The notes beneath the pieces are model-generated. The model did no database searches and had not been told where the DNA came from. It was given only the letters and a program-made list of their open reading frames with translations. A DNA stretch of 63,300 nt, counting the filler, from Polymyxa betae A26-41 (Eukaryota; Protista; Endomyxa: Phytomyxea): the NCBI GenBank assembly GCA_003693705.1. It is 6 parts of 6 records of this genome, joined end to end, with 100 filler letters (N's around TTAATTAATTAA, not from the genome) between each part and the next. Parts side by side here need not be neighbours in the genome. Positions count along the whole stretch, not along the records: positions 15,519 to 30,144 come from RBZT01000439.1; 5 more parts are not named here. One strand, 5' to 3'. Shown here piece after piece: positions 1 to 63,300 of the stretch (the stretch's first letter is position 1; every line of letters starts with the position of its first letter). A program made the position numbers and the translations under genes.

Positions 1-1707
1 TTTTTTTGTATATGGCTTGTTACCGCATTACAACAGGAGAAGTGAACTCTCCTAGCCTTCACAGTTATAAGAACTGCGGATGAGAAAACGGACACCGTCC
101 TCGCCATCCACGGACAACGGTATCTCAGTGGCGTCACAGGCAGGGGTGAGCCATGAGTCGGCCTCCATCCGAGTCGCCTTTTCAACATGAAATTGGTTTC
201 CAACGTGGCTGAAAAGCTGTTTATGAATCTATGCTGCTCCTAGATTAGATTCGGATGTTCTATGACTGTGACGAAGAATAGCAACTGAAATGGTTTTTAA
301 TTTTGACGGGTTCAGTCCATAGAAAGTCGCTGTCTCCTCTTAAAATTCGCAATCACACCAATTGAGCTGTCATAGAGGGTCACTGTCGTTGTTATAAATC
401 ACCAAAATGCGTTATATAGACTGTATTGTAGTAGTGAGCCATGCGGTCATCTGGTTGATTCGGATGATGGTATCATATCAGTAAGAGACAGATCCGCCAA
501 GTTTCCAAAATAATGCCCCCAAAAACCACCAGATAGTTTCATGCAGTTTACAGCTTTGGAAAGACAAACAGAGTTCGTATCGTCAGATCCGTAATCTGTG
601 AGATTATCATGCGGATGAGCTGGTCTTGAAATTATAGGATCATTCCTATGGAGAATCCATCAAGTTATCTGTGAGGTTAGATTACCCAAGATTCATTCGC
701 CGATTCCGTCGTTGAGCCCTCCGGAGGCCATCATAAAATCATCCTATTCATCCCACACTGGATCTATTAATACTCTTTTCAAATACATCGTCGCCGTTTG
801 TGAAAGATGATAGAAGCATGGCAATGCAGATAATGACAATATTGCTGGTTCTGCAGTAACTGCGCTCAATTTGTTGATGGAATCTTGAAAGTTCTGCAAT
901 TCGCTCAGTATTAAATAGTCTGATCTACAGTGCGCAGAATCAATTTGCTGGATTAAACTGTGACTGATTTCTCCTAAGAATGGAATAGCACAGTCGGCGC
1001 AGTCTCTATCTGAAAGTCAGGTCAGTATTGCGCATCTTTTCTGACTTCTCCAGCAATGGGTCGTGTCAGGTCGTGGGTCCTTGTCCTGCTGCTACCCGTC
1101 ATATCGACACCCAGCCGCTAACCCCACGACCCCAAGCACCAGACACGGCCGCATTCAGTCGGAGCCCAGCTGACCAGGCCGTCGATCTTCCAGAGGCGTT
1201 CGCAGACTCGCCGCCTTCCGACCCCTTCGACGCCCTGCTGGTGATCACGTTACGTATCGTTACTTTCACCATCCTGATTTTTGGTGTTTGATAGGACGGC
1301 GTCAACGTCGATGACCTGCTGGAAGCGTACGACCTCGTCTGCATGGCGGACCCTCTAACGCCGCCGTCGCCGACCTTACCACTGTCGCTGACGTTATCAC
1401 AGCCTGTTACGTTACTACAGCGACTTATGTTACCCCAGGCGCTGACGTTAGCAACAGCCGGCATCGAGCGAGGCTGGCCCATCGTCGGATGGCAGTCCAT
1501 CGGCGTTGGCTGCTCCCGACCCTGGTTCATGTTACCCTGCTGTAGCGGGTAACGTGGACACGTACGACCAGATGCTGGCCTTCTGTCAGCCGCAGGGCGG
1601 CGATCGGAGACCACCTCCGTCGCGCACAGACGCGGTCGGCGACGGTTGACATCCTCTTCGGCAACGGAGAGAGACATCCTTGACGAGAGAGCCCCATCCT
1701 AATCGTC

Positions 1708-3132
1708 ATGCACGTCGCCACCACTCTGTTCCTCGTCGTCGTACTCGACGTGGCGGCCCGGGGGCGTACGACGTTGGTCGCCGCGCAATCCGACCAGACC
1801 GCTCTGCGCTCGTCGCCATCGTTCGCGACCGCTTCCAACGACCCCGATGCCGAGAGCCGGTACGTCTCGGAACGAGCTCACGCCCATCTGCGCTCTTCGC
1901 TTATCTCGCAGCAGAGCCCGCAAAGAGAATATCATGAAAGCCGTCGATCAGTTATTGGAGGAAGTCAGCGACAGTGCGCTGGGCGAGTACGGCGGCGGCG
2001 GCGGCGCTGTCTTTGCTGCCCTGATCCGTACGATATCGGCGGAAATCGCCCCGGAGCTGCCCGCTACGTTCTACCGCCAGCTACGCAAGGCGGCCGGCGC
2101 TCTCAGCGACGCGGTCGTACTGGCCGAAGACCAGGACGGAATGGTGGCCTTTGATTATATCATGGACGGGCGGTAAACAGCTGGCAAGCAGCTGTCACTG
2201 TAAAACCCTAAAACCCTAGCTCAGGTTTCTCGGGGTTCCTGCGGACGCCGTTGACGACCTGGTCGTGCTGGCCCGCGACCTGCTGGGCCGACAGGTCCAG
2301 GACGAACTGCGCGCCGACCCGCGGTACCTGCCGGCCGAGGCCTGCGAAGACGTCCTGTCCCTGAGCTTCAACGATGCGCGCCGTCGCGACTATCGTTTGT
2401 GGGCGCTGCTGTTAACAGGGCTGGTCCGATCCGACGCCGTTGTTGATGGCGATTTCATCGTCGAGGAGTACTATGAACGCTATATCGAAGAGTGCGTCGC
2501 AGAATGCTGCTTTTTTTTACTTCTTATCATAACAAGTTTGTCCAAGATTGTTTCTCTCAAGAGGGAACAATTTTCTTATTTTTGTTTGATATTTTCTTGC
2601 AGTTCCTCAACAACCGTCCATTTAAAACCCAGTACATCGTTTTCGTATTATTAGCTGAGTGCAGATTTTTCAAATGTTTTCTCCTTCAAGGCGGGATAGA
2701 TCACTTTTTCGAAAGTTTTCCTAAAGAAAACCCTTTTTTGAACACAATGTCGCTCTGACCGTGTTTAGATGTACGATGTTGATGATGACCTGCTTGCGAA
2801 CATTGCCGATGGATGTGTCATTCTGGCTTCATTTCGGGCCGGAAACCTGCCGCTTTTTATCGAGCTTATTCTGCTGGAAATCGAGTCAGTCGGGCGGGCT
2901 CCTTCCGCGGTTCTATCTGTTGCTGATTGCGAACTCTTTTAGGGATGATGAAGGCTATTGGACGCTGCGACGTTTGCTGAAGGTGGGCGGCCTGATGGCG
3001 TCCCAGCTCCCCTTCAATGAACTTCAGCTGTATCGGATCTGGCGCGTCCATCGCCATCATCGCATTCCGATCGAATTTGGCCCCTTTCTCAACCAGATCT
3101 TGAAATCCGTTCCCGATCTATCACTCCATTAG
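1708..3132 (+). CDS. Orphan secreted protein (candidate effector), 4 exons, ~347 aa
   Basis: Exons 1708-1859, 1912-2172, 2225-2491 and 2769-3132 join in frame through three phase-2 GT-AG introns (52, 52 and 277 bp). Hydrophobic N-terminus MHVATTLFLVVVLDVAARG. No recognisable domain. Confidence 0.7.
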
Positions 3133-4823
3133 AAATTTTCTGCTTGAAAATATCTCGATCTCTGGTCTTCAATATATTTTGCGGATTTCGTACTCAATCG
3201 ACCATCGGAATTTCTGGGAAAATCTGAATTTTGATTTTTCTGTGAAACCACAGCCTATGACGAGGCTCGAAAAAGGCTCCTCCTCCGTACCGGCCCATCG
3301 CTCTGCATATCATGCTCAGCGAATCATCTTGGTCGATTTGGATCATATGAGAATCAGGGTTGGTTCGCATCCGTGATTTTTGTCGGGCTGGATCCGGCTC
3401 CATACGGGCCGGTATGACCAGCGTCACAGAGCGTCTCAAACAAGTCGTTTTTCCGGTAGATCTGATCGGAGATTCGGCAAGCCGATTGGATCAGTTAACT
3501 TTGCCCTTTCTATGAATCAGTTCTATGGAGAACGACAGCAGCGTCGTTGGCCGCAATAATCGTCAAAATGCGATGATGAGCTAAACGGTTCGAGTCCGAG
3601 TTCGAACCGCTTTGACTATTCACGATTCTCCCGATCGAGCAGAAACGACACGAACGATATAACAACAATTGAAGAGTGTTTTTATATCGAATCATGTTAC
3701 CATACGCAACTGTGAAGTAGCCTTTGTCTATGGTTTCGCCAGTGGCGGATCGGTTGATCCACTGCGAACAACAGTGGAAGATGAGTCGACCACCAACACA
3801 TTCGCACTTCCAACAGAAACTGGTGCTGGTTTATAGCAATAATCGTAGTCAACAGCCATCTTTATTAATGGTCTCATTGCATCCATCATGTCACAGTTTG
3901 CCGAAACGACTGAATTCTGGTTCAGATCAGCTGGGCTCATTATAACCAGAACAATGTTTCTTTTCGATGACTTCCGTAGTCTGCTAATGCAATCGTTAAC
4001 AGGCGTCGTCGTCAGCTGCCAGGCGCTTTTGAATCGTTTAAGCAGATGGAACTCGACTTGATAGCTTCTGGAGTCTCGCCAGGATGAAGACATCATCTCT
4101 CCAACAAAGGCCACGCTACATTCCTATTGATTCCATCCAAAGCCAAGGGGACATGGACTGCTTCATCACCGCCCTTGCTTCCTCTCTCCTTTCTCACGCC
4201 CAACGCCCATCTAAGCGACGAGTTTTGCCAATGTCCTGGGCTTCATACATTGATGGAGCTTTAAAGACGTCAGCCTTCTCCACATCGCATCTGGTGGGTG
4301 CACTTTGCCATACAGATGGCAGCAGAATAGAAAAGAAAATGTTTAAAATGCCCAGATGGCGCTGATGAAAGCTTCAACGAAATCACAAAAACAGTTTGAA
4401 TCTTGTTCAATTAATATCGATATGCTGGAGCGCCGTTCTTCGTAGCAGCTCGTTATGTGAGAGGCGGTCGTCACGACATTGTCGTTTTATCAAGTTTCGA
4501 TCGTGTCAGCATGACTTCCGTCTTGCCAGGTCGTTGATGATTGCTCATCAATTACACCAGAAGCTTTTCGAACGCCAATCCGAATGCTTCTGGAAGGTTA
4601 CGGATGAGAGCTCAGTTATGGGAATCAATCTGCTGATTTTCACCACATCAAGCATGAGATGCTCTAACTCGGGTATGAATTTTTCCGAAATTTTTAGCAA
4701 AAAATCGAACGCTCGGAATGTTCTTTGCCATTTTTAAGAGTTTTTGTTGTTCTTTTGCCGTTTTCTGTTTTTTACATGACATTTTTTTGGTTGACTGAGT
4801 TGAATTAACGTGGGAGAATGGAA

Positions 4824-4940
4824 TTTGGCCTCCAAATGGCGTAAGGCCTAAAAGTGGCCTAATCTCCGCCGCGCACTTCTCATGTTTGAAATGGCGTAAA
4901 ATGGCCTAAATCGCCCAACAGCCTAAAAATGGCCTAATCG
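4824..4940. repeat. Cluster of short TGGCCTAA/TGGCGTAA repeats, probably subterminal repeats of a DNA transposon
   Basis: About six imperfect copies of (A)TGGC(C/G)TAA within ~120 bp. Confidence 0.4.
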
Positions 4941-5779
4941 GACCAAATAGGCAGAAATTTGGTCAATAATCCACTGTTGGCAAATTTGAAGTTTGATTGA
5001 TATTACACAATTTTGAGGTCAATATCTTATGCATATTTAATAAGGCTTTGCTTTTTGGGTTCATATTAGTTGGTTGATGTGTCTGAATTCCTCACTTTCG
5101 GCATTCTAAAAAACTCAAATCAGATTGTGTCAAAAAATACTTCTCAGTCATTTCCCAGAGCTCTAAACCCATCAGTAAATGAGTCGAACTCTGCTCGGCC
5201 ATTTTTGAATTGCTTGGATAAATGTGAACCGAAACAAGTCTTCCAACCCTCGGCTCTAAGGTCGTACTTGCATGGCTGTGCAGCCCCTCACGGAGGCTGC
5301 GTGTACTGTCATGCTCAATGGGCATGACAAGTAGTAATATATAATATTTGATAATTATAAAAGATGTTCAAAAATCGCGACGGTGTTGGAAGCAGAATAA
5401 TTCAAGTACCTGTTGACCTCGTTGAATTTTTTTGCCTTCATTAACGCAATGGGAGAACACCAAAAAGAGAAGCATTTTCACCAGCTGCCATTGTGGTAGC
5501 GGTGGGGACTTGCTCAGCAATACATCGGTTACTTTTGCCCCAACCAGAGATTTTAGAAGTGAAATAATCTGTTCGATAAGCCCAGCGTGATCAATACTGA
5601 AGTCATGTTTTTGAATTGTTGCGAAAGCATCGGCGACGAAGCAGGTGCTTTTCACTTGCGGGTTGTCATATTCGTGACCATTGCAATGATGCTATTAGAC
5701 AGAATAACACGAATGGAGCTGAGCGTCAGTCAGTGCGCAGTTTATACAGCTCAAAATTAACCGTCAGATACAGTCGTGT

Positions 5780-5865
5780 ACTCGAGTCGGGCCGGGTACC
5801 AACCCGCTACCCGAACCCGACCCGACCCGGGCTTTTCGGAAACTACCTACCCGAACCCGATCGGA
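5780..5865. repeat. ACCCG/CGGG-rich repeat patch (MITE or hAT subterminal-like)
   Basis: Repeated acccga/acccgc units with gtcggg/ccgggt in the opposite orientation. Confidence 0.4.
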
Positions 5866-6139
5866 GCCCTATGAACGTGATATGACCTCAACCCATAAGG
5901 GCTTGAGGACAAACTCTCGAAATTTCGTGAGGTAACGCTACCTGTATTTAAAAGATAAGGCTGCTGAAGAATCTGCAACACTAAAACAGTCCACGGGTAA
6001 CATTCTAATTTTGTTTCTGAACTTTTTGAATGTTCTCCAAACTTTAGTTAAACTCTTGATAACAAATTCATCGGTCATCACTCCAACTTACTCAGTTTTT
6101 TGTCTGATCCAGCGCCAGGTCCGTCATCTGTTGCAAAAC

Positions 6140-6583
6140 AGAAACGGGTGCTTCCTCCAGCATTTGGATAACTACTGTGGCATTGTTGAGACGGGGACCT
6201 TGGGCTTCAAGCATTGGTGAGAACCATCGCAGGGCCGGGCCTCGTAAGAGAGTTCCGAGGAGTCCGACTTTTAAGGCATCGTTATGGTACTGGCGTGGCT
6301 GTAATTGCCAGACGTGGCGGAGCTGATTAAGGAAACCTCGAAGAGACTTGCGATTTAAGGTTCTGGGAGCTACACCTTGGGCTCGGGGACTGAGGCTGGT
6401 ACGACGTGCTGCGAGGCATCAACGCCGTTACGTTGAGCTTCTTCCAACTGTAATTGTAGGTTCTGGACTAAGGCACGCATATCTGCGAGGGACTGTTGCA
6501 GCTGAACGATATGTTCCTGCTGATCCATGTTCGGGAGCTTGGGGGCAGCGCGTGGCTTAGAACTTCGAGAGTTCTCAATATAA
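6140..6583 (-). mobile_element. gag: Ty3/gypsy (Tf1/sushi-like) gag fragment and PBS, degenerate
   Basis: Minus-strand translation RKSLRGFLNQLRHVWQLQPRQYHNDALKVGLLGTLLRGPALRWFSP resembles sushi/PEG10-type Gag. Contains stops and frameshifts. Abuts the LTR at 6584. Confidence 0.7.
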
Positions 6584-6852
6584 TGTCAGGGTCGGGCTAA
6601 ACCAGGCGCTGCCTTCGAGGACAGGAAGGACGGACGGGACTACGAAGAGACAAGAACAGGGAGAGAGAGCGAATGTAGTGCTATATTGAGAACTGATTTA
6701 GAGGTACGTTACAGCGTGGAATTGGTACATTTCGGAACATTCTAGTGATCTACTGAGTGTCACGGAGTGCGGGAATATTCCAAGAGTATTCCAGTGAGAC
6801 TTTTGAAAGATTACGTTACTAACCCTGGGCTGTGCTGGTTAGATCCCTGACA
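6584..6852 (-). mobile_element. 5' LTR (269 bp) of the minus-strand Ty3/gypsy element
   Basis: Terminal inverted repeats TGTCAGGG...CCCTGACA. No TSD. Internal gag region lies on the left side. Confidence 0.75.
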
Positions 6853-8515
6853 GATACTCGAACAAGACCCGGAAGCTATCCCGTCTGTTACTGAATTTGC
6901 CGATTTCTACAGGAAACTATTCTCCGGACCAGGCGCCAGTGACCGAGAGCCTTTTAACCGAGTCCGTAAGCCGGTGGCGGCTGTTGACATTGACAACGAT
7001 GAGAAGGAGGCCTTCAACACCGCGGCTGTCCGCGATCTCCTCCACGGCGTTCAACCCCGGAAGGCTATCGGGCCGGACAACTTCCCAGCCGATGTCTTTA
7101 AGACTTGTCCTAACCCGTCCGCAATGATGCTGTCAGGAATGTTCCGCGTAATGTGGGCACATCAAACGTTACCTCAAGTCTGGCGGCGAAGTTACATTCG
7201 TCCGATTCCAAAGAAAGCCGATGATACGAAAAACCCCGCCAATTGGCGTGGTATTGCGCTGCAATCGCATTCGAAGAAGTTGCTCGAGTCGTTGATCCGC
7301 CGGTACCTACGGAAGAAGTCGTGGACCAGTACGGACATATTACAGACCGGATTCCAGCCCAAGACCGGCGCCATCGACGCCGTGTACGCGATTGACGAGC
7401 TGTCGCAACAGTACGCCCGTAACGGTCAGCCTTTGACTATGGTTCTGCTTGATATACAGAAGGCGTATGATCGAACACCGCGATCGATGATCTACCGCAA
7501 GCTCAAGGCCCGCGGCGTTCCAGGCCACGTGCTCGGCGTCCTGCAAGCTCTGCTGGACTCGTGTACTGTGGAAATCCGCCTCGATACGGATAGGTCGGAC
7601 CCCGTGCTGGTCCAGGTTGGAGTGCCTCAAGGCGATGTTCTGAGCCCCGACCTGTTCAACGTGTACGTGGACGATCTCCCGCGCCGGCTAGTTCGCACGT
7701 GTCAACTGTATGGGGGCTGCCCCCGATTTGGTGGAGTCGATATGCCGTGTATCATGTACGCGGACGATCAGACACTCCTGCACTGGCGGCCTGACGCTCT
7801 GCAAGCTATGCTACAGGTTTGCGAGCAGTATGCCGCGGAACATCTGTATCAATACAATGTTGGTAAGTCTGAGGTCTGCTGTCCCGCTGTGGACCAGTAC
7901 GTCCCACTATACTTGAGCGGCGAACCACTTCCGGCCGTCTTTTCAACGACATTGTTGGGCGTCCAGGTCCGCGATGGCCTGGTCTCACATACTGCCCAAC
8001 TGGACGATCGCATCAGCAAAGCCAGCCGCGCGATGTTCGGACTTGACCAGATCGGCGCACTCCGGACCCCGCTCCTCTCCCCGGCAAAGAACCGCCTTAT
8101 CGTCTCTGCCTACAGTCGGTCGCGCGTGGAATACGGCATGGCAATTGCCCGCCGTCTCGTCAAGATCGACCAACTGATCAACAGCCAGCTCGGCGCCTGC
8201 CTTGGTGGCCGCGGTAATGCTTTAGCTATGCGAATCTGTGGTCTGGTCACGGCTGAGGCCCGCTCCGCACTGCTAAGACTCCGATTCATCAACAAGATGC
8301 GCACCCAGACAGCCTCCGGACATCTACACTCTCTACCCGTACGGAGTTATCTGGCCGCATCAACCAATACCCGCAGCTGCCTGCAGAAGATCGTGAAAAG
8401 ATGCCCATACTATCAGCGATCAATATGTTCGTATCAGTTAGAAACGCGTACTCATCATCATCAGGCTGCTTCTTCTGAATTACGATCTCAGTGTGAGATT
8501 TCGCATTCAATATGA
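6853..8515 (+). mobile_element. Non-LTR retrotransposon (LINE) ORF2 reverse transcriptase, 5'-truncated by the LTR insertion
   Basis: Motifs KAIGPD, IPKK..NWRGIAL, QTGF, LDIQKAYD, GVPQGDVLSPDLFNVYVD and YADD. Upstream pre-RT segment FADFYRKLFS. Confidence 0.92.
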
Positions 8516-9384
8516 ATAAATCTCACCAGAAACGCACCCAGAGTAGTGTAGTCTGTGATCTTTTCGACACCAAAATCAAACAATTTTAAAAGTTCAGAGA
8601 AAACGCCAGAAACTGGCAGAGCGTCATCCGTTGGCGAACGAAATTTTTTCCGTTTTAAAGACGGATTTTGGTCACTCTGTAGATGGACGATTATTAGAGA
8701 TGAAAAAAAGATTTCGGACCTGATTCATAGAAGGATACAGTCTGGATCGGCAGAGATCTCCGAGACATTTCTCATAGAGTTTCCAATGATTGAAGCGATT
8801 CCCCCAGAATGACTGAAACCTGCGGAGATCTTTCTCACAGCAATGCATGACACATCGCAGTACAGGACGACACACCATATAGATCGAATTCTGTACTTTC
8901 CAGCCAACCGTGACCCAATTCCATTGATATTTCCGGAAGGCCGCGATCACTTTCCGATACAAATTCGCGATCAGAATCAGCTTTTGCAATGTGTTCTGAG
9001 CAGAACTGATTCGTTCGATTTCGCTCACATCCAGATCATGTCCTTTCACATTGATAACTAATTGACGGTTGAGCTTCGAGCCTTGATGTTTATCACCATC
9101 GGACTTTGAAGACAGGCAGCGAAGTTCCTCATTACTCGGTTCTTTGATCTAAGCTACAGTTAATAAACAGCTTGATAGAACGGCTGCTTAAAATTCACCA
9201 GAAACTTGCAGAGACTGTTATAGTCATTGATATCAGTCACATCATGATTGAAGGAAGACAGAGGGTCGGTTGGGCATGATGTCTCGTCCACACGAGGACC
9301 TTTCCTGGAGGCAATTTCGACGGGTTCATCATTCTAATTACGAACATCTCAGAGATTCTGAGATTTGAGAGTTGATATGAAAGC

Positions 9385-10290
9385 TTTACATTGATAGATG
9401 CCTGAATAGAAGTGAAAAGCGGAACATTATTTGTATGATGTGATAGAGATGTTGATAGAGTTCCAGTATCAGGTAGACAGTCCAATATTTCATGAATTTC
9501 ATTCTCAGTGAATATCTGAATCATTCATCAAAATAATAACATTACAGTAATGTTACCATTTCATACATTAAAATCTATATCCAGATCGAATGAGGGATCT
9601 ATGAGGGCGTTGAAATAGGGAAGATGAGTGTATGTTTGGATTGAATGTGAATTATAGAGATTAGGTTCCTATAATGCATACTAAAAGAGATTTGACTTTT
9701 GTTTCTGACAGATCAATCGTACTCTGGTGTCTGTAACGTGGAGGTCGCGAGGAGAGATAGTAACATGACTCTCCTCTACATAGTCACTAACATTTATAGG
9801 CCCATGACTCTGATTATGATCAGCGATTTCTAAGACATGAAACTTGTAGGGAAACATTACATTGATAGATTCCTGAATAGGAGGTGAAGCAGGACCAGTT
9901 TCTGTATGGGGCAATAATGATGCAGATGTTGAGATCGTTCTAATATGAGGTAGGGTGTCCAATATTTGATGAGAGTTATCGTCAGAGAATATCTGAATTT
10001 GAAATCGATAGAAAAAAGCGATAAAAAGACCACTATCAGGTCAAAATCCAATGAGGAATCAAAGAGAATGTTGGAATAGTGAAGATCTGAGTAATCTTGC
10101 AGTGAATATGAATTATAGAGAATCGGCTTCTATAAACGTATGGTGAAAAGATAGGACTTTTGTCTAACAGAGCAAGTCGTACTCCAGTGTCTGTAACGTG
10201 GAGGTCGAGAGGAGAGACCCCCACTTGAGTCTCTTCCAGATCGTCGGTAACATAAAATTCAGCCAGGCACTCGGATAGAATCAGTATCAG
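9385..10290 (-). repeat. Diverged tandem duplication (~470 bp x2) with coding-like conservation on the minus strand
   Basis: tacattgatagat(g/t)cctgaatag at ~9388 and ~9858. gtgtctgtaacgtggaggtcg at ~9727 and ~10187. Peptides SPRDLHVTDTRVRL and SPLDLHVTDTGVRL. Confidence 0.7.
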
Positions 10291-12158
10291 GAAGGGAATC
10301 GCCGGACCATGCATCGCCTGGTCAAAGCAATCTGGTCGCCGAACAGAGACGGGGTGGTGACTTCCATACTGCGAATCCAGATTCTGCGCGCAGTTTTTGC
10401 AGCACACATTGATGAGGACGGTTTCACATTGCGCAATTCTCAGGTTGAGCCTGGAACGTCATACTCAACAAAGCTGAGAACTAAACTTCATTATTAGACA
10501 TCACAAATCTTTCCCAACCTGCCCCGATAACGCCAACTGTTCTCTCTTTCCTTCCATTTGGCATTTCTACACGACATCTCTACTGATAATGTTCCAGCTG
10601 AAGATTGTTCTTCGTAACGCTTGCGTTCTTCATATGTTAAAATCTTCATCGTTTTTGCAGGTCGGTTTACTTGAATCGTGTTGTATTCAATCCAGAACTG
10701 TTTTGTGTATGTATCAATACTGCTGTCCTGGTTCGTGTACGGCTCTCCCATGACGTGCTGGACTAGGCCTGAATCATCGCGTCGGTATTGGGCCGAACTG
10801 GTATGACGCAACAATCGTGTCTGGAAAAAAGATGGTGGCGCCAGCCGGTATCCTATCGCCCAAACATCTCGTCTCTAGCTGAATGGAATATTTCGATCCC
10901 GACCCGAATCGCTCCGCCGAACTTGTCATTGACGTCTGGTTCTTTCTTGTAATGTGATTTCAAGGACTATGAACTCGACAGCTCGGTGAGAGGGCGAAAA
11001 GAAACATTACAGTTTTGAAAAGCGCTGCATTGAACGAATTGAGATTCCCCAACCTGAAAAGCCACATTTTCCTCATGTATAGACAGAGTTCTGTACTCAG
11101 ATTGACGAATCATTCTGCTATAGTACTCACACTACACATTACTCCAGACAGAGACGATAACGAATCTCAAAAGAGCAAACGAAGAGAAATCGTTTCGTCA
11201 TTTATGGATAATTACCAAAATCGAAAACAGTTCTTCATATCGTACAAGCTGAGTCGTCTTACGGTAGATCAGCAGAAACAAAAAAAAAAGGGAAAGCAGA
11301 ACTGGCGAGATTGCAACCGAAGCTCTGTTGATTGAATTCAAAAACTTTCTAATACAGAATGTGAATCAGCAATATTCATGATTGTCAAAGCAGTCAGACC
11401 AGAACTTCTGCTTCAAAATATCTCGGTGAAGTTCTGATCTATTATTCTTCTCTAGTTTAACCGCATCAAGCAAACAATGAAACAGATCAGCATGGCAGTC
11501 GAATATCCGCTTTAAGCGAATGTGTTCAGTACCAGATTGGTTGTAAAGCGGTGAAAAATCGCGCTTGTTACCAGCCAGGCGTATGAAGATCAACCAATGA
11601 GGCCTCATAAAAGCGAGGTTGTCACCGACCATTGTCACAGGATAATGACGGGATGGACGGCAACAGATAGAGGAATTGGACAGTCTCATATTCGTACTGA
11701 AAGTGGTGAGAGGGAACGATGACGAATGAGAGAGCGGTACAGATGGCGATATATTGGCATCTGATCATATTTTTGGCACAAACTGCTGTCAATTCCGTTA
11801 AAAAACACGGAAAAAAACAATGGACGAAACACACTTGAACTAAAATTCAATTCTCCCTTCACGATTCCCTATAGCGATGATGGATTCGTCAGGAAAGCGC
11901 CAGTGCTGGGTTACGGAATCGCCGAGCCGGTCGCCCATTGCACCTGATCTCGATCTTCTCCCCGTTATCGCCGACCTCCTCACAGCTATCAAGAAGGCCC
12001 TGCGCCATCTCCGGAATCGTCATAGCCCAGGTACCCGATTATCGAATAGTTTTTCTGATTAGTTGGTTCGAAGCAACCGCAGAAAGTTGCGCCAGACCCG
12101 TGACGGACGTTCCAGTACGACCACCAGTTCATTTTCTATTCGGTGCTCTCTCCTGGAC

Positions 12159-12242
12159 ATGAAGACCGCCGCCGCCCTGCTCGTGGCCGTACTGGTCCTG
12201 GGCGGCGCCTCCGCTACCGACGACCCAGGCCGTTCCGAATAA
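12159..12242 (+). pseudogene. Signal-peptide-coding gene start truncated by gypsy sequence
   Basis: GC-rich MKTAAALLVAVLVLGGASATDDPGR runs directly into the gypsy pre-protease region and stops. Confidence 0.45.
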
Positions 12243-15200
12243 TTCTATAAACCGAAGCGATTTACAGTACTGCTTGCCCGTACTTTCCTCTGCCGTGGTT
12301 ACGACCGAAAGTCTGACTTTGCCCGTTGCCGTTCAACATCAGAGTGATTCCGAGTTAATACCAGCAAAAGCCCTGATCGATTGCGGGGCAAATTCGATGT
12401 TCATTGATCGGAATTTTGCCGAAATGCATAATATCCCTACAACACCATCCCGGACATCTGTACCTGTCACAGCCATCGACGGCTCTGAAATTCACTCTGT
12501 GATAGAAGAAACTCGCTTGACCCTGCATTTCCAAGATATCCATGAAGATTGGACCTTCAGTGTGATCAAAAGTCCGACATTTCCAATTGTTATCGGGCTC
12601 CCTTGGTTACAGAAACACAGCCCGGACATTGATTGGGCGTCCCTATCGATTGCTACCAAGCCGCACATTGGCCTTTCGTGCTCTATCGATTCGACATACG
12701 ATAGGGTCTGTACGGATTCCGAGTATGAAGAATCAGAGGAGTCCGACCCGGAACCTACTGAGATGGACATCGCTTTTATACCAGAAGTCTGCGAGTCAGA
12801 AGATGTCAATTCGCCCCAGGATGATAACCCGAGCGACTATCACAAAGAGTTCCAGCTGTGCACAGCCGCCTTGCAACCCTAACATGCGAATTATCGCTAT
12901 TGGACGTTATCCCTCCCGAGTATCATGACTTTGCTGACGTTTTTGACAAAAAGGGAGCTGACGAATTGCCTCCTCATCGCCCGTATGATTGTCAGATCGA
13001 GCTCTATGCAGGTGAAACGCCACCGTTTGGCCCGACATATAGTTTATCAGAACCAGAACTGAAGGCATTGCGAGAATATTTGGAAGAGAACCTTGATAAG
13101 GGATTCATCCGCCATTCCCGGTCGCCAGCAGGTGCGCCAATCTTGTTTGTAAAGAAGAAGGACGATACACTACGTATGTGCGTTGACTACCGCGGCCTGA
13201 ATCGGATCACCAAACGTAACCGTTACCCGTTACCGCTTATTAACGACCTATTGGACGGGATAAGAGGCTGTCGTTTTTTTAGCAAGATTGATCTACGTTC
13301 TGCCTACAATCTGGTCCGTATACGGGAAGGCGACGAATGGAAAACAGCGTTCCGAACTCGGTATGGACACTTTGAATATTTGGTGATGCCCTTCGGGCTA
13401 GCCAACGCTCCGGCAACATTTCAACATTTTCTGAATGACGTTTTTCGACAGCATTTAGACCAATTTGTAATCGTGTACCTGGATGATATTTTGGTTTTTT
13501 CGAAGACTCAAGAAGAACACGTTCAACACGTTCGTCACGTTTTAGCCAAGTTACGGGAAAACAGACTTTTCGCGAAAGCGGAAAATGCGAATTCGGTGTA
13601 ACGGAAACCGAGTTCCTCGGGTTTGTGATCTCTCATGATGGGTGTATCCATGGAACCATGAAAAAGTGGAAAGTATCGTTTCTTGGAATCCTCCGTCCTG
13701 TGTTCGCGATTTGCAAGTATTTTTGGGATTCGCCAACTTTTACAGACGTTTTATACCTAAATTTTCCGAGATTGTACGCCCTCTGACTAAGCTCATGTCG
13801 AAGAGCTGCGAACTCCAATGGAAATCCGAGCAACAATCCGCCTTCGACACACTGAAGCGTTTCTTCACAGATGCGCCAGTTCTGCGTATCCCGGATGCTT
13901 CGTTGCAATTTATTGTTGAAGCCGATGCTTCTGACTTCGCAATTGGTGCAGTCCTGTCTCAGCGGATTCCCTCGGATAAAAATCGCTTGCATCCATGTTC
14001 ATACCATTCAAGGGCGTTGAGCCCAGCTGAGAGAAATTTTGATATTGGAGATAAGGAGTTACTGGCGGTTAAGGCTGCATTCGAGGAATGGCGACATCAT
14101 TTGGAAGGCGCGCAACACCCTGTTATCGTCTATACTGACCACAGGAACCTCGTCGAGCTCCAAAAGAAAAAGTCACTTTCCCAGCGCCAGGCTCGTTGGA
14201 GCCTCTTCTTTAGTAGATTCGACTTTCATTTTTGCCCACGTCCAGGGTCAAAAAATGGCAAGCCTGATGCGTTATCTCGGCGACCGGAATATTTGAACTA
14301 GTGCATCCAATCGCAAAGTCCGAGAACTCTATTGAACCCTCAGAACTTCCGCCTGTGTTTTTCGACTTTACAGACATTCGCTGGTATTGAAGGTTTACGA
14401 AAGGCGACAGCCGAAGATGAGTTCGCGAAATCGATCATTCAAATTGCTGGATCGAAACGGCGTTTGGGAGGATCGACAAGGACATCGATTCCGGGTGATG
14501 AGTAACGTTCTGCTACTAAACGAACTTATTTATGTCCCAGATGTGGACAATTTACGGCTGTACATTCTCCAACATCGCCATGACTCCCCGATAGCCGACC
14601 ACTTTGGGAGTACCCGAACTTATGATTTGATATCCAGAGACTTTTGGTGGCCCGGACTTCGCCGCAACGTTGCCGATTTCGTCCGCTCTTGTGAAGTATG
14701 TCGACGCTCTAAGACCTCCAAGAAGAAGCCCTGGGGTCTTCTACAGCCCCTTCCGGTTCCTGACCGCAACTGGAGCTCCATCTCGCTGGATTTCGTCACA
14801 GACTTACCAAAGTCCGAGGGCAATACTACAATCCTGGTTGTGGTCTGTCGTAAATCGAAACAGGCAATATTTAACCCTTGTCCCAAGATCCTGAACGCAG
14901 AACAGACCGTCGACGCTTTCATGAAGAACGTGTTCCGTTTTCACGGCCTTCCATCTGATATTGTATCGGACCGAGGCCCGCAATTTTTTTCCAGATTTTG
15001 GTCAAGGATTTTCGAACTTTTCAAACCCAGGTTGAACCTCTCTTCAGGTTATCACCCAGAGACAGACGGGCAAACAGAGAGGATTAACCAGATCCTGGAG
15101 CAATATTTACGCTGTTTCGTGAATTATCAGCAAGACGACTGGGCAGCTCACCTGCCTTTAGCGGAATTCTGATATAACAATTCGCTACATTCGGGAATCG

Positions 15201-15418
15201 GGGTATCACCTTTCTTCGCCAATTATGGCTTCAATCCACGCGCTGACTTACTAGCCCCTTCCAAAATCGAGGTCCCACGTGCCGAAACTTATGTCGAAGA
15301 CTTCGAGAGGTTGAACCGCTTCCTATCGGAAACTTTGCAAGAATCACAAAATCGTTACAAATTGTATGCCGACAAACTCCGTGCCGAAAGTCCGAAATTT
15401 TCTGCTGGTGATCTGGTG
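12243..15418 (+). mobile_element. pol: Ty3/gypsy (Tf2/sushi-like) pol: protease-RT-RNaseH-integrase, frameshifted, cut by contig end
   Basis: Protease [37 protein letters not shown]. RNase [21 protein letters not shown]. Integrase H..HFG..C..C, SLDFV, SDRGPQF, HPETDGQTER. Several frameshifts and stops. Confidence 0.95.
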
Positions 15419-15518
15419 NNNNNNNNNNNNNNNNNNNNNNNNNNNNNNNNNNNNNNNNNNNNTTAATTAATTAANNNNNNNNNNNNNNNNNNNNNNNNNN
15501 NNNNNNNNNNNNNNNNNN
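15419..15518. other. Artificial contig spacer
   Basis: 44N + TTAATTAATTAA (stops in all six frames) + 44N. Confidence 0.98.
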
Positions 15519-15900
15519 ATCTTGGGATTCAGCGGCTGCTGGCTGTTGTTCGGTTTGTCCGGCCTCACTGTCAGAACAGCTTCCGCCCTCGGATTGGTTA
15601 TCCGTATCCATTTCATCCAAAGTCCCAATAACTATTTCTGATTGCTCTTCTTCTCCATTGATACGCCGTTCCGTGGGATCAATAATACGGCTGACGACAG
15701 CGGTGTCATTCGTGGCTGGCTTGGCCAAACACTCACGTAAATTCTTCTTTCGAACAGAGCTGCGAACAATACTTAACTTCTTAACCTTTCCTGGGCACAA
15801 ACGGTTTCGTCGAGCAGAATGAATCATTGCAAGCTCGCTGAAAAGCCGTTCGCAGGTTGCAGTATTGGGAAAATACTGAAGAAATATCAAAGCAAATTGA
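15519..15900 (-). mobile_element. hAT transposase C-terminal dimerisation fragment
   Basis: PNTATCERLFSELAMIHSARRNRL matches the hAT dimerisation motif (CERxFS...RNRL). Confidence 0.8.
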
Positions 15901-15904
15901 TGCT

Positions 15905-16530
15905 ACTGTATTACTCCAGTATCATATATTCCTGCTGTATTAGGAATACTTGTTGTATGGAAACCAGAGTTAATCTATTACTCTTCAATGCTTGAACAGT
16001 TTAGAGCCAAAATCGCTGAACAGCCAAAAAAACAATTCAACCAAGACATTACTGGTATAGATGAGAAGATTAACAAAATACCAGACTCTACAGACTGTTA
16101 TTCAAATATTTAATACTAAAGACGGAGTAAGGCGAATGGGAGACTACCACTCATTGAAAATAAATCATTACAATAGAAAGACAGACAACTACATCACTAC
16201 ATCAGGACGATTAATATTCCTTCAACAGTCAAAACCGGCAGTGTTATAAATATCCAACTTCCAGAGGATATAGTGAAGCTATGTAAGACTGTTATAAGAC
16301 CTTCAAAGAAGGAGCGGGACATATTGTTTAGTGATAATAGAAACGTATATAATAAACGGACAAGTAAAATAATGGGCGAACTTGGGATTGTTGGAGGTGC
16401 ATCGCAATTCCGAAAGATTCAATATCAAAATCCTCACAATAAAGAAGATATGGAAGCACATAAACGTATTCAAGAGGTTGCTAGCAACTCAGGACATTCG
16501 CTTGAAGCCGTCCTCCAACATTACAGTTAA
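15905..16530 (+). pseudogene. Tyrosine recombinase of virophage/Polinton-like-virus type, frameshifted
   Basis: Joining frames gives VRRMGDY (R), TVKTG (K), SQFRK (HxxR box), ASNSGHS (H) and LQHY (Y), in catalytic order. Intronless and AT-rich. Confidence 0.7.
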
Positions 16531-16574
16531 ATTTAAATATATTTTCAATAATTTTCAAAATATATTTATATATT

Positions 16575-16745
16575 TTACGTTGTCCAAATTACGTTTTCTA
16601 CACTTTTTTTCTCTTCATCGCCTGGTTCATCGTCAAAATCATCAGGGTCGTCGAAAATAGACAAGGCTTCTTGTAGTTCTTCAAGGTATTCTTCTTCTGT
16701 AAAATATTCATTGTCGTCAAACATACAACTCTGGTATGGGTTCAT
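16575..16745 (-). CDS. Small acidic ORFan (56 aa) inside the viral-like segment
   Basis: MNPYQSCMFDDNEYFTEEEYLEELQEALSIFDDPDDFDDEPGDEEKKSVENVIWTT*, with AATAAATG start context. Below the ORF-track length cutoff. Confidence 0.5.
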   Translation of the reverse strand: MNPYQSCMFDDNEYFTEEEYLEELQEALSIFDDPDDFDDEPGDEEKKSVENVIWTT

Positions 16746-16854
16746 TTATTATATTATTGCGGTTCCCTTTTAAACCAAAAAAAATTCAGCGTTTTCTGCG
16801 TTTTGACGCGAATTTATATAGTTTAAAAGGATAAATTATCAATAGTAACCAGAA

Positions 16855-17097
16855 ATGGAAACAGCTAAAGATATTAGGGATTCAGTATTATATAAAACAA
16901 TAGGCGCAAAATTTGATGTGGAATTAAATTATGTTAATGGCAAGAAGATTATCAAACCAATGCCTAAGTGGAAACAGATAACAACAGATGTCACCAGCAA
17001 TAGAGATAACATAGCTATACGAACTGGTAAAATAAATAATATAATTTGTATTGACTTGGATAAACCAAAAAATGACGAATTAGACGGTAGAACGTAA
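16855..17097 (+). pseudogene. Bifunctional primase-polymerase (Prim-Pol) N-terminal fragment
   Basis: PMPKWK...NIAIRTGKINNIICIDLD matches the Prim-Pol N(I)xxxTG....(V)xDxD motif. Truncated. Confidence 0.75.
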
Positions 17098-17772
17098 AGT
17101 TTTTGCGTTTGAATTGAAAAAAGTTGAACATCTGACGAACGAATAAATATAACTACAAGAAACTCGCCTAAAAATATAGATAAACAAAGGAAGGATAATA
17201 AACAGAACACAATCAATAGAAGATTACAAAAAGAGAAATTATAATTGATGAATTTTCAAATGTCGTTTTATATGTCCCTTCGTTGAAATACTTCCACAAA
17301 TATAACAAGAAACTGGAGAACATTATTTACAAGTAGTCCGCCGTCTATTATGCTCGCAAATACCACTTCCTCCGCAATCTCTACATAAAGCCCTGCGTTT
17401 AACACTCTTTACAATATCTCAATCTTCTATTATGTTTACAAGTTTTATAGTCTATAGCCATACTGGCATACCAAACGTGGCCAAAGTGTCTGAATAAGTG
17501 CGAGATGATGTTGCTATTTTGACTTTATCTCTTCTACGAAAAGGACAACGTTTGATTCCTGATACTTGTATAGATTTGATGCTGACCCGTCTTATCAGTT
17601 TTATTAATGAAATCCATACCGGTAAAAAAACCAAAACAGGTTGAAGCTGCGTGTGCTATTTAAAAAGCATACATTACCCTCTGATGTAATGTTACCCATA
17701 TATTTCGCTTCAAGCTGAGTGACACTGACATGCATATATCAGTGAGCTGGTTCTGATCGTGAAGTCATTGTT

Positions 17773-19026
17773 ATGGTCATAGCTGACCATGATAGCCATG
17801 ACGAATTGGGCCGGGGCTATTCTTCAGCTTTCGAGAAGCAGCAGCATCAGATCGATTCCTTAAGGATTCTCTTGTCAAGACAGGCACATATCGAACAGCA
17901 TCTGAATAAGACCAAGGATGCCCTAATCCAGCGGATGGATTCGGCCTTGAAACTTCTCAACGTCATCAAACCAAACATAGTCAAGCATCTCTCTGACCAG
18001 CAGCTCAGCGATTGGAATCGCATCGAAAACTTATTGGATGACACCCAATCTAGACCTATGGTTGCAACAAAGAATAGAAGGTCGACCACAGAATTGAAAC
18101 GACAATCACTGTCTTCTCTCTCCGAATCCGAAATGTCTGATTGTAATGATTTACGGTCGTCTTCTTCGCTGCGAAGCGATCACGAACGACAGCAAAGCGA
18201 AAAGCGTCGGGAAAGTTTAAAGGCTTGTGATGGCGACCAAGATAGTTCAGTCACTGATCTCAACTCACGAATTAATGACGTTGTCAAAGAGGAGCAGAAC
18301 ATCAGACGTTCGGATTCGATGTTGCACAGAAACGAGAAGCTCGCCGGAATCAGAGTTAGAGATAGCCAAGATAGCTCAATCACTGATCTCAACTCACGAA
18401 TTAACGACGTTGTCAAAGAGGAGCAGAACATCAGACGTTCGGATTCGATGTTGCACAGAAACGAGAAGCTCGCTGAAATCAGAGATAGAGATAGAGGAAT
18501 AAGTGTTCAAGATAAGATAACAGTTCATTCATTGCAAAGAGCAAGATCAGCTAGTACCATTATACCTGCAATCGACCATTACGATAATTTTGCAGCATCG
18601 ACAGTTCGTTCCGAATCGGAATCAAGCCCAGACCGATCTGGCTCGGAGCGAGATTTTGGTCGGGAACGAAATCGTTCGCAGCGCCGGTCACTTCACAAAA
18701 ACAGTTCCAAACTTTCGATTAACATTTCAGAAGTCTCGCCGCGAACCTCCACCAAGTCAAGCTTCGGTGACGACATGCAAACTATTACAAAGAATCATGA
18801 TATGATCGTAACCAAGCCGATCAAAAGCACGAGCTTGAAAGCAGTTCATTCTAACGAGCAGAATGTTCATGGGGGTTGGCATAGCAGTTTATCAGCCGCT
18901 CAACAAGAATCTCGGACCAGGCAGCGTTCGAAAAGCATCTTTGATAGGCACGTTCAAGAAATCATCGATGGCCGTACTCAGCCGAAGGACCGCCATCGAG
19001 CTCGGCATTTATCGATTGCTAATTAG
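17773..19026 (+). CDS. Hypothetical coiled-coil/Ser-Arg-rich protein with an internal 43-aa duplication
   Basis: 417-aa open frame with a predicted N-terminal coiled coil and a low-complexity tail. Confidence 0.6.
   Translation: MVIADHDSHDELGRGYSSAFEKQQHQIDSLRILLSRQAHIEQHLNKTKDALIQRMDSALKLLNVIKPNIVKHLSDQQLSDWNRIENLLDDTQSRPMVATKNRRSTTELKRQSLSSLSESEMSDCNDLRSSSSLRSDHERQQSEKRRESLKACDGDQDSSVTDLNSRINDVVKEEQNIRRSDSMLHRNEKLAGIRVRDSQDSSITDLNSRINDVVKEEQNIRRSDSMLHRNEKLAEIRDRDRGISVQDKITVHSLQRARSASTIIPAIDHYDNFAASTVRSESESSPDRSGSERDFGRERNRSQRRSLHKNSSKLSINISEVSPRTSTKSSFGDDMQTITKNHDMIVTKPIKSTSLKAVHSNEQNVHGGWHSSLSAAQQESRTRQRSKSIFDRHVQEIIDGRTQPKDRHRARHLSIAN
18237..18494 (+). repeat. Near-identical 129-bp tandem duplication (in frame)
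   Basis: QDSS(V/I)TDLNSRINDVVKEEQNIRRSDSMLHRNEKLA occurs twice. Confidence 0.95.
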
Positions 19027-19153
19027 GCATTCAAATGAACTATACCTTAATTATCCATTTCAATTATCTAAATAACGATTGAGTTTAACTCTCTTCTCTA
19101 TCTGACAGACGCACTGTCACTTTGGGGCTTGAGGAACCTGCTGCCATCGTTAG

Positions 19154-19169
19154 TAGGGTTTAGGGTTTT
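19154..19169. promoter_or_regulatory. Telo-box-like dimer upstream of EFL1
   Basis: TAGGGTTTAGGGTTTT ~80 bp upstream of the ATG. Telo-boxes are known in promoters of plant translation and ribosome-biogenesis genes. Confidence 0.45.
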
Positions 19170-19247
19170 GTGTGAGGGAAAAGCAAAGGAGCGACAGCGC
19201 AGTTTTGAAGCCTTTCTGAATTTGTCGTGATTTCAGCGGGTCGTGTC

Positions 19248-22200
19248 ATGTCAGTTCAGGATACAATCGACCAGCTACAGCGCAGGCCAGACGCTATTAG
19301 GAATGTCTGTATCCTGGCCCATGTAGACCATGGAAAGGTTGCATTATCGAACTTGGGTCGTCAGGGTGCTGAATCTCCGATACAGACGTCGCTCAGCGAC
19401 CATTTAATCAGCGCGAATGGAATTATCTCGAGCCGTGTCGCTGGCCAAGTTCGATATCTTGACAGCCGCGAAGACGAACAAGAGCGTTGCATTACGATGA
19501 AGTCATCATCCATCTCCTTGTCGTTCCGCGACCATCTTATCAATCTGATTGATTCTCCTGGTCATGTTGATTTCAGCAGTGAGGTGTCTACAGCTGCCAG
19601 ACTCTGTGATGGAGCTCTCGTGCTTGTTGACATTGTCGAGGGGATCCAAATTCAGACACAAAGCGTCTTACGTCAGGTCGGCATCCTTTATTCATCTTTT
19701 ATCAAATCATCACAACTTTTCAGCTTTTGTTTCTTAGCTCTATTAAGATTGCGAATTTCGTATCTTTCTGACCTTTTCCTAATCCTGACTTTACTGTTTC
19801 TGTTAACCATTTCAGCCTTGCTAAATTTCTTCCTGTAGGCATGGGACGAGGGCGTCACTCCCGTTCTAATCTTAAATAAAATGGACCGTCTAATCTTGGA
19901 GCTAAAACTGTCGCCGGCCGAAGCATACCATCGCTGCCGCCAGGTCATCGAGCAGGCCAACGCCCTCGTATCGACATTGCACACGGCCGATCTGATGGCT
20001 AAATCTTCCGGCACCGACCATCTCGATGACGACTATGATGATGAGATTGTGTTCGGCCCTGAACGCGGCAACGTCGTATTCGCCAGTGCCATGGACGGCT
20101 GGGCTTTCTCTATCAGCGGTGCCGCTCGATTCTACGCCCGCGCGTTGGGCATGAAAGCGGCCGCTTTGGAGAAGGTTCTCTGGGGCGATTTTTATTATTC
20201 ACCCAAAACCAAGACGGTGTCGAAGAAACCATCGGGCTCCGTCACCAATCCGATGTTCGTCCAGTTCGTTTTGAGCAACATCTGGCAGGCTTACGAATGC
20301 CTGACAACGACACCGGTAGACCATGCCAAGGTGAGGGTTACTGGGGACTAGGGTTTAGGGTTTATCGTCTTTGTAGGTCGAGAAGCTCATCAAGACGTTG
20401 GACGTCAACGTGCAGCGTCGCGATCTTCAGTCACGGGACGACCGCGTCCGCCTGCAGTCCGTAATGCGAGCCTGGTACCCATTGGCACCGGCCGTACTGG
20501 ATCTGTGCCTTGCGCATCTGCCGAGTCCGGTTCAGGCTACTCGCCGATTAAAACGCATCTGGCCGGGCGGGTTGGAATCGGCGAACGAAGTGGTACGGTC
20601 GGCGGCAGAGACGTGCCGCGCTGATGTGGACGACCCGGTTGTCGTGGCCATCACAAAGATGGTTGCTGTCACTCGAGATCAGCTCGATCATCGTCTGCGC
20701 AAACCCCTTTTCGAACGACGCCCGTATCGTCGCCTGGAAGAACGCCAAGCGGAAGCACCCGAGTCCGTTGTTGAACTCACGCCAAACGACGTGGATGATG
20801 AGGTCGACGATGGCAGGCAACGATTCGTCGGACTGGCCCGTGTGTTCGCCGGCCGACTCCGATCCGACCTGGGCGTTTACCTTTATCTGCCTCGATATCG
20901 AAACGACAACGACGTGGACGTGGATGAGAACGCCCATGTCGTGTATCTGGAGCCGGGCTCCATTCGTCTCTACACATTCATGGGGGTAGATCTGGAGCCC
21001 ATCACCGAGGCATATGCTGGGCATGTTGTCGCCATCGCCGGTATCGATGATCACGTTCTATCAGCAGCGACGCTCTCCACGGAGCTGCAAATCGCCCCCT
21101 TCAAGCTGCTCCGATTCGCATCTTCGCCGATTGTTCGGGTCGCCATCGAGCCGGCTCGGACCAGTGATCTGTCAGCACTTTCGGATGGCCTGCGCTTGCT
21201 GGCCCATGCCGATCCGAATATCGAGATCGTCCATCATCAATCGGGCCAGATTCATTTGGTGACATCTGGCGAGCTGCATCTGGAGCGTTGCATTCGTGAT
21301 TTGAATGATCGGTTCGCGCCAGGAATTGCCCTGCGGGTGTCACCTCCCGTTATTCCGTTCAGGGAGACGGTCGCTCAGGAGGCGTCTATTGTTGGTCAGG
21401 CGCGCGATCTCGCCATCTCGTTCACTGTCAAGGTCAGACCTTTGAACTGGGAGTTAGCCCAGTCGCTAGATTCTGCCGAGGTCGTGCGAAAGCTCAGACA
21501 AGCTGGCGGATTCGAGGAGGTGAAAGCCAAAGTGAACGATGGGCTGCAGGAGAAGGTGGTGGCGCTCGGGACAGTACGGGCGATCGCCAACGTGTTGGCT
21601 GTGGGATACGCGCCAGAAGCGTCAACGGAGGCTGTAAACCGGGCCATAATCGGCGGATTTCTGACAGCGGTCTCAGCCGGGACGTTGTGCGAAGAACCGA
21701 TGATGGGCGTCCTGGTGGTGATCGAGCAGTTGGCTCTGGATGAGATTGATGATGTAGATGAAGGCGAGCTGGACCGGCAGGTGCGAGCGGCAGTAAAGAC
21801 GGCGATTCGGTCGGCGTTCGAGGAAGCGTCGCCAAGGCTAGTCGAGCCCATGTACAAGGTCCAGCTGCAATGTACATCGAGCCAGCTTGGCAACCTATGT
21901 AATGTTCTCGCAAGGCGGCGGGGGCGAACGACCCGCGATGATACGATCGAAGGAACCGATATCTTCGTCGTAGATGCATACGTGCCTGTTGAGGCCAGTA
22001 TGGGATTGTCACATGATTTGAGATCAAAGACAAGTGGGTCGGCAGCGCCACAGCTGCTGCTCAGCCATTGGGAGGTGATCACTCAAGATCCGAACTGGAT
22101 CCCGACCACTGCAGATGAACTGGAAGAGTTCGGCAGCAATGCCACCAAGATTGTGAATTTCTCACGAGAGCTGGTGGACAAAGTCAGGAGAAGAAAAGGC

Positions 22201-22263
22201 TTGCCCGTGAAACAGCATCTGGTCGAATTCGCTGAAAAGCAAAATACGGCGAGACATAGTTAA
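19248..22263 (+). CDS. EFL1: Elongation factor-like GTPase 1 (ribosome assembly factor Ria1/EFL1), 4 exons
   Basis: [13 protein letters not shown]|[65 protein letters not shown] and VRRRKGL..EKQNT. Introns 19338-19385, ~19677-19838 and ~20331-20376. Confidence 0.93.
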
Positions 22264-22535
22264 CGACCCAAAATATACAAAGCTAATATTGGTAGCTGCA
22301 ATTTTCTTTTAACTGACAGTATGGAGAATTGGTCGCACAATTGCTGGGAACCTGTTTCATCTCCATAACTAGCAATTTTTAGTTAATCTGTTATCGTTAT
22401 TGAAGCTGTTAGAAAACGTTCTTCGATATATAACTGTTCCTTATAAAGAGGCAAACATTTGTTAAATAAACAATTTCCCTTTCCGCACTTTAGTTATTAC
22501 AGGCTGGTGGAGAGATGGTTCGTTGGAATAATTTA

Positions 22536-22849
22536 TCATCTGGCAAGAAGCTGGCGGCCTACAATTGAATTAGCATTTTCCTTCGAAATGAAATGAGAGA
22601 TTGAACACGTACAGATCCGCTGGCGCTTCTTGTACAGAATACGATATCCACATTCTCGGCAACGAATCGCGTCTCTTGGTCGAATCACATTATCAGCTCT
22701 ATTCAGAGTCAGAACGCCACAAATCCACACATCGGGCGATCAATTCACCCGCAATCTCCACATAAGAATTCGGACGCCGAAATGTTCTGGACTGGAGGCA
22801 ACCCAGCCGAGATCACGAACTCTTCGGCATCATCCATCTCCATCTCCAT
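22536..22849 (-). CDS. RPB12: RNA polymerase I/II/III shared subunit RPABC4, 3 exons
   Basis: FLCGDCG|[25 protein letters not shown]...LLAR: C4 zinc ribbon characteristic of Rpb12. Confidence 0.93.
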
Positions 22850-22937
22850 CTTTCCACAAAAATGCAGATTCTGGCGATTGTCCGTCACGCAAGTCCGAAA
22901 AAAAGAAAATCTTTTTCAAAAAAACTCCTTCGAGATC

Positions 22938-23610
22938 ATGACTGAATCTGATATGGACCTATCGCCATCATCAAAGTTCCCCAGCTTTGAATCGCCATTA
23001 GAGCGATATTATCAGCGGTTATATTGCTCGAAACTCCGTCTTTATGTCCAGTAAGTTGAATGAGTGATGGGATACTCTCTGAGCTGAACTCAATATCAAT
23101 TCTAGTCGCCATTCAAATGGCATTCTTGTCTTGGGCCTGGCACCCGGTCATCCATGCAGAGCTGACGAATTAAAGAGGCCCGTCTTTATACAATTTGATG
23201 ATCAGCTAACGTCGACGGCCGTCTCTGGAAAGGTTTCGAATCAGTCCATGCTTTGTTGAAGCCTTCGCTGATGATACTACAGAGGAAACATGGAAGTCAA
23301 TTGGCGGTAGCAGGCAAGACCAGAATATGTTTTGTCACATGTAAAGATGGGTCCATCGAGGAGATTCTGGCTCCTATAAAAGGCAGTGTTATTGAAATCA
23401 ACCGACGCCTGGAGCAATCACCTCATCTGCTCAGCGAACTGGTACAGCTATTGTCGTGTTTTTGGTAAAAATCTCACAGATTTACAGCCTGATTCCGATG
23501 GCTGGTTGGCGATATTGATGCCAAAAAAAGGCGGCTCACTGCAGCTTCAGAACGAAACTGAATACGGTACTGCTTTCGGGATAGAGAACATCGAATCGGT
23601 GCTAAAATAA
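22938..23610 (+). CDS. ABITRAM: FAM206A/ABITRAM (Simiate)-like protein, GCV-H-like fold, multi-exon
   Basis: LERYY, RHSNGILVLGLAPGHP, VSGK|RKHG, IKGSVIEINRRL and DGWLAILMP motifs. Confidence 0.8.
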
Positions 23611-23643
23611 AGAAAAATATTTTATGTATCCTGTAGGTTGATA

Positions 23644-25983
23644 TTATTCTCCTGTTTTGGCGATCCACGAGCCTGTCCCATATTAGGCTTGACAATAATA
23701 TAAGCGATTTGGCAGCAAATACCTTTGACCAACCTTCCGAGCTCTTTGGTCAGCCTACTGTAATTCCTGCGATCATATTGATTTTGGAAACGAGAAAATA
23801 GTAAAACGAAGCTGTACTTTTCAGGTAGCTCTACGTTCGTACGTTGCTGGATTTCATTCTTAATATCAGACTTCCTGAACGATTTCGAAGGCGCGGCTCT
23901 ATACATCTCAATGAAAGCATTACGAAACATTTCCAAGGATTCATCATTGGCATCAATCGTTTTTCTATAAATCAAATCAGAAGATGCACATGAATCGCTC
24001 CCAGAGAAACACACCTGCAATAACCACTTCCAACGAATGGTCGAGCAGTATTATTGAGCGCTGCCGTCATGACAGCTTCAGTTACCGATTTGCCTTTAGA
24101 TCGGTAAGTCGTCAGCAGGGAGCTGAGCGTGATCACGCCGAACTGTTCGAGCTGCTGGGACACGAAATACTGGATCTCAGGATCCACTTGAACTTTCTTT
24201 ACAACGAAGTTAATGGGTGTGATGAGAAATCAATAAGTTATCAAACCTCAGCCTTAACTGCAGAGACAGAAACATTCGGTTCGGTTTTAACAGAAGTTTT
24301 CGGCTTGGTGTGAACATCAGCATTCTCCATTTTAACGTCAAGCGTCTCTTCAGCCACATGCTGTTTTGGTTTTTCGGGTTTCTAGCAGAGATTCAGAAGA
24401 GCAAGAGCATAAAGACGTGAATATGCATACTGATGATGTCTTTTTTGGGATTTCTGCAGCGCTGGAACGGACACCGGTTAACTGATTCAAGGCATCGATA
24501 CGTAGAAAAGCACGGTTCTGTTCAGCAACGACGCCCTCATAGGACGCACCGAAATCGTAATCAAACTCGCACTTGAAAACCCATTGTTTGGTTTCCTTAT
24601 TGAGTGTCTGAGAAAGCGATTATGTTAGATTACTGGCAATCTGTATGGAGAAAGCATACAGCTAGCGATTGAATGATCTGAAGAGACGTTTGGAGATCCA
24701 ACTGTGCTATCGACGTCCAGTCGGTTAGTTTCAGTTCGCGATTATTGCTGAATAATTGCAAAAGGTAATCTCGTGCGATACTCGCTCTTCCAGACAGCAA
24801 TAGCGAGCTACAAACAGGAAATGAAATTACACGTCGTCCGTTGCCACTGATAATCACCTTTTAGGAACCCAGCAGTTCTGGACAAGAATGCAACGAGCCA
24901 CAAGAATCTTGACGACATCGTCGCGATCGTCGTCAGGAATACGCAGGACGTCACATAATTCTCCAAACTGCATGACACCAGCTGTATTTCAGTTAGCAAA
25001 GATCGATGAAATACGGCAAAATAATAAACCATTTTTCAGCACATGAATGCATCGTGCTTGTAATGAGCTGGAACTGTCATTAGAGGCGCCCTCGAGTCCA
25101 GATTCGGCAGAAGAGAGCTTGACATCAGTGCCAGAACATAGAGAGGAAAGATATGCTGGTAATGGGACATCCATTGGAATACGTTCACATTCTTCCATGT
25201 CAATATGCGATAGCGATTGGCGAAGCTCGACACTTTCGCTGCTATCTTCAGAATTCACCTAGAATAAGGAATCCGTTCAGCGAAAACGTCTCGAGAAAAT
25301 GAATGGCAAACTGCTGTTTACATGAAGAAGTGTCCATTTCTCAGAATCAAATTCTTGTCGAAGCATCTGGTACGATTTGCGAATTTCAGTCGTCTCGCCC
25401 GATTGCGTTTTCGTTTGCGCCGCTCGAAGCAGAACCTCTTTGGGTGCCGCTTTTGTCTCCACCGCATCGGCATCAATATCTACACCCCTCATCGCTGCTT
25501 TAGAAGCGGCCGCTGCTGCATCGACTGCGGCAAAATCGGGCACCATCGAGTACACCTTCAAACGTCAAGTTTGACCTGCAGTAATAAGCACCCGATATAC
25601 CTGATCGATTGGCACTAAATGAAGTTGGCCATTGCTAATACGACCAATGGCATAGGTCGATTTAGGCTGAACTCGACTGGATGATAGTGTAAAGACACGA
25701 GCATCACCTGGCTCTTCGTCACGACGACGATCTTTTCTATACTGGAACTGTAGAGCTCCATGCTGCGGTTTCATCTGGACTTGATGAAGTGAGCCCAGAT
25801 CGGGGCCTAGACCAGCTATCATTCAGCAGAATGAATGACGATAACGAAAGCTCCCTGACCATCATAGGGCTTATGACGTGGTCGTAAAGGGAAGTTGATC
25901 AGACCGATCTGATGCGAACTGCAATTCCGATAGTAGACGGGGATCTCAGCGATAACCTCGTCGTCATCCGCCATCATATCCAT
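23644..25983 (-). CDS. POLR3E: RNA polymerase III subunit RPC5 (Sin/Rpc37), multi-exon
   Basis: DDEVIAEIPVY, NFPLRP, YAIGRISNGQLHLVPI and MVPDF motifs. Many ~50-bp introns. 3' end approximate. Confidence 0.82.
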
Positions 25984-26964
25984 GATGATGGCTAACCAGA
26001 TCGGTCCCAGCTCAGATCCTGCGCAAATTTCCTCTTCGACCTTCGTCGGTGATGCAAATTCCGCAAGTTTTGAAAGAATTTCTCTGAATTACTATGTTGA
26101 TGTGGACAAAATGCAGCTTGTATAAGTATCATTGTAGATTATAGAAGATTTCAATATTTATTCGGTATGCGAGATTCTGGTTGTTTGAACGTCTTGTTGA
26201 TTCTTTGGACTGTGACAGGTTTCATCATAGTACTTTATGTATTTTGATCAAGCATTCAAATGAAGTTCAACAACTTCTCCATCATTGTTGCCCCTTTCAA
26301 ATAACTATAGCCTTATCTTGGCCAACAATGCACGATGGTTGATTCCTTGGTCGCAGGTCGCAAGCATCATCATCAGCTATTGCTCATCTACTTTGATATC
26401 TGTGGCCCATCAAGTATCGCTTCCAAGACCTTATAAATGGATTGCAATTCTGCTGTAATGATGTTGACGCAGGAAGTCTCACTACGAGACGATCGGTAGA
26501 AACTCGCACACAAAACGTACAGTATTCGCAATGATCACATACAGTTGCCATCAGCAATCGTTTGAAACAGTGCAACAAACGGTAAAGCGCTGCTTTCTGT
26601 CACCAGTCCAAGTGCTTTGCTTGCATCTACTTGCTGCCTGCTGATCCAATATGACAAGTGAAATTGTGCATATAACCGTATAATGGAGGATGTTAGATGG
26701 CTATATGTACTGTTACGCGAACAGAGGGGGGCCCACCCCATCGGCCCATTCCTTTTATCAGTTGATATAATCAGTTCCCTTTAAATGACTTCCTCATTTG
26801 TGCTGGTGGTGTTGTGTAATTTTATGATGGTTATCTTTCATTCTCGGCAAGCACTAGAGGCAGCAGGCTTGAAGGTCACCTGATACCTCAAATTGATCAA
26901 GGTTACAGATATTTGATTGGAGAGGTACCCGCCCCAGAACGATCCTAATCCGGGTTCGGCAACG

Positions 26965-29580
26965 ATGGGCAGCATATGCAGCATATGCGGCGCCCAATCC
27001 AAGCAAGTGGCGGCGGGAACGCCACGCCAAGTCGAGACGAGGGCCGCAGACTCTCAGCAAACGAAGACGAAAGATGTCACCGATGTCAAAGGGTCACTGA
27101 CAACGAAGGCACCGTCCATTTCTGAAGGCGACGCCGGCGATATGAGCTTGATCGTGCAAGCTCTGAAAAAAGTCCCAATTTTTTCGAACTTAACCGATTC
27201 CGATCGGCTCCAGCTTGCAAAGGAGCTGAAAGAATGCCTGTATGAAGTCGATCAAGCAATTATCACCGAAGGCCAGCCGGGCACTGAATTCTTCATCATT
27301 CACACCGGATCAGGTTTGTATAACAAGTTTGAGCTTCGCGTTTGCTGATGCTATGGTCATAGCGGCGGTCACAAGAAAGGACCCTGCTACTGGAGAGAAA
27401 ATATCGATAGCGTCTCTCACAGAGGGCGACTATTTCGGTGAAGCTGCCCTAATCAATCACGACTTACGTCAAGCGACCGTTTCAGCAACGAAACCAACAA
27501 CATGCTTCGTTCTTGATGCTAGCGCTTTCCAAAAGCTGTTTGGAAAATCGAAATTGGTGATTTCGCTATCGTTTTCAAATTCTGTTTGGGCACTCACAGG
27601 CACTGTTCGTAGAATGTGCAATTCGCAAAGCGTAATGCTATTTCTGCTGAGAAGTTACGTCACGAAGCCGTCTCGCCTCACTCGACTGAACGAGTTTTCG
27701 AAAAGTCGGCACAGACCGTGACCCTGATCGAATCAGCACTTTCCTCTAACGTAAGCCAAATTTTTATATGGATTTGATATCGAACAAACAATTTTCAATC
27801 ATAGGTGCTGTTCAAATCTTTGGATTCTTGGCAAGTAAAACAGATTATTGCCGAAATGTATAATGTTGCTGTCACTGTCAATTCTCAAATCATCAAGCAA
27901 GTAAGTTGGCTGCCAATCAACTTGCTAGCACGAGCGTCTCAGATGGTCTAGGGCGACCGAGGAGATTACTTCTACGTCGTTGAAAAGGGCCAATTCGACG
28001 TGGTTATATCGAAAGCTGGCTCGACGGATAATGTTGTCGCCACTCGGGGCCCTGGAACATCGTTTGGGGAACTGGCCCTGATGTACAATTCCCCCCGAGC
28101 GGCGTCTGTCATCGCCAAAACCGAGGGTGTTCTATGGGCGGTCAGCCGGAACACATTCCGGAGGATTCTGATGCGAGTCAATGATGAGAAGCGACGTGAT
28201 TATGAAAACTTCCTGAAGTCGGTACCACTGCTATCAGCACTAACTGCCTCAGAACGTGCTACTGCGGCAGAAGCCATGGAAGAAACAAGTTTCCCAGATG
28301 GTACAACAATCGTCGAGCAGGGACAAGAAGGAGAAACGTTTTATGTGATTTTGTCGGGCAACGTTGATGTTTCGATCAAGGAAGGCGATAACCCCCCGAA
28401 ACACGTCCAACATCTTGGAAAGGGTGATTTTTTCGGCGAGCGAGCTTTGCTGAGATCCGAACCAAGAGCTGCAACTGTTGTGGCGTTTGGCCCGGTCACA
28501 TGTCTGACATTGGATCGTCAAGCATTCAGCGTCGTACTGGGACCATTAACCGACATCATGCACAGGAATATCGAGAATTATACATCGGATGTGGGCGAGA
28601 AACGCGAACTGTACGTGGAGAGCCCTTTGATGGAGGTGAAGATGTCTGACCTGCACGTAATTGGAACCCTCGGTAGAGGCAGTTTCGGGCACGTTCAGCT
28701 CGTGACACATATCCCCAGCGGAGAAACATTCGCGATGAAGAAGATCTCAAAGGCGCAGATCGTCCAGCTGGGCCAGCAGGACCACATCTTGAGTGAGAAG
28801 AAGGTTATGTCTCAGCTGAACCACCCATTTCTGATTCGATTACGCGCCACCATGAAGGATCAAGACTATGTTTACTTTTTGATCGAGCTGTGTCTCGGTG
28901 GCGAACTTTTTTCGGTTTTGCGATCTCGTGGTCAATTTGACGAGAGAACATCGAGGTTTTACGCTGCTTCGGTCGTGTTGGCGTTCGAGTACATGCACAG
29001 CCATAATATAATCTATCGTGATCTCAAGCCAGAAAACCTTCTTCTGGATAACAAAGGATTTCTTAAAGTCACCGACTTTGGATTCGCCAAATATGTACCA
29101 GATAGAACTTGGACGCTTTGTGGAACGCCAGATTACCTGGCCCCTGAAGTCATATCTGGACAAGGTCATGGGAAGGCTGTTGATTGGTGGACTCTAGGCG
29201 TTTTAATTTATGAGATGTTGGTCTCGTATCCGCCCTTTTATGACACCGATCCCATGAAAACGTACGCAAAGATTATGCATGGACACGTACCGTTTCCGAA
29301 ACATATCAACAAAGATGCAATGGATCTCATACAAAGATTGCTTCATCCGAAAGCGGCGAAAAGATTGGGTGCTGTAAAAGGTGGAGCAAAACTGATTAAG
29401 AAACATCCCTGGTTTAAAGGGTTCGACTGGGATTCACTGTTATCGAAAACAATGACCCCTCCGATCATACCGAAGGTGAATAACAACACGGATTTGGGCA
29501 ACTTTGAAGATTATGGACATCAAGATGATGACTTCCCGACGTATAAGGATGATGGGTCAAATTGGGACGCTGATTTTTGA
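26965..29580 (+). CDS. Cyclic-nucleotide-dependent protein kinase (PKG-like architecture), 3 CNB domains plus AGC kinase
   Basis: MGSICSICG N-terminus. PBCs FGEAAL..RQATV, FGELALMYNSPRAASV and FGERALL..PRAATV. Kinase GRGSFG, YRDLKPEN, DFGFAK, TWTLCGTPDYLAPE. C-terminal WDADF. Confidence 0.92.
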
Positions 29581-29662
29581 TGATAATCATGCCATTCAAA
29601 ATGTTATGACTCTTGTGCTCATATTGATTAAATAAAAATGGTGGATAATAAATGGCAAGAAA

Positions 29663-30144
29663 TTACTGATCGTTATTTAGCCTCCAGACGTTAACTGTTG
29701 CGTCTTCATTGGCAGTGATTAAGAACCTAAACAGATGTCATTCAACGAGGCGTAATTTGCCGAAGACGCCAACCTTGAATCCTCGCTGAAAATGACACTT
29801 CGAACGATTTTGCTGGATTTACTCGAATACAATGACCGCGGCTTGTTTTCGAAATTCTTGAGATCGAACAAAAACACCCGGCCACTTGCATTCCCTACTG
29901 CAAAAATCTGCATCGCCGGATTGAAGGCGAATCTGATAAACCAGTGTCTGCAATCCGAAAGCGGGAATTCCTGTCGAAAAATCAGTATTATATCAAGACG
30001 ACTAAAAACAATCGACCTGGATGATGTTAACTGGACATGAATGACTCACAACTGAACGTTGGTAAACAGGCTCCCAAAGCACCACTTTGTCTTGGCAGGA
30101 TTTTGATAAAATGAAATCGCCTGAAAATGGCTTGATTCAGAAAA
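29663..30144 (-). CDS. EED: Polycomb PRC2 WD40 subunit EED/ESC/FIE, 3' part only
   Basis: DFILSKSC..VVLWEP, WFIRF, FAVGNASGRVFLFDL, VRSVIFSEDSR and EDATVNVWR follow the EED C-terminal WD blades. Truncated by the spacer. Confidence 0.8.
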
Positions 30145-30244
30145 NNNNNNNNNNNNNNNNNNNNNNNNNNNNNNNNNNNNNNNNNNNNTTAATTAATTAA
30201 NNNNNNNNNNNNNNNNNNNNNNNNNNNNNNNNNNNNNNNNNNNN
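30145..30244. other. Artificial contig spacer
   Basis: N-TTAATTAATTAA-N linker. Confidence 0.98.
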
Positions 30245-30275
30245 TTTGCGGAACGTCAACTTTGATACCCCCTAA

Positions 30276-30849
30276 GAGGGTGGTCCAAGTAGAAAGTGGT
30301 ACTAAAAAAAAGAGGTGCTGAAAAACTGCGCCGCAATCTGATTGGTAGGACCTACTTTGCCATCTCTTTTGTTTCGAAAGAGGTCACGGACCTCTTTTTC
30401 CGTACGTTATCTCTTTTTCTTTAACGTTACCTCCCCCATTCAATGACCAATGTCAACGCGCCTTCGACCAATGCAGCTTTATTTGGGGCAGTCGCGGCCG
30501 CTCTGGGCGCTGTCATTGCTGTGGTTAATATCCAAAGCGTCCCAGCTATGCGGTTTCGGTGGGGCCGCAACGTTACCTGTCTTTTGATCACCTTGTTGGG
30601 CCTTGCCAAAATTATTTTGAAGCGCCTGATACTTGTTTTTAATCAAGAGAACGTTCGCTTCAATACTACACTTGGATTGCATATCTAAAGAGCTTTGGGC
30701 TGCAGGCAATAACAAATGTAGTTTCAACAGATCTAGCCAATCAGATTGCCGCAAAAAACAGAGATCGCGCAATAGATGACCTCATTCGGACCACGCAAAA
30801 TTGATGAACCTCTTTTTTATTTACCTCTTTTTTTACTTGGACCACCCTC
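30276..30849. mobile_element. PIF/Harbinger (Tourist-like) MITE, 574 bp
   Basis: Perfect 16-bp TIRs GAGGGTGGTCCAAGTA/TACTTGGACCACCCTC. TAA target-site duplication at 30273-30275 and 30850-30852. Subterminal inverted CAATCTGATTGG. Confidence 0.85.
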
Positions 30850-31434
30850 TAATCAGTCATAACCTGCATTTTAATACAGTAGAAGCTTTCCTGTCAGTTT
30901 TAAATTTTGAAAGTGCCCTAAAAACTTAACCAAATAACCACTATTTCTTGGCAAATATGGCCACTTTTAATGTTAAGAGAATCACTTTGCGAAATCTCCC
31001 AAGGTGTTTATTTTGTTAAGTGCGGTACATCTCCGGCAACCATCTCGTGCGCAGCGCTATGAAGAGTCAAAGATATTATAGAAAATGCCGAAAAAATTGC
31101 ATATCACCATTGTCGGCTCGGTGAGATCGACATTGTCGTATCTTTCTCCGCATTAGGACAGAATCCAGTAACGCAAACAAGGCATCATACGCTTTGACTT
31201 GTTTTGTGACAGTCTTGCCGTCAATCCCATCTTTAAGCTCTTCTAAGATTTTGCGGGCAGGCGTTTGTCATGCTCGGCCGTCCATGACGAGACCCTGTTA
31301 GACGTCTTGGACATGATTTATAGTACGAACTCAGAAGTTTGAATGTGCTTCAATTACCTGCCAACTCTCCATGGCTGCATGCGCAACAAATTCTGCCTGT
31401 CGAGCCCAAAAAACCGGCACAAAATTCTACCGTA

Positions 31435-31592
31435 GGCTCTCTTATTATAATTACCTATAAACTTATAAGTGATATTCGCTTATAAGTTATGCTCAAGGCG
31501 TCCACCGATGTCCGCTCTATGGCTTATAACTTATAATCTCTAATACTTTATAACTTATACAATTTTTGTAGATGTTAGTTATAAGAGAGTCA
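31435..31592. repeat. Small TTATAA-rich foldback/MITE
   Basis: Imperfect TIR CTCTCTTAT...ATAAGAGAG enclosing several (C)TTATAA palindromes. Confidence 0.55.
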
Positions 31593-32569
31593 CAGTATAG
31601 TGAAGCAGAATGCTCTGTACGGGTAGTTTGAATATTGCAGTATTTTGTATTACATCAACAACACCTCCGTTACATCTCTTTGGTCTTTTGAACAAAAAAG
31701 GAGCGCAGATCAGTCTGCTTGAGCATTGAAATGCGCTGTGTGCTTCTTTCTGGGGACAGATCATAAAGAAGATGGCGAGGTTTTTTATTTCATTTGTTGG
31801 AATGAAAATTAGGGTTTTAGGGTTTGATCGGAAGGGGACTCAGGATCGATCACGCAGTCCGTCGAGACAAGACTTCCCTTCCGGTCAAGAGTGCCCTTTC
31901 CGTACTTTTGTAATCTGGATCAGATCTCTCTAATGTTACTCTATTTTATTTCTCCTTTCATATGCCACAGATCATGTGCTGTCTTAGACCACCGTTCTTC
32001 ATCACCGTCTATCTTCGTCCGATCCGACCGATCCTCCGATACGCTTGTCACCATACGCCAGCCAGTTCATGTACACCACATTACCTCCTTCCAAAAAATT
32101 TTCATAGAAAATTTGCTGCTAGACTTGATTGGCATAGCAATTCATACTTTGCCATAAGTGGCAAGTTATGGAAAGAGGACACTCAAAAATATAAATGCGT
32201 TCCTTGCCCTGATATAAATATCATTGATTCCTTTCCGAAGAGTCTTTCTGACTAATGACTATGGATACTGATCAGTTATCCGATAGTATTCCATACGATA
32301 GTCATAAGACTACCACAAATCCAAGTGTATAAGTCGCTCAACTTATAACATTCAGAAATAATTCCAGTACGTTTGGCCAAACGATTTCCAGTGCATGGCG
32401 CCTGTGATAAGTCTTAATAGTCACCGAAAGAATCACAAGATGTTCATAATCCAAGTGAATCATAGCGCATTACGCATTAATTCACAAGTATCGCATTATG
32501 CAATAACTCACTCTTTTTTTAGACTATAAATCATCTAAAAAAGATCATTGCTGTATTAAATTCAGCACA

Positions 32570-32890
32570 CTATTTCTTCTTTCCCCGATTTTTCTTCCAA
32601 ATTAGCTTACATTCAGCTTCAGAGAGTATCAACGGACATTCATTCATGCGATGTCCAGTCTGATGACATTTAAAACAAGCTGCTGTAAACTCTCGTTTTG
32701 AGCGCTTCACATCACGATTTTGGTCTTCACCCGAAGAAAAACGCTTCTTTTGAGGATTAAAATCCTTCTCCCCAAATACATCCATCTCAAATAAGGGAAC
32801 CTGAATATTTAACTCAGCAACAAATGCTCTAGGGTCACTTATTAACTCAGGCTTGGTTATCTCAACCATAGTCTTCATATGTTGCTTCAA
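32570..32890 (-). mobile_element. Retroelement Gag C-terminal fragment with CCHC zinc knuckle
   Basis: CFKCHQTGHRMNECP (CX2CX4HX4C). Confidence 0.7.
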
Positions 32891-32899
32891 CCGATGTGC

Positions 32900-35430
32900 C
32901 GACTCGAGCGGCCATTGTCGTTGCCCTCAGGGCAGCGATTCCACTTTCCACGTGGCCGATCGCGCAGCCCTCGGGTACGTTCGCAACCAGATGGACGGCT
33001 CACTCCTACCGGCTGCACGGCACCACGCCACAGCAGCATCCTTGATGCAGTCCCTCGAGGCGGAATATGGCGCAGCCCAGTCTGACCTCCGCGAGATGCA
33101 ACTCAATGACGAGCTGGACAGTCTAAGGTTCCCCTCCAACCTCGCTCTTGTCGATAAATTTATCACTTCCGTGGATCGCATTCGATCCGAGCTGATAGAT
33201 ATTGACGATCACGAACGGGTTGAAGACCGCCGACTTGGACAGCGAATTGAGCGAAAATTGCCCGCCGACTCGTCAAAGCAGGAGGTTCTTCGACGGAGAA
33301 TGACTTGGACTGAGATCAAACACGATCTCAAACTTGAGCGCAGCCTCCCTCGACGTGCGTGTAACAATGCTGGATATATATTGTATGGCTCTAGTTTACG
33401 CATACTCTGGCTATCAATCAACTCCGATGAATTTCTGGATTTACTAAGGGCCTGAATACGCATATTATTAGTACAGACTCATCTTCGCAATTTCTTCGTG
33501 AAATCGTCTCAGGCTTGAACGACAGATTGCCACATGCCCCAACAAATTCAACTCCATCATCCAATTCTCACAACAAGCCCTCGGAAATCTCTCTTGCACT
33601 TACTGCAAGAAGAGAATCCACGTTTGCGAAGATTGCAGAAAACGCAAAACGGATGAATCTAAGCCGGATCGCAACGACCGCACTGACCCGAAGCCTTCCA
33701 AAAAAGGCAAAGTCAACTCCATCATCGATCAGGAAATTGAAAATAAACTGAACGAATTTGATGCTTATCCAAACCTCACTTCGAATGTAGAATTCTTGGT
33801 TGATAGCGGATGCACTAGTCATTCTACAGGAGATCGAAACGCATTTTCCAGTTTCACTCCCTACAAAGACAGCAATCGCCGAGTACAAATGGCTGATAAT
33901 TCTTAAATATCAGTAGAAGGAACAGGTATGATCTCCATAAAAACCGCGCCTTCAAAGAGCTCAGATTCAATTATACCTGAATTTGAAAAACGTAGATTAT
34001 ATTCTGCAACTTTCCGGAAATTAATTTTCCGTAACGGCGGCTGCAGACAGCGGCATAATCTGCATGTTTCGATAAGATCACGTGATACTCTTCACAGCAG
34101 TCGAACATAAACTCATTGCTGTTGGCAAACGTCGAGATGATCTTTACTACCTTTCTGGTACTTTAATCAATCTAAAAATACAGCAAATAAACAAATTTGC
34201 CTGACTGCGAATTCCGCTTCCGAAGCACTCTGGCATGATCGCTTTGGTCACATTAGCAGAGATCGCTTGAAAGCCCTCTGGCGAAGAACATGCCCGAAAG
34301 ATTTCCGCTGCGAATCATGCATTCATGGAAAAGGGAAGGGACACGAACTCCTTTCCGAACGCACCCAAAGAATGCGAGAGCAACCGAAACACTGGTACGA
34401 GTATCCACGGACCTTTGCGGACCTATGCGCCAAACTCCCGCATTTGACAGTGAGCTGTACGCAATGATCATATTCGACCAGTACTCTGACTAAGCTGAGG
34501 TATTTTCCCTGCGAGAAAAATCAGAAGCGCTCAATATTTTCAAAATCTATCACAGCAGAGTGCAAGCTTGCATAGAAAAGGCATAATTGCACTCCGTGTT
34601 GAAGGAGGGGGTGAATTCAACTCCATTGAATTTTTAAAATTCCGTAATAAAAAGGGAATCAAATTAGAGCGAACAATGCCGCACAGTTCTCAGGAGAATT
34701 CATCCTCCGAAAGAATTAACCGCACAACCACGGACATGGCACGCTGTATGCTGCACTATGCAGGAACTCCAAAAATATTTTGGCGAGAAGCCATGAAAAT
34801 GGCCCTTTACGTTCACAACAGAACCCCAACTAAAGCGCTAAACTCAAAAACTCCATACGAGACTTGGTTTGGTATCATAGAAAACCCGATCTTCCTAACT
34901 TAAGAGTTTTGGATGCACTGCCTACGCTACAATCCCAGAATCACAACGTCACAAATTCAGTGATAGGGCAATATAATGTGTATTCTTGGCTACTTAGACA
35001 CGAGTTCTGGATACCTTCTTTTTGGTATAAAAAATAACTCTTTTATTGAAAGTAGAGATGTCCGCTTTATTGAAGAAGAATTTTAATTCCAAGACTTCGA
35101 TCAAACAGACCCTTTATTCGACTTCGAATTCAAAAATGCGGCTGATGATGATTATGTCGAAACTGGAATTATCGACCAAATCTCAGGAAGCAGGCCCCAA
35201 GTTGAAGACAGAGAGAATGATCACCTCTCTAATAGTATTCAACGTACATCTTCAAATACAGGCTTAGCCCAACTTCTGTTGTCTTAATAAACAATGCAGA
35301 ACTTCCCCTGACCTCTACCGGTGATTCCGGAGATTATCACGGAGTCCGCAATTCCACCGATAGCCACTCTAATGAAGGGACGCGGCGTTCAAACCGCAAA
35401 CGAAGACAGCGAACTTGGGACCCCACCTCG
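32900..35430 (+). mobile_element. Ty1/copia element, degenerate: gag, zinc knuckle, protease, integrase
   Basis: Gag LEAEYG..ELDSL; CTYCKKRIHVCEDC; FLVDSGCTSH; LWHDRFGH; CESCIHGK; TDLCGP; EGGGEF; QENSSSERINRT; HNRTPTKAL..TPYETW. Many stops. RT absent. Confidence 0.9.
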
Positions 35431-35435
35431 ACAGT

Positions 35436-35550
35436 CTAGGATTCCGATTGATACCGGTACTACCCGACTACCGGCGTTTCGGTAGTCTCCCTGTCGGATA
35501 CCGGTAGAGGATTGGTACCCGACCCCACTACCGACACTACCGGCCTAGGA
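35436..35550. repeat. TACCG/CGGTA-rich MITE-like patch
   Basis: Multiple TACCGG/TACCCG/CGGTAG units bounded by CTAGGA on both sides. Confidence 0.45.
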
Positions 35551-36309
35551 ATAGTGAGTGCTGGAAAATCTGCGTGGCGGACTTTGAAACCCTTCTTGTA
35601 ATCTTGTTTCATACACTGAAGCGAAGGGCTGACTCTCCATTGTGCCCCGTAAATGCACCTTTCCTTCGCGCCAATCTAAGGATTTGAGTTTTCGATTCAG
35701 TCGTGAATGATTACGAGCCCGTAGTGTTGAGTGAAAGCTCCGGCAGTAGCTTTGTGTCAAACGCACCGGAACTGCGCAGCTCTTCTTTTGCCTGCCTGTT
35801 GACATGCAAAATTCCCCACAAAAAAAGCATGCCACGGAACGCACTTTTTTGAATTCCAAATGCATTGGATGGCAAACCAAATGCATGTATCGGCAGGTCT
35901 GCGGAAGCGCAGTTTTGCAGTTGAAATGGCGGCAATTTTCATACAAATGCATTTTATTCCAGATTAACGTTTGCAGTGTATTTCAGCGCCTATGGCAGTA
36001 AAAAGCAGTTCATGAATGCATTTTTAAGCGATTATCAAATTGCATCTATTGGTAAATCTATAATTTGAAGAAAGCACAGCAATGAAGATTTTTCAACCAA
36101 GCGACTACTGGTAGCTTTAGTTCAAATCTTTTTTTAGTGAAAGAATAATGGGGCATTGAATTTAGATCAACAGTTTGTTATATTTGCTGATTTTGCTCTG
36201 GCCAATATATTATAGATAGAGGATTCTTTGCATGTTACCTTCTTCTTGCAGCCATCATGTAGGCGTCTTTGGTATGTTTTTCATGCCAATTTGCAGTAGC
36301 TAGGAAAGC

Positions 36310-36466
36310 AGAGGGTCTTCCATTATTTCAGGAGACCGGCTGTCGCCGTACACTCTACCTTGGCTACGCGTTAGCAATCAATTGCAATCTTTGTTGTAGG
36401 TAGGTAACCAGAGGGTCGTCCGTTATTTCAGGAGACCGGCTGTCGCCGTACAGTCTGCCTTGGCTC
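36310..36466. repeat. Direct repeat, 100-bp period, 2 copies
   Basis: AGAGGGTC.TCC.TTATTTCAGGAGACCGGCTGTCGCCGTACA.TCT.CCTTGGCT at 36310 and 36410. Confidence 0.85.
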
Positions 36467-38279
36467 CAAGATCGTTACTTGCGTGTAGATCTAGATTACC
36501 ATGAAATGCTTTCGTAATGTATGTTAACAGTAAGACGACCACGATATAATGCAAATGCATTGGCAATGTCGTACTTGCGAACCTTCGCAGTCCGAGAAAA
36601 AGCTGAATTTTTCAAGAACTAGCTTGCAAAATGGAGACTTCTGCAGATGGCTCTATGGAAATTTTTGTTCAAGATGAAAAATCTATAGCAAAGGTGCAGC
36701 TCCTATCTGAAGAGAGCAATCCGAAGAAACATCGCGAGTCAATCCATAATCATTCGATAGATTTTTAACCGCAAATGTTTGTCAAAATTTGCCAAATATT
36801 GACTAAGGAAACTCCTCCCCTTGTCTCAACTGATGGTTACAACGAAGAAATCGCTGTAAAGGGTTTACGGTTCGTTGCTAAACTTGAAAATCTTCAATTT
36901 AGCGTTACCCGACCAGGTAAAATAGGAATATTTTCTAATACAAATTTTTAAAACTCACTCGTATGTAATTGCAGCCAAACGCGCCAAGAATATTGAAAAG
37001 CTGTCTGAATCAAATCGAGATGCTTACTGGCCCAGACACCTCTGGCGTGATCATCCAGAAGATGCCATCATGACTCCTGAACTTGTTGAGGAATTTGGTA
37101 TAATACACGGCAACGGCAAGCCTAGAGAAAGGAGCGAAATGTCTCGCTTGGTTCGCAATCAGATCCGAAAGCACAAGTATGAACACAACTGTCTGTTTGA
37201 AATCAAATTGAGCCATGAAATAGTATGACACCAGAGACGTTGAATGCCGATGCCGAAATTCTCCTGGCCAAAATAAATGCTCATTTACCAGGCGCTGAGG
37301 CTGATATTGAGATCGTGAAAGCAGGTACCTTTTTGCCATTGCTCTCCTCTCTGAATACATAATCACCTCAGAGCTTTTGCGTAGGCTAAGCAATGCTAGA
37401 TCGAAAGTTAATTACAAAACCACCACGGATCCAACAACAAGAATAATGAAGGCGAAAATTCTAATTTCTTGCTTGGTAATGACAGCCTTGGTCTTTTGCT
37501 GGCAACCATTCACCAGGAATTTGTTCAATCTGAGATTCATCAAACGTTCTGTTTGACTCAAAATTACGAACTAAATTAATTCAACAATTAAAAAAACAGC
37601 TTCAAAACAAAAAATGAGGCTTCAGAATATGATTGAATAAAGAGTAGTTAAATTACGACGATCGCTCTGTGTACCACATAGCCTATGAACAGTGTATGAC
37701 ACAAGACGTATCAAGCATCTCGGTTGTCACCTCCAATGGCGAAGATTTCGAAGCCAAAGCGAACACGCAATGGGTTACAGCAGTATTGCTATTGCCAAAC
37801 ATATAGATGCAATGGAAAGCTTCGCGATCCACGAACATTTCGTAAGCATTGCCAAGCCGATAGAGAGCGAGTCGAGGTTTCTTCACCTGCTGCATTATCT
37901 TGTTCAAAAATAGAATGTAGGTATTTACAAATCCTGGAATCTGCACTCAATTTTCCACAGCAATAGCTGAAAGTGATGAAATCATTGCAGAACATGTTAC
38001 TCAAGTTGAAAAAACATTCCACCCATCAACTTCAGCTCTTAACTTTTTTAGTGGCAGGTATTTTGGAAGAGGACAACCTCTGTGGTTATACTAGCTCTAT
38101 TGCTGATATGAATGATGTGAATATATCTGATTCTCATGAAGAAGATGAGACTGATAAGTGATCGGGACTCAACCAGAATGATCTATCAGAACTCAGCAGC
38201 TCCGATAGCATATCAGAAGAAAGTGACTGCTATAAGTTTGACACTCGCATTTGCAGTGGCATTCAGAGCGCCAGAGCAA

Positions 38280-40240
38280 AATTGAGTACTTTGTCGACTG
38301 TACATCGAAGCCAAATGCACGAACCCGGAATCGAGAGCCTGAAACATCTTGAAAAAATCAAGATAAAGATAATGGAGGTCGCAGACCAACGATTTCGCTC
38401 TGCGAACAACGGGAAAAGCTTCGACGAATTCTTGACTTTATATCTCTCTGAAATGTCGTCAGCGCAAGATCCTGAGACAGGGGAGCCTATACCTATCTAC
38501 AAAAACTTCCCATCTGGACGGAATCAAGCAAAGGTCTCTCTGCATAGAGATATATTCTTGTCGTTGAAGCCCTTTATTATGGAATGCTGTTCCCTAGGCC
38601 ACTGCATCTACGTTTTTGATCTGGAAAATGCCAGCCAATGTCCTGTTTGTACTGCACCCAGAACAGAATCCAAGCGGTTTTATACTGGCCAATTTGTTTT
38701 GATTTACAGGTATGTCGTTGATGAAGATACCGGTAATGATGCCACGTTTTGAAGAAGGAAATTTTCTTAGATGCGGTTCTCATTTCCATCATTTGCAACC
38801 CTTTTCTGGGAAGGCTTTGCACAGATCCAGGACCTTGTAAACTTATACAGCGATCACCATCAAAAAGAAGAGCTCATGACAGACAGGGTTCATGCAGACC
38901 TTTTCTATGATATCTATGTCCCCTTTCACACCAGGGAGGTTTCCAAGACCGGAAACGAGGCTACTGGTAAAGTGCTGCTTATTTTGTAAACTCAAGGCTG
39001 AAGCTAACACCTGAGCACAGATAAAAGAAGAATGATTATCGCATTGTCGCATTGTTTTGATGGTGCCAAAATTCATGATTCGTCATTGATCTCGATTTGG
39101 CCGCACATGTTTTCTTATTGACATTGCCTGCTGATGTGCGATGCAAACCTGCAATTCTGTTGACTTCATCGTCATACTTTTCGACACAGGCTTTTTTTGG
39201 GTTAACTGCATATGAACTCAATATGATCAACAAACACGGCCTGGATATTTTCGATTCATCCTCAAACTCAGTGATCAATGTACGTACATATTTTCGTCAG
39301 TCGTTAGAGCAATTGGCCTTTACTTACATGCACAGGTGAAGACAGTTTTGATCAGCAGCATGGCTGACCTTCCTGCTTTTGCTAAATCATCGAAAAAAAC
39401 CGGATCGTCCAGCATCAATGCAGCGTGTATTTGCTCTCTTCAAGGAGTGAGAATCTTCGGAAGAACCACTCGGCTGGGATCATCCAAATTTCTTCCAATC
39501 AAGCTTCCATTACGAAAGAAGCTCTCTCCCTCACCATGCGTATCGTCTTTGCCAACCCCAAAACTACTCTCAATACAAGATATTGTAGCTGCAGGTCGTC
39601 TCATTTTTTTCACAAAGTGTTTTTTTGAATTTCATTTTAGAACAATTTTCCGAAGAGTATGAAAGCAACGTGTCAGCGCAGAAGATGATGAAGAAAAACA
39701 GTATGCAAAGTCAACTGCTCTAAAGCTCTATGATAGGACTAGTGACCAGAATCATCTTTATAAGAAATCTGGTTTCTACGGGATTGATTCGCTCACGAAA
39801 ACATTACGTTCAGGATGGGATCTTAGCCGTCAGTTTAAATCAGACTTCATGCATCACTTTGGGGTAATTCGAAGAACAACGCTATTTTACATTCGATTAA
39901 CGTAATTCTCTTACCAGAACGCAGTGAGAAAGTTAGTCGAGGTCTTGGACTGTGAGACTCTCGGCGCTAGTTTAGCATTCAGCCAAGACGCTCGTGAGTG
40001 TGAAAAGTCGATGGGGCGTCTTGAAGTCGTTTGGGATCATCACGCCGAGGTGCCATGGTCGTTAAGAAAAGGAAGTCGTGTTGAAATTTCAAACCGATTG
40101 GTGAGTTTAAGAGCCCCCCAAGGTGAACGATGTTTGGATTCTATGTTTATTAAATTGGTATTCTGACACGTGATCATAGGATGCCCTGAGCTCTTCAATC
40201 CTTATATCAAGTCCACGATGTTAATTCAGAATTCACAGTG
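38280..40240 (+). mobile_element. CACTA/En-Spm transposase remnant with introns
   Basis: CSLGHCIY..CPVCTAPR, LSHCFDG, LTLPADVR, DLPAFAKSS..GSSS..ACIC and DFMH appear in the order typical of the Transposase_21 family. Contains stops. Confidence 0.7.
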
Positions 40241-40395
40241 GCAGCACAGCCGGTATTACCGTTTGAGAACGGATTTTTAAAATCCATTTTTTCCCATACA
40301 AAAACCTCAATAATCCACGTTATAACACCCAATAACCTTATTTTTCGACGAATCTTTGTAAATTTATGATAATTTATAAAAATATATGATTTTCA

Positions 40396-40495
40396 NNNNN
40401 NNNNNNNNNNNNNNNNNNNNNNNNNNNNNNNNNNNNNNNTTAATTAATTAANNNNNNNNNNNNNNNNNNNNNNNNNNNNNNNNNNNNNNNNNNNN
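40396..40495. other. Artificial contig spacer
   Basis: N-TTAATTAATTAA-N linker. Confidence 0.98.
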
Positions 40496-40677
40496 TATAG
40501 AGGCAAGTGGGACTCTTAATCTGTTAGACGGGAGAGGGTTTTGAACTGGAATGTGTTTGAAGAAGTGTTTTATTTGATAGCATGCAAGCAATGCTTCCGG
40601 TTGAATTAGCGTGAGTCAACGCTATTGATATCTCGAGATTGATCTAACAGCGCTCATATGCTAACATCTTTATATAA

Positions 40678-40761
40678 GCACTTGTGGCCGAGCGGTCTAA
40701 GGCGCCACCTTTAGGCGGTGGTCTTGGAGACAAGGCGCGGGTTCAAATCCCGTCGAGTGCA
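40678..40761 (+). tRNA. tRNA-Leu (anticodon UAG)
   Basis: Acceptor stem GCACTTG/CGAGTGC, D-loop GAGCGGTCTAAG, anticodon arm CCACC-TTTAGGC-GGTGG, long variable arm, GTTCAAATC T-loop, poly-T terminator. Confidence 0.93.
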
Positions 40762-41066
40762 TTCTTTTTTATTGCTTGCAGCTTCAAGTCGATGATGCTT
40801 CTCAAAAAAGTCATAGAGGTCAACATCAAGTTGACAAGATCATTTTACCGTGTGACCACAACGAATCTTGGCTATTGAATGGGTGATTACTGTTGCAAGT
40901 AACACTTGCAATTGTCTCGCACTTGCAAATACGAGTACTCTAACTAGTCGTTGCAGCAGTTTTCAGTAGGCAAGCAATGTCAGGCTTCATGGCATAATAT
41001 GCTGATGTGATCTGCTTCACTACCATAACAGCATAATGTGTAATCTCACTTTGGAACATAAAATGA

Positions 41067-42760
41067 TTACGGTTTCCATAGTTTAACAGTAGAATCAGAT
41101 GAATACGATGCCAGCGTATTTAGGAATGGATGATGAGCCAATCCTAACACTTCGGAATTATGGATCTTGATAACATGAACCATGTCACCAGATGATGTTT
41201 CGAACATATACAGCAACGAGTCGCTACCAGCCGAATACAGATACCGCCCCTTGGTAGATATGGTCGTACATAGGAAATCAATGGTCTTCTTGTTGTGGGA
41301 GAACCTCTTGATAACGTCGCCGTTCATGACGGAGATCACGAGAATCTCGCTGGCTCTACCGGTTACGACCAGCTGGTCTCGAGTGCCAGGGACCCAACAC
41401 AGCTGCAGAATTGGAGCTTCGGTTCTGGAAGCATTGCTGTAAGGTCGCCAAGTAAACAGGCAATCTGTCGACTTGGCATCCCAAACACAGATTGTGCCAT
41501 CGCTGGCACCGCTGTATATTCTCGTACAATCGTCATTGTAGATGGCCGCGTTCACGTATGATTTATGCCCTCGATAGTCTTTTAGCGTCTTGCCAGAACG
41601 CAGGCCATGGACACGTAAGCTCGTATCGAACGAACCAGTGAGAACTTGAGTCGAATCTCTCGCAAACTGGACGCAGCTGACGCCTTGAGTATGAGCCGAT
41701 AAAAACTTCTTAACACAAGCCCCTGTTTTGATCCTCCAGACTTTAACTTGACCGTTTTTACTGCCGGTCGCAAGAAGCTCGCCGTCTCGGGACAAATCCA
41801 AGCACAGAACGGCATCATCATGCATCATGAGTTGTTCGTCAGCTTGGTATTGTAAATCCGTTCTGAGTTTGCCAGTCTCGCTATCGTAGACTTCGACGAA
41901 TCCGTCCAGGGTTCCAATGACCATGAACTGGCCGTCGCGACTGAATCCGACACATTCGGCATGGTTCATTTTGCCGACTTTAATGAGGCGGTCGTTACGA
42001 ATCGGAAGCTTCTCAACAGCAAGAGATACTGAAGCAACCGAGGCACCACGAAATAGGTCGACCTGTGAACCGCTTGGCAGAAGACCTTGATGTTGCTGCC
42101 ACTAAAGAACATTGAGAACTTTCACAAAACTATCCCAATGACTGAAATTACTTTCACGGCTTGTGTAATTAAAGAGAGCAAACGTGATGGAGGGACAGTT
42201 GCGAGCTCTGCCTCAAGCTGAATAGCAATCGCATTTCTACGAGAACTTTTTGTTTCCTTTCCAGGATATGCCTCGCTGGGTGTGAAATGGGGCTGACCTA
42301 AAATCCTCTCCAAGCGCCTAACAGGTCAGATTTCAACAACCATGCCCAAAAAGACTCAGTTATAACACCTATATCTGTTGATGTCGACATTCCTCAAATC
42401 GGCAAGAGACGGCGATGATCTCAACAACGCTCTGCCAGTATCTGTATCTCCGAGCTCTGCCAATTCGATGACAATATGCTCATAGAGCTCATGGGCAAGC
42501 GGCGCCGGCAATGATGCTGGAACCATATCCAAAACATAATCCCAACGTCCATGGCGAACATGGCTCAGAAACGTCTTCATATTCTCGATGGTATTCAGTG
42601 CCACATTCGCTTCGCGCTGCAAGGTCGTGAACGACTCGGAAAGATTGTTCTCCTTCAGAAACTGCAATATCAGCCGAACGACACTAATCGCCTCTCAGCC
42701 CATGCGATCCCCAAATGAAGATGACGATTCTTACTCCTGAGATTGGACCTCGATATTCAT
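41067..42760 (-). CDS. SMU1: WD40 spliceosomal protein SMU1 (LisH/CTLH + WD40), multi-exon
   Basis: VRLILQFLKENNL, VPPSRLLSLITQAVK, DGFVEV..GKLRTDLQYQA, HGLRSGKTLKDYRGH and terminal LKLWKP-like VKLWKP. Confidence 0.93.
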
Positions 42761-43041
42761 AGCGCCGCCTGAAATGACAAATGAAGAGAGGTGCCTTATT
42801 ATAGCCACGCAGTCTTCAATCTCTCATTCCATTTCTGGAAATCTTGTTAGAGGGATTGTAACAGTACCAGCAGTGGACATCACGTCTGCTATATAATCGC
42901 CTCACTTTATATTATTCAGGCGGTGGAATCATCTCCCCTGCTGGGCGATCAAGGCAGATTCGTCGGACACCTGAACCTGTCAATACTGGCGTAGTTTTGA
43001 GAAATAGCTGTCAGTGCTGATCTCCAGCTGGGTCGAGGACG

Positions 43042-46000
43042 ATGTTTCGTAGAAGGGAGCTCGACGCTCCCGATCAGTTTGAAGAGGTTTTGCATTATCG
43101 GTTCTCGTCGGAAGATCTTTCGAATGTTTCGTGTAGATGTGCCGTCAGAGCTTCGACCGGATGAGCAGCTCATTTCGTGGGAAGAGTGATGCTGAGATTC
43201 AGAGCGTATTGATGACCTATCAGAAGAACTCAGCTATCTATCCCGGATTGTTATTTTGGATTTTGGTTGATTCAGAACCTCCCGAAAGAGTAAACGCACA
43301 CCCGATCCGTTTCATTTTGCTGAATTTCGACGAAGTTGTTCCAGCATGTTCGAAATATAACTATCGACAATTTTGTGGCGTTCTGCTCCTTACTTCAAAC
43401 TGTTTGTGAGAAAAAGTTCTCAATACTGAATACTTCTCCTTTGAAGAAGGTGGTTAAAGAAAGGTTTATTTGGAAGCTTTGTTAACTACTAGTTCAGTTG
43501 TTATTCGTTGTTGACGAACTACTGGGGCTGGAGGTAGCAGCTGTCGATCCCTGTCTGGCGGCTCTGTGCAGGCAGATTCCATCTGGGAACTCCAGCCCCA
43601 GAACATTAGCCAATCTGACACAGATATTCAACATTGTCAAAAAGCACAGAACGTAGACACATCGCTGCCGTTGCTTCGCCAATTTCAATGTTTTTTTTGT
43701 AGAGTAATTTGCACCAGGCCTACACTATTGTCCACTATCATGTACCATTTTGCTCGGTTTCTTCCAGAGATCGCTTCGGAGCAGAAAATGCAATCTAACC
43801 TTGGTGCGTTTCTGTCTCAATCAATAATAGATTTTGTGAGTTGCTATATACGACTAAAAGGCTAAACTGACATCTGTGCAGCCAAATGAGTGGCAAGCGA
43901 TTGGACGCGATGCTGTTCGAGTTCTTTTGCTTAATGTGAACTCATATCCACCTTTAAAGTCACTTTGTGATTCGTCAATGCCCATGTTGGAAAAACAGAC
44001 GCCAGCATCGTTTTTGCAATCCAGGCTCACTCCGGATATGGAAGAGAAAATTACCTTCGTCTTGAGTGAAGTTCAGCATCTGATTTGTCATCCGCCTCTT
44101 ATTCAACTACATCGATCAGGTTGCACTTGGGTCCCAGCAGCGCTATCTAACATGGTTCATGACCAAATTTATTCGCAATGCTGACACGATCGTGTTTGAT
44201 CTCATTCGCTATTTATGCTCAGTGGGGCGGCAAAAGTTGCCGTCTTGGGTCATACTCGGATGGCTCGTCAAAGTAAGAAATAGGCGCTAACCGTTTGATG
44301 CTTTCATCGAAACATTGCTTGCTTAGACCTACCAGCAATCGAATCTTATATCGCAGATTACACGATGTATTTTGTTCGATCTTATCTTTCATCGTCCAAA
44401 CGATGATCCCCAGCGTAAATATTTGCAGTCCTCCGACTTTTTTTCTGATTGTGAATAGGTCTGGAGCCTGGTTTCTTATTGATGCTGAACTCTGTCAGAG
44501 GCTACCAGGTTTAAATGGTCGCCGAGCTCGCAGAGCTGTTAAAATCTGACTAGTTTATCTAGGATGTTACTCAACTTCTGCTTGAGACCTTGATCGAATG
44601 TGCCCAGTCTTTTCAGCCATCTAGTAGGTTGCCGCCTTTAGTAATTCATCTCCAACTGAATGCATTCACAGGTTTGCGTCCTCAGATTCGCTCCTCTATT
44701 GAAACAGGGTTAATAAAAGCTGCAACTGCCGCTAATGTGCAATCACTATCACCGCTTTTTGTAGAATCGGTTCAGTTTTGGTTGTCTGGTTTCTCACATC
44801 GCTCCTAGATCACACCAGCTCTTCGTAATTCGCTGGTGGGCCTATTCCCACGAGCGTTCTCCCCAACACCAGCGCACACCCCTCCCTCCTCGCCGTCTCC
44901 ATCTCCATCACTTAAACGAACACCTTCTCCGGCGTCTTCGCCTCCTCCTGTATTGCGGCTCAAAACGCCAACCCAATTCGCTTATTTTGTTTAGGCCAAA
45001 ATTGCCAAGAGTAGCTCAGATCCACAATCATTACTGTCTCGTATTTTGAGTCGACTACCTGTCAGTCTGAAGGAAGCTTTCACCAATCTGTTTGTTGCGC
45101 TTTACAATAACGAACCACCGGACGACCCAGAACGACACATTGCAAATTCTATTGGCTCCATCAACTCATATGTCACGTCAAATGGAGTTTCAGATGATGT
45201 TCTGCAACAGGTCAGCGTCTGTTTCACATAGCAGCAGCCATTGTCTGATTTATGAATAGGTCATACTCCCGTTGGCAGAACTTTTGAAGCGGCAGTTATG
45301 CACAGGAGTGTTTCGTCCTTCTCGAGCTCTATCTATTGTATTCACTGCGTTAAGGTGCTAGTTAGTTCCTCTTGTGCATTGCTGCTGCTGATTTATTATT
45401 AGAGATTCTTCAGCTTTTCTAGCACAGTTACGATCAGCTGAAGTCCAATTCGGATTTCATATGTTAGATTGGGCCAGAGCCTCTCCCGCTAATAGGGATG
45501 CCTATATTCAGATGATAACAGTGGCAGGGTGCTCAGTTTCTGATGATATAGCCGTCTGTAGAACAACGTGTCCCCTGCATACTAGGTGAATTTATATCTC
45601 TTCGATTTCTTTATAGTTATATATTCTTTTCAGCACACTGTTATTGTATGCTTTTGAGGATTTGTTGAAATACTGTTCCGATGCGGCAATATTCTCCTAC
45701 TTGATAACGTCGTGCTCTCCATCTGAGCTGAGCGGTTTCTCCGGTCGTATTGCAACGAGCAAAGCATCTCTCGTTAGCCCTGACTTCTCTGACAGCGATA
45801 AAGTAAGTTATGCTTTATGTTTGTCAGCTGTTTTAACATCAAACTTCAACTAGGTTCGAGTAGCCACTGCTTTCAGTTCGGCCCTATGCGCTTTGCCACA
45901 TTTTCAACAAACGCTGGGTTGGATTGTGCTCTCCAATGCTCTGTCATTATGGAAATCGCAAATCATTTTCGAATTCACCGAACAGTATCTTTCCGGCCTT

Positions 46001-46658
46001 GGGTCGAAATCTCTAAGCTGTCACGAATCGGAGGGACTTTCGACCGTTTGGAAAGCGGTTTCTCCTTCTGTATGTTCGGCACTACGTTTTGTCAATTCAA
46101 TTTTTTCTGAACTTTTTCATCAGGAAGAACCGGTGACGCGGTTATCACGACTTCCAACACAATTCCAAGAATCGTTTATTGACCGGGTTGCATTGTATTG
46201 GTTTGTTTCACATCCAACCGGTAGGTTAAGTCACTTTAATTTCTAAGTGTTTGCTTAATGCTCATTTGTAGTCGTGATCGATGTCATTTATAAAACAATT
46301 TCGTTTCCACATTGCAAGGTGTTTTTGAAGGCTTTTTCTCAGGTTGCTCGAAATCCCGACCGGTGGTCCGATCTCGGTAAAACGCATAGACACCATGCTC
46401 TTATTCTCAATTACTTTCAGTTGATTTAATCAAAGGCAACGTATCACTACTTGAAATGTTGTCTTCTTCTGAGCTTTATCAAGACGATTGCATCCGGAGA
46501 TTTTGTGAAGGTAGTATTGCTCAGGTATATTGTGAACTTCATGGAATAATTTGTGAAATTGTCTAGAGCTGCTGGGATCAAATTCAATTTCGAAAGCAAT
46601 GTCGAATGACATTGATCAAATCGATATGGACGGCTGGGCCAGTTTTGCCTCCACCTGA
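43042..46658 (+). CDS. INTS3: Integrator complex subunit 3 (SOSS-A), many short introns
   Basis: LDAPDQFEE, GLLFWIL, IGRDAVRVL, FLQSRLTPDMEEKI, DLIRYLC, WVILGWL and LEPGFLLM match the INTS3 N-terminal domain. Exon boundaries in the 3' half are approximate. Confidence 0.8.
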
Positions 46659-47536
46659 ATATTTATTGCATTTTAATATTTCTTGTTACAATCTTGAATG
46701 GCCGAAACTCTTTGCGTGAGCTGGTTGTCTTTTTCACAATCGATGTATTGCTAGAAGTTCTCTTTATGGGTGAATCATTATTCATCAGCACAGACGGTAA
46801 ACTAGTGATGTTTCTCATTTCTGTGGCACCATTACAGTTATGTTGCAAATCTACATTTATCGGGAAGATTGTCGTGAATTTAATACCGATAGTTGACATG
46901 ACTTAACGTAGTGGGACCTTAGGTCACTTCAATCGCTGTATGTACATTCAAATGTCGTTGTTTCTCCGGTTAGTATGTAATAATATTGAAAGATTACGTC
47001 ACACTATTTATCCCTGATCCTGGGACGGTATATAATTATATACCGCCCTCTTGAAAAGTACAGAATTCGAGAATCGCAGCCCACAGGCATGTTTCAAGCG
47101 CATAAGTTTTTTGCGGCGCGGTTTGTACCACTGAACGGAGTGGCCTACAACAGAATTTCTACTATCGACTTCGCTCATGTTCTGTAGATTCTTTCGGGAG
47201 CCGGAAGGCCAATGTGCTCCTACCTGCCATGAGTCGTCCGTGGGTCTCCAGCTGAGTATCAAGGATCAACTCAAAAGGTTTCAACTAGCCAAAAGACAGA
47301 TGAAGTTAGCCGCCATCGCAACGGTATCTCGCGAACTCAAATCTGCGATCAATCAATCCTGCTCTATTTAAAATTAAGCCAATGTCACAGCCTATCCAGC
47401 TGTGATGGATACTTGTGCACGCAAACCAATCATGCTAGACAAAGGCTCTCCTGTGACCATTGTTTTTACTTTGTGTGACGTGAAGTTTTTAATTTTACTT
47501 TTAATTGTTTACCCTGCTATTGATATATGAGGTTTC

Positions 47537-47724
47537 AGTAGAAAACCAGAGTGTCATTTTCAGAACTCAAACCAAAAAATGACGCATTATAGGGTCTTAT
47601 AACGTGTCATTTTTAGAATTTATTCTCAAAAATGACGCATTAAAAGACCTTTTAGATACTAAAAGGTCTTTTAATGCGTCATTTTTTGGTTTGAGTTCTG
47701 AAAATGACACTCTGGTTTTCTACT
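47537..47724. repeat. Foldback element with nested inverted repeats
   Basis: ~53-bp arm AGTAGAAAACCAGAGTGTCATTTTCAGAACTCAAACCAAAAAATGACGCATTA and its reverse complement at ~47672-47724. Internal hairpin ...AAAAGACCTTTTAG-ATA-CTAAAAGGTCTTTT. Confidence 0.85.
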
Positions 47725-47888
47725 CTGGGGCGTGGTTTTTGAGTTCAATTTTCAAAAATGACAACAGATTAATCCGCCCATTCTGATAGATTAATCCCTC
47801 TCAATCCGCCATTTGTAATTTTTGAAATCAGATTTAAAAAATGACAATATATTACTATGATATTTATTTATAATAATCCTTATATTTT

Positions 47889-48020
47889 CGTGCCAGGCAA
47901 GCGTGCCAGGCAAACCCCCTTTCGTGCCAGGCAAACCCCCTAAAATGCCAGGCAAGAATTCCTAAAATCGGCGAAAAATGCCATTTTCCCATACAAAAAT
48001 GACCTCGTGCCAGGCAAAAT
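47889..48020. repeat. (G)TGCCAGGCAA x5, probable transposon subterminal repeats
   Basis: Five copies within ~130 bp. Confidence 0.6.
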
Positions 48021-48617
48021 CAGCGAAATCGCACAGAATAAAAAATTTTATATGTCACTTCCACGTATTCATCAAAATATCAATCAAAATAAACCCACCG
48101 AGACACCATGAATTAAATGGATAATGTTCATGGGGATGATAATGGGTAAAAAAATGAAGACCTGACCAAGAATTGAACCCATGGCGTCCATAGTATAGAC
48201 GCATAGGTCTCCCAACTGACCTATTCTTACATATATCTCTGTCGTTAGACATGTCAATTCATATATATATACATGTTCCGTTTATTAAAAACAAAACAAC
48301 AGAGGTTTCCCCCAAATGTAAAAATGAAAAAAATGGCAATGGGGGCAATTAACTGCCTCCCAATCATCTTGAGTGTCTTGGCGTCCATAATCACGAACAT
48401 CGGCGCCTTCATCTTGAATAGATAGTGAGATACCGCCTGAACCATGAAATCAGCAGATATGACGACGGCGACATCCAATACTTATCTTTCTTGATGCTGG
48501 ACGCCAACCGAGCACGTCTCCATCCTCGTCATGAACTTGCCGACGGCGCCCATCGATGCTTCGCCGATTTCGCCTAAAAATCACGAATCAGCGATTCATA
48601 AAAAAATGATTTTAAAG

Positions 48618-48717
48618 NNNNNNNNNNNNNNNNNNNNNNNNNNNNNNNNNNNNNNNNNNNNTTAATTAATTAANNNNNNNNNNNNNNNNNNNNNNNNNNN
48701 NNNNNNNNNNNNNNNNN
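48618..48717. other. Artificial contig spacer
   Basis: N-TTAATTAATTAA-N linker. Confidence 0.98.
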
Positions 48718-51700
48718 TACAAAGTCAAGTTTATTACCAGTTTATTTTCTGGTATTGCAACAAGAACATAGTCGCCAACATCAAAGTTAGGCAATGTCCT
48801 ATGTTTTGACTTACAATCTCGGTGAGATTGCCGCTCAGTCTCAGTAGCAGCTACAATTTCTTTATGCATATACTGAAGACTATTTTGCAAATTTTCAATT
48901 GATTTTATGATTTGATCTGTTTGAATATCAACAGAGGTAATAGCTAACGTTTTTGGGCTATAAAAAATAATATCCAAAGGGTTGTCAGCTGGCAATCCGG
49001 TCATTACAGTGATCGGCGCGTGACCAGCTAAACGACGTTGTGGACGATGGTTTATGGCATGCTCTACCAGCTTTACAAACCAAGGCCAATCAGCTTTATC
49101 AGAACGAAAATCTGATATCATACAACGTAATTAATTTATAACACTACGATTAACAATTTCAATCGTGCCATTTGAATAATGGGCGTAGGCAGTAACAAAG
49201 TGTTGCTGCGTTCCAATTTTTTACAAAACTGTTTCAAAGTCTCAGACACAAAATATGATGCCTGATCAGAAACATATACTTTCGATCTGCCAAAAAGAGC
49301 TCGCCATTGTAACAAGGCATCAACTGTATGAGCCGTATTTGGTACAATGACAGGTGTCAGTAAGACCATACCAGAAAAATCATCTCGGATAACGAATATC
49401 CACTGATAATGTAAAGAGCTCTTTAATTTAGAAGCTATATATAAATATCAAAATGCAAAACCTCATTAGGTCTTGTTCCATGACATGCAGTTCCAAGAGG
49501 TCGAGGAATACGAAATCCTTTCCTCGTTGGAAGGCAATGCAAACATGAAGAGCAGACATCTTTGATGTCTTGCTACATACCGACCCAAAATACCCAACTT
49601 TCTAGCATAGCAAGTGCATTTTTAAAGGAGAGATGACCACAATGACAGCCAGCATGAGCAATGATGCATAGGCGTCTTTTTAGGTCATAACTTTGAACGG
49701 GTATCACTATTCGATTATGTGTTTCAACCAAGAATCCATCAGAGCTCCTAGCAAGGTTGCTATTAGGTAAGTGAAGACCTCCAAAATTTCAGATGGGTCT
49801 GGCCAGACTAAATTTTACACGGTTGAACACGAATAGCTGAGTTTATCAACTCAATATGGTCGGAAGTGGGAGAATCATCAGATTCTTTCAAAGCTTAATC
49901 TGAACTATGGGTTCATTGTTAGATATACCTGCACCTCAACGGGATAGCAGATCTGCCCAATGGTTGTCTTCGCCGGGAATATGATGGATTATATAATTAT
50001 AATCACGAAGTTCGATTCCCCAGCGAATCAGTCTCTCTGCAGACTGTTTTGCACACTTCAAAGGATTATACATAGCAATAAGATTCCTATGATCTGTGTA
50101 CAAATGAAATGGTGTTGGCATATGTAATAAATAAGATACTTTTTTTTAATGTATCTTTGATGGCAAAAGCCTCTTTATCGATAGTCGCCCAATTCAACTC
50201 AGAGCCGTTGAATCGATGACCAACAAACCCTAAGGGTTGGTGATTTTGCACTTGCAAAGGTTTAGCTAAGTCCTCTATTGGAATCTGAGTAACAACTCCA
50301 GAACTAGCATAGTAACTTGCATCACAAAAGACACACTGTAACATATTTTCAGATGGATATGCTAACTCTACTGCATGAGAGATTGCATATTTCAAAGCAT
50401 TAAAAGCATTTGTATGTATTTCATTCCAGCCAAATTTCTGTAAATCAATACGACTGGCTACTCTCTTCGTTCGATGTGGCTGATGCTTCAATGCAGACTC
50501 AAAGATATCCTGCAATTTAACCACAATCTTATTATAGTTCGGGATGGAACGAGACATCCATTGAGATGCCATCAGTATCTGTTGTAATTCATTAGCCTTT
50601 TTCGGAATAGGCATATTACTTAGTGCATCGATCCACTGAGGATCATGTTTTACTCCTGTGGGAGTAAATATTCTTCCACAGAATTTCACTCTATTTTGAC
50701 AAAAGTGACATTTGTCTATATTAAATTTTAAGTTGAATTTATCGGCTAGTTCTAAAGTTCGGCTCAATGTAGCGAACCAAGCTTCTTCAGTATGAGCATA
50801 GCCCAATAAGTCATCAATCCATATAATTAAAGATTTATAAAGTAATTCATTAAAAATTTCAGCCATTCGAGCCTGAAATTGGGTAGCTGAGTTTAGTGCA
50901 CCCTGAATAGATCGAGTCGGCGTAAAAACGCCTCGATCAGTCATAAATGAGAATACTTCTTGACATATTTCATCTAAAGGCATTATCCAAAACCCTTTAA
51001 ATGCGTCCAGAAGAAACCAAAAGTTTTAATTAGATAGATATTGAACAATAGATTCAAGGAAAGGCATCGGCCAAGCTGTTGCCTCACTTTGAGCATTCAC
51101 AGCTCGGAGGTCAACAACCATTCGAAAACCTTTCTCCTTCTTGACTATCTGAACGGGACTAGCCCATTCTGCATTAAAATCTTCATAAATTAAACCATAT
51201 TGAACTAAAGAATCTATAAACTCTTTCAAGTATTGACTCTGCTCTTTAGTATACTGACGTGCTTTACAGCGAATTGGTTTCGCATTAGGCTTCAAATTTG
51301 TCATAAATGGGGTTACAGTTGCAGGTGCATCTGGCCCAAATTTCATTCGAAAGACATCCTTTCGACAAATTAAAAGTTCTAAAGGCCTCTGCTCATAGTC
51401 AGAGCTCATACCCATGGTACGTGCTTCCTTTATTTTATCTTTAAAGTAAGAATAAAGTTCTGATTGTTGATCCTGGCCTATATCCGGTGACACAGACACA
51501 GCATACTCTGAATCAGTTTGTGTATTATCACTTTTTTGTATAGAAGACGCTATTAAAGAGTCTAATGCATTTTGCGGACTGATTCCTATTGACATTAGCA
51601 TGTCATTTCCAAGTAGAAGATCCTCATTCATATCCTGCCATATCAGACATTGCTGGTTTGGCACTAATAATTGACCCATTTTAGTTTCTAATATAATATC

Positions 51701-52680
51701 AGTATTTGTGGCACTTCCGATAGAGGTAGAGTGACCATTAGGCATTTCGAGAGTGACTCGATCCCTAAGTGGAAATATTGTAAATTGTGGCATTAAGCAT
51801 CGAAGTTGATCACATAGCTTGCCCGATATTATGGTGGCATCTGCCCCACTGTCGAGTACAGCTCGACAGCTGAGTTTCCCTCCAGCTAATATTGCTATTA
51901 CAGTATGAGTCTCATTAAGAGAGCTATCTACGATTCTCGCAAGTTTAATATAGTGTGAACGAATATCCAATTTATTCTTCGTTTGTTTTTCCAACTTATA
52001 TTGTTCAAGAAGCTTTTTCTGCTCCATAGGGGAAGGTCGCTGAGGACAGACCTTCATATGATGGCCAGATAAATGACACTTTAAGCATGTAATGATGTTA
52101 CGAGGTTTTTAACCTCCGATTGGCCACTCGGTGGGCCAGCACCAGGATAAGGCCGTTTGGACCCGTGAGGGCCACGAAACGGTTTAGGACGATCCATGTC
52201 ACGAAGGTAGTGTTCAAAATTCTCCACCTTCTGTAACATTTCGTCAATAAACACAGCATGATCAGCACGACCAGCTGGGGTAAAACGGACGTATGACAAC
52301 ATTTCCTCTCTAAAGGCCTTCGGCTCCAGGGCGTCCACCAAGAAGTCGATACAGTTTTTGGTTCCTTCACTGGAACCATAGAAGAGCCGCTGCCAGTTGT
52401 GAAGGGCAATCAGCTTCTCCATCTGTCTGACCAGGTGTAAGGGGAGTGACTGAGGCTAGCTGAAGGGGACGAAGGGAACTAGCTACTTTGCAGGCGAACA
52501 AGATGTGAACAGAAGCAATCAGATTGAAGAATGATTTATATAGGACGAGATCAGGCGATTAAATAGGACGCTGACTGGCTGCAGGCCACTCGAGGAGTCG
52601 ACAGTGGACCAGGCGACTTGGACAGGGTCGACGACGACTTGGACAGAGTCAAAGACGGCTGGCATTACAGTCAAAAACTG
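48718..52680 (-). mobile_element. Ty3/gypsy element filling the whole contig: partial LTR (52436-52680), gag, protease, RT, RNase H, integrase; degenerate
   Basis: VLDSGAD; WASPVQIVKK..FRMVVDLRAVN; QGALNS; WIDD; FCDAS; YTDHRNL; NHWADLLSR; VSDQASYF; INHRP. LTR end TTACA followed by CC-TGGTCAG (PBS-like). Confidence 0.93.
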
Positions 52681-52780
52681 NNNNNNNNNNNNNNNNNNNN
52701 NNNNNNNNNNNNNNNNNNNNNNNNTTAATTAATTAANNNNNNNNNNNNNNNNNNNNNNNNNNNNNNNNNNNNNNNNNNNN
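52681..52780. other. Artificial contig spacer
   Basis: N-TTAATTAATTAA-N linker. Confidence 0.98.
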
Positions 52781-53306
52781 GAACGGCAATACTAATTCCG
52801 TGGAGGGAGCAGCCTCCTCATACCCTAAAGTTAGTATGGCTGCAACGGCAATACTAACCCCGTGGATGTGGTCTGCGGAGAGTGGAAAAATTGCGTGCGA
52901 GAGAGAAGTTGCGGTTCGGAGAGTAGGCATCAACAAAGTTCCATTTTAGCTCAGTTGCTATCTGAAAAAGTACCAAAAATGACGCGGGAGTTCAATTCGC
53001 CCCAAAGGTATATTTATTTTAGGCAGCTTTGGACAAGCCCCAGTGAAAAAAATACAAAATGCGTGACAGAGAGTACAAATCTGCGTATGAGTTTCTCCAA
53101 TCCCTAACCCTAAACGGGGTAGGGGTAGCTGTATATGAATTCGCCTAATCCCTACAGAAAGCTACGAACAAGGTGGTGCTTGTTTGTCGCCCAGATCATT
53201 CTATTAATGCAGGATAATGTCATCGCTGCCTAACTCGGGTCTTATCGAAATCGTTTACTGAGATTGGAGAAAGACATTACAACAGCATAATGGCTTTATA
53301 AATGGA

Positions 53307-54057
53307 TTATGCGACGATTGCACTATTGTTGTTCTTGAACCAATTCTGGGACGGATTCTTGTTATACCAATCTTGAACTCGAGGATGCGTGCTAACCGAA
53401 TCGTAGACCTTACTAATGTTCATGAACTGATTGAAGTCAGTCGGGATCCCATCGAGCGTCCCTTCGCCCAAACTCAGATCAACATCCGTCACAAAAAGTA
53501 TAATACAAACCGAGCCAATTGACGAAGTTAAATATGGTGAGATCGGCAATTGTTAAGCTGTCACCGACAGCATAGTTCGGGTTACGCTTGCAGATGAACA
53601 AATCCAGCTGATGAAGATGTTCAGGAAGGACGTCGTCCACCAGAGCTCTACGAAGCGCCAATTTCGTTGCCGGGTCGTTCTCACTCATCGAAGGCCGTAA
53701 GGTGTCAACGATATCAAGAAGCTTATCGAGAGCCATATCAACAGATAGCGCCTGTAGAGGATCTGTAGGATAGAGACCGCCGAGGCATCCAGCATAGCGA
53801 AGAATGGCCTTAGATTGGGAATACAGCTCGCCATCAATCGTCATTAATGGTAGCTGACCGAATGGGGTCGTGGGCTTGACAGCCACCCATTCTTCGGACT
53901 TCAGGCGCTGATCGATGAAGGGGATCCCGGCTATGTATAGAGCCAGACGGGCGGGCTCCGCACGGCCAGGGAAGTCGAAGTAGGTGACGGTGATATCCGG
54001 ATAGGACGCCGTCGCCAGGACCATCACAGCTGCAAAGACGATGGCGATCAGCGACAT
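53307..54057 (-). CDS. Glutathione S-transferase (sigma-like) with N-terminal signal peptide, 2 exons
   Basis: MSLIAIVFAAVMVLATA then TYFDFPGRAEPARL, PFGQLP, QSKAILRY, VGDSLTIADL, GTLDGIP and HPRVQDWY. Intron ~53462-53510. Confidence 0.9.
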
Positions 54058-54828
54058 GACCGACGACACTGAGATGTAGAGAGGGAGGTCGGAAATATGT
54101 CGTGGTGGCGCAGTCCGCAGCGGACATTGCCCGTCTCTGAAGATGACCAAAACTCACTTAAAAATGAAGTACCATCATAAATTTTATAAAACCCCTTCTC
54201 CATAAACAGCTACTCCGTAGGTACATATTAAGTTAAAAAATTATTAGAAAAAAAAAAAAAATGAAGTTTTCAAAAGAAATTTAATTCGTTAATTCTGCCC
54301 TTCGCAGTTGTAGCATTGGCAGTGAGGCCTGTGCAAATAGCTGATAAAAGGCGTTGTTATTTATTCTCATACGTCAAATGAATTGTCTTGAGACTAGAGG
54401 TGACAGCTATCGGAATCTCACATCGTATTACGGAGTGGTAAGTTTCTCATCGCCGACGTCCAGGATACGATTCCTCTGATCCCATCCAAAGGCATGGGCC
54501 ATCCTCCACATCGATGATTTCGAACACAGAGAGATCCCAACGGTACCGCTCCATTCTGTCCGGCAACGGATGGGCAGCCTTCCATTCGTCGACAGACAGA
54601 AACCCCAACATCAACGGATGCCGCGGACGGCAGCGCCTAACGTAATTTCCCAAATCATAATTCAGCCTATCTTTTTAGGCCATTTTATTTAAAAAAATAC
54701 ATTAGGAGGCTCCGCCTCGCAAGCACTTCTTCATACCTTCGGAACGTGAAAGTGCGCGACGGAGTCCCGTTAGGTCATTGGTATCCGTCTCGTGGTCTTT
54801 CAGGCAGGTCTGCAGTCTCATCTCTATC

Positions 54829-56364
54829 ATGAAGTTCCTGCTTCTCTGCACCGTCGTCACCATCACGGTGTTCTACGGCATCACTACATCCGCCGCCGGC
54901 CTCGACGGTCGGATTGACAAGCTGAAAAAGGCCGCGCTCCAATCGCTGCACCGCCCAGACAGCGTCGCTCGGAAGCTGTTCGGCGGTAATAACTGCGACA
55001 AGCGTTTGAATGCAATCTACGATCAGCTGCTTCCGAAACCCAAAAACAGCTCGTCCTGGGTATGCGAAACCCTTCAACCCTAACCCCAAGCGTTCACAGT
55101 TGGATGTTTTAGGGTCTATGCCAAAATGTCGATGTCGACATCGTTCCGGATGACGCAGTCAACTTGAGAGACTCCTCCGGAAATCATTTCCGCAATTGGA
55201 TGGTCCGCAGAAGTCCGTCCTGGCCCTGATCGCTCTCTACCTGCTGCCGGAAACTTCCCTGAAACTGGCCGATCATCGTCCGGGCGCGACTCCGCTTCTG
55301 CTGTTATGGTTTCGTCTTGGTCATTGGACGGAGCTGTCCGCGGACTTGTATCCCTTCATTGAAGCCGTTCTCCGGAAGATGTCGTCGGAGACGTTGCGCG
55401 CCGAATTCATCACGCTCTTCTACAACGCCGCCGTTCATGACGCCTTCGACCCGAATCGGGGCTATTTCCAGTACGACCCCTGTCTCGGTCGCATCTGGGA
55501 CCTGCTGTTTGACAACTCTCCTCTGGATACTATTCGGATTTTATCACAGCGATCATCATGGCGATGGAATTCCGTGAGTTGGTCCCAGATGTTCTACACC
55601 GGAGTGCTTCGAGCATTGGATGAGACAAGCTGCCAGGATTTGGACTTCCTCCCATCATGGCTTGATCTTGATACCGCACAACAAAACCGATCTCTATTTG
55701 AAGACGATTTTTTAGTGGAATTTCTTCTGAATCATCTCCGGATTGAGGCTCTCGTCCACGCCGTTCTTCATCGAACTCTGAAACCGAAATTGGCCGCCGT
55801 TCCTGTTCTACAGCTGAACCGGTACGGGGAAGGGTCACGCCGTATGTAACGCTAACACTGACGACGGTTTCTGTTACCAGCGAATACAGAGGAAAGTCGC
55901 TCGATAACGTGCTCGGCTATCTGCAGAAGTACAGCTAGCGCAGCCTCCTGGAACTTGTCCTTTCGCATCTCTCTACGGACCAGTACGCCGCCTTCAAGGA
56001 CGAGATCACCAAGTTTAACGAGTGGGTGGTTTTATTATATCGAAACTGCGTAACGAATACTGATTTGCCGTGAAAGGGAGGAGGTGGAGACTTTAGCTGC
56101 CCTGGTAGAGGGCGGTATGGCCCCGAGTTCCATTCTGGACGATTGGATGATGAAATCCAACATGATTTACAATACCGTTCTCGAGTACGGCCCGTGTTAG
56201 CCAATGCGCCCACGCATCGCGTTCTGGAAATACACGATTTGTGCATCCAGTGCTCGCAACCGATGAACAACTCCGCAGCTCTCATGTATAGTGATAATCG
56301 CCAGTTACAGGAGCGTTTATTCAGAATATTTCGAATAGAAGCGTTCCATGATCTTGGTCAGTAG
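54829..56364 (+). CDS. Orphan secreted protein (candidate effector), multi-exon
   Basis: Signal peptide MKFLLLCTVVTITVFYGITTSAA and a long helical ORF at 55196-55830. Downstream exons separated by ~50-bp GT-AG introns. Exact splicing uncertain. Confidence 0.6.
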
Positions 56365-56891
56365 GAGGTCGAGTAGGATCGCTTGATAGAAACACTTTTG
56401 AGAGAGATTATATACAGTATGATCCCTTATACATGTGGTAGGCTCTATCATTATGATTGTCTGTACAGGACAGTGAAAGAGTTGTCAGCAACAACAACAC
56501 AGGGAACCAGTCGTACTAAGTGAATATCATGAATTCTGATCGAGCTGGAACGCAGACTAACAAACAATGACGGGTCTTGCGTTACAGATCATTGAAATAA
56601 CCCATTCAATCGCTACATTAGATAGTTTGTCCTGCAGTACTTGACTGTGCCATTTTGCAACACTCACAGATTATTTCTGTTCAGAAGCGAACTTTTCGCA
56701 AATCTGTGCCGCCGAATTAAGAATTTTGAAATTGTGCGCAATTGTCGAAATTCTCGCAAGAAAAAGTGCGTAGTCATCGGGATTTCGGGACGGACTGCGA
56801 GGTCTCTCTCTTGGCCTCGATCTTGGCCTTCTCAATTGCCGAGTCGGGTCGTCGCTGCTGCCTGCCATCGCCACCGCCGCAGGCTCCAATC

Positions 56892-59297
56892 ATGCAGTTC
56901 TCCACGTGCGTGGGCGGACTGGCCCTCAGCAACGGGGCCGATCTCGACTCGCTCATGGCGTCGTGGCGAACCTCGCAGAACCTGGAGCCGACCGCCGCCA
57001 CTAATCGACGATCGCGACCGCAACCGCAAATCCCAGAATCCTCACTCTGGGACGGTACGACCGTGCTGGATCCCAGCACATATCGCAGCCAAAAACTCGA
57101 AATGCGATTTCCTTCTCCCAATGCCGAAATATGCCGCCAAGAGGTCCAATAAAAATGTTGAATTTTTTGTTTTTTTTTTACATTTTGTATTGAATTCCGA
57201 TGCTTTGGCTCTTGCTGATGACGGTGCCATATAGTGGATCCAGCGACTGCGCGAGAGGCTCGGTGATCTGGTGTCCGCGCAGCTGAGAGCTCGGGACGCG
57301 GAATCTGCACGCCTGGACTCGGAAATTTTCGATAAGTGGCTGTATGCCTGCCTGAGCCATCGTGACACCCTTCCGGAGCATCTCGGTATCAAACAAGCGT
57401 ATCAAACCCGCTTGTTTGTTTTTCACTTTTTTGCTGCGCACTCTTTCTTCGTTTCCGAATGGTTTAATTTTTGTGTGTGGGAGCGAACATTTCATACTGG
57501 ATTTGAGGGAATTTTTTGCAACGATTTTTCATTTTTTTTCTGAAAAAATTGCAAATTTTGATTACTTTTCCTGTATAGTCGACAAAATGGATCCGCTTCT
57601 GTCCGGGGACGCGGTCGCCGACGCCGACGCCGTTTTGGCCCAAGATTTGGTGCGATTCGGGGTGGCGGACCCGAGCGCCATCGTCGACCAGCTGCGGATT
57701 CAATGTCAGCGCGCGATTCGAGCCGTGATGGGCGCCGGCCGGCAGTCAACTGGCTCCAAGGTCCGCCTGACCGTCCAGGGCGACTTCACGCATCTCAGCT
57801 CCGGCAAACATCGCGTTAAGGTTTGCTGGATCGCCGCTTTGGCTTCGTTACGTTGTTATGTTTGTGGAATCTTCGCAAACTTTTGTCGCTTTCGCTTTTC
57901 GGTTTCATGGCAACTGCTGTTATGCTGCCGAATTGGTGTAACGTAAGACTTAACATTAATCTTTTCGTTTCACTTTGTGTTTCAGAAAACCGCTTTCGCA
58001 AACCGTTTCGGTTTCCGATCGTAGTTTTGTAACGTCAGCAATTTGACATTATGAATGTAACATAATCGGTGGAAACGCAGATTCGCAACGAACACTACGC
58101 CAAGCTGGAGGCCATGTTCCAGATTGTTCGCGATCAGTTCCTTCCGGCGCTGTTCTGTCTCCTGCTGCGATACGTCTCCCTGAGCGATACCGGAATGCAG
58201 GTTCTCCCTGGTCCTAGGGTTTAGGGTTCATGGCTGACTGTTTGATCCAGGCCGCTTGCAATGAATCGGTGTTCGCCGCTCTGCGTGACGATTTCGACGT
58301 CCGCATGGAGTGCTTCGCGTCGCCGCTGAACTGCTTCTTCGTGGGCCAGTACTGCAGCCTGTTCCCGGACCTCGATGTCTGCTTCGGGTCGCTCGGATCG
58401 TTTTTCCGATTCTTCCCTTCGTCCGGATCCTATCAGGTCTCGTCACTCTCTTGTTCTGTTTACGTTACCCTGGCGATTTTATATGCGTTTCAAGATCGAG
58501 CTTTCAGTCTTATGGATGATGGGTTTCTTATTTTGTGTTTCTTCTGTTGCACTTATTATACGCACCTTTCTTTACATTAACTTGGAATGTTTCGTTTTTT
58601 TTTCATTGTTTCGGAAACGTGTTTGTTTACGCTACAGATGCGGTTACGGTGTTAACAAAATATGTCTGCAATATCAACTGATGGTGTAGGCTAACCCGCC
58701 CTTTGTGGACGAAGTAATAGCGCGCATGGCTGCGCACATGTCCCAAGTATTGGAGGCTGCCTCCAGTCCGCTCTCCTTCACCATCGTGGTCCCACATAAG
58801 CCCGTCTCCGCGGCCTGGCGCAGCTTACGCCAACATCCTCTATGCCGTCATCACCTTCTACTCAAGGTAACGTATCCAACATTCCACGTTACCCTATTAT
58901 CCTTGCGCCCTCCAATTTGGGTTTCGGCCTGGATTCTATTTAAAAAAAAAAAATTTAATGATTTTATGTTTTCAATTGCTGTTTGACTCTGTAACGCATC
59001 TCACGTTACACACAGCAAAGTTCGCACGGATTCTGTGAAGGCGCCCAACACCGCCGTCCGACACGCTACAAGATCTCCACCTGCGACACCTCTGTCTTCT
59101 TCCTACAGAATGACCAGGGTACGTCTCCAGCCGCTCCATCATGCCGTACACCCCCCTAATCTTATGCAGGCTCGCACAGCTACGAGGTCACGGAACCGAA
59201 GCTGGCCCGATTGCAGGCCGCATTCCGCTCCCGTCATCTCGACGAGAGCCGCGACGACTTCCGCAAACGGAAACGCGCCAAAAAGTCGTCCGATTGA
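56892..59297 (+). CDS. PCIF1: Cap-specific adenosine N6-methyltransferase PCIF1/CAPAM homologue, ~8 exons
   Basis: HYAKL, LLLRY, GMQAA, MECFASPLN, YCSLFPDLD..FGSLGSFF, GSYQ|ANPPF catalytic motif, SFTIVVP, FCEGAQH and TSVFFLQN. Confidence 0.9.
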
Positions 59298-59413
59298 GTC
59301 GTTTGCTGAGGCGTACTGGCCCACTCTGCACCGTTCTTTCATAGCATTCATTAAATCAATGTTTATAATATTTACAGACAACGGATTGCATGATAGGTAG
59401 GCAGGTGGCCTCT

Positions 59414-60750
59414 TTATAGGATATAGGTGTCTGGTCCGCGGCGGACGCCGATCATGTCCGTGGCAGGACCTGCCTGGTCCCAGTTCCCTTCTAGTAGGGA
59501 GCCGATATCGGCGTCGTGCTCCATGAAGCTGCTGCTGCTGCTGCTGCTGCTGGTCGATGGCGATGATGAAGCAGCGGACGGCGTGGCCAGTACGGCCTCC
59601 AGTGCCATCAACAGGACACTGTGGAAGTCGACGGCGCACTCCGAAACAGAGTTGTAATTCGTTACTGTCCCGGCCCAAGACGAGAACGGGACGGGCTGTG
59701 GCGCGGATTTATCCTCGGACCAAGTGGCAGCGGAGGCCTTCGGCGCGAAGTCCGTCACGGTCCTGGTAATCGACACTTTGCTCTTACGGACGGGCTCCCC
59801 GGACTTGGGCGGCTCGACCCCTTCAGAGCCCGAGATCGACTCGTCTCGGCGCTTCCGCTCGGATCGCGTCGATGCTTCCGAGCCGCGTAACGCATCCTCG
59901 GGGCGCATCTCGGACTTTTTCGTGATCGGCTGCCGAACGAGATCATCGGATAGATTCAGGGACGAGTCGTACCCGACCTCGGATCGGGTCCCCAGACTGC
60001 GCAGATTCGAGGCGCTGCTGGCATTGGAAAACTGCACGGAAGAGCCCGAGTTGCGTCGGCGACGATAATGCGTGACGGAGGGCTCCTCCGGAGGTCCGGG
60101 CGGAGTGCGTGGCTTCAGGACCTCCACAGGGACTCCCAGGAATTTGGAAAGGTACGGAACTATGGACCCGATGTTCGCCAATGCATTCAGATAGGCCTCG
60201 AGCTTCACCTGACGCTCGGCGATCACCTTCTCGGACTTGTTCTGCAGCCAGACTTTGGGCGGTAACGTGACTGCTACCGAGGGGTACCTACAGTCAGGAC
60301 TAGGTCTCATTTCAATCGATGCGAAGGACAACGTCTGTCGTAACATAAATCCGTAACGTCATGTTACAAATCTCACACTGAATGTAAAATCAGATGGCAA
60401 CGTTGGCTGCTGTGTGAAATGTAACATAATGCCACATGGCGGTATCATTAAAATGTCTAAAACAGTTTGTAATGTTAATGACTGGAATTGTAACATAAAA
60501 TGCATCATAACGTGTAACATCAACTTTAACATGAAATGTCACTTTGAGAATCGTACTTTGATCTCCAGACGGTATCAAAAGTCCGAAATTCCGAGAACTT
60601 CTTGGCGACCTGTCGGTGGAGATTGGGTGCGCGGATCTGTACGGTGTAGACGACGTGCTGTTTGCCGTGCGAGTCGATGATCTTGATGGCCTCCGGGATC
60701 GTGATCCGAACCTGCGGACGCCGTGGCCCTGCGTAACTCGAATTGCTCAT
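59414..60750 (-). CDS. PX (phox homology) domain protein with low-complexity C-terminus, 2 exons
   Basis: HVVYTVQI..KKFSEFRTF|YP..LPPK..IAERQVKLEAYLNAL..FLG. Intron 60288-60556. Confidence 0.85.
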
Positions 60751-61181
60751 TATGAACAATGAGCGCCAGCCCGAATCCACCGTCTTGTCTGCTTAACGCT
60801 CTAGAACGATTCATTTCCAGAAACAAAACATTCCAGAATCAATCCAGATTGATGAGATTTCTGGAAAATTTTACAAAAACTCCAGAATTTTCCTGCCTGG
60901 TTCTGGAATCGTTTGGCTAAAACTTTTTTTAAACCCTTGCTGATTTACGTTTTGTTGGTTGTAGATGGGAGTGTAACGTTAGTCTGGTTGGTGTCGGAGA
61001 GAGAGGAAACATTCAGGGGAACTGACAGGATCATTGTAGCAGTTCAGAACAGCTCTTGTACATTGTTTTGAAAAAATTCATTCTAGGGTTTGGTTTTCTC
61101 CTTCCATTGGTCACAAAACCCTGAATGTGATAGATGAGGCATTGCTCGGAGGGAGGGAGCCTTTAGGGAATTTCAGCTCAT

Positions 61182-61252
61182 GCGCCATTGGTTGAATGGT
61201 ACAATAGCTCGTTGCCAACGAGTTGGTCCGGGTTCGATTCCCGGATGGCGCA
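61182..61252 (+). tRNA. tRNA-Gly (anticodon GCC)
   Basis: Acceptor GCGCCAT/ATGGCGC, anticodon arm GCTCG-TTGCCAA-CGAGT, GGTTCGATTCC T-arm, poly-T terminator. Confidence 0.92.
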
Positions 61253-61284
61253 ACCTTTTTTTTGGCATTATTACCTGAACACAG

Positions 61285-61665
61285 AAATACCTCGTCAACC
61301 ACTGAAGCCGGGTTCATGGCATCAGCAGAATCTGTCATAGAAACTGTATGGCTACAAGATTTTCTGTTTGAATTGAGCGTGGTTACCAAAAGATGTTCTG
61401 CTTTGAATCAAGACAACAAAGGTCGGTATTTCTCGAAAAGATTGATTGCTCACGATCGCGAACAAAGCACATTGACATCCGCTATCATCAGATACGTGAA
61501 AAAGTTCAAGACGACCAGATCAAGAGAGTCTATTGTCCTACCAACTTAATGGTCGCAGATATTTCAACAAAACCACTACATGAACATGGATTCAAGAATC
61601 ATCGAGATAGCATGATGAGTATTGACTCAGATTATTCCTCCATCGCGAAGAGGCTTGTTAACTAG
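61285..61665 (+). mobile_element. Ty1/copia RNase H fragment
   Basis: STTEA..A, WL, DN, RTKHIDIRYH..RE and MVADISTKPL. Confidence 0.88.
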
Positions 61666-61859
61666 AACCGGCTGTGAGGATCAAACATAGCTTTTCTCAT
61701 CTTCATGCATGAGAATATGTATGGAGCTAACCAGATTTGAAATTATTTTTTTTTGGGCAAAAAGAATCTGGTCCTCTTACAGAGCCTCCGCGCAGCCTTC
61801 AGCGCGGGCTCTTCGGCTTTGGTTGGAGGTGGAGGTGGAGATGGGTGCCCAGTACTGGT

Positions 61860-62170
61860 AACAAGTCGCAACCAGCCAGATGTTTCGGAACAAAAACATC
61901 TTTGCTTGAGGAAACTGTTGAAGCGATATTGAATGAAATCGCATATTCGGGGTGTCTGTAGATCTTTTTCGAAAAAACGCTGTGATTATTCCTGGACAGG
62001 ATTGAAAGCGGTTGTTCACCGAGTGCTGGAATTGGTATCCTTACAGACCATACGACTTTTCGCTCGAAATTCCCATCGGTATATCGATATATATTGTGAA
62101 AAAGATATTGGTACGGCTATTGACACCAGCTCAAGTCGAGCAGGCAGATGAAAACGTCCAAGTTCATCTG
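61860..62170 (+). mobile_element. Tc1/IS630-like DDE transposase C-terminal remnant
   Basis: SLLEETVEA and CDYSWTGLK..V..L..VSLQTIRLFARNSHRYIDIY resemble the tail of fungal/oomycete IS630-Tc1-like transposases. Frameshifted. Confidence 0.55.
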
Positions 62171-62821
62171 GCAATTTCATTATCAATAATGAAACATTTT
62201 AAAAAGTTTTTTGGCGCGGCCTCTGAAATTGAATGGAAATTGAAACAACCCGCTCGAGCCCCACTGCTCAATATAATCTGCGATCTCCTCCTCATAAAAC
62301 TCCGATTCAGAATCGTTCAGGTTGTGCACAAACTCACATAGCGATGTCATTAAGGTGGCCAAATGACGAAACCATTCAATGAAATTCATTTGAACCAATT
62401 GTCGGCTTTGGAACATACTGTTAAGTACTAGTTAATGAAAATTTGAAATTTCTCACAAAATACTCACAATTTCTGAAAAAGGAAAACAAAAGCCAAGCGT
62501 CTTTGACTACGAGGTGCGGAGTATTTTTATAGAATTCAATAGTCTATGAAACTGTGCGCATTGACTGCCACGACAGAACCAGAAGTTCGCTCCAGTTCTC
62601 GGACGAATGTTACAAGCAGTTTGTCAGAACTGAAGTGCTTGCCAATTTCAAACTGGTTATGATCGGTTGAGGAATATCTGTTCATATCATGATCGGGATC
62701 GTCTTCGTTATTCTCGATCGCTACCGAATTTTCTCATTTTTGGTGCAAGGGCGCAGGATTCACTTCGCTTTCCACTTACCTGAAACAACGAGCAGATCCC
62801 ATAAAACAAACGACCCTGCCA

Positions 62822-63300
62822 CAGTAAAAGTTTCTAATAAGGTCTTCTCATATAAGCCCTGAACCCTGTTTTTGGATGCCTAAGACCCTGGGCGCTGGAA
62901 TTCCGGCTGCCCAGGGTCTTAATAGATACACTCCCTGAATTAATGCTACAGTATTTGAATATACTCGATAGCGTAAACGTAAATGCCCTGGCCATCGACT
63001 TGAACGTTCAATTTTTAATTGAAGCAATTTTAATGCATAGTGAACTGAATCGATTTTGCGAAGGCTGTACAAAACTCGTCCAATCTACAAATAAGAAATT
63101 CTTTCGGCAATCAACACGTATCTCTCTTGAGGAAACGACGAAATTGCTAGAGATTTCGATTTACAAGTGATAACAAGTAACAACCGCCAATTCTTTATTA
63201 AGGCCCCTAAAATGACGTTGGCACGTGATAAGACCCTCAGCACTCAATTTAGCTAAGACAATGGACCCTGGCAATATTGCCCAGGGCCTTATTAGAAACT
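62822..63300. mobile_element. TIR MITE (Tc1/pogo-like CAGT terminus); right TIR cut by window end
   Basis: Left CAGTAAAAGTTTCTAATAAGG; right CCTTATTAGAAACT is its reverse complement. Subterminal TAAGACCCT/AGGGTCTTA repeats. Confidence 0.7.

What the first reader, a model, noticed from the sequence alone, without database searches (positions are those of the whole stretch)
15905..17270. Endogenous remnant of a virophage/Polinton-like virus: tyrosine recombinase, acidic ORFan, Prim-Pol and possible SF1 helicase
Seen: a ~1.4-kb intronless, strongly AT-rich island. It carries a frameshifted recombinase with the R-K-(H)xxR-H-Y order (VRRMGDY / KT / FRK / GHS / HY), a 56-aa acidic ORF, a Prim-Pol start (NIAIRTGKINNIICIDLD) and an IIIDEFS Walker-B-like scrap at ~17238. 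Known: OLV11-type tyrosine recombinases, Prim-Pol domains and SF1 helicases co-occur in virophages, Polinton-like viruses and transpovirons. Inference: this is the trace of a possibly undescribed integrating dsDNA virus family of this host, and fuller copies with capsid and packaging ATPase genes may exist elsewhere in the genome.
Basis: partly seen in the sequence, partly recalled or inferred. Interest (0 to 1): 0.85.

Follow-up and report, generated by a model that had tools for sequence, protein, structure and literature searches.

The report
Decayed Polinton-like virus module in protist
A 1.6-kb AT-rich stretch of this eukaryote's chromosome holds a broken tyrosine recombinase, a small acidic gene, the stump of a primase-helicase and a broken zinc-finger gene; it is likely the dead replication-and-integration module of a small integrating DNA virus, and close relatives of it occur in soil DNA, so it is likely a new lineage of a known kind of element.

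Summary
Mostly confirmed, one part wrong, one gene missed. The island (15866-17461, 32.5% GC; the most AT-rich stretch of the window) is a real integrated remnant. It holds: (1) a tyrosine recombinase (YR), 5'-truncated at a hAT junction, with four frame-breaking indels; (2) a 56-aa acidic ORF, syntenic in an environmental relative; (3) 78 aa of a Prim-Pol, 92-94% identical to environmental proteins, whose full-length relatives are Prim-Pol/PriCT-2/D5-type SF3 helicases, not SF1; (4) a broken minus-strand CEH-repeat/C2H2 zinc-finger gene. 'IIIDEFS' is that gene's antisense shadow, not a helicase. YR plus AEP-SF3 is the known replication-integration module of Polinton-like viruses and virophages. 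Bacterial, phage or plasmid origin is not supported. A second, diverged YR copy lies in the same organism's runs. Relatives evolved under purifying selection (dN/dS 0.12-0.18). Neither gene's own clade was found on an IMG/VR contig, so no capsid link is shown: PLV/virophage about 0.6, capsid-less element 0.2, giant-virus fragment 0.15. One spliced contig of the neighbouring host gene reaches into the remnant. New member of a known kind; moderate interest.

The parts
15519..15867 (-). 3' remnant of a multi-copy hAT transposase (dimerisation region); host mobile DNA fused back-to-back to the island. Other hAT copies run on past 15867.
   Evidence: Pfam Dimer_Tnp_hAT E 0.012, below cut-off; loose end at 15867 and a 640-depth contig against 185-196 elsewhere in X1
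15866..15867 (.). hAT/YR junction with a 2-nt overlap; both genes lack their 5' parts here (inferred deletion)
   Evidence: hAT copy matches up to 15867; YR relatives match from 15866 and continue upstream with YR sequence
15866..16530 (+). Tyrosine recombinase pseudogene of PLV/virophage type; 5'-truncated, four frame-breaking indels, catalytic R, K, R, H, Y codons still present
16531..16571 (.). Conserved AT-rich palindrome (about 4.5% GC) between the convergent YR and acidic ORF; likely a 3'-end hairpin, possibly a recombination site
   Evidence: 26-nt invariant run in window, L001 and L002; fold z -2.3, -2.9, -2.0; laid in 4 of 4 metagenome runs, flanks diverging after about 16567-16574
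16575..16745 (-). Intact 56-aa acidic ORF; accessory gene, replaced by another ORF in L001
   Evidence: L002 homologue, E 8e-11 pairwise; X16 contig joins the palindrome to the ORF's 5' end; L001 differs
16746..16854 (.). Divergent intergenic region with a long imperfect inverted repeat; candidate bidirectional promoter or origin (untested)
   Evidence: fold z -3.7, 0 of 200 shuffles as stable; inverted repeat I14
16855..17097 (+). N-terminal 78 aa of a Prim-Pol/PriCT-2/D5_N/SF3 primase-helicase; homology ends at 17088
17098..17238 (.). Unassigned AT-rich spacer (27.7% GC). A 38-codon + frame (17128-17244) ends on a TTATAA shared with the stop of the zinc-finger gene.
   Evidence: not the helicase C-terminus (44 of 100 shuffles score as well)
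17239..17461 (-). Broken CEH-repeat plus C2H2 zinc-finger gene (frame break near 17401, stop near 17323); 'IIIDEFS' is its antisense
   Evidence: best matches L042 (E 5e-14) and L044 (E 9e-12), both sharing the CKxCSPVxC..C tail
17431..17742 (+). Untranslated first exon (from 17431 or earlier to 17685) and 57-nt GT..AG intron of the neighbouring host gene (first in-frame ATG 17773); overlaps the start of the zinc-finger remnant
   Evidence: one spliced contig in run X4; GT..AG ends and CTGAC in the intron

Best explanation
The island is a dead, chromosomally integrated gene cluster, with broken recombinase, primase and zinc-finger genes, that is likely the replication-integration module of a small Polinton-like/virophage-type dsDNA virus. 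Inferred mechanism when active: the Prim-Pol/PriCT-2/SF3 protein would prime and unwind the viral DNA, possibly from the inverted repeat upstream of its gene. The tyrosine recombinase would recombine a circular genome into host DNA through a 3'-phosphotyrosine intermediate (established YR chemistry, recalled). The AT-rich palindrome between convergent genes likely served as a transcript-end hairpin, which would point to use of a giant virus's transcription machinery. After integration the copy decayed. Shown: four indels in the YR, loss of most of the primase-helicase, two breaks in the zinc-finger gene. Inferred: one deletion fused the YR to a hAT transposon. At least two diverged variants likely entered this genome separately. 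The copy can no longer replicate or excise by itself.
For: YR identity. Of the 10 viral-library fold matches at E<=1e-3, the 5 named are Pyramimonas, Heterosigma, Tetraselmis and Aureococcus virus proteins and Qinghai Lake virophage; Yutin 2015 names the Aureococcus virus YR as OLV11-like. Full-length Prim-Pol relatives: D5_N and PriCT-2 hits in 5 of 5, Prim-Pol in 4 of 5, DUF5906 in 3 of 5, NGKS/T P-loop in all 5. The YR profile also hits 3 of the 22 Prim-Pol-anchored viral loci (L008, L016, L023), from contigs of 11-24 kb with ATPase- or capsid-like genes, and L003/L004, whose shared capsid gene folds as a double jelly roll in the L004 model (E 8e-16). The zinc-finger tail matches L044, a 20-kb contig with Pox_A32, a weak Peptidase_C5 and a GIY-YIG-CEH gene. 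Published: YR is strongly correlated with AEP/PolA replicases and forms an end module. Purifying selection: dN/dS 0.18 (window vs L001, 213 codons, no stop in that frame) and 0.12 (L001 vs L002). Gene swap after the palindrome and patchy identity of 73-97% fit PLV mosaicism. Integration: contigs 16371-18306 (X1) and 16835-18306 (X2) run into the host gene with 0 differences. Second copy: 33 of 39 listed differences equal the L002 letter, with insertions at three of the break sites.
Against: No capsid, packaging ATPase or terminal repeat in the window, and no capsid-bearing contig in either gene's own clade. The YR lies in a 17-row clade (95/97) apart from the capsid-linked YRs. The Prim-Pol lies in a 9-row clade (100/99) whose sister group (87/87, not starred) is P0059 plus two giant-virus-like contigs, L005 and L006. 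CEH repeats are common in giant viruses: 15 of 56 pattern loci are GVMAG-named, and none of the 56 carried this YR or Prim-Pol family. The top zinc-finger match, L042, has giant-virus-like neighbours. The left junction contig has only about 30 letters on the hAT side, under the tool's 31-letter rule for a bridge. X1 may be the source sample. The YR-to-Prim-Pol link is seen only in this window; no relative's contig covered both. The palindrome z-scores are modest and its function is untested.
Confidence: 0.6

Rival explanations
1. The active form has no capsid: a few-kb autonomous element (YR + Prim-Pol-SF3 + zinc-finger gene + swappable small ORFs) that replicates as a circle or in a giant-virus factory and integrates by its YR, like a transpoviron but with different enzymes.
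For: No member of either clade in IMG/VR, which I recall is selected for viral hallmark genes: 0 of 18, 0 of 2, 0 matches, 0 of 37; only distant relatives. The compact four-gene order includes a C2H2 finger. A preprint argues that AEP replicases can move autonomously.
Against: The 14 relatives whose contig length was listed for the YR clade (10) and Prim-Pol clade (4) lie on 1.2-6.4-kb contigs, too short to show a capsid, so absence from IMG/VR is expected either way. Pattern scans miss distant relatives. Every longer contig found with a related YR had ATPase- or capsid-like genes.
Confidence: 0.2
2. The island is a scrap of a giant virus (Nucleocytoviricota) genome endogenised by illegitimate recombination; the YR was only a passenger.
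For: The nearest Prim-Pol relatives with known context are L006 (35% over residues 17-683) and the GVMAG contig L005. CEH repeats abound in giant viruses. AT-rich hairpins end Mimiviridae transcripts (PMC4402537, abstract start). Four of the five named top YR fold hits are giant-virus proteins.
Against: The window's Prim-Pol is 42-51% related to small-contig proteins and separated from L005/L006 by a 100/99 branch. No YR lies in the fetched parts of L005 or L006. No giant-virus core gene was recognised among the window's long ORFs (no dedicated search). Several diverged YR variants with swapped neighbours fit a small mobile element better. Giant viruses exchange these replicases with PLVs.
Confidence: 0.15
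3. It is a host YR transposon (Crypton/DIRS-like), or bacterial/plasmid DNA, or a chimeric contig.
For: YR fold matches include bacterial Xer and Cre. The region lies 350 bp from an artificial contig linker. One GTDB MAG contig carries a distant Prim-Pol relative.
Against: No phage or plasmid match. No GTDB YR relative. The MAG hit is a 2.2-kb contig 84% identical to the giant-virus protein of L005. No reverse transcriptase lies on the island's side of the linker up to the host gene. Identical sequence joined to a host gene in an independent study (X2).
Confidence: 0.04

Closest known systems
Polinton-like viruses and virophages with an OLV11-like tyrosine recombinase and AEP/Prim-Pol-SF3 replicase (Yutin 2015, PMC4642659; end modules, Barth 2024, PMC11296320; preprint 10.64898/2026.10.13.758929)
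   Same: YR next to a Prim-Pol-SF3 primase-helicase and a zinc-finger gene that in relatives is fused to a nuclease; intronless, AT-rich, compact; integrated in a eukaryote; mosaic variants.
   Different: No capsid, ATPase or TIR seen. The YR and Prim-Pol form their own clades, apart from the capsid-linked ones sampled here. The first H of HxxR is replaced. No direct comparison with OLV11 itself was made.
Endogenous PLV/virophage elements of protists (Bellas 2023, PMC10120064)
   Same: A GC-distinct insertion with YR and primase-helicase in a eukaryotic genome.
   Different: Those were found by capsid genes and are typically 15-30 kb; this 1.6-kb remnant has no capsid gene and would be invisible to such a screen.
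Transpovirons (PMC5499653, listing and abstract start only)
   Same: Small, AT-rich, no capsid gene seen; a C2H2 finger (recalled feature).
   Different: Transpovirons carry an SF1 helicase; this lineage has Prim-Pol-SF3 and a YR.
Giant endogenous viral elements; NCLDV D5-like primase-helicases and CEH-repeat genes (L005, L006, L042)
   Same: Prim-Pol/PriCT-2/D5_N/SF3 domain order, CEH repeats, AT-rich hairpin between convergent genes.
   Different: Only about 35% identity, a separate clade, and no core giant-virus genes recognised nearby.

Membership tests
Tyrosine recombinase superfamily | Core-binding plus catalytic fold with R-K-(H)xxR-H/W-Y | tested here: met
   Profile vs 4a8e E 5e-7; Z 10.1, rmsd 13.4 over 231 residues to XerA; R141, K175, R235, H263, Y272 in P0001 (roles assigned by position); first H replaced by S
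Polinton-like virus | Double-jelly-roll major capsid protein | tested here: inconclusive
   None in the window with a 7-sequence home-made profile; the element is a fragment, no genome is held, and relatives' contigs are short
Polinton-like virus | A32-like packaging ATPase and minor capsid protein | tested here: inconclusive
   No ATPase hit in the window; minor capsid not searched
Polinton-like virus | Replicase (pPolB, TVpol or AEP-SF3) paired with an integrase (YR or RVE) | tested here: met
   Prim-Pol stump 325 bp from the YR; relatives are Prim-Pol/PriCT-2/D5_N/SF3
Polinton-like virus | YR of the OLV11-like subfamily | tested here: inconclusive
   Fold hits include the Qinghai Lake virophage and Aureococcus virus proteins, and the profile finds PLV YRs, but the window's YR is in a separate clade; OLV11 itself was not available
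Polinton-like virus | 15-30-kb genome with terminal repeats | not testable with these tools
   Left end deleted, right end undefined; no long terminal repeat in 14000-19500
Virophage (Lavidaviridae-type) | Capsid, penton, ATPase and cysteine protease | tested here: inconclusive
   Not found in the remnant; only the zinc-finger tail resembles a gene of L044, which has A32 and a weak protease hit
Transpoviron | Superfamily 1 helicase | tested here: not met
   IIIDEFS is the antisense of a C2H2 finger; 5 of 5 full-length relatives have D5_N and an NGKS/T P-loop
Giant endogenous viral element (NCLDV) | Core genes (PolB, RNA polymerase, NCLDV capsid, VLTF3) over tens of kb | tested here: inconclusive
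   None recognised among the 31 long ORFs of the window (14 scanned); no NCLDV profile search was run and a 1.6-kb scrap need not hold them
DIRS/Crypton YR transposons | YR with RT/RNase H (DIRS), or a lone YR gene without a replicase (Crypton; recalled) | tested here: not met
   The YR sits beside a primase-helicase; the nearest RT lies beyond an artificial linker. No Crypton sequence was compared directly.
Phage/plasmid integrase-primase island | Homologues in phage, plasmid or prokaryote genomes | tested here: not met
   one probably mis-binned contig; YR not searched against plasmids

The most novel reading that the evidence does not exclude
This is the fossil of an undescribed capsid-less mobile element of soil protists: a few-kb YR + Prim-Pol-SF3 + zinc-finger unit that is still active as a recombining population, uses a giant virus's hairpin-type transcript ends (implying an unseen giant virus of this host group), integrates repeatedly, and here now supplies the transcription start region of a neighbouring host gene.
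Probability: 0.15. Interest if true: 0.72.

Novelty: new member of a known kind. Interest (0 to 1): 0.38.

Why it matters
Endogenous PLV/virophage remnants are common in protists, so one more decayed copy is ordinary. Three things lift it a little. First, both genes define clades with near-identical environmental relatives (92-94% aa for the Prim-Pol) that were not found in IMG/VR, so this is a handle on an unsampled, partly soil-borne lineage that capsid-based screens would miss. Second, it ties that lineage to a host genome. If the host is a plasmodiophorid plant parasite (a recalled guess, not tested), it would hint at DNA viruses, and perhaps a helper giant virus, of that group. Third, whether YR + AEP-SF3 modules move without a capsid is an open question, and this family makes it testable with one long-read assembly.

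Tried and rejected
SF1 helicase at 17238: rejected. The idea that 17085-17147 is the C-terminal end of the primase-helicase after an internal deletion: rejected, 44 of 100 shuffles score as well. Pfam and PHROGs on the window pieces gave only sub-threshold hits (Prim-Pol E 0.021, integrase phrog_1 E 0.13). Pfam on intact YRs gave nothing relevant (Phage_integrase in 1 of 23 members at E 0.023). Single-sequence PDB search of P0001 found nothing. Close relatives in IMG/VR: none. The CKECSPVxC pattern gave 12 matches: 1 was the L044 virus again, and the 5 of the other 11 that I read were out-of-frame matches in phage genes. The 18.6 kb of that virus held no YR or Prim-Pol of these families. The L044 putative capsid had no Pfam or PDB sequence match, so that label is my reading. 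The sigma-70 scan is irrelevant and near chance (13 vs 8.9). The palindrome as an attL/attR junction is not supported: its downstream flanks in relatives stay AT-rich and related; an attP role is not excluded. No RNA holder was listed, which is no evidence on expression. Parts without cover in the laid runs (Prim-Pol and zinc finger in 4 of 4 metagenomes; no second Prim-Pol copy in X1/X2) prove nothing. Of 22 listed runs, 8 were laid; the small shares of the other 14 were not used. No whole-genome search and no Atlas look-alike result were obtained. Four look-ups of earlier findings returned nothing. Three of five paper searches combined plasmodiophorid and virus terms and listed no paper describing such an element; the other two were on hairpins and capsid-less elements. 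bioRxiv supplements (e.g. the viral-region tables of 10.1101/2025.04.19.649669) could not be seen and may list it.

Full report
Setting. The window is eukaryotic: intron-bearing genes with EF-G, kinase/cNMP, GST, WD40 and PX domains, and three reverse transcriptases. Five N44-TTAATTAATTAA-N44 spacers are artificial contig linkers. One lies at 15419-15518, so the retrotransposon to the left is not proven to be adjacent. No genome is held for this window. The host clade was not tested. A plasmodiophorid is my recalled guess, from gene style and an excess of TTTAGGG (13 vs 5.4 expected, 0 of 100 shuffles).

The observation. The YR motifs, the acidic ORF and the Prim-Pol start are present. The island is wider than stated, 15866-17461 (32.5% GC), and holds a fourth gene.

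Recombinase. The longest piece (16177-16527) finds 5 proteins among 77 candidates, best 66% over 99%. P0001 (273 aa, intact) finds 28 representatives at E<=1e-3. Their profile matches the archaeal XerC-like 4a8e (E 5.2e-7). The model (pLDDT 88.5) matches Xer, Cre and integrase folds. In the viral library, the 5 named among the 10 best hits are four giant-virus proteins and a virophage protein. Against relatives, the window copy lacks about 52 N-terminal codons and has four frame-breaking indels, near 15901-15911, 16086, 16103-16106 and 16219-16220. It has no in-frame stop over 213 comparable codons. dN/dS is 0.18 against L001, and 0.12 between L001 and L002, at dS about 0.7. The variants therefore diverged as working genes, and the breaks came later. 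Identity to L001 varies from 73% to 97% per 100 nt, which suggests recombination among variants.

Left junction. A multi-copy hAT remnant on the minus strand matches up to 15867, where other hAT copies continue differently. YR relatives match from 15866 and continue upstream with YR sequence. Both genes lost their 5' parts at a 2-nt overlap, so I infer one deletion; this is not the element's natural end. The junction sequence is identical in X1 and X2, but only about 30 letters lie on the hAT side, short of a formal bridge.

Palindrome and acidic ORF. Just after the YR stop lies an almost pure AT palindrome with a 26-nt run invariant in window, L001 and L002, although synonymous sites differ at dS 0.7. 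Fold z is -2.0 to -2.9. It was laid in 4 of 4 metagenome runs. It separates convergent genes. Mimiviridae end transcripts at such hairpins (PMC4402537, abstract start and passages). An att site next to the YR gene was proposed for PgVV (PMC4642659, passages). I favour the transcript-end reading; neither is tested. The acidic ORF is conserved in place in L002 and replaced by another ORF in L001.

Primase-helicase. The 78-aa stump is 92-94% identical to 3 proteins among 57 candidates. Five full-length relatives among 3107 candidates (721-819 aa) all have PriCT-2 and D5_N hits and an NGKS/T P-loop; 4 have Prim-Pol and 3 DUF5906 (that this is an SF3 helicase is recalled). None aligns to IIIDEFS. 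Two run accessions are shared between the YR and Prim-Pol clusters, which is compatible with linkage. No contig other than the window showed both genes.

Zinc-finger gene. The minus strand 17461-17239 encodes CEH-type repeats followed by a C2H2 finger, with one frame break and one stop. Its last codons read IIIDEFS on the other strand. The repeat pattern hits 56 IMG/VR stretches, 15 of them GVMAG-named. The best matches, sharing the CSPVxC tail, are L042 (giant-virus-like neighbours) and L044, a 20-kb contig with A32 ATPase, a weak protease hit and a GIY-YIG fused to the repeats.

Integration and copies. Contigs 16371-18306 (X1) and 16835-18306 (X2, another study) run from the island into the host gene without a difference. 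A second YR copy is laid at 15940-16133 and 16187-16396 in both runs. It has insertions at three break sites, and 33 of the 39 substitutions checked (of 54 places; 14 were not shown and one shown place was hAT) equal the L002 letter. At least two variants therefore entered this genome; its completeness is unknown. Some environmental copies are broken too: contigs in X13 and X18 leave the YR for GC-rich or GGGTTTTAGGG-containing DNA, and P0003, P0004 and P0011 end early. Part of the environmental pool is thus probably endogenous in related hosts. Two of the four metagenomes laid are labelled soil. One contig of X4 (not on record as RNA) skips a 57-nt GT..AG intron and extends to 17431, 31 nt into the zinc-finger gene. 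If it is a transcript, the host gene starts within or upstream of the remnant's right end. Contigs cannot show a start.

Where it belongs. There is no match in phages, plasmids or GTDB, apart from one 2.2-kb contig resembling a giant-virus gene. Distant YR relatives lie on small viral contigs: L003 and L004 (23-28%), with a double-jelly-roll capsid shown for L004, and 3 of 22 Prim-Pol-anchored loci. The trees, however, put the window's YR in a 17-row clade (95/97) and its Prim-Pol in a 9-row clade (100/99), neither containing an IMG/VR row. The Prim-Pol clade's sister (87/87) includes two giant-virus-like contigs (midpoint roots, partial window rows; 8 of the 28 YR hits were left out as short or partial, and near-duplicate loci and L018 were left out of the Prim-Pol tree). 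Published work describes YR plus AEP-SF3 as a correlated end module of PLVs that exchanges with giant viruses and may move on its own (PMC11296320, passages; 10.64898/2026.10.13.758929, passages and section 13; 10.64898/2026.06.19.733378, passages). Bellas 2023 (passages and supplement rows; file cut when stored, header garbled) lists one capsid gene each for a Plasmodiophora and a Polymyxa assembly, so such elements are already reported in that group. PMC10301787, 10.1101/2022.07.28.501842 and 10.1101/2025.04.19.649669 were seen as passages only and did not change the reading.

Verdict. It works like, and probably is, the decayed replication-integration module of a PLV/virophage-type element (0.6). 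Membership is not shown, because no capsid or ATPase could be linked. Rivals: capsid-less element 0.2, giant-virus scrap 0.15, artefact or host transposon 0.04. New member of a known kind; interest 0.38.

Noticed in passing
window 15419-15518, 30145-30244, 40396-40495, 48618-48717, 52681-52780: Five identical N44-TTAATTAATTAA-N44 spacers: artificial contig linkers with stops in all frames; adjacency across them is unproven.
   Followed up: yes
window 17431-17742: A spliced contig (X4) of the unannotated host gene at 17773-19026 extends into the viral zinc-finger remnant; the untranslated exon has five upstream ATGs. Possible virus-derived promoter region.
   Followed up: partly
window 17128-17244 (+) and 17239-17461 (-): A 38-codon K/R/N-rich frame, in the same frame as the Prim-Pol, and the zinc-finger gene end on one shared TTATAA; perhaps overlapping stops of convergent genes; unexplained.
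   Followed up: partly
window 17320-17385; runs X1-X4: Another CEH-repeat locus exists: loose ends encode further repeats, and X3 has a 4553-nt contig with a 54-nt tandem period. Could be part of a fuller element or a domesticated gene.
   Followed up: no
window 16746-16854; L002:1-75: Long imperfect inverted repeat (z -3.7). A GAAAACG word and a TATAATA-like word lie upstream of both the acidic ORF and the L002 YR; AAAACTGA upstream of the L002 YR is one letter from the mimiviral early motif AAAATTGA. n=2, weak.
   Followed up: partly
window-wide: TTTAGGG occurs 13 times vs 5.4 expected, at least two in apparent introns of the EF-G-like gene; a soil contig (X18) joins a YR fragment to GGGTTTTAGGG.
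   Followed up: partly
window 18237-18494: Two tandem 129-nt copies (95% identical) inside the host ORF.
   Followed up: no
window 12163-15418, 48666-52108, 6851-8515: Two broken LTR-retrotransposon-like pol regions and a non-LTR-like reverse transcriptase (classes read by eye): a transposon-rich neighbourhood.
   Followed up: no
L044/L089 (20-kb IMG/VR contig): Small virus with A32 ATPase, putative capsid and penton, weak adenovirus-type protease, two GIY-YIG-like genes and an 828-aa unassigned protein; no YR of this family in the 18.6 kb seen.
   Followed up: partly
P0012, P0019, P0003: Two different YR variants are listed on contigs of the same length (34,930 nt) and another on a 22,547-nt contig: possible tandem or nested copies; the DNA could not be fetched.
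   Followed up: no
L083: A 2.2-kb contig in a Bacteroidia MAG encodes a Prim-Pol 84% identical to that of giant-virus contig L005: probably mis-binned.
   Followed up: yes
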